Source: Bacteroidales bacterium (GTDB taxonomy: Bacteria; Bacteroidota; Bacteroidia; Bacteroidales; PUMT01). Taken from it: DNA of 32,113 nucleotides. The position numbers and the translations under genes were made by a program. Below are positions 1-32,113 of the stretch, one piece after another. The stretch spans positions 1 to 32,113 of the forward strand of contig SLOS01000409.1 in assembly GCA_007132365.1 (NCBI GenBank), read 5' to 3'. The number at the start of each line of letters is the position of its first letter. Position 1 is the first letter of the stretch. The notes beneath the pieces were generated by a model, which had not been told where the DNA came from, did not search any database, and was given only the letters and a program-made list of their open reading frames with translations.

Positions 1-875
1 CGGTCATAGTACCGGTCCACTTTAAGGCGCATGGACAAAGCCTGAATTATCATACCTCCGATCATTGCAAGAGGGAAAAGCGGGAAACCCTCCACTACGG
101 GATGTATCTGCCGTACACCTGCAAGCATCAGCCAGCCGACCAGTATAGCCAGTCCCACAACAGCAAAATGAAAAGCCATTGGTTCTATTGATTCGGAGGC
201 AACCGTGGCCATCGAATTTGGGTACCTGTACTTTTCAGGAATCAGTCCCCGCTTCTTATATTCCGGAATGCCCTTTGATTCATCCAAATTAACGCAGTAT
301 CCCTTGCGAATGGCGATGTTTATATAAAAAATACCGCCAACAACAGCTATAATAATACCGACCGTGGCTGACATCTGTGCCAGGTCGGCACCTTCCGGGA
401 ACCCGATCTGTTCAAACACACTGCGCATACCGGCGGCAGTTCCATGTCCCCCTGCAAACCCTATTTCAAGAATGGTCGCAAAAACCGGTGATACATCAAA
501 AAAAGGGATCAGCACCAGAACCGTAATCAGCAATGCAAAGAAATACTGTCCGGCACCTGCTATCATTCCAAAGCAAAGCTGGCTTCCTCCCTGTGACCAT
601 AAAACCTTTAGTCCCGGCACCGCAAGCCCGAGAAACAGGGTTGCAAAAACAAAGTTGATAAGGATACCGGGAATCTCCCTCCAGGTATCCAGTATGAAAG
701 GTGGCAGGATATCGGCAATAAAGGGTCCGCAAAACAAGGCCAGGAAGCCCCCTATAATTGATGCGGGCAGAAAGATCCTCTGGAAAAGCCTTATTTTTAC
801 CCGCAGGATTTTCCCCGCGAGGAGAAAGATGCAAAGGATACAAATGCTGAAAAATACTCCTGTCAATCCATCCAT
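1..875 (-). CDS. GltS-family sodium/glutamate (amino-acid) symporter, 3' end runs off the window
   Basis: Not in the ORF track; translated by hand from the ATG at 875: MDGLTGVFFSICILCIFLLAGKILRVKIRLFQRIFLPASIIGGFLALFCGP...EIPGILINFVFATLFLG...ILEIGFAGGHGTAAGMRSVFEQIGFPEGADLAQMSATVGIIIAVVGG. It has many TM segments, the LPASIIGG motif and the GltS-family GFxGGHGTAA motif. Confidence 0.88.
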   Translation of the reverse strand, partial: MDGLTGVFFSICILCIFLLAGKILRVKIRLFQRIFLPASIIGGFLALFCGPFIADILPPFILDTWREIPGILINFVFATLFLGLAVPGLKVLWSQGGSQLCFGMIAGAGQYFFALLITVLVLIPFFDVSPVFATILEIGFAGGHGTAAGMRSVFEQIGFPEGADLAQMSATVGIIIAVVGGIFYINIAIRKGYCVNLDESKGIPEYKKRGLIPEKYRYPNSMATVASESIEPMAFHFAVVGLAILVGWLMLAGVRQIHPVVEGFPLFPLAMIGGMIIQALSMRLKVDRYYD

Positions 876-985
876 TGTATAAATTTATATGGCAAAGAAA
901 ATGAAAAATGGAGATTTGACAAGCAGCAGCTTTTTTTTATTTAACAATATTTTACAATATTATTACCTGGTTAACCGGCAAAATA

Positions 986-2020
986 TCAGATCAGTTCAAT
1001 GCCGTCATCTTTCAGATTTTCCCGCATTGCTTCAGGCCAGACACTGGCCTGGACCTCTCCGACATGATGCTTGCGAAGCAGGAACATACAAACTCTTGAC
1101 TGACCAATGCCTCCGCCCATTGTCTGGGGTAGTTTGCCAGAAAGTAAAAGTCTGTGAAACAACAACTCTTTGCGATCCAGGCAATTTCTCTTTTCAAGCT
1201 GACGCAAAAGTGCACTTTCATCAACCCTTATTCCCATTGAGGATAATTCAAACGCCGATTGTATAATGGGGTTCCAAACGATAATATCGCCGTTGAGACC
1301 TTTGTACTGGTGTCCGGCAGGAGTGCTCCAGTCGTCATAATCAGGTGCCCGCCCGTCATGAATGCTCCCCCCTGGAAGCTCTCCCCCTATGCCTGTCAGG
1401 AAAAATGCCCCGTATTCACGGGCAGCTTCTGTTTCACGCTGTCTGGGCGTGAGTTCAGGATATCTGAGGAGCAGATCTTCGGAGTGGATAAATTTAATTT
1501 CCTCAGGCAATATCGGTTCTATATCGGGATATTTTGCCGATACGGCTTTTTCTGTATCCCGCAGGGCCTTATAGATTCTCTTAACGGTATCTTTAAGGTA
1601 ATGCAGATTCCTTTGTTCTCTTGTAATAACCTTTTCCCAGTCCCATTGATCAACAAAAACAGAGTGAAGGGGGCCCATATCCTCATCGGGCCTCAGTGCT
1701 TTCATATCAGTGATTATGCCCTCTCCCGGATTGATACCAAGTTGTGCCAGCCTGTATCGTTTCCATTTTGCGAGGGACTGGACCACGCTGATCTTTTGAG
1801 ATGGCATATCCCTTATAATCAGTGAAACAGGTCTTTCTATCCCGTTCAGATCATCATTTATTCCTGTATCTTCTGCAACTATCAGAGGGGCTACGACCCT
1901 TAAAAGTTGCAGCTGCTGGCTGAGTAATCCGGAAAAAGTTGTTTTAATCAGATCTATGGCCTTTTCTGTTTCAAGCTGGTCAATCAGTTGAGAGGTTCTT
2001 TCCTTTTGTGCGATTTCCAT
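986..2020 (-). CDS. asnA: Aspartate--ammonia ligase (asparagine synthetase A)
   Basis: AsnA motifs: VVQSLAKWKR, GEGIITDMKALRPDED, HSVFVDQWDWEKVI, HDGRAPDYDDW, GLNGDI, FELSSMGIRVD, LPQTMGGGIGQSR. Confidence 0.98.
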   Translation of the reverse strand: MEIAQKERTSQLIDQLETEKAIDLIKTTFSGLLSQQLQLLRVVAPLIVAEDTGINDDLNGIERPVSLIIRDMPSQKISVVQSLAKWKRYRLAQLGINPGEGIITDMKALRPDEDMGPLHSVFVDQWDWEKVITREQRNLHYLKDTVKRIYKALRDTEKAVSAKYPDIEPILPEEIKFIHSEDLLLRYPELTPRQRETEAAREYGAFFLTGIGGELPGGSIHDGRAPDYDDWSTPAGHQYKGLNGDIIVWNPIIQSAFELSSMGIRVDESALLRQLEKRNCLDRKELLFHRLLLSGKLPQTMGGGIGQSRVCMFLLRKHHVGEVQASVWPEAMRENLKDDGIELI

Positions 2021-2043
2021 GATTTAAGTATTTGTTTTATTCT

Positions 2044-2074
2044 AAAAAAAAACCCTCCGTTTTGCGGAGGGTTT
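2044..2074 (-). terminator. Intrinsic terminator (attenuator 3:4 hairpin) in the asnA leader
   Basis: Minus strand reads AAACCCTCCG-CAAAA-CGGAGGGTTT-TTTTTT: a perfect 10-bp stem with a run of 9 U, ending 23 nt before the asnA ATG. Confidence 0.92.
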
Positions 2075-2099
2075 CTGTGTTTTGTTTTTGGGTTCCAGT

Positions 2100-2189
2100 T
2101 TAAAGCTTACACATAATAACCTCCGTCCTTCTGAACTGATTATTGTTCAAAGGATTATTATTGAGGTTAAAATTATTTATTACGTACAT
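2100..2189 (-). CDS. Asn-rich leader peptide of asnA (putative asnL), 29 aa: MYVINNFNLNNNPLNNNQFRRTEVIMCKL
   Basis: ATG at 2189-2187 and TAA at 2102-2100. Codons 5-17 include 9 Asn (7 AAT, 2 AAC). It lies between a consensus promoter and the terminator, directly upstream of the Asn synthetase. In-frame ATGs also occur at 2201 and 2210. Confidence 0.85.
   Translation of the reverse strand: MYVINNFNLNNNPLNNNQFRRTEVIMCKL
2117..2169 (-). promoter_or_regulatory. Attenuator protector (1:2) hairpin containing the antiterminator segment
   Basis: On the minus strand, TAACCTC (2169-2163) pairs with GAGGTTA (2123-2117). TCCTTTGAAC (2154-2145) pairs with GTTCAGAAGGA (2136-2126) with one bulge. CGGAGG (2125-2120) can instead pair with CCTCCG (2070-2065) in the terminator 5' arm. 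Confidence 0.75.
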
Positions 2190-2211
2190 GTTGTATAACA
2201 TATTAATCATG

Positions 2212-2242
2212 CAAACATACTATCTATTTTTTAATAATCAAA
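2212..2242 (-). promoter_or_regulatory. Bacteroidota primary-sigma promoter for the asn leader/asnA
   Basis: Minus strand TTTG (2242-2239), 19 nt spacer, TATGTTTG (2219-2212): an exact match to the -33/-7 consensus TTTG-N19-21-TAnnTTTG. Confidence 0.8.
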
Positions 2243-2289
2243 AATTATTGATTTAAATTATCTTTTCCGGTTAAACTACGAATGGTTTT

Positions 2290-4695
2290 TTAGAACGGGT
2301 ATCCGATTGCAAGATTAAGTATCAGATTATCCCTTCTCCAGGAAGAATCAAATGGCCTTACCGGTCCGAAGTAACTTCCAGTCTCATGCAATGTGCGGGG
2401 ATCGGCCAGCGGGAAGGCCAGGTCGAGCCGCAGCAGGAAAAAGTTGAAATCCAGCCTTAATCCAATTCCTGTTCCAAGTGCCACTTGCTTCAGGAAGTCG
2501 GGGGACCTGAATTTTCCACCCGGAACTTCCTCCTGCTCCCTCAGATTCCATATGTTCCCTGCATCTGCAAAAACAGCGCCCTTAAATATACTGCTGATAT
2601 CAAAGCGGTACTCCAGGTTCATTTCAAGTTTTATTTCCCCACCCTGGTAGATATTCAGGACTGTTCCATCTCTGTCCACAGGAGAGTAGGTTCCCGGGCC
2701 CAGTGTCCGGGGATGGAATGCCCGGATACTGTGGCTGCCGCCTGTTATGAATTGTTTGGTGTAGGGCAGGAATTCGGAATTGCCGTAGGGCACCCCGATA
2801 CCTGCTATAAGCCGTGTGGCAATGGTGCCGGTGTTTCCTGTTTCAATGGAATAACGGATTTCGGTGAGGATTTTTGTAAACTGGGAAAATCCCTGGCTTA
2901 AAATAGTATATTCACCCTTGTCATCCAAACTCCCCAGTCCCAGATTATGAAGGAACAGCCATGGCATATTACCTGCCAGGTCAAGGTTTAAATTGATAAA
3001 CCAGTTATGGTTACTGTTTTCAGTCAATTTGGAATTGTAAGTATATGAATACTCCGATCCCAGCATAAACTGTTCAAAAAGGCCCCTTCTGATGAGCAGC
3101 TCCCTGGGAAACTCTTCACCGAATTCCTCTGCTATAGTTCCCAGGAAAAAGGCATTGAAGGCAAATGGTGTGAATCTGAGCTGGGTGCTGATATAGGGAT
3201 TCAGTACATATCCGAATTCCGATCTGATGGTTGAAAGGCTGAAGGCATCGGTACGGTTGAGGTAATTGAAAGACACCGACATCCTTGTCCTCGGAGTAAA
3301 CCGGGGACGTATCCTGACTATATCAAACGGGATCACCAGGCGGTGTATGCTCAGCTCTGACAGGATCCCTGCCTCGTACATATTGATCCCCCTTTGGCTT
3401 GTAAGTGTTTCAAATGCGCCATTCAGCTGCACGGTGAGGTTCTCTGCCCCGCCGCGTAAGTTTCGGTTGCTGAACGAGGTGGTAAAACCGGGGCCTGCAA
3501 AATTATTTGATTTTGAAACACCTTTCAGTTCGGCACTCAGAGCCATCTGTTCCCTTGGAGTAAGTATTATCCGGGCATCCAGATAATTGTTGGCCGGATT
3601 ATTGTTTTCCCTGTCCTGCACCCTGTCGAAACGGATATTTACAAACCTGAAAACCCTCATGCTCATCAGATGGCTGATGGTAAGGAGATGATCTTCATAA
3701 TTGTATGCCCTGTCTTTTTCAAGGAAGATTGCCCGGAGCATGGTTTGAGGTTTCAGAATATCCCGGTCCGGACGGGTGAAAATTCCATCGCTTATCTGAA
3801 CTTTTTCAGCGGTCCCGGTCTCTTTATCCCTTTGGCCCGTCCGTCCGGTCTCAATAATTATGTTCCTGATTTTATAGCTCACCAGCGCTCTGGGTGGTGC
3901 ATCCTCCAGAATGCTCAGATGCAGGTCCACCTCCCTTGTACCTGCTGTACTGTCGGCCCTGAAGAGAATATAGTCGGGGTAAAAGTAATAATACCCCTTT
4001 CCCTTCAGGTAACCGTCAATCCTCTCCCTTTCCTTTTTCAGTATATCCAGTCTGAAAATATCTCCGCTATGTAAAATAGTTTCTTTCATTGAAAGGTTTA
4101 TCTCTTTGGCAATGGGTTTATTTTCCTCCAGAAGTGTTATGTTCCTTATTCTGTAAGCGGGCCTCAGCCGGACATTGAAGTCCACTTCTGTCTTTTTCCG
4201 CCTTTCCCTGAGGCTGTAGTCAACCGAGGCATCAAAATGGCCCATATTGAAAATGCGGTTTTCAATCAACTCGGCGACCCTTTGGATATTGAAATCCTGA
4301 ATAAGCACCGGTGGTCTTCCGGCTTCATTTTGCAACCAGTCCCCTATATTCCATAAAGAGACCTCTCCGCCTATATTATAAAGCCAAAGGCGGGGTCTCC
4401 AGAAGAGGAATCTGCTGTTGGGCCCGGGTCTGATCACCCCTTCTGCCTCTCTTATTATTTCTCTTTCATTCTTTATTGGCTCCCGGGATTCGAGTTTTAC
4501 CCGGCTTCCTGTATAAAGACTCTGATCATCTTCAAGGTACCTCAGGTTGGAACATCCTGTTGTCAGGAAAGCTGCCGGAATGATCAGCAAAAGGAATATT
4601 CTGCCTGTATATGCTATATCTTTACAGAAGCCATGGTCCCGGACCGTCTCCGAACCATGAGATCCATCTGCCCTGTGCCTTTTAATGTTGACCAT
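2290..4695 (-). CDS. tamL: Omp85/TamA-family outer-membrane lipoprotein (TamL-like)
   Basis: Hydrophobic signal with lipobox-like LTTG-C, POTRA-like N-terminal region, and barrel motifs GGSHSIRAF (VRGF-like loop), EYRF, FADAGNIW, GIGLRLD and LRLDLAFP. It ends in AIGYPF and sits directly downstream of tamB. Confidence 0.85.
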   Translation of the reverse strand: MVNIKRHRADGSHGSETVRDHGFCKDIAYTGRIFLLLIIPAAFLTTGCSNLRYLEDDQSLYTGSRVKLESREPIKNEREIIREAEGVIRPGPNSRFLFWRPRLWLYNIGGEVSLWNIGDWLQNEAGRPPVLIQDFNIQRVAELIENRIFNMGHFDASVDYSLRERRKKTEVDFNVRLRPAYRIRNITLLEENKPIAKEINLSMKETILHSGDIFRLDILKKERERIDGYLKGKGYYYFYPDYILFRADSTAGTREVDLHLSILEDAPPRALVSYKIRNIIIETGRTGQRDKETGTAEKVQISDGIFTRPDRDILKPQTMLRAIFLEKDRAYNYEDHLLTISHLMSMRVFRFVNIRFDRVQDRENNNPANNYLDARIILTPREQMALSAELKGVSKSNNFAGPGFTTSFSNRNLRGGAENLTVQLNGAFETLTSQRGINMYEAGILSELSIHRLVIPFDIVRIRPRFTPRTRMSVSFNYLNRTDAFSLSTIRSEFGYVLNPYISTQLRFTPFAFNAFFLGTIAEEFGEEFPRELLIRRGLFEQFMLGSEYSYTYNSKLTENSNHNWFINLNLDLAGNMPWLFLHNLGLGSLDDKGEYTILSQGFSQFTKILTEIRYSIETGNTGTIATRLIAGIGVPYGNSEFLPYTKQFITGGSHSIRAFHPRTLGPGTYSPVDRDGTVLNIYQGGEIKLEMNLEYRFDISSIFKGAVFADAGNIWNLREQEEVPGGKFRSPDFLKQVALGTGIGLRLDFNFFLLRLDLAFPLADPRTLHETGSYFGPVRPFDSSWRRDNLILNLAIGYPF

Positions 4696-4734
4696 GCTGT
4701 TTAATGTATTCCTCTATACAACTATATAGCAAAA

Positions 4735-7700
4735 TCAGTCTTCCCTGCGTCTGATTATATCCCTGAACCTGTTAAAGTTCCTTGAAATAATAAGAGAAAT
4801 TCCGGTCTCTATGACTTCACTCTCGAAGAGATCGTTGAAATTGGTATTTCTAAATCCCTTAAGAATCAGATTTCCTTCAGGGGTGATCAGGTACTCCATG
4901 GTAAAGTCACCGGCAATATCACCGGCCCTTGTTTCCCGGTGAGCTTCATCCTCCAGTTCAATATTACCAGCCACGGTAAACCTGATACGGTCATCGAAAA
5001 AATTCCTTGACACCTCCATCTGCAATTCTGTCCTTCCCACTGTTTCATCCCCGATATATTGCTCATAGGAGTCGATTTCGAAGCTTATGTTAACCCCTTT
5101 CACATAGCGATCTGCCATACGGTTCAGCTGTTGGGTAAGAAGGCGGCTTCCCGATGATCTGGCAGTGGCCTCTATACCCCCGGCCCCGGGCCGGTCAAGA
5201 GGGTTTTCCTGGAGGAAACTTCCCAGTAACAGGAGGGAAATAACCTGTTTATTGAGTTCTGATTCGTTTTGGTTTATTTCGTTTATCCTGGCCATTAACG
5301 ATCCGTCAAGTGCCATCTCGTGGCCCGGAGGCATGTCAAGTCTGAAACTGATCCTTGGGGTCAACAGATCGCCGTCAAGGTTAAGATATACCAGAAAGGG
5401 GAACTGCTGCCTGAGCCTTCCGGCCTGGATCTGGTCGCCCTCTACATGTGTTCTCATGAGCTCCCGGGGACTGGTATTAAGGGAGTAGATGGCCGTTATG
5501 TCAAGTTCTGCCTCAATTGGATCACCTGTCCACATAATAGTGCTTCCGGGTTCAATCCTGAAATCCCTCCTTATAACATCATAGAAGGTCAGAAAGTAAT
5601 TACCTTCCTGGATCTCGAAGGCTCCCGTCAGACCTATTCGTCCGGCGGGATCTATTTCCAGCACCAGGTCACCGCCCCCCTTTATTTCAAGGTTGTCACC
5701 GGCAATTTCGTCTATGATAACCTTCAGCCCGGTTTGCCTGTCAAGCTCCACATTAAGTCTGAGATCTATTCCCTGCAGTTCTGAGGTCAGCTCATCGGGT
5801 GAGGGTTCCAATTGTGCCAGCTGAAAAAAATCAGGTTCTTCCACCTGAATGAATTTTACTATTCCCTCCTGTGCAATAATCTGTGGATCAGTCTGGGGAA
5901 CGATAAAGGTGAATCTGGAGCCATCCATGAGTTTCAAATTACCTTCAATTGAGGGACCAGTAAGGTCACCTCTGAGTTGCAGGTCACTGTCCATCAGTAT
6001 TCTTCCATGGTACATATCCTGTTGTCCCGCCTGTAAATCCATCAGAAGAAAGTTTTTGCTCACCAGGTTGAGATTAAAAATGAAATTTTCCAGGCCGGGA
6101 AAATCCAGTGTGCCGTCAACAACCGCCTGCCGTCCCCTTGAATCTGTTATAGTAAAATCCTGGAGGCTGATGCTTTGATCGCTGAACTCTATTTTCTGAT
6201 TTTCTATTTCATAGCCTGCATTTAATTGCAGTACCCTGAAGGAGGTTTCGTGAAAATTAAGATCTCCGTTGAATTCAGGATTTTCGGGCGTGCCGGTAAA
6301 ACGGATTTTACCGTGAACAAAACCGCTCATTTCACTCAGGTGTTCCCTCAGGAAACCTTCAAGCAGATTTATATCCAACCTTTCAATTTCCAGGTCAATA
6401 TCAAAACCAGCCTCTCCGGAGATATATTCCCCCTCGGCGGATAGCTCCGACTCCTTATGTTTCAGGAATGCAGAAAGGAAATAATGACCTGGCTGGATAT
6501 CCCCGGCATGCAGTGTTATCAGCTCAACTCTTTCACCGGCCCATGTAATGTCCGCTATATTCATGTCCGCTATAAAGCTGGTTTCGCTGTAAATATCCCG
6601 TATTGTAATAACCCCGTTGATAATCCCCCCAATATATGGTGATTCATTGTCCATAAAACCGGTCAGCCGGTGAAGGTCAAACTCCGAAAAGTTTATTTCC
6701 AGTACATTTTCATGCTCCTCTGATTCGGTTGAGTGGACTGACAGGATGCTGCCCCTGTCCTCCAGGATCAAATCTGTAACCTTCAGGTATCCTTCTCCCA
6801 GCTCAATCCTGTTTCCGGAGTCAATATTCCATTTTTCTCCGTTAAGAATAAGTTTATCACTGTCCACCGATATATGATATAACTCCTCCCTGCTTTCAAT
6901 AACCGACCTGATGAAAAAAAGTTCCTTTTGGCCTTCGTCATTGAAAGAAAGTGACAGATCCAGGATTTCATCAAACAGCCCTCCGCTTAGTTCAAAACTG
7001 TAAATGCTGGTATGGTTGAACCCTACGGTGTCAAGAAGCACCCTGAAGTCCATTTTCTTTGGATCTGAGTCAATTGTTAACTCAATGTTCCGGAAGTCTG
7101 TTCCCGAATATATGAATTCCTCCATAGAGGCATTGAAAGTAAGTTTCTGCTCCCTGCTGTTGTATTGAACTGAAGCTGACAGGGTATCATACTTGTCAAT
7201 ACCGGGAAACAAAACCATGTTTATAAGATCGTCAGGTAAAAGTGTTATTTCGAAACTGAAATTTTTAAACTGGTCCGTGATCTCTTCCTGACCTTCGTTC
7301 AGGCCGTTATCCTCGATTTTCTCCCGGCTCCCATTGAAGTCGTTATCCGCGATCTCTTCCTGGTTCCCGTTCAGGACGTTATCCACATCTGGTTCGGGAT
7401 CGTCGTCCGTTGCCGGTGAGAGATCATGAACAGTAAAATAGTCGCCGAAATGCCCCGCCAGTGCACCGGGTATATCAACGGGTGTAAAATTACCATTATA
7501 ACCGGCAGTAAGGAACTCAGAGCTGATATCCAGGGAATAGGCCCCGGACCGGGATTCTGATTTGACAGTCATTTCAGGTATACTGTATGTTGCCTCACCG
7601 GTTGCAATATTAGTGTTTGAAAAAGTTATATTTCCATTGAAAAAATCTTCCGGGTAAAAAGTGATATCTGCCTCAATGGATGAACCAACCATCAGCTCCT

Positions 7701-9864
7701 CATCCGAGAACCCGAGTCGCCTCAGGTCCGCAAAAACAAGATCCATGGTTCCTTTTCCGAACGCTCTGGCAGTGAAGATCCCAATTGCTGCATCCAGGTC
7801 AATCACCAGGTAGTCATCACTGTAACTGGCCGAGGCTGTTGCCACAGAATCATTAAGGCCCAGATCCAGCCTGATATCCTCATATGAATGCTCCATTACT
7901 GAAAGATGCCCGACAACAAGCTCTGTTTTCAGTTTCATCGATGCCGGATCCAGTCCGCGTCCCCAAAAATCCAGCTCAATTGAGGGGGCGCTGGTTATAA
8001 TTTCCATTTGCAGCAGGGTACCTATATCAAAAGATCCGGTATATATTTTCCCTTCAAAACTGCTTTCTGATTCCTGTTGATCATACATTGATGCAATGAT
8101 TGACACATCTCCCAGATTGCTGGCTATTGCCATGGCACTCTCAAATTCACTTAATGTACCCCTGAAGTGTCCCCCTGCATCAATAAATTCAGGCAGGGTA
8201 ATTCCTTCCGGATGCAGTGTGTCGGGTAAACTGGCGAAAAACGGACCGGGCAGGGCATGCAGGCTGAAATTCTCAATATCCAGGTATAAACTGTCTGTTT
8301 TTGGCATACCTTCAACAGCCCCGTTAAACAGGGCTGTAAAAAATCCGGGGCCGGACAGCCGGAGACTGTCCACTGTCACATATTCCAGTGATCCGTGTAC
8401 CCTTCCACCGAATTCAATGCCTTGATTATCCGGCCAGTTGAAATAGTAATACCGCATAAATGGCAGGAAGAAAGCGATATCTTTATTAATATGGTTATCT
8501 GTCAGGTACAGGTCGAAACTTTTATCATAGAGATCTTCCGGCATAAAATTCAGCAGGTTTGCTTCCGCTTCAAGACTAAGGCCCAGCCTGCTTTCACCTG
8601 TAAGCATATCAAGGGTGACTTTTCCGGATTCGCTGCCCAGGTTGATATCAAGGGAGAGTTTATCCAGGCTGAAGCTTTCCGAAATAAGCATGCTCATATT
8701 ATCTATATCCATGTCTATCCTGTCGGGGCCTGCAAATATGTCCTTTGCCAGAAAGTTAATTCCCCCGAGAGAGAAGTTGCCGGGATCGAATATATCTGTT
8801 TGAATACCTTTGGCCTCTTCGCGCAGACTGAAAAATGAATTTTTTATATCTATCCTTCCCAGTTTGACAGTCCACTCCAATATTTCAGAAAATACAAAAC
8901 CGGTCTTTTCTTCTGAATTTGCAGCAACTGTTTCATTGCTTTGTGTTGATGCTTCGTTTTTTTCCCCGGAAGGGAGAAGTATTGAAATTGCAAGATTTTC
9001 AGTCCCAATTGAGGCAAGTTCAATAAAATAATCCGGCAGATTGATTGTCTCAGGAACCAGGTTCAGCATGCCGGCATCGATGTTGAGATTCGTTCCTGCA
9101 AAATCTTTATAAACAAAAGCAAGATCTGAGACAGATAGTAAATTAACTGATAAGTCAAGCTCCGGAATTCCCGGTTCTGAAGGTTCGGGTGGCATTGAGG
9201 GCTCGCCGGTATTGATTTCCGTATAGCTTCCCCGGAGTTCTGTCTTGCCTGCATGGTATTTTCCGTTCAGAAGATCAGAATGCCGGAGACTGGTTTGAAA
9301 ATAGTCCAGATGAGTTTTCAGCCTCAATCCTGAATGATGGTCCTCAAAAGTAAAACTTATGTTTTCAAGTTTAAATAAATCAAGGTGGAATTCCATGGAA
9401 CCTTCAGTTTCTGCTGCCTGGTCTTCATTATCTGTATCGGGGGCAAATGCATCCAGAATGAATTGATAGTTAAATACTGTATCAGGCTTTTCCCTTTTAA
9501 TAACGGCCCTTAGGTCTGTAATATCCAGTGAACTGATATGAATCCTGTTTCGCAGAAGGGCACTAATTCTTATATTGGCAAACAGACTCCCGGTATAAAG
9601 CAGGGTGTCACCAGCGGCGTCTTCAACAAATACACCTTTTAATCCGACTGATTTGGGAAAACGAATTGCCACCCTGTCAATACTAATCTCGCTGTCTGTC
9701 CGTGAACCCAGCCATGAAGTTATTTTGCCTGTCAGAAAAGTCTGAACAGATGGAAACTGCAGGCTAATAAATATTAAAAAGAATATGAACAGGAAAGCGG
9801 CCAAAAGCCATGTCAGCAAGCGAACAGATCTGATCAGGTATTTCCGGATTCTATTTTGCAGCAT
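4735..9864 (-). CDS. tamB: Translocation/assembly module TamB (AsmA-like, C-terminal DUF490)
   Basis: 1709 aa with an N-terminal TM anchor (LLTWLLAAFLFIFFLIFISLQFPSVQT) and a beta-rich repetitive body. The C-terminus is DUF490-like (WTGDPIEAELDITAIY, ELNKQVISLLLLGSF, GDFTMEYLITPEG). Adjacent to an Omp85 gene. Confidence 0.9.
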   Translation of the reverse strand: MLQNRIRKYLIRSVRLLTWLLAAFLFIFFLIFISLQFPSVQTFLTGKITSWLGSRTDSEISIDRVAIRFPKSVGLKGVFVEDAAGDTLLYTGSLFANIRISALLRNRIHISSLDITDLRAVIKREKPDTVFNYQFILDAFAPDTDNEDQAAETEGSMEFHLDLFKLENISFTFEDHHSGLRLKTHLDYFQTSLRHSDLLNGKYHAGKTELRGSYTEINTGEPSMPPEPSEPGIPELDLSVNLLSVSDLAFVYKDFAGTNLNIDAGMLNLVPETINLPDYFIELASIGTENLAISILLPSGEKNEASTQSNETVAANSEEKTGFVFSEILEWTVKLGRIDIKNSFFSLREEAKGIQTDIFDPGNFSLGGINFLAKDIFAGPDRIDMDIDNMSMLISESFSLDKLSLDINLGSESGKVTLDMLTGESRLGLSLEAEANLLNFMPEDLYDKSFDLYLTDNHINKDIAFFLPFMRYYYFNWPDNQGIEFGGRVHGSLEYVTVDSLRLSGPGFFTALFNGAVEGMPKTDSLYLDIENFSLHALPGPFFASLPDTLHPEGITLPEFIDAGGHFRGTLSEFESAMAIASNLGDVSIIASMYDQQESESSFEGKIYTGSFDIGTLLQMEIITSAPSIELDFWGRGLDPASMKLKTELVVGHLSVMEHSYEDIRLDLGLNDSVATASASYSDDYLVIDLDAAIGIFTARAFGKGTMDLVFADLRRLGFSDEELMVGSSIEADITFYPEDFFNGNITFSNTNIATGEATYSIPEMTVKSESRSGAYSLDISSEFLTAGYNGNFTPVDIPGALAGHFGDYFTVHDLSPATDDDPEPDVDNVLNGNQEEIADNDFNGSREKIEDNGLNEGQEEITDQFKNFSFEITLLPDDLINMVLFPGIDKYDTLSASVQYNSREQKLTFNASMEEFIYSGTDFRNIELTIDSDPKKMDFRVLLDTVGFNHTSIYSFELSGGLFDEILDLSLSFNDEGQKELFFIRSVIESREELYHISVDSDKLILNGEKWNIDSGNRIELGEGYLKVTDLILEDRGSILSVHSTESEEHENVLEINFSEFDLHRLTGFMDNESPYIGGIINGVITIRDIYSETSFIADMNIADITWAGERVELITLHAGDIQPGHYFLSAFLKHKESELSAEGEYISGEAGFDIDLEIERLDINLLEGFLREHLSEMSGFVHGKIRFTGTPENPEFNGDLNFHETSFRVLQLNAGYEIENQKIEFSDQSISLQDFTITDSRGRQAVVDGTLDFPGLENFIFNLNLVSKNFLLMDLQAGQQDMYHGRILMDSDLQLRGDLTGPSIEGNLKLMDGSRFTFIVPQTDPQIIAQEGIVKFIQVEEPDFFQLAQLEPSPDELTSELQGIDLRLNVELDRQTGLKVIIDEIAGDNLEIKGGGDLVLEIDPAGRIGLTGAFEIQEGNYFLTFYDVIRRDFRIEPGSTIMWTGDPIEAELDITAIYSLNTSPRELMRTHVEGDQIQAGRLRQQFPFLVYLNLDGDLLTPRISFRLDMPPGHEMALDGSLMARINEINQNESELNKQVISLLLLGSFLQENPLDRPGAGGIEATARSSGSRLLTQQLNRMADRYVKGVNISFEIDSYEQYIGDETVGRTELQMEVSRNFFDDRIRFTVAGNIELEDEAHRETRAGDIAGDFTMEYLITPEGNLILKGFRNTNFNDLFESEVIETGISLIISRNFNRFRDIIRRRED
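7279..7386. repeat. Three imperfect tandem 36-bp repeats, in frame within tamB
   Basis: gatctcttcctgaccttcgttcaggccgttatcctc / gattttctcccggctcccattgaagtcgttatccgc / gatctcttcctggttcccgttcaggacgttatccac, encoding VDNVLNGNQEEI-ADNDFNGSREKI-EDNGLNEGQEEI. Confidence 0.85.
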
Positions 9865-10048
9865 TAGAGTGTCAGGATTTTGAATCTCTCTGTTTTTTTG
9901 AACAACAGCCCCCCTGGATTTGTTGAGCTTATGTAAAAATACACAAAATGCCGGAAAATTGCGACCTGAAAATTTGTAAATATATTATTCTTTTCATATT
10001 TTACTTACAATTATATGTCTGATTATTAAACTCTAATTACTTCATACT

Positions 10049-11167
10049 ATGGTTAAAATTGCGGCTTTATCTTTTTTATTGCTTTTGATCCTTAATTCCT
10101 GCAAAAGTGAAGAAATTCCGGGGGATCTGACAGAAACTGAAAAACTTTCATTTACTATAGATACTCTTGCTACCGGACTTGAGAATCCATGGGGTATGGC
10201 ATTTTTGCCGGATGGTCGTATTCTTATTGCTGAACGGCCCGGAAGATTGCGTGTATTCGCTCTGGGAGAATTGAGGGATACACCCGTACAGGGTATTCCT
10301 GAAATATGGGATCGTGGCCAGGGAGGATTGCTTGATGTGGTGCTGCATCCGGATTATGATGAAAATGGCTGGATCTACCTGGCCTATGCATCGCCCCGCG
10401 GAGATGGCGGCAATACATCAGTTTCACGTGGGAGACTTGTGGGAAACACCTTTACGGATGTCGAGCTTATATTCCAGGGTGAACCTGCTACAGGAGCGGG
10501 CCAGCATTTCGGCAGCCGGATAGTGTTTGATGACGAAGGCTATATGTTCACAACCATTGGGGACAGGGGAGTAATGCATAATGCACAGACTCTTGAAAAC
10601 CACAATGGTAAGGTCATCCGGCTTTACGATGACGGAAGTGTCCCTTCTGATAACCCGTTTACCGATACTGAGGGTGCAAAACCTGAAATATGGTCCTATG
10701 GCCACCGTAACATTCAGGGTATGGGTATTCATCCGGAAAGCAGATTATTATGGGCACATGAACACGGACCAAAGGGTGGAGATGAAATTAACCTCATACG
10801 TAAAGGACTCAATTACGGCTGGCCTGAAGTTACTCATGGGATAAATTACAACGGCACCATTATAACTGAAGATACCACAAGGGTAGGTATGGAGGACCCT
10901 GTTTTGCACTGGACTCCATCTATAGCTCCCTGCGGGATGGCTTTTGTGGACAGTGACAGGTATCCCGGATGGTATGGCAATATGCTCGCCGGTGCCCTTG
11001 CAGGCCAGCACATACACAGGGTGGTTCTTGAAGGTAATGAGGTTGTGCATACCGAATACCTGCTTGAGGGTTTTGCAAGGTTCAGGGATATAAGGCAGGG
11101 TCCCGACGGATATATTTATGTCCTGACAGAGGCGCCCGGCCTGTTTTTCCGTATCGTTCCCTGGTAA
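10049..11167 (+). CDS. PQQ-dependent sugar dehydrogenase (GSDH/YliI family), lipoprotein
   Basis: Lipobox LNS-C; motifs GLENPWGMAFLPDG, GQGGLLDV, HFGSRIVF, WSYGHRNIQG, EHGPKGGDEIN, NYGWP, WTPSIAPCG, RFRDIRQGPDG. Confidence 0.93.
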   Translation: MVKIAALSFLLLLILNSCKSEEIPGDLTETEKLSFTIDTLATGLENPWGMAFLPDGRILIAERPGRLRVFALGELRDTPVQGIPEIWDRGQGGLLDVVLHPDYDENGWIYLAYASPRGDGGNTSVSRGRLVGNTFTDVELIFQGEPATGAGQHFGSRIVFDDEGYMFTTIGDRGVMHNAQTLENHNGKVIRLYDDGSVPSDNPFTDTEGAKPEIWSYGHRNIQGMGIHPESRLLWAHEHGPKGGDEINLIRKGLNYGWPEVTHGINYNGTIITEDTTRVGMEDPVLHWTPSIAPCGMAFVDSDRYPGWYGNMLAGALAGQHIHRVVLEGNEVVHTEYLLEGFARFRDIRQGPDGYIYVLTEAPGLFFRIVPW

Positions 11168-11177
11168 AGGCCGGCTG

Positions 11178-11927
11178 TCATTCTTCCAGCCTGTACAGAT
11201 TTCCCCTTGAGCTCATTTCCTCAATTATGATCTCATCAGGGTTTCCACGGTAGTATACATTGCCATAATGATTGATTACGGCAACAAGTTGCCTGTTTGC
11301 ATGTACATAGCTGTCAGCTATACTGTTGTTTGTTATTTTCATAAATTCAGTCTCCATATCCTCCGCAAAAAGCTTACTGCTCCCCCTTTGCCAAAGATCG
11401 GCATGCCTGCTGTACCCACGAAAGGTGTAGTGCCCGAAATTATTCCCGTCCGTTGTGAACCTTATGCTATGTGCATTTATTGTGATGTCGATAATTGCTG
11501 TGTGACCCAGTGAATAGAGAGAAAGATTGCCGAGATGCAGTGTGTCATACGATGTAATTGTGGAGGGGGACTGGAGCACCATTTTGCCGATTGCAGGAAA
11601 GGAAATTGTAACCCTGACCTCCGGGTAATCGGGTAACCATTTGAAACTGTTATTGTCCTTCAGATACACGCTGTTGTTATCAGTTCTGAGAGAGATATTC
11701 TTAACTTGTTTCTCTCCGCCCTCCAGTCTGATTGAATAGACAGAGTCGCTTCTGAGTTCTATGTTGAAAACATCGTAAATAACTAACGTATCAAATTCTT
11801 CCGTCTTAATGTACAATGTATGATCCTGATCTACACTGAAAAATATGGTTTTATCACAGGACACATTAATTATTAATGCGGTAAGAAATATGCAGGCAAT
11901 AGTGATTGCTGGATCTGTTTTGGACAT
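11178..11927 (-). CDS. DUF2807 / GIN-domain (adhesin head-like) lipoprotein
   Basis: Probable start is the ATG at 11927 (MSKTDPAITIACIFLTALIINVS-C); the ORF track starts at 11960. Repetitive beta-roll body ending GNVYYRGNP, typical of DUF2807. Confidence 0.72.
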   Translation of the reverse strand: MSKTDPAITIACIFLTALIINVSCDKTIFFSVDQDHTLYIKTEEFDTLVIYDVFNIELRSDSVYSIRLEGGEKQVKNISLRTDNNSVYLKDNNSFKWLPDYPEVRVTISFPAIGKMVLQSPSTITSYDTLHLGNLSLYSLGHTAIIDITINAHSIRFTTDGNNFGHYTFRGYSRHADLWQRGSSKLFAEDMETEFMKITNNSIADSYVHANRQLVAVINHYGNVYYRGNPDEIIIEEMSSRGNLYRLEE

Positions 11928-12114
11928 TTTATATAGAATCAAACCCGGTTTTACATGCAAAAGATATAAAAATAATTTGATATATCAATTAATTCTTTAC
12001 CCGGCCGGTTTGGCTTTACTATCTGATTTTTTCTGTTATTTTTTTTTATCTTGCAGGCTGATAGAATCCTGTAAATCCTTTTTATTATCGAACACATAAA
12101 TAACTAAATAAAAA

Positions 12115-12720
12115 ATGATCAGAATAATATTTTTTTTGTCAATATTTTCAGCTATGTTTTTTTCTTGCGGACAAAGAAGTCAGGACAGGGAAGAGGCTTC
12201 GGATGATATGATCGTAAGGATTGAAGCACTGGAATCGGCTCTTTCCGAAAATGAAAGAGCTTTCCTTGACAACCTGGCAGGTCTGTGCGGAAAATCTTTC
12301 CGGGGGAAAGAAACATTCATGGCCCCTGGCAGAGAAAGCTGGGCTGATAAAGATTTTGTAATGCATGTTACTGTTTGTGAGGATGACAGGGTATATATCC
12401 CGTTTCATCTTGATGATGATCATTCCCGTACCTGGATGTTCCTGGCCGGGGATAAGGGCCTGCGTTTCAGGCATGATCACCGGCATGAGGACGGCACTCC
12501 CGAAGACCTTACCATGTACGGGGGGTATGCAGACGGAACCGGTACCGGATATATGCAGAAGTTCCCGGCAGATGATTACACGGTTGAGCTTCTTGAGGAT
12601 GTATTGAACAGGGAGTGGAGGGTTATCCTGGCTGAAGATTTAAGCACCCTTGAATATCAGCTGCTTTATCACGGTGAGGTTGTGTTTGCCGCAGAATTTG
12701 ACCTTACCAGTCCCCTCTAA
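12115..12720 (+). CDS. Conserved hypothetical lipoprotein
   Basis: Lipobox FFS-C and an A-rich translation start. Conserved-looking core CGKSFRG...SRTW...LRFRHDHRHEDGTPEDLTMYGG. No function recognised. Confidence 0.8.
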   Translation: MIRIIFFLSIFSAMFFSCGQRSQDREEASDDMIVRIEALESALSENERAFLDNLAGLCGKSFRGKETFMAPGRESWADKDFVMHVTVCEDDRVYIPFHLDDDHSRTWMFLAGDKGLRFRHDHRHEDGTPEDLTMYGGYADGTGTGYMQKFPADDYTVELLEDVLNREWRVILAEDLSTLEYQLLYHGEVVFAAEFDLTSPL

Positions 12721-12750
12721 CCGGAAATTAATGATCATTACCGTTATATT

Positions 12751-13842
12751 ATGGATAAAGCAAGAATTGGTTTCATGGGTTCGGGGGGGATAGCCCGCTC
12801 ACATGCCTATGCATTGAATTCACTGAAGTATTACTATTCTGATCCTCCGAAGGTGGAACTTATTGCGGTTACTTCTGCCCGGGAGGAGAGCCGGTCAGCA
12901 TTTGCATCGGAATTCGGGTTCAGGAGGGCTGTCAGTATAGAGGAGTTCATTTCCGGGCATGAAATTGACAGCGTGTTTATACTCGGGCCCAACAGTGTAC
13001 ATTATCAGCATCTTGAGGCGGCAGTTTCAATGCCGGGAGTCAGGAGGATATACCTGGAAAAACCTGTATGTTCAAATTATGATGAGGAGAAGAAAATAAA
13101 AAACCTGCTGACGATCATTCCAGGTGATAAACCGGTGCAGGCAGGCTTTCAGTTCCTCATGGGTGCTGCCGTCAGAGAAGCTCTCATATGGTGGAGGGAA
13201 AAGGATTTCGGGCGTCCGCTTCATTTCAGCTTTACCCTGAAGCACAGCGATTATTTGCAGGCATCATACCGGGCTAAAAGAAGGACAAGGCTCACCCCTG
13301 CTCCCGACGGGGGCGCTATGGCGGACCTGGGTTCTCATGCCATTAGCCTTATGGTGGCTTTCCTTGGTGAAGATCTGCAGGTATTGAACGCATTACAATC
13401 CGGCTCATTTGAAGATGTGCCGGCCGGTTCTGATCTCTACTCGGAGATCTCTGTTTTTGACCCTAAAAGCCGGGCCGTTGGCAACGTGTCCGGGAGCAGG
13501 GTGAGTGCAGGCATAGGCGATATGATGGCTTTTGAGATTTACGCTGAAAAAGGTGCGCTTAGATACAACTCCATGTATCCCGACAGGTTTGAGTATTTTT
13601 TTGAAAAGCCGGGTGACTGGGCAGTGCGTTTTACAGGCAGCAACTTCACCCCGGTTACGGGGTTCCCTTCGGGGCACGTTCCCGGTGGATGGCTGAGGGC
13701 CCTGGTCCATGCCCATTATGTTTTCCTCACGGGGAAAGATAAGCTGGCCTTTGTTCCCGATCTGGATCACGGACTGGAGGTGCAGAGGCTTGTAAGGGAA
13801 ACCGCTGAACATATGGTGTTGTTCAGGAAAAAGCACGGTTAA
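12751..13842 (+). CDS. Gfo/Idh/MocA family oxidoreductase (cytoplasmic)
   Basis: Rossmann motif IGFMGSGGIA, LEKP motif and GGAMADLGSH catalytic motif. Confidence 0.92.
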   Translation: MDKARIGFMGSGGIARSHAYALNSLKYYYSDPPKVELIAVTSAREESRSAFASEFGFRRAVSIEEFISGHEIDSVFILGPNSVHYQHLEAAVSMPGVRRIYLEKPVCSNYDEEKKIKNLLTIIPGDKPVQAGFQFLMGAAVREALIWWREKDFGRPLHFSFTLKHSDYLQASYRAKRRTRLTPAPDGGAMADLGSHAISLMVAFLGEDLQVLNALQSGSFEDVPAGSDLYSEISVFDPKSRAVGNVSGSRVSAGIGDMMAFEIYAEKGALRYNSMYPDRFEYFFEKPGDWAVRFTGSNFTPVTGFPSGHVPGGWLRALVHAHYVFLTGKDKLAFVPDLDHGLEVQRLVRETAEHMVLFRKKHG

Positions 13843-13985
13843 AATGTTTCCTTTTACCAGTTTATCAATCATCTTTTTTGAAAAAAACAGGAATTTAAGG
13901 CCAATAATTACTGATATCTTTTGTAATATAGCTGAAAATTTACGGTTTTGTCCCCTGATAATCAGTCCGCCGGACGGGTCTTTAT

Positions 13986-13993
13986 TATATTTG
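13986..13993 (+). promoter_or_regulatory. Probable -7 promoter element for the TPR-PD40 gene
   Basis: TATATTTG matches TAnnTTTG about 40 nt before the ATG at 14036. No clear -33 element. Confidence 0.45.
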
Positions 13994-14035
13994 GCGGGGG
14001 CTGCAGGCACTAACCGTTTTTGCACCGCCTGAATT

Positions 14036-15976
14036 ATGAAGAGGTTGCTGTTATCTGTATTCATTCTGCTGTCCCTTCTTAACAATTCTACAGGACAAAA
14101 CTGGAGCAGGCTGATAATGCTGCATCAACAGGCGGAACAACTTATGACCAATATGCAATATGAGGAAGCAGCCACTATTTATTTACGAATGCTCAGGGAA
14201 CTGCCCGGAAGTTACAACCTTAAATTCAGGATAGGGTATTGTTACCTTTATTCTTTCGGGCGGACCGGTGAAGCTATCTCCTACCTTGAAAAGGCTTCAG
14301 CAAATGTTTCGTTTGATTCTGACCCCGGTTCACTCAGAGATGAAGCTGCACCGGCTGATTGTTTCCTTTTGCTTGGCATTGCCTATCAGCGAAACGGCCA
14401 GTTTGACCAGGCCGGGGATGCATATAACAGGTATATGGAAATTATTCCCGAAGATCATTACAGGCAGAAACTTGCAAATCAGTACCTGAAAAGCATTGAA
14501 AATGCCCGGTCTCTTATGGCAGGTCCACTAATTTTGGAAAAAAGCAACCTGGGCCGGGAGATAAACAGCAATGCATCCAATGTGAATGCAGTTTTATCGG
14601 GTGACGGCCGCACAATGGCATACACGAATATTACCCGCAGGGGTTTTGATGTATATATTGTCCGGAAGGAAGGGGAGAGGTGGGGCAGGCCGCGAAATAT
14701 CGGCCGGCAGCTTCGAAGGGACTATCTTCTAACTTCAGGTCTTTCATATGATGGCAATGAGCTTTACCTGGTCTATTATCTGCCGGATGCTTCGGATATC
14801 TATCACAGTGTATTTGAAGATGGAGACTGGAGCAGGGCCAGAAGGTTCGGAAGTCCCGTAAACAGCCGCCACAACGAAACCCATGCATCGGTATCGGCCG
14901 ATGGCCTGACACTGTATTTTACAAGTAGTCGTCCGGGTGGTTTTGGCGGACTGGATATTTACAGGGCTACACTCGACAGCAGGGGCAGGTGGCGCAATGT
15001 TGAGAATCTCGGGCCGGATATAAATACACCGTTCAATGAAGATACCCCGTTTATAACAGCTGAAGGCAACAAATTATTCTTTAGCTCTGAGGGGCACAAC
15101 AGCATGGGTGGATATGACGTCTTTTATGTCGATCTTACCAGCCCGTCTGAAGTTCATAATCTTGGCTACCCGATTAATAATGCTGATGATAATATTTTTT
15201 ACTTCCCGGTTGATAACGGACGCACCGGATATATCTCATTCTGGGATGAGCAGGGGTTTGGCCAAAAGGATATTTACCTGGTAAATATTCCCGATACTGG
15301 CCCCCTGGTAGCGGATCTTGATCAGGACACCCCGGCAAAGGCTGAGCCTTATTTGCAGGATACCCTTTTTGTGCCGGATACAATTGGACTGCCTGAGACT
15401 TATGTTTCCGATGAACAGCCTTTTGTAACCGAAGTTGCAGAATATGAAGAAGATGCATATATCCCGTCAACAGGAGTTGATCCTTTTGTGCCTGTCCGCA
15501 TTCCACTCGAGTATGATGAAGAGCCCCGGTTGGATGACAGGACTTACAATGTTCAGTACATGGCACTTGAAAGGGATGTGGAGGCCGTGGTTATGGAGGC
15601 TCATGCCGGTAACGGGGAGTTTGTGCTTTATGGAAGAGACCGGTTCAGCAGATTTGTGTCGGTCTTTTTTGATACACGTGATGAGGCAATGGAGGTACTG
15701 CCTGATTATCTGGAAAGAGGTTATATTGACGCTTTTATCCGTGAGAATATTTATTCTCCCAATTATACCATACAGCTGGCTGCCATGAAAAACTTTATCA
15801 GGCTTGACAGTTTTGGAGACTTGTCGGAAATAGCATGTTTCAGGGGAAAGGATGGTTTATACAGGTACTCATGGGGCTATTTCTCCACTTATGAGGATGC
15901 TGCCTTAAATATTGAAAATATCCGGGCAATGGGCTTTTATGACGCTTTTATCAGATTAATGCAGGATAACCGCTGA
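14036..15976 (+). CDS. Secreted TPR + PD40 (WD40-like propeller) protein with C-terminal SPOR-like domains
   Basis: Signal peptide ending STG-Q, then TPR-like helices (FLLLGIAYQRNGQFDQAGDAYNRY). PD40 repeats follow (SADGLTLYFTSSRPGGFGGLDIY, NTPFNEDTPF, FFSSEGHNSMGGYDVF), then an acidic linker. It ends with two YxVQ/YTIQLAA...G(Y/F)xDAFI SPOR-like units. Confidence 0.8.
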   Translation: MKRLLLSVFILLSLLNNSTGQNWSRLIMLHQQAEQLMTNMQYEEAATIYLRMLRELPGSYNLKFRIGYCYLYSFGRTGEAISYLEKASANVSFDSDPGSLRDEAAPADCFLLLGIAYQRNGQFDQAGDAYNRYMEIIPEDHYRQKLANQYLKSIENARSLMAGPLILEKSNLGREINSNASNVNAVLSGDGRTMAYTNITRRGFDVYIVRKEGERWGRPRNIGRQLRRDYLLTSGLSYDGNELYLVYYLPDASDIYHSVFEDGDWSRARRFGSPVNSRHNETHASVSADGLTLYFTSSRPGGFGGLDIYRATLDSRGRWRNVENLGPDINTPFNEDTPFITAEGNKLFFSSEGHNSMGGYDVFYVDLTSPSEVHNLGYPINNADDNIFYFPVDNGRTGYISFWDEQGFGQKDIYLVNIPDTGPLVADLDQDTPAKAEPYLQDTLFVPDTIGLPETYVSDEQPFVTEVAEYEEDAYIPSTGVDPFVPVRIPLEYDEEPRLDDRTYNVQYMALERDVEAVVMEAHAGNGEFVLYGRDRFSRFVSVFFDTRDEAMEVLPDYLERGYIDAFIRENIYSPNYTIQLAAMKNFIRLDSFGDLSEIACFRGKDGLYRYSWGYFSTYEDAALNIENIRAMGFYDAFIRLMQDNR

Positions 15977-16027
15977 ATCATCTTGTTGAATAGGGACGTA
16001 AACTTATACTTATAACATTAATTATAT

Positions 16028-17077
16028 ATGAAGATAATTTCAATAGTCGGGGCCAGGCCCCAGTTTATCAAGCTTGCCCCTTTGTCCGAAAAACTTGCTT
16101 CTGACCACAATGAGATCATTGTCCACACAGGGCAGCATTATGATTTTGCCATGTCAAATCAGATATTCTCTGATCTTGGTATAAGAAATCCTGATTTTCA
16201 CCTTGGTGTTGGATCGGGATCACATGCAGCGCAGACCGGGGATATGATGAAGGCACTCGAAGATGTAATGGTAAAGGAAAATCCCGGACTTGTGATTGTG
16301 TTTGGTGATACAAATACGACCCTTGCAGGAGCCCTTGCTGCATCTAAACTGAATATACCCCTGGTGCATGTTGAAGCAGGATTGAGAAGTTACAACAGGG
16401 CTATGCCGGAGGAGGTAAACCGGGTTGTAACCGATCATGTATCGGAGTATCTGTTTGCACCTACTGAAACTGCATCCCGTTTGCTTGAAGGAGAGGGCCT
16501 GAAGGAAAAAACATATGTAACTGGCGACATAATGGTAGATACAATAAGAAAAAACCTCCCTGTTGCAATCGAAAAATCAACCATACTATCCGATCTTGAA
16601 ATAGAAAAAGCGGGTTATAACCTGCTTACACTCCACCGGAACTATAATGTTGATAATCCCGAAATCCTTGTCAATATACTTGATCAGCTTGACATGCTTG
16701 GCGAACTGATAATATTCCCTGTTCATCCCCGCACAAAGAAGAACATTGAGAATACCGAAATTTCATGGAAGAATATCTTGCTGACAGAACCACTTGGTTA
16801 TATTGACTTCATCGCCGCCGAATATTACAGCAAGAGAATTATTACCGACTCAGGCGGTATTCAGAAAGAGGCGTTTATACTTGGACACCCGTGTATCACC
16901 CTCCGTACCGAAACGGAGTGGGTGGAAACTGTTGAGGCAGGATGGAACCTGCTGGTTGCCCCATCTGACAACGATATATGTGGAAAGATACGCTCCTTTG
17001 AGGTACCTGCCAAAAGGGAAAATATTTTTGGTGAGGATGTAAGCTCAAAGATGGCCGAAATTATCAATACTATCTGA
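16028..17077 (+). CDS. wecB: UDP-N-acetylglucosamine 2-epimerase (non-hydrolysing)
   Basis: Motifs VGARPQFIK, HTGQHYD, FGDTNTT, HVEAGLRS, MPEEVNR, TLHR, FPVHPRT, ITDSGGIQKEA, TLRTETEWVETV. Confidence 0.95.
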   Translation: MKIISIVGARPQFIKLAPLSEKLASDHNEIIVHTGQHYDFAMSNQIFSDLGIRNPDFHLGVGSGSHAAQTGDMMKALEDVMVKENPGLVIVFGDTNTTLAGALAASKLNIPLVHVEAGLRSYNRAMPEEVNRVVTDHVSEYLFAPTETASRLLEGEGLKEKTYVTGDIMVDTIRKNLPVAIEKSTILSDLEIEKAGYNLLTLHRNYNVDNPEILVNILDQLDMLGELIIFPVHPRTKKNIENTEISWKNILLTEPLGYIDFIAAEYYSKRIITDSGGIQKEAFILGHPCITLRTETEWVETVEAGWNLLVAPSDNDICGKIRSFEVPAKRENIFGEDVSSKMAEIINTI

Positions 17078-17150
17078 ATACCCTTTATCGGTGAAACCTG
17101 TGGCTGTTAAATTAACGTTAACAGAAAACTATTTTTTTGTTAAAATTCTA

Positions 17151-17189
17151 AAAACTCATTTGGTTTATAAAGTTTTCATGTTACTTTTG
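17151..17189 (+). promoter_or_regulatory. Promoter of the TetR-RND operon with an overlapping candidate TetR operator
   Basis: TTTG (17159-17162), 19 nt spacer, TACTTTTG (17182-17189). The inverted repeat AAAACT-N14-AGTTTT (17151-17176) straddles the -33 element. Confidence 0.65.
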
Positions 17190-17208
17190 TGCCCTAATCT
17201 ATTTGATT

Positions 17209-17847
17209 ATGACAATTAAGGACAGGATTATGCTTCAGGCATCCGAAATGTTTATCAGGTCAGGCATAAAGGCGATAACCATGGATGATATAGCGAGCGA
17301 AACCGGAGTTTCAAAGAGGACAATCTATGAAATATTTTCCGATAAAGATGACCTGTTGAGAAGCTGTATAGGCCATATGGATGAGAAATTCAGGCAGGAG
17401 AAAGAGCAGGCCGTGTCAGAAACAAAGGATATAATCGACCTGGTATTTACTTTCATAAAAATTGGAGTGAAGGCAATTAACAATATAAATCCGCTATTTA
17501 ATTCAGACCTGAAGAAGTACCACTACCAGATATGGAAGGAGATATACCGAATCAGCAGCGAAAGGCACCGGTCGCATATACAAAATGTTATCAGGCAGGG
17601 AATAGATGAGGGAGTTTTCAGGAATAACATTGATGTCGAAATTGTCGGAATGCTGCTCAGTGAGCAGCTGAGAATAATGTCTGACGAGGCTATATTTCCC
17701 TCTGTCCGGTTCTCAAAAGCGGTAGTTTTTGAAAATATCGTGATCAATTTTTTCAGGGGGATAGCAACGAAAAAAGGACTGGATCTGATAGAAAAATACA
17801 TGGAGAAGGAGGCTGACCAGCTCGTAACAATTAAGAAAGACACATGA
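17209..17847 (+). CDS. TetR/AcrR family transcriptional regulator
   Basis: N-terminal HTH GIKAITMDDIASETGVSKRTIYEIFSDKDDL. The ATG at 17209 is preferred over the TTG at 17203. Confidence 0.95.
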   Translation: MTIKDRIMLQASEMFIRSGIKAITMDDIASETGVSKRTIYEIFSDKDDLLRSCIGHMDEKFRQEKEQAVSETKDIIDLVFTFIKIGVKAINNINPLFNSDLKKYHYQIWKEIYRISSERHRSHIQNVIRQGIDEGVFRNNIDVEIVGMLLSEQLRIMSDEAIFPSVRFSKAVVFENIVINFFRGIATKKGLDLIEKYMEKEADQLVTIKKDT

Positions 17848-17903
17848 TCACGGCTGTAACCAGCAGGATAAAAGAAATTATAAATTCCTATTATTTTTAA
17901 AAT

Positions 17904-19205
17904 ATGCTTATGTGGTTTAAAAACAGAATTTTGTTTCTGGTGACACTGACCTTTGCAACCTTTTGGGCAGCCTACGCACAGGAAACATTGAAACTGAGTC
18001 TTGATGATGCCAGGCAATATGCCGTTGAGCATAACCGGAACCTTGTGAATGCCGGACTTGCCGTGAACGATGCAGGCGAGAGGCTTCGTGAAACAATAGC
18101 CCAGGGCCTGCCCCAGGTGAATGCTGCGGTCGATTACAACAACTTTTTCGGATCGACGGCAACCCTCGGGGCAATGCCGGGATTTGAGATAGAGTTCAAC
18201 CCCACCAGTAACCTGCAGCTCTCCGTCGGGCAGATGATATTCAACGGAAGCTATATCGTAGGTGTCAGGACCGCCAGGTTATTCAAGGAAGTTACGGAGA
18301 CTAACAGGGAGAGGACGGGACTTGAGATCAGGGCACAGGTAACCCAGGCCTATTATCTGGCGCTAATCTCGGAGCAATCAGCCCGGTTGGTGGAAGCCAA
18401 CCTTGAAAACGTCAAAGCCATACAGGAGCAGACACGGGCAATGGTCCAGGCGGGCGTGGCCGAAGAGGTTGACTATGACCAGTTGACAGTTCAGGTCTAT
18501 ATGCTGGAGAACGCACTCAGGGCAGCCGGACGGCAGGTCGAGCTTTCCCATAACATGCTCCGCCTGCAGATGGGCCTGGATGCTGATATGCCCGTTTCGC
18601 TGACCGATGATCTTGATGGAATTATCAGCAGGTCAGATTTCGGAGGAAGCCTTCTTACCCCGTTCAATATTGGCGAAAATATAGATTACCAGCTTGTTGA
18701 ACTGCAAACAAGCATTGCCGAACAACAGGTCGATATGGCAAGGGCCGGGTATCTGCCTACTGTTACGGGTTTTTATAACTTCACCGAAAAGCTTCTTAAG
18801 CCCGAGTTTGATATCACACCTAACCATGTTATCGGGTTTAATGTAAGCATCCCGATCTTTTCCAGCGGTGTGAGGCAGTCCCGCGTACGGCAGGCCCGGA
18901 TAAACCTCGATATTGCCGAGAATCAGAAGGCGTTGTTGTCTGAACAGCTCTCTATTCAGGAAAAACAGCTCCGGTACAATCTCAACAATGCCATCGAGCA
19001 GTATGACAGCCAGAAGGCCAATGTTGAGGTTTCCCGCAGGGTCTACCAGAACCTGGCAAACAAGTACCGTCAGGGTATGGCATCCAGCCTGGACCTGACC
19101 ACAGCAAACAACAATTACCTTCAGGCCGAGAACAGCTATATTTCTGCTCTTATGCAACTGCTCGAGGCTCAAGTTGCGATGGAGAAGCTCCTGAATGAGA
19201 TATGA
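17904..19205 (+). CDS. TolC family outer-membrane efflux protein
   Basis: Signal peptide ending AYA-Q; LSLDDARQYAVEHN, LPQVNA, YLPTV, SIPIFSSG, KYRQGMASSLDL; two-repeat OEP architecture. Confidence 0.93.
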   Translation: MLMWFKNRILFLVTLTFATFWAAYAQETLKLSLDDARQYAVEHNRNLVNAGLAVNDAGERLRETIAQGLPQVNAAVDYNNFFGSTATLGAMPGFEIEFNPTSNLQLSVGQMIFNGSYIVGVRTARLFKEVTETNRERTGLEIRAQVTQAYYLALISEQSARLVEANLENVKAIQEQTRAMVQAGVAEEVDYDQLTVQVYMLENALRAAGRQVELSHNMLRLQMGLDADMPVSLTDDLDGIISRSDFGGSLLTPFNIGENIDYQLVELQTSIAEQQVDMARAGYLPTVTGFYNFTEKLLKPEFDITPNHVIGFNVSIPIFSSGVRQSRVRQARINLDIAENQKALLSEQLSIQEKQLRYNLNNAIEQYDSQKANVEVSRRVYQNLANKYRQGMASSLDLTTANNNYLQAENSYISALMQLLEAQVAMEKLLNEI

Positions 19206-19257
19206 CAATTTGAAAATAAAGGAACCGGTTTATTCATTATAATCAAACATATTTAAA

Positions 19258-20319
19258 ATGGAACTAAAACAAATTTTAAGAGGTTTACTGCCGGGTCTTG
19301 CAGTGATCTTTACAGTATACGGCTGTTCACCGGCAACCGGCGACTCATCAGGTGAGGTATCCGAGGCTGATGGCCGGACAGAATCTGTCAGGGTTGTTGA
19401 ACTGGACTACAGTGAAATAGCCAGATCCATTAACTATACGGCAAACCTTAGAGCATTCAGGGAAGTTCACCTTGCCCCGGCACAGCCCGGCAGGGTTGAC
19501 AGGATTCATGTGGAGGCGGGGGACAGGTTCAGTGAGGGCCAGCTACTGGTTGAGATGGACCGCACTCAGCTTCAGCAGGCAATTGTTCAGCTCCGGAACA
19601 TGGAAAAGGATTACAGGAGGGTTGATACCCTGAGGAGAGTTGGGAGTATTACCGAACAGCAGTATGATCAGCTCAAAACACAATATGAGGTGGCAAAATC
19701 GAATGTTGAGTTTCTCAGGGAAAATACCCGCCTGACCGCCCCGTTCAACGGAAGCGTGTCGGCAAAATATTTTGAGAACGGAGAGATGTTTTCAGGAGCA
19801 CCCAATACTCCAGCCGGAAAGGCCGCGATCCTGACCCTCGTGCAGACTTCCAGGCTCAAGGCCATGATCAATATTTCAGAAAGGTATTATCGTCAGATAG
19901 CCGAGGGGATGGCAGTTGAAATAGCCACTGATGTCTGGCCGGAAGAGGTCTTCGAGGGCAGAGTCACCACTATCTACCCGACAATTGATCCGGCCACCCG
20001 TTCGTTTACCGTTGAGCTTGTCGTGCCAAACCCGTTGGAACGGCTCAGGCCCGGCATGTTTGCCCGCGCTGCCCTCGAAATAAAGCAGGTGGAGGCGTTT
20101 GTTGTTCCCGCACTTGCCGTACTGAGGCTGCAGGGTACAAACGAGAGGTATGTCTTTATTGAGGATAACGGCAGGGCACGCCGTGTTGTGGTTGAACTCG
20201 GAGAGAGGTTTGACGATCTGGTTGAGGTCATATCAGATGAGATAAGGGTCGGCGACAACCTGATTATTGCAGGCCAGGCCCGGCTTCTTGACGGAGTTGC
20301 AGTTTCAGCGCAGCCCTGA
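19258..20319 (+). CDS. RND efflux periplasmic adaptor (membrane fusion protein), lipoprotein
   Basis: Lipobox VYG-C; lipoyl-like GRVDRIHVEAGDRFSEGQLL, LTAPFNG, IDPATRSF, LRPGMFA. Confidence 0.94.
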   Translation: MELKQILRGLLPGLAVIFTVYGCSPATGDSSGEVSEADGRTESVRVVELDYSEIARSINYTANLRAFREVHLAPAQPGRVDRIHVEAGDRFSEGQLLVEMDRTQLQQAIVQLRNMEKDYRRVDTLRRVGSITEQQYDQLKTQYEVAKSNVEFLRENTRLTAPFNGSVSAKYFENGEMFSGAPNTPAGKAAILTLVQTSRLKAMINISERYYRQIAEGMAVEIATDVWPEEVFEGRVTTIYPTIDPATRSFTVELVVPNPLERLRPGMFARAALEIKQVEAFVVPALAVLRLQGTNERYVFIEDNGRARRVVVELGERFDDLVEVISDEIRVGDNLIIAGQARLLDGVAVSAQP

Positions 20320-20367
20320 TGACCGGTTTTCCGAAACTGTTATTATTACCAGTAATCCCTAATTCAA

Positions 20368-23300
20368 ATGAGTATATATAAGAGTGCAGTAAACAAGCCC
20401 ATTACCACTTTCATGGTCTTTACCGCGGTGATTGTTATGGGGATCTATTCGCTGATCTATATACCGGTAGATCTGTATCCTGAAATAGAGCCCCCTTTTA
20501 TTTCGGTAATAACAAGCTATCCGGGTGCCAATGCCAGTGACATTGAGATTAATGTCACCCGCCCGATGGAAGATGCGTTCAACAGGGTCGATAACCTGAA
20601 GGAGATTACCTCGGTGTCCAGCGAAAATATCTCAGTAATTTTCCTTGAGTTTGAATGGGAATCTGATCTGAACGAGGCTTCCAATGATATCAGGGATGCT
20701 ATCGATCTTCTTTACGATTATCTTCCGGAGGAGGTAAGCCGCCCCACAATATTCAAGTTCGACATGAGCATGATACCGATAGTATTCTATGCAATAACTG
20801 CGGACGAGAGTTACCAGGGACTGGCAAAAATTCTGGAGGACAGGATCATCAATCCTTTGAACCGGATAGACGGAATAGGATCGGTCATGATGATAGGAAC
20901 ACCTCAGCGCCGGATCTATGTTGAGGCAGACCCTGTCAGGCTCGATGCCTACAACCTTACCCTTGAGCAGCTTGGCAACGTAATCAGGGCTGAAAACATG
21001 AACATGCCCTCCGGCAATATCAGGATGGGGATGATGGATTACCAGCTCCGCATAGAGGGAGAGGTGAGGGAAAGTTATGAGCTTGAAAACCTTGTGGTAG
21101 GTCATTTTCAGGGCAGCTCCGTTTATCTGGGTGACGTTGCGCAGGTGCGTGATACCTTGAGGGACCTGTCGCTCGAATCCCGCATTTCAGGCCGCCAGGG
21201 TGTGCGCATGATGGTCATGAAGCAATCGGGTGCCAACACCGTAAGAATTGCCAGTGATGTTAAAAACGCCATTGAAGAGCTGCAGAAAGACCTTCCTCCC
21301 GACATAGAGATAAGGGAAATAATTGACACTTCGGTATTTATAAATGATTCGATCAGCAACCTGTCGCGAACAATGTTATGGGCGCTGTTCTTTGTGGTGC
21401 TGGTGGTATTGTTCTTTCTCGGAAAATGGAGGGCCACATTCATTGTGGTACTTACAATCCCGATCTCACTTATTGTTTCATTCATCTATCTCTATATTAC
21501 CGGCGGATCGCTTAACGTGATATCGCTGGCCTCCCTCTCGATCGCGCTGGGTATGGTGGTGGATGATGCAATTGTTGTTCTTGAGAATATTTCGCGTCAT
21601 GTTGAACGCGGAACCAGTCCCCGCGAAGCAGCCATCTACGCCACCAATGAGGTTTGGCTTTCAGTTATCATCACCACCCTTGTTATTGTAGCGGTATTTT
21701 TCCCGCTAACACTGGTTGGAGGGATGACAGGCGTCCTTTTCAGGCAGCTCGGATGGATTGTGACCATAACTGTAGTGACATCTACCGTTGCCGCCATATC
21801 ACTTACACCGATGATGTCGTCGAAACTCCTTGAAGTTCGTAACAAGAGCCTTTCATCACGAAAGTTCAGTCATACGCGTATAATTGATCCTTTCCTGCGG
21901 AGTCTTGAAGGGTTCTATGAGAAGAGCCTTCGTGTTGCACTTCGCAACAAAAGAAAAGTACTTGCACTTGCAGTTATCGTGTTTGCAGGCTCACTGCTCC
22001 TGCTCAATTTCATAAGTACCGAGTTTATGCCGGAGACCGATGAGAGCAGAATTAATGCTGAAGCGGAGCTGACTACCGGGCTGAGGGTGGAGGAGACAAT
22101 GAAGGTGGCAAGGGAGCTGGAAAGGATAATTGAAGAGAGGTATCCCGAAGTTGAGTTGTATGCGGTGTCATCAGGTTCATCAGATGAGGGCGGGATGGCC
22201 GGACTCTTCGGACAAACAGGTTCGAACATGATCGACCTGGTAATGAGACTGTCGCCCATTGATCAAAGGGAAAGGTCAGTTTGGGAAATAGCCGATGACC
22301 TTCGCCGGCAAATGGAGCAGATACCTGAGGTTGTAGATTTTTCGGTTACGTCAGGTGGGGGAGGAATGGGCAGTACCACCGTAGACGTTGAAATTTTCGG
22401 TTACGATTTTGAAGTTACCAGCCGGATCGCAAATGAGATTCATTCAAAAATTGAGGCAATTCCGGGTGCAGAGGATGTACAGGTGAGCCGGAAGGACGAG
22501 CGTCCGGAGCTTCAGATAGTGCTGGACAGGAAGAAACTTGCTGAAAACGGCCTGAATACCGCTATGGTGTCAACCGCAGTTCGTAACAGGGTTGCCGGTA
22601 TGACGGCGTCCCTTTTCAGGGAGGAAGGTGAGGAATATGAAATCATTGTTAGGTACGGCGAGGATTTCAGGAACTCAGTCTCCGATCTGGAGGACATAAC
22701 CATTACAAATCCCATGGGCAACAGGATAAAGCTGGCCGAGATAGGCGAAGTGCAGGAGTACTGGAACCCGCCCAGCATTGAAAGAAAGAGAAGGGAGAGG
22801 GTTGTGACCGTTTCGGCTGTTCCTTCCGGGATAGCGCTTGGAGAACTGGCCGGCCAGATCAACTCGATAGTAGCCTCAACCGAAATTCCTCCCGGCGTAC
22901 TGGTAAATGTGGGAGGTGCCTACGAGGATATGATGGACTCGTTCATGGATCTGGGTCTGCTGCTGATTGTCAGCCTTATCCTGGTGTTTCTCGTGATGGC
23001 CTCGCAGTTCGAATCTTTCGTGATGCCTTTTGTGATAATGTTTTCCATACCGTTCTCGTTCACGGGTGTTTTACTGGCGCTTTTTGTAACCAATACAACT
23101 TTGAGTGTGATCGCGGGACTGGGTGCGGTTCTGCTTATTGGTATTGTAGTAAAGAACGGCATTGTCCTTATCGACTATATAAACCTGATGCGTGACAGGG
23201 GGTACGCCCTGAACGAGGCTATTGCCATCTCCGGGAAGCTGCGTCTTCGCCCTGTGCTGATGACAGCGATGACTACCATGTTGGCTATGCTGCCGCTGGC

Positions 23301-23496
23301 GCTGAGCAGGGGTGAAGGCTCAGAGATATGGAGCCCTATGGGTATTACGCTCATTGGAGGGTTGTTATTCTCGACTGCCGTGACCCTGATAATTGTTCCG
23401 GTTGTTTACGGTATATTCTCACGCAGGGGTGAAAGGGACAAGCTGCAGAAAATAAGGAACAAATTTACTTTTTTAAACAGTGAAAAACAGAGATAA
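20368..23496 (+). CDS. RND efflux permease (AcrB/AcrD/AcrF family)
   Basis: 1042 aa; PVDLYPEI, YPGANASDIE, TM4 GMVVDDAIVVLENI, TM10 GIVVKNGIVLID, RLRPVLMTAMTT. Proton-relay residues are intact. Confidence 0.96.
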   Translation: MSIYKSAVNKPITTFMVFTAVIVMGIYSLIYIPVDLYPEIEPPFISVITSYPGANASDIEINVTRPMEDAFNRVDNLKEITSVSSENISVIFLEFEWESDLNEASNDIRDAIDLLYDYLPEEVSRPTIFKFDMSMIPIVFYAITADESYQGLAKILEDRIINPLNRIDGIGSVMMIGTPQRRIYVEADPVRLDAYNLTLEQLGNVIRAENMNMPSGNIRMGMMDYQLRIEGEVRESYELENLVVGHFQGSSVYLGDVAQVRDTLRDLSLESRISGRQGVRMMVMKQSGANTVRIASDVKNAIEELQKDLPPDIEIREIIDTSVFINDSISNLSRTMLWALFFVVLVVLFFLGKWRATFIVVLTIPISLIVSFIYLYITGGSLNVISLASLSIALGMVVDDAIVVLENISRHVERGTSPREAAIYATNEVWLSVIITTLVIVAVFFPLTLVGGMTGVLFRQLGWIVTITVVTSTVAAISLTPMMSSKLLEVRNKSLSSRKFSHTRIIDPFLRSLEGFYEKSLRVALRNKRKVLALAVIVFAGSLLLLNFISTEFMPETDESRINAEAELTTGLRVEETMKVARELERIIEERYPEVELYAVSSGSSDEGGMAGLFGQTGSNMIDLVMRLSPIDQRERSVWEIADDLRRQMEQIPEVVDFSVTSGGGGMGSTTVDVEIFGYDFEVTSRIANEIHSKIEAIPGAEDVQVSRKDERPELQIVLDRKKLAENGLNTAMVSTAVRNRVAGMTASLFREEGEEYEIIVRYGEDFRNSVSDLEDITITNPMGNRIKLAEIGEVQEYWNPPSIERKRRERVVTVSAVPSGIALGELAGQINSIVASTEIPPGVLVNVGGAYEDMMDSFMDLGLLLIVSLILVFLVMASQFESFVMPFVIMFSIPFSFTGVLLALFVTNTTLSVIAGLGAVLLIGIVVKNGIVLIDYINLMRDRGYALNEAIAISGKLRLRPVLMTAMTTMLAMLPLALSRGEGSEIWSPMGITLIGGLLFSTAVTLIIVPVVYGIFSRRGERDKLQKIRNKFTFLNSEKQR

Positions 23497-23552
23497 CAGC
23501 ATAAAATGAGCCATGAGAAATAATTATCACAAATCAAACAAAATATAAACAG

Positions 23553-23846
23553 ATGAAGGCTGTAATGATAATATTCAACCAGGCAAGCAGCGAACGGGTC
23601 GAATTTATATTTGACAGGCTGAAGATAAACGGATTTACATGGTGGAGTGAGGTAAAGGGACGGGGATCGGAAACCGGTGATCCCCGTATGGGCACGCACA
23701 CCTGGCCCGAACTTAACTCAGCAGCTATGACCGTTGTAGCAGATGATAAAGTGGATGAACTTCTGGATAGTGTCAGAAAACTTGATGAGATAAACAAGGA
23801 AGTTGGTGTGAGGGCCTTTGTCTGGAATATTGAACAGGCATATTGA
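23553..23846 (+). CDS. PII/GlnB-like transporter-associated protein (PG0541-like)
   Basis: 97 aa: MKAVMII...INGFTWWSEVKGRG...AMTVVADDKVDELLDSV...GVRAFVWNIE follows the PII-fold pattern. Last gene of the RND operon. Confidence 0.75.
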   Translation: MKAVMIIFNQASSERVEFIFDRLKINGFTWWSEVKGRGSETGDPRMGTHTWPELNSAAMTVVADDKVDELLDSVRKLDEINKEVGVRAFVWNIEQAY

Positions 23847-23892
23847 CCTGCCGGCAAGGCAGGTTCCGGCAGCCTTGATGCTGCTTGCCGGA
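23846..23892. repeat. GC-rich inverted repeats (REP-like/stabiliser hairpins) after the RND operon
   Basis: ACCTGCC-GGCAA-GGCAGGT (23846-23864) and TCCGGCA...TGCCGGA (23865-23892); no U-tract. Confidence 0.55.
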
Positions 23893-23966
23893 CCATGCAA
23901 TATTTTAGTCGATGGAGGGTATTATTCAAACATTTTCCTTATCAGGTTGTTAATATTATAAAACTT

Positions 23967-24203
23967 ATGGCTATGTGGAAAGAAGAAAACAATCAGCTGG
24001 TAAGGAGGTTCGAATTCAGGGATTTTGTTTCAGCTTTTTCCTTTATGACCAGGGTGGCTATTACTGCAGAAAAGATGGACCATCACCCTGATATGCAGAA
24101 TGTCTACAATAAGGTGTATATCCGCTTGTACTCACATGATGCAGGCGATACAATTACCGAGCGGGACAGGAAACTTGCCGAGGCAATTGATGAGCTTATT
24201 TAA
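23967..24203 (+). CDS. phhB: Pterin-4a-carbinolamine dehydratase
   Basis: [32 protein letters not shown]...YNKV...[14 protein letters not shown]. Start at ATG 23967 or 23973 rather than 23895. Confidence 0.93.
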
Positions 24204-24222
24204 GGTCCGGCACCAGAAGGAA

Positions 24223-24244
24223 GTCCCCGATTCAGTTCGGGGAC
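24223..24244. terminator. Hairpin between convergent genes (possible bidirectional terminator)
   Basis: GTCCCCGA-TTCAGT-TCGGGGAC, an 8-bp stem between the PCD gene and the Tat oxidoreductase. U-tracts are weak. Confidence 0.5.
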
Positions 24245-24277
24245 CTTCTCAGTTATTTAATCTAATTGCTTTGCATA

Positions 24278-25636
24278 TCAGGTAAAAGCCGGCCTCAAAA
24301 CCTTGGGCTTAAGGTCTGTAAGGTCTCCGATATTTACAGGCCTGCCTTCGGCAATACTCTTTCTTGCGGCAACACCTATCAAAATTGACATGACCCCGTC
24401 GCGAACTCCTGCCTGTTGTCCCAAAGGATCAGGCATACCGGGATCCTTGAACAGTTTGTCGTTCATTATGGGATCGCCTCCCCAGTGGCCTCCACTGGCA
24501 AACGGAACCCTGATAACTTCAGCCGGTTTGTTATTGTAAATCCTGACAGGAGTGAAGGTAAGATCTGTATGATCCTTGCGCGGATATCCCAGTACCCTTG
24601 CCTCGAGCCTGCCTTTGGTACCGTCGAATGCAATCCAGTAACCACTGAAGTCGGTGTCGGCAGTAAGCGAGTAATTCAGGTAAGTTCCATTAGCATATTC
24701 AACAATTGCCGAATGTTTGTCATGTATGTCTATCTGGTGTCGGAAAACACAATTATCCCTGATATAACCGTCATAATGCTCATTATCTGCATAAAGCCTT
24801 TTCAGCCAGTCATTGTCGTTGATGTTCCAGTAGTAGGGGCAACGTGAGGTATGCGCACAGTTCCTGCAGTTTTTACCGCGGAACGGTCCTTTGCTGCCAA
24901 ACCGTTCAAGTGTTCCTAATGCCTGAACCCGGACCGGCTCGGAGTTGATGAACCAGTTGGCCATATCAAAATGGTGGGTTGATTTATGCACCCAAAGGGT
25001 CCCGCCCCGGTTGCTTTCACCGTGCCAGCGCATCATATACGCCTGCAGGTGGGAATGGCTTATCTGCCAATGGAAGTCGACCGATCTGATATCTCCAATC
25101 AGCCCCTCCATGATCAGCTCCTTTATTTTCGCCCTGTACGGGGGATAACGGTAGTTGAATGTGACAATTACCCTTTTACCGTATTTTCTCTCGGCATCTA
25201 TTATCGCCTGTGCCTTTACTTCATCTATTGTAAGGGGCTTTTCGGTAATTATGTCGCATCCCATCTCCATCCCTTTTATTATCACTTCATGATGGGTCCT
25301 GTCCTCTGTCGTTACAATCAGGGTTTCCGGCCTCTGTTTTCTGATCATCTCTTCCAGGTCAGTGAATGTTGGACAACCGGCTCCAATTGCTTCAGCGGCC
25401 ACTTTCAGCCTCCCCGGATTAGTGTCGCACAATCCGACCATTTCAACATAATCGGAATAGTTCCGAAGCAGATCACGGCCATACATACCTGTGCCCCTGA
25501 CACCTGTTCCGACAAGGCCAATCCTTTTTTTCGTCCTGCGTGCTGCGGTTCCGCCAGTCATCCCTGTTACAGGGTTGATCATTAATGCCCCTGCAGCAGC
25601 TGCTCCCGTAGTGGTAATGAATTTTCTTCTGTCCAT
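24278..25636 (-). CDS. Tat-exported Gfo/Idh/MocA family oxidoreductase
   Basis: Twin-arginine signal MDRRKFITTTGAAAAG; IGLVGTGVRG, ITEKP, VTFNYRY, LWVHKSTHHFD, HWGGD; Cys cluster CRNCAHTSRC...DNC. Confidence 0.92.
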   Translation of the reverse strand: MDRRKFITTTGAAAAGALMINPVTGMTGGTAARRTKKRIGLVGTGVRGTGMYGRDLLRNYSDYVEMVGLCDTNPGRLKVAAEAIGAGCPTFTDLEEMIRKQRPETLIVTTEDRTHHEVIIKGMEMGCDIITEKPLTIDEVKAQAIIDAERKYGKRVIVTFNYRYPPYRAKIKELIMEGLIGDIRSVDFHWQISHSHLQAYMMRWHGESNRGGTLWVHKSTHHFDMANWFINSEPVRVQALGTLERFGSKGPFRGKNCRNCAHTSRCPYYWNINDNDWLKRLYADNEHYDGYIRDNCVFRHQIDIHDKHSAIVEYANGTYLNYSLTADTDFSGYWIAFDGTKGRLEARVLGYPRKDHTDLTFTPVRIYNNKPAEVIRVPFASGGHWGGDPIMNDKLFKDPGMPDPLGQQAGVRDGVMSILIGVAARKSIAEGRPVNIGDLTDLKPKVLRPAFT

Positions 25637-25807
25637 TTTGTTGATATTTAAGTTTGGAAATGGTGGTTAATTATATTTGGAATAATTATTTTAGTTCAAA
25701 ATATATGTCACGGTATCCCTGAATCAGTCTCGATAGCAGGTCAGCGTTATTAATTTCAGGGTTCTAATATAGGGTAAAATCAATTTGTAACAAAACTTTT
25801 TTAACTG

Positions 25808-27085
25808 GTGAAACTGAAATTCATACATACGGCAGATCTTCATCTTGATACTCCGTTCAAGGGTCTGGGGGACTGGAATCCAGGACTGGCAGGTAAGCTG
25901 AAGGATGCTACCTACAGGAGTTTCAGGAATATAATTGATCTTTCAATTTCTGAAAAGGTTGATTTCATTCTGATAGCCGGAGATATTTTCGACAGTGAAA
26001 TTATGAGCCTGGCTGCTCAGCTTAGATTTTTAGCCGAATTGAGGCGTTTGTCAGATAATAGTATTCCTGCGTATTTTATATGTGGAAATCATGACCACCT
26101 TGGGGCATGGGACAGAAGTTTTTCGCTTCCTCCCGGGGTTTTCCGGTTTGGTTCAACTGATGTGGAAAAGATGACTTACCTGCGCAACGGAGAGGCCATT
26201 GCCGATATTTATGGTATAAGCTACCAGGACAGTTACATAAAAGATAATCTTGCACCACTCTACATCAGAAGTAAGGATCCTGCACTTTTCTCAATAGCTA
26301 TGCTTCACGGTATGGCAGATATTGTCGGAAGGGATGAAAGATATGCACCATTCAGTTTAAGGGACCTTACAGAAAGGCCTTTTGATTACTGGGCTCTTGG
26401 TCATGTTCATAAAGGACGTGTTCTTAGTGATGATCCTGCAGTGGTATATCCAGGGAATCCTCAGGGCAGGGATTTTGGGGAAATAGGGCAGAAAGGATGT
26501 TGCATGGTTGAATTGGAACCAGGTGTGAAACCCGTTATTAAGTTTGTACCGGTTCAGCATGTAAGGTTCGAGGATCTGGATATAGACCTGACAGGGACAA
26601 ATGATATTTCCGTTTTAATGAACCTTATTGATGAAGCAAGGGATGCAATGGTAATCTCTGACAGGAATTCAAATTTTGTTCTCAGGATTTTGCTAACCGG
26701 CAGGACTGGGTTGCATAAATTGTTAAACAGACCCGGAGCAACAAAACAACTGCTCGAGGAGCTGAACACCGGGCAACTGGAATCGGAACCCTTTTCGTGG
26801 ATAGGCTCTGCAGAGGTAATGACCAGCATGCCCCTGGATATTGAAAATATAGGACAGGGCTCTGATTTTATTGCCGGAATTATTAAAAATATTGTGAGAT
26901 ATGAGAAGGATGGAGAGCTTCTTGCAGCACTTACCGGTAATCTTGAAAACGAGTTGCCTGCAGGGAGGATTTTCAGGGAGATAGATCATTTTTCAGAAAA
27001 TGAAAAGCAGGAGATCCTTGATAAGGCAAAATGGATTCTTCTGAGCAGGCTGGTGGATGAAGGTTCGTTCAATGACGGCTCCTGA
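25808..27085 (+). CDS. Mre11/SbcD-family metallophosphoesterase DNA nuclease (YhaO-like)
   Basis: HTADLHLD, IAGDIFD, CGNHD, AMLHG, DYWALGHVH, YPGNPQGRDFGE; GTG start. Confidence 0.92.
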   Translation: MKLKFIHTADLHLDTPFKGLGDWNPGLAGKLKDATYRSFRNIIDLSISEKVDFILIAGDIFDSEIMSLAAQLRFLAELRRLSDNSIPAYFICGNHDHLGAWDRSFSLPPGVFRFGSTDVEKMTYLRNGEAIADIYGISYQDSYIKDNLAPLYIRSKDPALFSIAMLHGMADIVGRDERYAPFSLRDLTERPFDYWALGHVHKGRVLSDDPAVVYPGNPQGRDFGEIGQKGCCMVELEPGVKPVIKFVPVQHVRFEDLDIDLTGTNDISVLMNLIDEARDAMVISDRNSNFVLRILLTGRTGLHKLLNRPGATKQLLEELNTGQLESEPFSWIGSAEVMTSMPLDIENIGQGSDFIAGIIKNIVRYEKDGELLAALTGNLENELPAGRIFREIDHFSENEKQEILDKAKWILLSRLVDEGSFNDGS

Positions 27086-27124
27086 ATTTATGAACCTGAA
27101 TTTATAACAGATTCAAAATTCTGT

Positions 27125-29779
27125 ATGATAATCAAAAAGATCCATATTGACGGGTTTGGAATTTACAATGATTTTGAAATCGATAATTTCCGGAAGGGAC
27201 TGAATATCATAATTGGTAAAAACGAGGCTGGAAAAACAACCCTTCTGAGATTCCTGAGGTATACCCTCTTCGGTTACCCCAAGTTAAAGGAGCACAGAAT
27301 GGTTCCATTAAGGGGCGGTGCTCACGGAGGGAAAATCATGGGGGTACTGTCCTCCGGGAATGAAATTACAGTGGACAGAAAGGGAGACCGTGGGTTTACC
27401 CTTTACATGGCGGGCAGGGAATACAGCAATGAAGGGGATCTGCTGGAGCTTCTCGGGAATGCCTCTTCCTCACTTTATAACAATGTCTATGCATTTACAC
27501 TTGATGAACTTATTGGCCTGGAGTCGCTTACCAGGTCAGGGGTTGAGGACAAAATATTCAGTATAGGTATGGGGCTGGGTAATCTGTCCCTTGCAGATAT
27601 CGAGTCTGATATCAGGAGCCAGATCAATGATATTTATAAGAGTGCCGGGAAAAATCAGCAGATTCCCGTAATTTTGAAAAATATCGGGGAAATAAAATCC
27701 GAAATAGCTTTTAAACAGAATCTTCTACCTAAAAGGAAAGAACTTTCTGAGCAGCTTGGCCGGTTGGAGAGGGAAACTGCTGAGCTGGAAAATATGTCCA
27801 GGGAAAATACATCGGAAAAAAACAAGCTGGAGAATTATCTTAAATGTCATGACAGTGTTGTCAGACTAATGAGTATAAACAGGGAGCTTGACCAGTTGCC
27901 CGGCATACAGGATTATCCTGAAAACGGAATACAGGAACTTGAGCTGCGCGAGGAAAAAATAACCGATCTGAAGGAAAGACTTGAGAAGTTGAATGAGGGT
28001 GGTGGAAGTGAAAGGGGGCTGCCAGAACTTAAGGAGCTGGCCTGTTCATTATTTATTAACAAGGAACTTTTGGCTGAGTCGGGGAAAGTTGAGTACCTGA
28101 AGAATAACCTGACCGTATACCGGAATACCCTGCGTGATTTTGACCAGGACGAAATTGAGGTAAAAAAACTTGATGGAAGGATTAAGGCTTTACTGGAAAG
28201 TATTAATCCTGCCTGGTGCGGGGAAAGTGATATTTTATTGAAAGGAACTGAAATCCATAAAGCTGCCATCAGAGCCTTCCGGCAGGAACTTGAAGAGATA
28301 AAAAGAAAAAAGATCGCTGCCGAAGCACATGCCGAAGATCTCAGGTACAGGAAGAGCAATCTGAAAACTGCGAATATTGCGGTTATTGTTTCGCTGGTAT
28401 TCATTATTATCTCCATTCCTGCCTTTTATTATTCCCTGGTTATTCTAGGAGGTGCATTGGCCTTGTCAGGCATAGTTATATTTGCAGGGCGGAAGTCAAT
28501 TGCGGTCGATTACTCAGGGATTGAAACAAAAAAGAAGATTGAGGACCTGGAGGACCGGTTGCTGGGGATAACAGGCAAATACAGAAAATATTTTGCTGAC
28601 GAGCTGGGTATTACCGGTCCTGTGCCTCCCGAAGCAGCAGAAGAGGTAATTGCAGAGATAGATAAAGCAAGTGATTTAATAAGGCAGAAACAGTTAATTG
28701 AGGTGAGGCAGAAAGAACAAAGGGAGCCCCTGATCAGCGAATTCGAATCTGTGGCCCGTTCACTCCTTCCACTTGTGCCAGAGGCAGGCCAGGCTGATAA
28801 TATCGAAGTTCTTGTTCACCGGATCATTGCTGATTTCTCATCTTCACATGAAAAATTCATTCTGAAATCGGGATACGAAGATGAATTGAAACGAAAACTC
28901 AGTGAGGCAGAAAGCATAGAGAAAAAAATCACTGAAGCTATGGCAGGGATAAGATCTTTGCTCAAAACTGCCCGGGCTTCAGATCCTGATGAATTCAGAA
29001 AAAAATACAGACAGAATAATTATGTAAAACAACTTGTCGCGGATAAAAATAATGCGGAACAGACTATAGAAAGCATTATGGGCATTGGAAATTCTGCCGG
29101 CGTTCTTTCGTATTTCAGGACGAATGGAAAAGAACAGCTTGTCAGTGAGATAAAAAGACTGAAAACTGTTGTTGAAGATCTTAACCAAAGCCTCAGCGAC
29201 CGGCGAAGCAGGATTGGCGAATTCAGAAATGAGATCAAAAGAGTTGAGGAGGGATCTGATATGACCGCCACAATGACCGGACTTGAAACTGCAAGGTATG
29301 ATCTTGGAAATGCTGTTAGAAACTGGTTGGCAGGACGTATGGCTCTTGAATTGCTGTTTGAGGTGAGGGCGCAATATGAGAGGGAGAAACAGCCTGCCGT
29401 CATCAATAATGCTGCAAGGTTTTTCTCTGCCGTCACTGCCGGAAGGTATAACCGGCTGCATGTGTCAATAGGGGACAGGGATGTGCAGGTATATGATGAT
29501 AAGGGCATATTCAAAAAAACTCATCAGTTGAGCAGGGGTGCAAGGGAACAGCTTCTCCTGAGCTTGCGGCTGGGGTTTATTGAAGAATATGAAAAGCAGT
29601 CAGAACCCCTGCCATTGATAGCGGACGAGGTCCTGGTAAACTTTGATCCTCACAGGGCACGTCGGATGGCTGAGGTTATTTACGAATTTTCATCGGACCG
29701 GCAGATGCTCATGTTCAGCTGCCACCCTGAAACCATTGAATTGTTTGACAGGAAAAACATAAATATTATTGAGCTATAA
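27125..29779 (+). CDS. Rad50/SbcC-like split ABC ATPase with coiled coil (YhaN/AAA_27-like)
   Basis: IHIDGFG, Walker A GKNEAGKTT, long coiled coil, signature LSRGAREQ, Walker B/D-loop IADEVLVNFD, H-loop FSCH. Has a central hydrophobic hairpin. Confidence 0.92.
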   Translation: MIIKKIHIDGFGIYNDFEIDNFRKGLNIIIGKNEAGKTTLLRFLRYTLFGYPKLKEHRMVPLRGGAHGGKIMGVLSSGNEITVDRKGDRGFTLYMAGREYSNEGDLLELLGNASSSLYNNVYAFTLDELIGLESLTRSGVEDKIFSIGMGLGNLSLADIESDIRSQINDIYKSAGKNQQIPVILKNIGEIKSEIAFKQNLLPKRKELSEQLGRLERETAELENMSRENTSEKNKLENYLKCHDSVVRLMSINRELDQLPGIQDYPENGIQELELREEKITDLKERLEKLNEGGGSERGLPELKELACSLFINKELLAESGKVEYLKNNLTVYRNTLRDFDQDEIEVKKLDGRIKALLESINPAWCGESDILLKGTEIHKAAIRAFRQELEEIKRKKIAAEAHAEDLRYRKSNLKTANIAVIVSLVFIIISIPAFYYSLVILGGALALSGIVIFAGRKSIAVDYSGIETKKKIEDLEDRLLGITGKYRKYFADELGITGPVPPEAAEEVIAEIDKASDLIRQKQLIEVRQKEQREPLISEFESVARSLLPLVPEAGQADNIEVLVHRIIADFSSSHEKFILKSGYEDELKRKLSEAESIEKKITEAMAGIRSLLKTARASDPDEFRKKYRQNNYVKQLVADKNNAEQTIESIMGIGNSAGVLSYFRTNGKEQLVSEIKRLKTVVEDLNQSLSDRRSRIGEFRNEIKRVEEGSDMTATMTGLETARYDLGNAVRNWLAGRMALELLFEVRAQYEREKQPAVINNAARFFSAVTAGRYNRLHVSIGDRDVQVYDDKGIFKKTHQLSRGAREQLLLSLRLGFIEEYEKQSEPLPLIADEVLVNFDPHRARRMAEVIYEFSSDRQMLMFSCHPETIELFDRKNINIIEL

Positions 29780-29941
29780 ACTCAATTTTAAACCGGCAAT
29801 AATTCAGGCGTAAAAATTAACCAAAATATCCATTTCACCTGATATATTTAAATAAAGGCATATATCCATACTTATGTTTAAAAGTATTGTTGTAATTTTA
29901 CATTATTGATCCGGTTATCAACTACAAACTACAGACCCTTT

Positions 29942-30841
29942 ATGTACAAAATAATTTCAGGAATCTGGTTTTTCCTCTCAGTTCCGGCTCTGTTACTGTC
30001 TTGTAACTTGAATTTACGTGATACTGACCCGGATAAATATGCTGAACTTTTAGCAGAATGGGACTCCGTCAGGCTCCGGCATCTCAAATCACCCACAGGA
30101 TGGGTCAACCTGGCAGGGTTGTTCTGGTTGCAGGAGGGAGAGAACAGCATAGGATCTGCAGAGACTAACGATATAGTTTTTCCTCGCGGTCCGGGTGAGG
30201 TTGGTGTAATGATTCTTAATGGCCAGGATGTAGTTTTTACCCCTTCCGGGGAAATTAACATCAGGGCGGATGGTGATGATGTTTCACGTAATATCAGGAT
30301 ATTTGGCAGGAACAGGGATGCAGAACTGCTGACCGTCGATTCAATTGGGTTTTTTATAATAAAAAGGGGAGAAAGGATCGGTATCAGGCTGCGCGATTAC
30401 ATACATCCACGTCTGGATAAGTTACAGATTATTGACAGGTACCCCCCTGATCAGGGATGGATAATAAAGGCGAGATTTATTGAATCTGAGGATGAACTTA
30501 TTATAAGGGTCCCTGATGTTCTGGGAGAGATCAATGAAGAAAAAGCACCGGGAATACTTGAATTTGAATATGACGGAAAAGTTCGCAGGTTATACCCGAC
30601 AGGTACCAGAGATAACCTTTTTGTTATTTTTGCTGACGACACCAATGCACTTGATACCTACGGTGGTGGCCGTTTTCTGAGTGCAGGGGCTGTCGACAGC
30701 AACGGATATGTTCTCCTGGACTTCAACAAGGCCTATAATCCTCCCTGCGCTTTTTCACCATATGCAACCTGTCCCCTGCCTCCCGCGGAAAATTTCCTGC
30801 CGTTTGGAATAACGGCAGGGGAAAAGGCGGTTCATTATTAA
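29942..30841 (+). CDS. DUF1684 domain lipoprotein
   Basis: Probable start is the ATG at 29942, with lipobox LLS-C. Motifs GWVNLAGLFWL, FADDTN, TYGGGRFL, LDFNKAYNPPCAFSPYATCPLPPAEN, AGEK. Confidence 0.9.
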   Translation: MYKIISGIWFFLSVPALLLSCNLNLRDTDPDKYAELLAEWDSVRLRHLKSPTGWVNLAGLFWLQEGENSIGSAETNDIVFPRGPGEVGVMILNGQDVVFTPSGEINIRADGDDVSRNIRIFGRNRDAELLTVDSIGFFIIKRGERIGIRLRDYIHPRLDKLQIIDRYPPDQGWIIKARFIESEDELIIRVPDVLGEINEEKAPGILEFEYDGKVRRLYPTGTRDNLFVIFADDTNALDTYGGGRFLSAGAVDSNGYVLLDFNKAYNPPCAFSPYATCPLPPAENFLPFGITAGEKAVHY

Positions 30842-30892
30842 AGCTCCGGGTATGATATAATTCAACATTGATAAGATACCGGTTTGAATATG

Positions 30893-30900
30893 TAAATTTG
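30893..30900 (+). promoter_or_regulatory. Probable -7 promoter element for the hemerythrin-LuxR pair
   Basis: TAAATTTG matches TAnnTTTG, 37 nt before the ATG at 30938. Confidence 0.5.
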
Positions 30901-30937
30901 CTGATTGATACCTGTAGTTCGAACTAAATTAATTTAT

Positions 30938-31654
30938 ATGGCTGAGCTGATCATTAACGGGCAGATGAAGTTATCGCATATTATCGACAAGGATAAGCGG
31001 GCTCTTGTGCTTTTCCCGCGGTTTGGCATTGAGCTGGGCTTTGGCGATAAAACAGTAGCCGGTCTTTGCAGGCAAAAAGGTATTGATCTGCAGTTTTTTC
31101 TGCTTATGGTCAATACTTTTCTCAACCCGGACTATTTTCCGGATAAACAATTGAAGAGTGTCGATGCAGACATGCTCATAGGGTATCTTGTTGAATCGCA
31201 TAATTTTTACCTTGAAGAGAGAATCCCCTATCTGCAGTCGCTGATTGCAAAATTCAAAGAGAGTGTTGACCATCCCGCTACTGCACAGCTGGAAAAATTC
31301 TTTGATCAGTATATAGTTGAAGTAAAAGATCATCTCGCATATGAGGATGAAACGGCGTTTCCCTATATGGCCATGATATCGGCCTATAAAAAAAGGTCTG
31401 ATGTGCCGGCCGGCCAAATTGATTATTCAGTCGGTGTTTTTGAAGAGAGGCATGATAATATCCAGGAGAAGCTTTCCGATCTGAAAAATCTTCTCGTGAA
31501 GTATTTCCCTCCTGCTAACGACCGGTATATCAGGATAAGGTTGCTCAATGAGCTTATAGATTTTGAGGATGATCTTATCAATCATGCCCGTATAGAAGAT
31601 AAGGTCCTTATACCGGTAGTGAAGCAACTGGAGGAGCAGCTTAAGTTGATCTGA
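30938..31654 (+). CDS. Hemerythrin-domain protein (ScdA/Ric-like N-terminus)
   Basis: Probable start is the ATG at 30938. N-terminal FPRFGIELGFGDKTVAGLC; iron-ligand-like motifs SHNFY, HLAYEDETAFP, HDNIQEK, HARIEDKVLIP. Confidence 0.85.
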   Translation: MAELIINGQMKLSHIIDKDKRALVLFPRFGIELGFGDKTVAGLCRQKGIDLQFFLLMVNTFLNPDYFPDKQLKSVDADMLIGYLVESHNFYLEERIPYLQSLIAKFKESVDHPATAQLEKFFDQYIVEVKDHLAYEDETAFPYMAMISAYKKRSDVPAGQIDYSVGVFEERHDNIQEKLSDLKNLLVKYFPPANDRYIRIRLLNELIDFEDDLINHARIEDKVLIPVVKQLEEQLKLI

Positions 31655-31661
31655 TGTTACA

Positions 31662-32113
31662 ATGGGAAAAACCATACTCATAATAGAGCAGTCGGAGGTT
31701 GTAAGAAAGGGCCTTATAAAGGTTATCGGTAGTTTTAACTTTTTTTCCGATATACATGAAGTGGCATGTAATACGAATATAGAATCATCAGTTATCAGAT
31801 TCGAACCCGATATTCTGGTTATAAATCCCATCCTGCTGAAACCAGGTTTGACGGAATGGCTTAAGGAGAACCGAAATAGCCGGATCAGAGTTGCTGCAAT
31901 TGTTTATACCCTTTTTGATGATGAACTTAAAAACCTTTTTGATGAGATAATTCAGATCGGGGATACAAGGCTTAAAATTAAAAACAAGCTTGAATCCCTT
32001 ATAAATAAACCTGCTGACCCCAGGCCGCAGGTACCTGATGAAACCCTTTCAAAACGCGAGAAAGATGTTGTAAAATTGCTGGCAAAAGGTTTGAGCAACA
32101 AGGAAATTTCAGA
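31662..32113 (+). CDS. LuxR-family regulator with atypical receiver-like N-terminus, truncated by the window end
   Basis: Not in the ORF track; translated by hand: MGKTILIIEQSEVVRKGLIKVI...EPDILVINPILL...ETLSKREKDVVKLLAKGLSNKEIS. The last part is the start of a LuxR HTH. Begins 7 nt after the hemerythrin stop. Confidence 0.9.
   Translation, partial: MGKTILIIEQSEVVRKGLIKVIGSFNFFSDIHEVACNTNIESSVIRFEPDILVINPILLKPGLTEWLKENRNSRIRVAAIVYTLFDDELKNLFDEIIQIGDTRLKIKNKLESLINKPADPRPQVPDETLSKREKDVVKLLAKGLSNKEIS

What the first reader, a model, noticed from the sequence alone, without database searches (positions are those of the whole stretch)
2044..2242. Complete asparagine-sensing ribosome-mediated transcription attenuator upstream of asnA
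Seen, minus strand, in order: a consensus promoter TTTG-N19-TATGTTTG (2242-2212); an unannotated 29-codon ORF (2189-2100), MYVINNFNLNNNPLNNNQFRRTEVIMCKL, with 9 Asn in codons 5-17; a 10-bp stem/9-U terminator (2074-2044); and the asnA ATG 23 nt later. Established: the trp, his, thr, leu, ilv and phe operons use this layout, with a leader rich in the end-product amino acid. In E. coli asnA is instead controlled by the Lrp-family activator AsnC, and Firmicutes commonly use T-boxes for such genes. No asnC-like gene or T-box is present here. Inference: Asn-tRNA shortage stalls the ribosome on the Asn codons and allows read-through into asnA. I know of no experimentally characterised Asn leader-peptide attenuator, but I cannot exclude earlier computational predictions.
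Basis: partly seen in the sequence, partly recalled or inferred. Interest (0 to 1): 0.9.

Follow-up and report, generated by a model that had tools for sequence, protein, structure and literature searches.

The report
Asparagine-sensing leader-peptide attenuator before asnA
A 29-codon mini-gene packed with asparagine codons, followed by a terminator hairpin, sits in front of the asparagine-making gene asnA and most likely switches that gene on only when charged asparagine tRNA runs short, the classic trp-operon trick applied to an amino acid for which I found no published example.

Summary
On the minus strand lie a Bacteroidota-type promoter (2242-2212), a 29-codon ORF with 9 Asn in codons 5-17 (2189-2100), a hairpin of about -17 kcal/mol plus 9 U (2075-2044), and the asnA ATG 23 nt later.

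It is not chance. Of 37,284 short ORFs in this 2.87-Mb genome, this is the single outlier for Asn density.

It is conserved. A model built from it finds one copy per genome in 17 of 20 genomes of the family. It also finds 9 strong hits among 97 other asnA loci, all upstream of asnA, in other Bacteroidia and Salinimicrobium. Two 'Chloroflexota' MAGs carry an analogous Asn leader.

The structures covary: the terminator, a 1:2 stem and an antiterminator are each about 92% paired. In 13 of 14 loci the stretch just after the last Asn codon complements the terminator's 5' arm.

The same genome has WWW, FFFFYF and FFFFFF leaders before trpE, tyrA and pheA.

No Rfam family, T-box or AsnC domain was found. 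Ten literature searches found no Asn leader.

Verdict: a real classical attenuator with a new specificity. There are no expression data.

The parts
2212..2242 (-). Bacteroidota-type promoter: -33 TTTG (2242-2239), 19-nt spacer, -7 TATGTTTG (2219-2212). The transcription start is expected near 2205.
   Evidence: Read directly. The same TTG..N19..TAnnTTTG block is kept in genus relatives (sequences printed). The consensus itself is recalled from the Bacteroides promoter literature and was not tested here.
2186..2203 (-). Small 5' hairpin (AUAUGUU-AUAC-AACAUGU) whose 3' arm contains the leader start codon. Its role is unknown.
   Evidence: Predicted. The sequence ATATGTTATA(A/C)AACATG is kept in 11 of 14 genus sequences. 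Because it barely varies, there is no covariation evidence.
2100..2189 (-). Leader ORF of 29 codons plus stop: MYVINNFNLNNNPLNNNQFRRTEVIMCKL.
   Evidence: It is the unique Asn-density outlier in the genome. The frame and the Asn columns are kept in 14 of 14 genus sequences, with AAT/AAC interchange.
2139..2177 (-). Regulatory codon block: 9 Asn codons within codons 5-17, the proposed stall sites.
2163..2169 (-). Region 1 (UAACCUC, codons 7-9), which pairs with GGAGGUUA of region 2.
   Evidence: MFE fold. The helix is 92.7% paired over 16 sequences.
2127..2153 (-). Inner hairpin CCUUUGAAC / GUUCAGAAGG. It encloses the last Asn codons and may be a pause hairpin.
   Evidence: It is 91.4% paired, and 3 of 8 pairs show changes on both sides.
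2109..2125 (-). Region 2, the 5' arm of the antiterminator: CGGAGG (2125-2120) and UGUGU (2113-2109).
   Evidence: It starts 14 nt after the last Asn codon, so it lies just outside a ribosome stalled there.
2065..2080 (-). Region 3: ACACA (2080-2076) and CCUCCG (2070-2065). It is shared between the antiterminator (with region 2) and the terminator (with region 4).
   Evidence: The antiterminator is about -14 kcal/mol when region 4 is not yet made. It is 91.7% paired, and its core helix 98.8%.
2044..2075 (-). Intrinsic terminator: 11-bp stem, 5-nt loop, 9 U.
   Evidence: -17.0 kcal/mol. It is 92.4% paired, and 3 of 10 pairs show changes on both sides.
986..2020 (-). asnA, aspartate-ammonia ligase (344 aa): the regulated gene.
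   Evidence: Pfam PF03590 at 7.9e-98.
3..875 (-). Sodium/glutamate-symporter-family gene, cut by the window end, 110 nt downstream of asnA. It is possibly co-transcribed and so under the same control.
   Evidence: Pfam Glt_symporter at 2e-09. No minus-strand terminator was listed between the two genes. The gene follows asnA in 19 of the loci (L001-L109) searched, all from this family; one is a duplicate record.

Best explanation
This is a classical ribosome-mediated (leader-peptide) transcription attenuator that reads the charging level of tRNA-Asn and controls asnA, and probably the symporter gene behind it.

Transcription starts about 7 nt after the -7 box. A ribosome then translates the 29-codon leader, and three outcomes are possible.

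- Asn plentiful: the ribosome runs through the 9 Asn codons and over region 2 (2125-2109) to the stop codon. Region 2 cannot pair, regions 3 and 4 form the terminator (2075-2044), and the transcript ends as a leader RNA of about 160 nt.
- Asn-tRNA scarce: the ribosome stalls inside 2177-2139. This melts region 1 and the inner hairpin but leaves region 2 free, because it begins 14 nt past the last Asn codon. Region 2 pairs with region 3 as soon as region 3 is made (CGGAGG:CCUCCG plus UGUGU:ACACA, about -14 kcal/mol). The terminator cannot form and RNA polymerase reads into asnA.
- No translation: region 1 can hold region 2, and termination follows.

What is shown here: all sequence parts, their conservation and covariation, their exclusive association with asnA, and the same geometry in independent lineages.

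What is inferred: translation of the leader, stalling, the transcription start, and the response to asparagine.
For: 1. All parts are at the stated coordinates, and asnA starts 23 nt after the U-tract. That leaves no room for a promoter of its own, so asnA must be read through the terminator.

2. The ORF is the single Asn-density outlier among 37,284 short ORFs of the genome.

3. Conservation within the family. 17 of 18 family loci with at least 200 nt of upstream sequence carry an Asn-rich uORF plus terminator. Model R1 finds one strong copy (E <= 1.3e-7) in each of 17 of 20 family genomes: 16 next to asnA, and one at a contig end in a genome whose asnA contig starts 69 nt before the gene. 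The only other hit is a weak one (E 0.0066), which is a trp leader.

4. Signs of coding. The frame is kept in 14 of 14 genus sequences, the indels in the Asn part are multiples of 3, and the Asn columns swap AAT and AAC.

5. Structure. Terminator, 1:2 stem and inner hairpin: 92.1% of cells paired, 7 pairs with changes on both sides, and 0 of 500 shuffles as high. Antiterminator: 91.7% paired, and 1 of 500 shuffles as high. Sliding the 3' partners by 1-3 columns drops pairing to 31-66%.

6. Three-way covariation. Where the terminator stem reads CCUUCC/GGAAGG (L010, L015, L020), region 2 reads GGAAGG or GGGAGG.

7. Independent lineages. In 13 of 14 loci the segment beginning 13 nt after the start of the last Asn codon complements the terminator's 5' arm (-10.9 to -19.6 kcal/mol; at most 8 of 300 shuffles as good). 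This includes 'Chloroflexota' MAGs with an unrelated stem, CGUUGGGCG/CGCCCAACG.

8. Strand control. Over 103 asnA upstream regions, 26 have a uORF with at least 5 Asn in 13 codons on the sense strand, against 1 on the reverse complement. With a terminator the counts are 23 against 0.

9. The organism uses this logic elsewhere: a WWW leader before trpE, FFFFYF before tyrA and FFFFFF before pheA, each with a terminator.

10. Physiology fits. AsnRS is present, so tRNA-Asn charging reports free Asn. The only AsnB-type match is a 24.8-bit partial one, so AsnA looks like the main route to Asn.

11. The nearest Rfam models are leader-peptide attenuators (Phe_leader, His_leader), though both are below threshold.
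Against: - There is no expression evidence of any kind. No RNA run holds the locus, so the transcription start, the 160-nt terminated RNA, translation and the Asn response are all untested.
- With no ribosome and region 4 not yet made, the minimum-energy fold already prefers the 2:3 antiterminator over the 1:2 stem. The 'no translation gives termination' branch therefore depends on kinetics, not thermodynamics.
- The leader start codon sits in a small hairpin (2203-2186), which could limit initiation.
- The generic scan did not list the terminator on the minus strand.
- The closest relative (G009, AsnA 90% identical) lacks the leader ORF and keeps only a weaker hairpin (-9.8 against -18.2 kcal/mol) right after the promoter. 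The element is therefore dispensable in at least one lineage.
- It is patchy. None of the 7 other families of the order that have asnA carry it, and only 2 of 17 asnA loci fetched from an even phylum sample do.
- One locus (L032) fails the complementarity test, with 43 of 300 shuffles as good.
- Related sequences inflate shuffle tests.
Confidence: 0.85

Rival explanations
1. The leader is a structured RNA switch that works without translation. A protein or small ligand would decide between the terminator and the antiterminator, as with a riboswitch, a PyrR- or TRAP-like binder, or a T-box-like tRNA sensor. The AAU/AAC-rich stretch would be a binding or spacer element, not codons.
For: The alternative structures are real and conserved. 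The last three Asn codons are invariant at the nucleotide level and lie in a hairpin. The tail GGUUAUUAUGUGUAA is conserved as nucleotides even where an earlier stop ends the ORF. PyrR and other leader models give weak sub-threshold Rfam hits.
Against: - The only feature shared by unrelated versions (Bacteroidales, Salinimicrobium, 'Chloroflexota') is an ATG- or GTG-started frame rich in Asn codons, placed at a fixed distance before region 2.
- The 5' Asn columns vary only by AAT/AAC, and indels keep the frame.
- No T-box or riboswitch family reaches threshold.
- The same genome uses W-rich and F-rich leaders before trp, tyr and phe genes.
Confidence: 0.05
2. The leader ORF is translated and senses Asn, but the output is not intrinsic termination. 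Stalling could instead act through Rho-dependent termination, mRNA stability or asnA translation. Alternatively the peptide or the released leader RNA could have a role in trans, as reported for peTrpL/rnTrpL in Sinorhizobium (titles and abstracts seen in the listing).
For: The conserved C-terminal motif (EVIMCK) and the conserved 5' hairpin have no assigned role in the simple model. There is no direct evidence that the hairpin terminates.
Against: - The hairpin plus 9 U is a textbook intrinsic terminator and is present in every lineage that has the leader.
- The conserved 'peptide' tail coincides with the antiterminator nucleotides and survives as nucleotides when the frame ends early.
- A trans role would add to attenuation in cis, not replace it.
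Confidence: 0.06
3. This is coincidence or mis-assignment. The hairpin would simply be the terminator of the upstream Omp85-family gene, and the Asn-rich ORF an accident of AT-rich intergenic DNA.
For: The upstream gene is on the same strand and ends at 2290. Intergenic DNA here is AT-rich.
Against: - A conserved promoter lies between the Omp85 stop and the ORF.
- The ORF is a 1-in-37,284 outlier.
- The element travels with asnA in genomes with a different upstream context, and it is found only there.
- The reverse-complement control gives 1 region against 26.
Confidence: 0.02

Closest known systems
Classical leader-peptide attenuators of the enterobacterial trp, his, phe, leu, thr and ilv operons (Rfam Trp_leader, His_leader RF00514, Phe_leader RF01859 and others)
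   Same: It has a short leader ORF rich in codons for the pathway's end product. It has four pairing regions that give mutually exclusive terminator and antiterminator structures. Its intrinsic terminator sits just before the first structural gene. Phe_leader and His_leader are the best, though sub-threshold, Rfam hits, and their terminators align to 2074-2044.
   Different: The amino acid is asparagine and the target is asnA; none of my 10 searches found such a case. There is no sequence membership: 28.6 bits against a cut-off of 55, and 23.4 against 49. The host is Bacteroidota, with a TTTG/TAnnTTTG promoter and no Shine-Dalgarno sequence. The last Asn codons themselves lie inside a hairpin.
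Leader-peptide attenuators in Bacteroidota, such as the Bacteroid-trp motif (Weinberg 2010, recalled) and the leader-peptide candidates noted in Flavobacterium psychrophilum (PMC9723704, passage read) and B. thetaiotaomicron (PMC7366714, passage read)
   Same: Same phylum and same logic. This very genome has W-rich and F-rich leaders before trpE, tyrA and pheA.
   Different: The passages I read in those papers name no asparagine case; a term search of each text found 0 occurrences of 'asparagine' or 'asnA'. Their supplementary tables were not visible to me and could list one.
AsnC (Lrp-family) activation of asnA in E. coli (recalled)
   Same: The same regulated gene and the same signal, asparagine.
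   Different: That system is a protein regulator acting at initiation. No PF01037 domain was found in this 75%-complete genome, whereas the control search found it in 11 of 14 reference genomes.
Asn-specific T-box leaders of Firmicutes (recalled)
   Same: They also read tRNA-Asn charging and also choose between a terminator and an antiterminator.
   Different: A T-box binds uncharged tRNA directly and needs no translation. No T-box match was found here.
Tandem riboswitches and tandem T-boxes (recalled)
   Same: In many relatives, though not in this window, two Asn leaders, each with its own terminator, lie in series before asnA.
   Different: Here both units are leader-peptide attenuators for the same amino acid. 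For the second unit my antiterminator test was mixed.

Membership tests
Ribosome-mediated (leader-peptide) transcription attenuator | A short ORF in the 5' leader, enriched in codons of the amino acid made by the downstream gene | tested here: met
   9 Asn in codons 5-17 of a 29-codon ORF directly before asnA. It is the unique outlier among 37,284 short ORFs.
Ribosome-mediated (leader-peptide) transcription attenuator | An intrinsic terminator between the leader ORF and the structural gene, with no promoter after it | tested here: met
   An 11-bp stem, -17.0 kcal/mol, plus 9 U at 2075-2044, with only 23 nt to the asnA ATG. It is 92.4% paired in 16 sequences. The generic scan listed the hairpin on the + strand only.
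Ribosome-mediated (leader-peptide) transcription attenuator | An antiterminator that uses the terminator's 5' arm and is mutually exclusive with the terminator | tested here: met
   2125-2109 pairs with 2080-2065 at about -14 kcal/mol. It is 91.7% paired, with 4 pairs changed on both sides. The same complementarity appears in 13 of 14 loci from several lineages.
Ribosome-mediated (leader-peptide) transcription attenuator | Geometry: a ribosome stalled at the regulatory codons frees region 2, and a ribosome that reaches the stop codon masks it | tested here: met
   Region 2 starts at ORF nt 65 and the last Asn codon is nt 49-51. The stop codon is 7 nt past the end of region 2, and directly after its CGGAGGUUAUU core in the relatives that stop early. 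The footprint size is assumed from general knowledge.
Ribosome-mediated (leader-peptide) transcription attenuator | A region 1:2 pairing that gives termination when the leader is not translated | tested here: inconclusive
   The 1:2 stem is in the full-length MFE fold and is 92.7% paired. Before region 4 is made, however, the ribosome-free MFE fold prefers 2:3.
Ribosome-mediated (leader-peptide) transcription attenuator | The leader is translated, and read-through rises when the cognate aminoacyl-tRNA is scarce | not testable with these tools
   No RNA run was listed for the locus. This needs Term-seq, Ribo-seq or reporter assays.
Rfam Phe_leader (RF01859) / His_leader (RF00514) | A score at or above the family's gathering threshold | tested here: not met
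   28.6 bits against 55, and 23.4 against 49. No family reaches gathering score in the whole window.
T-box leader | A match to the T-box covariance model (specifier loop, T-box sequence) | tested here: not met
   T-box is not among the 17 matches at E <= 10 in 1900-2400, and there is no gathering-level hit in the window.
AsnC-dependent asnA control | An AsnC/Lrp-type regulator gene (PF01037 domain) in the genome or next to asnA | tested here: not met
   0 matches in G000, which is 75% complete, so absence is not proven. 11 of 14 control genomes match. The neighbours of asnA are an Omp85-family gene and a symporter gene.

The most novel reading that the evidence does not exclude
Asparagine joins Trp, His, Phe, Leu, Thr and Ile/Val as an amino acid sensed by leader-peptide attenuation. 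The asnA leader would define an undescribed, homologous cis-regulatory family spread through Bacteroidia and Flavobacteriia, with an independently built analogue in 'Chloroflexota' MAGs. In many members two different Asn leaders, each with its own terminator, act in series: a tandem leader-peptide attenuator giving a steeper, two-checkpoint response. The conserved symporter gene behind asnA would then be an Asn-starvation-induced transporter.
Probability: 0.55. Interest if true: 0.7.

Novelty: new member of a known kind. Interest (0 to 1): 0.62.

Why it matters
Leader-peptide attenuation is a textbook mechanism, but it is documented for only a handful of amino acids and mostly in Proteobacteria. 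An Asn-specific version would do several things:

- It would give asnA a regulatory mechanism in the Bacteroidota that carry this leader. asnA itself is rare in the phylum: 18 of 400 other sampled genomes have it.
- It would show the mechanism arising or being kept in at least two phyla for the same gene.
- It would supply a clean new RNA family. Model R1 already finds it specifically upstream of asnA, so it could be used to annotate metagenomes.
- It would offer a natural sensor of Asn-tRNA charging.
- It would point to the downstream symporter as part of an Asn-starvation regulon.

Cultured carriers exist (Salinimicrobium flavum KCTC 42585, Odoribacter sp. Z80), so the prediction is directly testable.

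Tried and rejected
- Rfam: only sub-threshold hits in 1900-2400. Nothing at gathering score in the window or at the trp/tyr/phe leaders of the same genome.
- AsnC: no PF01037 in G000.
- Chance: rejected by the genome-wide scan and the reverse-strand control.
- The hairpin as terminator of the upstream gene: rejected (see rival explanations).
- Other copies of the leader in the family: none. The single extra weak hit, G014:C120 (E 0.0066), is a trp leader (KIWWWH) before trpE.
- Expression: no RNA holder was listed. The four DNA runs I laid are contigs only. They confirm the sequence: one X1 contig covers 1900-2344 with 0 differences. They also show many related contigs matching only the leader core 2099-2204. 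They say nothing about transcripts.
- Second (type-2) Asn leader of relatives: my complementarity test was mixed, with 4, 20, 7, 49, 24, 177 and 14 of 300 shuffles as good; one locus was mis-parsed. Its antiterminator is therefore not established.
- L114 (6 Asn at the end of a 47-aa ORF, 400 nt upstream, no terminator seen) and L116 (R1 E 0.016, best Asn count 2) were not counted as leaders.
- Literature: ten searches found no paper describing an Asn-rich leader or an asnA attenuator. I read passages only, by term search, in PMC7366714, PMC9723704, PMC2965389, PMC4833913 and PMC5009743; none mentions one. Subscription-journal papers and supplementary tables were not visible. Examples are the Vitreschak 2004 and Lopatovskaya 2010 attenuator surveys (recalled, not seen) and the sORF tables of PMC7366714 and PMC9723704. 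Any of these could hold an earlier computational prediction.
- Complex prediction, structure prediction and the big protein searches were not used, because nothing here needed them.
Full report
**1. The observation**

Read on the minus strand, the window shows the following, in order:
- the stop of an Omp85-family gene at 2290;
- TTTG at 2242-2239, 19 nt, then TATGTTTG at 2219-2212;
- an ATG at 2189 opening MYVINNFNLNNNPLNNNQFRRTEVIMCKL, with TAA at 2102-2100;
- the hairpin GAAACCCUCCG-CAAAA-CGGAGGGUUUU followed by a run of 9 U in all, 2075-2044;
- 23 nt later, the ATG (2020) of a 344-aa protein that matches Pfam AsnA at 7.9e-98.

The ORF listing extends the frame to an ATG at 2210. That ATG abuts the -7 box, and the matching upstream ATG in relatives is closed by a stop, so 2189 is the conserved start.

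**2. Is it more than chance?**

I laid the whole genome (2.87 Mb, 43.8% GC, 439 contigs, 75% complete). I scored all 37,284 ATG-started ORFs of 8-70 codons on both strands for the largest number of Asn in any 13 codons. The counts fall off steeply: 252 ORFs with 4, 30 with 5, 5 with 6, 1 with 7. One ORF has 9, and it is this one.

The 195-nt leader folds at -42.3 kcal/mol against -25.8 +/- 3.7 for shuffles, z = -4.4.

**3. Anatomy**

Folding and comparison define four pairing regions.
- Region 1 is UAACCUC (2169-2163, codons 7-9). It pairs with GGAGGUUA of region 2.
- Inside that stem lies the hairpin CCUUUGAAC/GUUCAGAAGG (2153-2127), which encloses the last Asn codons.
- Region 2 (2125-2109) can instead pair with region 3 (2080-2065) as CGGAGG:CCUCCG plus UGUGU:ACACA. 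This is about -14 kcal/mol when region 4 is not yet transcribed.
- Regions 3 and 4 form the terminator (-17.0 kcal/mol).

The last Asn codon is ORF nt 49-51 and region 2 begins at nt 65. That is just beyond the roughly 13 nt a ribosome covers downstream of its A site (general knowledge, not tested here). A ribosome stalled on any of codons 6-17 left the 2:3 antiterminator as the predicted fold. A ribosome at the stop codon left only the terminator.

One point does not fit neatly. With no ribosome and region 4 absent, the minimum-energy fold already chooses 2:3 rather than 1:2. Termination in the untranslated state would therefore have to be kinetic.

A small hairpin (2203-2186) contains the start codon. 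It is conserved in sequence in 11 of 14 genus sequences but has no assigned role.

**4. Relatives in the same family**

The genome search found AsnA in all 20 genomes of the family (3 genera) and in 7 of the 21 other families of the order that were sampled.

Among the 18 family loci with at least 200 nt of upstream sequence, 17 have an Asn-rich uORF followed by a terminator. The consensus of the 14 genus sequences is M..NNNNLNNNALNNNQF..EVIMCK. Reading each sequence in its own frame:
- The frame is kept in 14 of 14.
- The indels in the Asn part are multiples of three.
- The 5' Asn columns interchange AAT and AAC, for example 9:4, 11:2 and 5:9.
- The last three Asn codons, which lie in the hairpin, are nearly invariant as nucleotides; the only change is one AAT to GAT.
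- The tail GGUUAUUAUGUGUAA is conserved as nucleotides even in four sequences where an earlier stop ends the ORF. This points to constraint on the RNA (the antiterminator) rather than on the peptide.

On the 16-sequence alignment A1:
- The terminator, the 1:2 stem and the inner hairpin are 92.1% paired. Seven pairs changed on both sides, and 0 of 500 shuffles were as high.
- The antiterminator is 91.7% paired, and its core helix 98.8%.
- Sliding the 3' partners by 1-3 columns drops pairing to 31-66%.
- Where the terminator stem is CCUUCC/GGAAGG (L010, L015, L020), region 2 changes with it.

These sequences are related, so the shuffle figures overstate independence.

A covariance model (R1) finds one strong copy (E <= 1.3e-7) in each of 17 of 20 family genomes. 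Sixteen are next to asnA. One is at a contig end, in a genome whose asnA contig begins 69 nt before the gene. The three genomes without a hit are:
- G003, whose asnA 5' end is unassembled;
- G017, whose leader has diverged (E 0.001);
- G009, the closest relative (AsnA 90% identical). There the segment from just after the -7 box to just before region 3 is missing, and the remaining hairpin is weaker, -9.8 against -18.2 kcal/mol.

The only extra family hit (E 0.0066) is a trp leader.

**5. Other lineages**

A scan of named genomes returned 80 asnA loci. The family itself consists of uncultured 'Bacteroidales bacterium' MAGs: L030 is the same record as L008.

Nine of the 80 loci have a uORF with at least 5 Asn in 13 codons plus a terminator:
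- L030;
- Salinimicrobium sp. (L032);
- two near-identical Bacteroidales records (L036, L037);
- L048;
- Odoribacter sp. Z80 (L062);
- L067;
- two 'Chloroflexota' MAGs (L069, L075).

R1 also recovers Salinimicrobium flavum KCTC 42585 (L039), whose leader starts with GTG.

In an even sample of 400 other genomes of the phylum, only 18 have AsnA. Of the 17 loci I fetched, 2 have the leader (L110 and L111, one genus). G036 had already been seen without one.

Over all 103 loci with enough upstream sequence, 26 have such a uORF on the sense strand and 1 on the reverse complement. With a terminator by my detector the counts are 23 against 0. This set includes one duplicate record and one near-identical pair.

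R1 gives 9 hits with E below 1e-4 among 97 non-family loci, all upstream of asnA. The Bacteroidia and Flavobacteriia versions are therefore probably homologous.

The 'Chloroflexota' version has a Shine-Dalgarno sequence before asnA and an unrelated stem, in which CGUUGGGCG in the leader faces CGCCCAACG in the terminator arm. It scores only E 0.013 with R1.

In 13 of 14 loci tested, the stretch beginning 13 nt after the start of the last Asn codon complements the terminator's 5' arm. Energies are -10.9 to -19.6 kcal/mol, and at most 8 of 300 shuffles do as well. L032 fails, with 43 of 300. The same geometry with different sequences is the strongest single argument for the mechanism.

**6. Context in this organism**

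The genome also has:
- MQNRMTNNIWWWHSLL... plus a terminator, 142 nt before trpE;
- ...FSWNFFFFYF... plus a terminator before a prephenate dehydrogenase gene;
- ...SSRFFFFFFG... plus a terminator before a prephenate dehydratase gene.

None of these reaches an Rfam threshold.

AsnRS is present, with two matches over the cut-off. The only Asn_synthase (AsnB-type) match is a 24.8-bit partial one. No AsnC-type domain was found. All of this holds within a 75%-complete genome.

A Glt_symporter-family gene follows asnA by 110 nt, with no terminator listed between them. It follows asnA in 19 of the loci (L001-L109) searched, all from this family; one is a duplicate record.

**7. Tandem units in relatives**

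In 10 family loci, and in both Salinimicrobium loci, a second and different Asn leader with its own terminator lies between the first terminator and asnA (M..N-run..K/L-S-P-P.. in the family; an N-run followed by proline codons in Salinimicrobium). The window has lost it or never had it: only 23 nt separate its terminator from asnA. My complementarity test for this second unit was mixed.

**8. Comparison with what is known, and novelty**

The element works like the trp, his and phe attenuators and meets their structural definitions, except for the two that need experiments. It is not a sequence member of any Rfam leader family.

Ten full-text searches and term searches in five papers found no Asn-rich leader and no asnA attenuator. 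Closed-access surveys and supplementary tables were not visible.

I therefore rate it a new member of a known kind: a new specificity and a new target gene for a classical mechanism. The tandem form in relatives is an added twist.

**9. Limits**

No RNA data exist for this locus. The DNA contigs from soda-lake and salt-lake metagenomes only confirm the sequence, and they show that the leader core is matched by many related contigs. The transcription start, leader translation, termination efficiency and Asn response are all inferred.

Noticed in passing
L004, L005, L007, L010, L012, L015, L016, L020, L026, L029 (between the first terminator and asnA); L032 560-670; L039 553-655: Many relatives carry a second, different Asn leader in tandem (M..NNNNNN-K/L-SPP.. 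in the family; an N-run followed by proline codons in Salinimicrobium), with its own GC-rich terminator. L008/L030 and L028 keep only remnants of it. The window has none.
   Followed up: partly
L002 (G009), about 100 nt upstream of asnA: The closest relative (AsnA 90% identical) lacks the whole leader ORF. Its promoter runs straight into a weakened hairpin (-9.8 against -18.2 kcal/mol). This looks like a natural deletion of the sensor.
   Followed up: partly
G000 contig C316 (L129), about 3140-3610; contig C426 (L130): The same genome has divergent leader ORFs with terminators: ..NNIWWWHS.. before trpE and ..FSWNFFFFYF.. before prephenate dehydrogenase. A third, ..RFFFFFFG.., lies before prephenate dehydratase. 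None reaches an Rfam gathering score.
   Followed up: partly
window 3-875 (-): A sodium/glutamate-symporter-family gene lies 110 nt downstream of asnA. It follows asnA in 19 of the loci (L001-L109) searched, all from this family (one duplicate record). It may be co-regulated and might transport Asn or Asp.
   Followed up: partly
window 2186-2203 (-): A conserved small hairpin (ATATGTTATA(A/C)AACATG) holds the leader start codon in its 3' arm. Its role is unexplained; it could time initiation or stabilise the 5' end.
   Followed up: no
L069 460-600; L075: Two MAGs labelled Chloroflexota have an Asn-rich leader (..NTSNNNGNNND.. and ..VNVNHTNNND..) plus terminator before asnA. Their antiterminator sequence is unrelated and asnA has a Shine-Dalgarno sequence. 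This is either independent invention or transfer. The binning of these contigs was not checked.
   Followed up: partly
G000 contigs C272:5679-7028 and C78:2353-3678: Two full-length matches to asnS (asparaginyl-tRNA synthetase) score over the curated cut-off in one 75%-complete MAG. They are either paralogues or contamination. No Asn-rich uORF was found elsewhere in the genome.
   Followed up: no
window 2099-2204: In four soda-lake and salt-lake metagenome runs, contig depth peaks 4- to 20-fold over the leader core. Many contigs of related organisms match only that core, so it is more conserved than the flanks and than the start of asnA.
   Followed up: no
window 2290-4695 and 4735-9864 (-): Upstream on the same strand lie an 801-aa Omp85/POTRA protein gene and a 1709-aa ORF. 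This arrangement resembles TamA/TamB; that resemblance is recalled, and the large ORF was not searched.
   Followed up: no

Follow-up and report, generated by a model that had tools for sequence, protein, structure and literature searches.

The DNA immediately upstream of asnA on the minus strand of this Bacteroidales contig most probably encodes (with a probability of about 85%, judged from the sequence) a ribosome-mediated leader-peptide transcription attenuator, which responds to asparagine and sets the expression of asnA by the supply of charged tRNA-Asn. The window, which means here the whole analysed stretch of 32,113 nucleotides, belongs to a Bacteroidales assembly of 439 contigs (2.87 Mb, 75% complete), and all features described below lie on its minus strand. 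Several features by which an attenuator is recognised occur together at this locus, which include a short translatable ORF between a promoter-like site and the gene, cognate codons in frame, an intrinsic terminator, an antiterminator that uses the 5' arm of the terminator, and a protector helix in competition with the antiterminator (2:3) that takes in some of the regulatory codons. The four-segment attenuator put forward in the original prediction is supported by the in-frame Asn codons and by the conservation and covariation of its helices among relatives. The confidence in each detail of the pairing scheme is somewhat lower than that in a functional attenuator.

Along the minus strand, the end of tamL is followed by a promoter-like site, the leader ORF, a GC-rich hairpin with a run of nine U residues, and asnA. 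The TamL outer-membrane gene occupies positions 2290-4695, and its 3' end precedes the asnA leader. The promoter-like site (TTTG-N19-TAtgTTTG, 2242-2212) was located by a pattern search, which found three in the window where 0.68 would be expected, and the loci of the same genus keep it. The site is presumably of the Bacteroidota -33/-7 promoter type. The regulated gene, asnA (aspartate--ammonia ligase, 986-2020), was identified by TIGR00669 with an E-value of 7.8e-124 and 413 bits against a cut-off of 292.8, and its start lies 23 nt past the U run. The unit occurs once in the window; it is of the long distal type, and its protector has two tiers. A role of the hairpin as the terminator of tamL was considered and rejected, as the promoter-like site lies between the two and the unit accompanies asnA where tamL is absent. 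Across 109 asnA loci, tamL is found upstream in only four; it is asnA, and not tamL, that the leader accompanies. The genome encodes two copies of AsnRS above the cut-off, and hence free asparagine sets the charging of tRNA-Asn. No glutamine-dependent AsnB scored above the cut-off in the contigs of this 75%-complete genome.

The leader ORF (2189-2100) encodes MYVINNFNLNNNPLNNNQFRRTEVIMCKL and a stop, and it runs for 29 codons from ATG to TAA, the stop codon being at 2102-2100. The ORF list, the comparison of frames, and homologous ORFs all point to this reading. Two further ATGs are present upstream in the leader frame, at 2201 and 2210. The leader AUG (2189-2187) falls in the 3' arm of a small 5' hairpin (2203-2186), which is present in both the minimum free energy (MFE) and the centroid structure, and the motif ATGTTATA(A/C)AACATG is kept across the genus. 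The putative regulatory codon cluster (2177-2139) holds nine Asn codons among codons 5-17, as against none and one when the same stretch is read in the other two frames. A comparison of the nine Asn columns with 13 relatives gave 89 identical codons, 15 synonymous AAU/AAC exchanges, 12 codons for other amino acids, and one gap. The Asn codons are kept through synonymous changes, which argues for the translation of the leader. The tail of the peptide, for its part, varies, with stops located 73-94 nt from the AUG.

This codon pattern bears directly on a different mode of control, in which the terminator would answer to a ligand or a protein (a riboswitch, a T-box, or an RNA-binding protein) and the Asn-rich ORF would remain untranslated. 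In its favour, the structure is conserved and lies beside a metabolic gene, and Asn T-box leaders precede asnA/asnS in Firmicutes. Against it stand the Asn codons themselves, which are strictly in frame and are preserved by synonymous changes, as well as the loops and the remaining leader, which are AT-rich and variable and have no conserved core resembling a binding pocket. A search of Rfam 15 over positions 1900-2400 gave no family at its gathering threshold, and the 17 weak matches (E up to 10) include neither a T-box nor a riboswitch model. Control by a ligand or a protein is therefore regarded as very improbable, and the translated attenuator is the preferred reading of the codon cluster.

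The RNA helices that constitute the proposed switch could be placed to the nucleotide. Segment 1 (UAACCUC, 2169-2163), which lies over the codons Asn8-Leu9, is the 5' strand of the outer protector helix, and it is, as had been proposed, the exact reverse complement of GAGGUUA (2123-2117), giving 7 bp. The inner protector hairpin (2154-2126), likewise proposed earlier, was recovered by folding and covariation: UCCUUUGAAC (2154-2145) pairs with GUUCAGAAGGA (2136-2126) in 10 bp with a bulged G2131, around the 8-nt loop AAUAAUCA (2144-2137). The codons Asn15-17 are located in the 5' arm and the loop of this hairpin. Segment 2, CGGAGGUUA (2125-2117), corresponds to the codons Thr22-Ile25 and hence lies inside the leader ORF. 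It has two partners, since 2123-2117 can pair with segment 1 and 2125-2120 with segment 3. Segment 3, AGAAACCCUCCG (2076-2065), is the 5' arm of the terminator, and segment 4, CGGAGGGUUUUU (2059-2048), is its 3' arm. The terminator that had been read as AAACCCUCCG / CGGAGGGUUU was found as such, with a stem of 12 bp, the loop CAAAA, and a nine-U run at 2052-2044. The energies of the helices are -16.5 kcal/mol for 1:2, -7.4 kcal/mol for 2:3, and -18.2 kcal/mol for the terminator stem 3:4.

The antiterminator required some revision. Its core, CGGAGG (2125-2120) paired with CCUCCG (2070-2065) in 6 bp, holds, whereas the suggested UU:AA extension is unfavourable, the helix having -6.3 kcal/mol with it and -7.4 kcal/mol without it. 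Folding instead extends the antiterminator by an inner helix between UGUGU (2113-2109, 5' strand) and ACACA (2080-2076, 3' strand), which is paired in 82.9% of the genus cells. The helices had also been described as mutually exclusive, and this is correct only in part. The outer 7-bp helix competes with 2:3, as both use 2123-2120, whereas the inner 10-bp hairpin has no overlap with 2:3 and coexists with it. The resemblance noticed between segment 2 and the terminator is real as well, since ACGGAGGUU (2126-2118) nearly copies the terminator 3' arm ACGGAGGGUU (2060-2051).

The structure and the match between segments 2 and 3 exceed what would be expected by chance. The region 2215-2035 folds by RNAfold, in both the MFE and the centroid structure, into 1:2 + 3:4 with -42.3 kcal/mol (z = -5.0), and none of the 200 shuffles folds as well. 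Segment 2 is the best complement that the leader offers to the terminator 5' arm, and this was equalled or beaten in only 6 of the 300 dinucleotide shuffles. A control drawn from the genome took 181 terminator-like hairpins and examined how well the final 9 nt of every 5' arm pair with the leader. The cognate arm was the best of the 181, at -10.9 kcal/mol against a mean of -6.1 kcal/mol (sd 1.8), and it was also the sole one to reach -10.9 kcal/mol among the 87 arms of equal or higher G+C content. These results bear out the claim that the match of segment 2 is unlikely to have arisen by chance. A test in which the arms were swapped among ten lineage representatives gave a modest result, with a mean of -12.1 kcal/mol for cognate and -10.8 kcal/mol for swapped pairs and 660 of the 20000 permutations as good; the power of this test is low because all the arms resemble CCYUCC.

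The asnA gene is present in 27 of 41 relatives, and a covariance model (R1), built from an alignment of 14 leaders of the same genus (A1), matches 18 of the 20 genomes of the family. The two misses are a genome in which the 5' end of asnA is off the contig (G003) and one in which the leader is deleted (G009). Of 106 loci, 23 have an Asn-rich ORF, defined by at least five N in ten residues, upstream of asnA; every one of these is in Bacteroidota, and the duplicate pairs L008/L030 and L044/L046 are included in the count. Likewise, of 401 genomes sampled evenly from the class, 20 have asnA, and an Asn leader stands before it in five of these. The non-redundant set used below comprises 26 leaders, of which 14 are from the genus of the window, four from two sister genera, four from a search of related loci, and four from the class sample; L030 and L046 (duplicates), L013, L025 and L027 (no 5' end), and L002 (no leader) were left out. 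One of the leaders from the related loci belongs to Salinimicrobium. The R1 model finds all the 26 leaders with E-values of at most 1.1e-4, a count that overstates the independence of the set, as 14 of the 26 are from one genus.

The same observations address the suggestion that the element is a small RNA made constitutively, or a terminator of the ordinary kind, and that its complementarities and Asn codons are chance products of AT-rich DNA. AAU-rich sequence is indeed common in AT-rich spacers, and the hairpin reads as a terminator on the plus strand too; a simple terminator scan gives it on that strand only. A chance origin nevertheless agrees poorly with the z-score of the fold, with the cognate arm being the best among the 181, with the presence of the unit before asnA in several families with differing neighbours, and with the recovery of every leader of the set by one model. 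The probability of such an origin is close to negligible, and an attenuator accounts better for these data.

Conservation in the 26 leaders extends to the position of the switch within the leader. In every one of the leaders, the 2:3 site is part of the leader ORF, with 3-39 nt between it and the stop, and it lies directly 3' of an inner hairpin. It beats shuffled sequences (p <= 0.05) in 21 of them, the exceptions being L009, L012, L031, L136, and L140. When the upstream part is folded alone, at least half of the nucleotides of the 2:3 site are pre-paired in 25 of the 26 leaders. Of the protector regions, 19 have z < -2 and seven have z > -2, and the outer protector helix is present in the MFE structure of most of them. 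Segment 2 is evidently conserved as RNA, since in L008 a 1-nt insertion frameshifts the tail of the peptide and yet CGGAGGUUA is retained. A reading of the GGAGG within segment 2 as a Shine-Dalgarno sequence for an AUG at 2114 was discarded, as this AUG is missing in 4 of the 14 genus leaders; it is also countered by the fact that segment 2 is GGAAGGCU in other lineages.

Segment 2 and the terminator arm change together across lineages. For example, the pair is CGGAGG/CCUCCG in the genus and GGGAGG/CCUCCC in L044, and it becomes GGAAGG(CU)/(AG)CCUUCC in L010, L020, L126, L049, L132, and L133. Similarly, the outer helix is formed by UAACCUC:GAGGUUA in the genus and by CUUCCCG:CGGGAAG in L020 and L126, and the inner hairpin varies from UUUGAAC/GUUCAGA to UUCGAAUA/UAUUCGGA and other pairs. 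RNAalifold, applied to the unfitted A1 alignment, again returns the outer helix, the inner hairpin, and the terminator.

These changes were counted on the alignments, and since the sequences are related none of the pair-count numbers that follow is a probability. For 1:2 + 3:4 in the unfitted genus alignment, 91.6% of positions are paired against 57.1% in a slid control, with six double-changed pairs and with the pairing reached by 1 of 500 shuffles. A model-based alignment of the 26 leaders (A3), which was fitted to 1:2 + 3:4 and not to 2:3, gave 90.7% paired for 1:2 + 3:4 against 58.1% in the slid control, with 26 of the 29 pairs double-changed and 0 of 500 shuffles as good. The antiterminator, to which A3 was not fitted, is paired at 84.1% against 72.7% in the slid control, and five of its six pairs are double-changed (2 of 500 shuffles for pairing and 8 of 500 for covariation). 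The conservation and covariation of segment 2, the absence of which had been named as evidence against the attenuator, are thus present. Within the genus 2:3 barely varies, showing one double-changed pair, which was reached by 151 of 500 shuffles. Moreover, the MAFFT alignment of the genus mis-registers L007, L008, and L010 for 2:3. It was due to this small variation and the mis-registration that duplex searches on each sequence and the model alignment of the 26 leaders were added.

The energetics of folding place a constraint on how such a switch could operate. The original prediction had counted a terminator that stays dominant under masking of segment 1 as evidence against it, and at equilibrium this is formally the outcome. 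In the full-length RNA, none of the ribosome masks (a 30-nt footprint set at each Asn codon) brought P(3:4) below 0.945 or P(2:3) above 0.0. Attenuators decide before segment 4 exists, and hence the masking test asks too much of a switch that acts during transcription. The terminator always wins in the full-length equilibrium, so that the switch must be kinetic. In the nascent RNA ending at 2065, P(2:3) is 0.83-0.95, whether masked or unmasked. The inner hairpin together with 2:3 and UGUGU:ACACA has -22.2 kcal/mol in this nascent RNA as against -16.6 kcal/mol for the full 1:2, which means that, without a ribosome, the antiterminator form is favoured by 5.6 kcal/mol. As the nascent RNA favours the antiterminator even without a ribosome, the protector works only if it is kinetically trapped. 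Barriers estimated with findpath are 9.2 kcal/mol from 1:2 to the antiterminator and 9.7 kcal/mol from the antiterminator to the terminator. These modelled barriers are compatible with the first-formed fold outlasting the roughly 20 nt of decisive transcription. Refolding would take about a second at the usual prefactors, which is about the time that RNA polymerase would need for the last 20 nt or so.

It is at this point that a simpler scheme deserves consideration, namely a three-segment attenuator acting by ribosome occlusion. Here only the coverage of segment 2 by the ribosome would decide the outcome, and 1:2 would not be required as a protector but would serve for pausing or stability, or be a by-product. 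The preference of the nascent RNA for 2:3 over the outer 1:2 without a ribosome is what this scheme would expect, and so is the location of segment 2 within the leader ORF in all the 26 leaders; in addition, compact second leaders in relatives have a far smaller upstream stem. However, an outer helix that is a mere by-product would sit uneasily with its conservation and its double changes across lineages (UAACCUC:GAGGUUA vs CUUCCCG:CGGGAAG), and in 25 of the 26 leaders most of the 2:3 site is already paired with upstream sequence. The estimated barrier of 9.2 kcal/mol from 1:2 to 2:3 also speaks against the scheme. Occlusion without a needed protector is accordingly considered unlikely, and the four-segment attenuator with a functional protector is preferred.

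According to the four-segment attenuator, transcription would begin near 2205 at the Bacteroidota-type promoter, and a ribosome would translate the 29-codon leader with its nine Asn codons. When asparagine is plentiful, the ribosome would cross segment 2 and reach the stop codon at 2102-2100, where its predicted footprint would cover UGUGU and abut segment 2, so that neither of these could hold segment 3. The 3:4 hairpin would then form, and RNA polymerase would stop at the U run, within 2048-2044. When charged tRNA-Asn is scarce, the lead ribosome would stall at Asn5, Asn6, or Asn8, with a footprint of about 2192-2160 that would mask segment 1. Provided that transcription and translation are coupled, the freed segment 2 could pair with the emerging segment 3 (CGGAGG:CCUCCG together with UGUGU:ACACA), and read-through into asnA would be the probable outcome. 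In the case of no translation, a pre-formed 1:2 would sequester segment 2, and termination would be the default. The choice between the two folds would be a kinetic and not a thermodynamic one.

Leader-peptide attenuation is textbook knowledge for Trp, His, Phe, Leu, Thr, and Ile/Val, and comparative genomics of attenuators was reportedly carried out by Vitreschak and colleagues in 2004. The trpL attenuator of Escherichia coli has four segments with the alternatives 1:2, 2:3, and 3:4. As in trpL, the regulatory codons here are in or next to segment 1, a terminator precedes the first biosynthetic gene, and the leader stop follows soon after, so that a ribosome which finishes the leader would disable segment 2. 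The two differ in that trpL has two Trp codons and the present leader nine Asn codons, and the protector here is two-tiered, the outer 7-bp helix being joined by an inner hairpin, which would survive antitermination. Furthermore, the whole of segment 2 falls within the ORF, the two leaders have no sequence similarity, and the phylum is different. The hisL and pheA leaders likewise combine a short leader, with a long run of codons for a single amino acid, and a terminator behind it; they differ from the present leader in amino acid, regulated gene, and phylum. Their families provide the best of the weak Rfam matches, both below threshold: Phe_leader (RF01859) scored 28.6 bits against a gathering threshold of 55, with the aligned part being essentially the terminator alone, and His_leader (RF00514) scored 23.4 bits against 49.

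The regulated function is known to be under other kinds of control elsewhere. The Asn T-box of Firmicutes serves the same function and reads the same signal, the charging state of tRNA-Asn, and AsnC, which controls asnA in E. coli, acts on the same function. The sensor is a tRNA-binding RNA in the T-box and a DNA-binding protein in the case of AsnC, whereas the sensor proposed here is the translating ribosome. The T-box model gave no match at the locus (Rfam, E up to 10, 1900-2400). An attenuator for asparagine, asnA, and Bacteroidota would be an addition to the well-known trp/his/phe kind of regulator.

Other leaders of the same broad type occur in this genome. For example, leader-plus-terminator units with WWW precede trpE and those with HHHH precede hisG, and units with FFFFFF and FFFFYF precede pheA-like and tyrA-like genes. 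IWWWH leaders precede trpE in the genome and in its relatives. The Bacteroid-trp motif (RF01692) is listed as a Bacteroidetes cis-regulatory leader motif before trp genes (Weinberg et al. 2010, PMC2864571). It is a separate family in which Trp and not Asn is sensed, and the Rfam search gave no match to it at the locus. No leader-peptide attenuator for asparagine or asnA was found in full-text searches of the main texts of open-access papers, and the terms 'asparagine' and 'bacteroid' do not occur in the text of PMC2965389.

It is somewhat more likely than not that the leaders described here constitute a hitherto undescribed, Bacteroidota-wide family of Asn-sensing attenuators of asnA. These often stand in tandem pairs, and the inner hairpin of their two-tier protector would be retained in the 'on' state. 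Bacteroidota largely do without Shine-Dalgarno initiation. If the family is genuine, it and the Trp, His, and Phe leaders of this genome would jointly imply that tight coupling of transcription and translation serves gene control in this phylum. A conserved Asn attenuator would hint, indirectly, at ribosomes that closely trail RNA polymerase in Bacteroidota, and would extend the range of amino acids sensed by leader-peptide attenuation. It could also be used as an annotation marker for the regulation of asnA in Bacteroidota and as a compact natural sensor of tRNA-Asn charging. The mapped helices specify the nucleotides for mutational tests, such as those in CGGAGG and CCUCCG.

As a minor observation, the locus (searched as 900-2400) was also found in DNA runs from soda lakes and salt lakes (20 runs, all of them DNA metagenomes).

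In the closest relative, L002 (genome G009; AsnA identity 90%), the promoter-like site and tamL, the gene upstream of the leader, are retained, while the entire leader ORF including segments 1 and 2 is gone, and all that remains upstream of asnA is a U run and an altered hairpin, AAACCUUCC...GGAGGUUU, whose loop is larger. The covariance model built from 14 same-genus Asn leaders (R1) gave no match upstream of asnA in this locus. The switch looks to have decayed naturally in this locus.

In roughly half of the related loci, a compact second Asn leader with its own terminator lies directly 5' of asnA, between the first terminator and the gene (L004, L005, L007, L010, L015, L016, L026, L029, L031, L077, and L136), and two attenuators stand in tandem at these loci. 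A sample peptide of the second leader is MQYFLINNNNNNKSPPARAG, and an S-P-P motif is conserved after the Asn run. This second leader is absent from the window at 2021-2043, where the U run is separated from asnA by only 23 nt.

A conserved palindrome, ATGTTATA(A/C)AACATG, is located at 2186-2203 (-) directly 3' of the -7 box and folds as a small hairpin whose 3' arm contains the leader AUG. The motif is also present in L003-L012, and in L131, where it precedes an Ile/Leu/Val-rich leader that stands ahead of ilvD. Most relatives have TTA TAA directly after the first ATG; in the window TAC replaces this TAA stop, and hence two more in-frame ATGs (2201 and 2210) are open. Further downstream, segment 2 and its next bases (2112-2124, -) read GGAGGUUAUUAUG, a perfect Shine-Dalgarno-like box with a suitably spaced AUG opening the mini-ORF MCKL. 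Of the 14 genus leaders, 4 lack this AUG. The phylum is said to rely little on such sites.

A simple terminator scan reported the attenuator's terminator hairpin (2050-2074) on the + strand, with the tail CTGTGTTTTG, and gave no - strand entry for it, likely because part of the U run is consumed there by the maximal stem.

Further leader-peptide and terminator units occur on contigs C316 (both strands), C367, and C426 of the same genome and in the relatives' loci L128 and L129. In these units, each followed by a terminator, MTNNIWWWHSLLKSYVKHCIC precedes trpE, ...NHHHHIDVG a hisG-like gene, ...SSRFFFFFFGVPEKGL a pheA-like gene, and ...WNFFFFYFLNK a tyrA-like gene, the downstream genes being named by eye from their first 60 residues. 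The genome also encodes two full-length asparaginyl-tRNA synthetases (C272:5679-7028, -, and C78:2353-3678, +), whose scores of 626 and 609 bits both exceed the curated cut-off.
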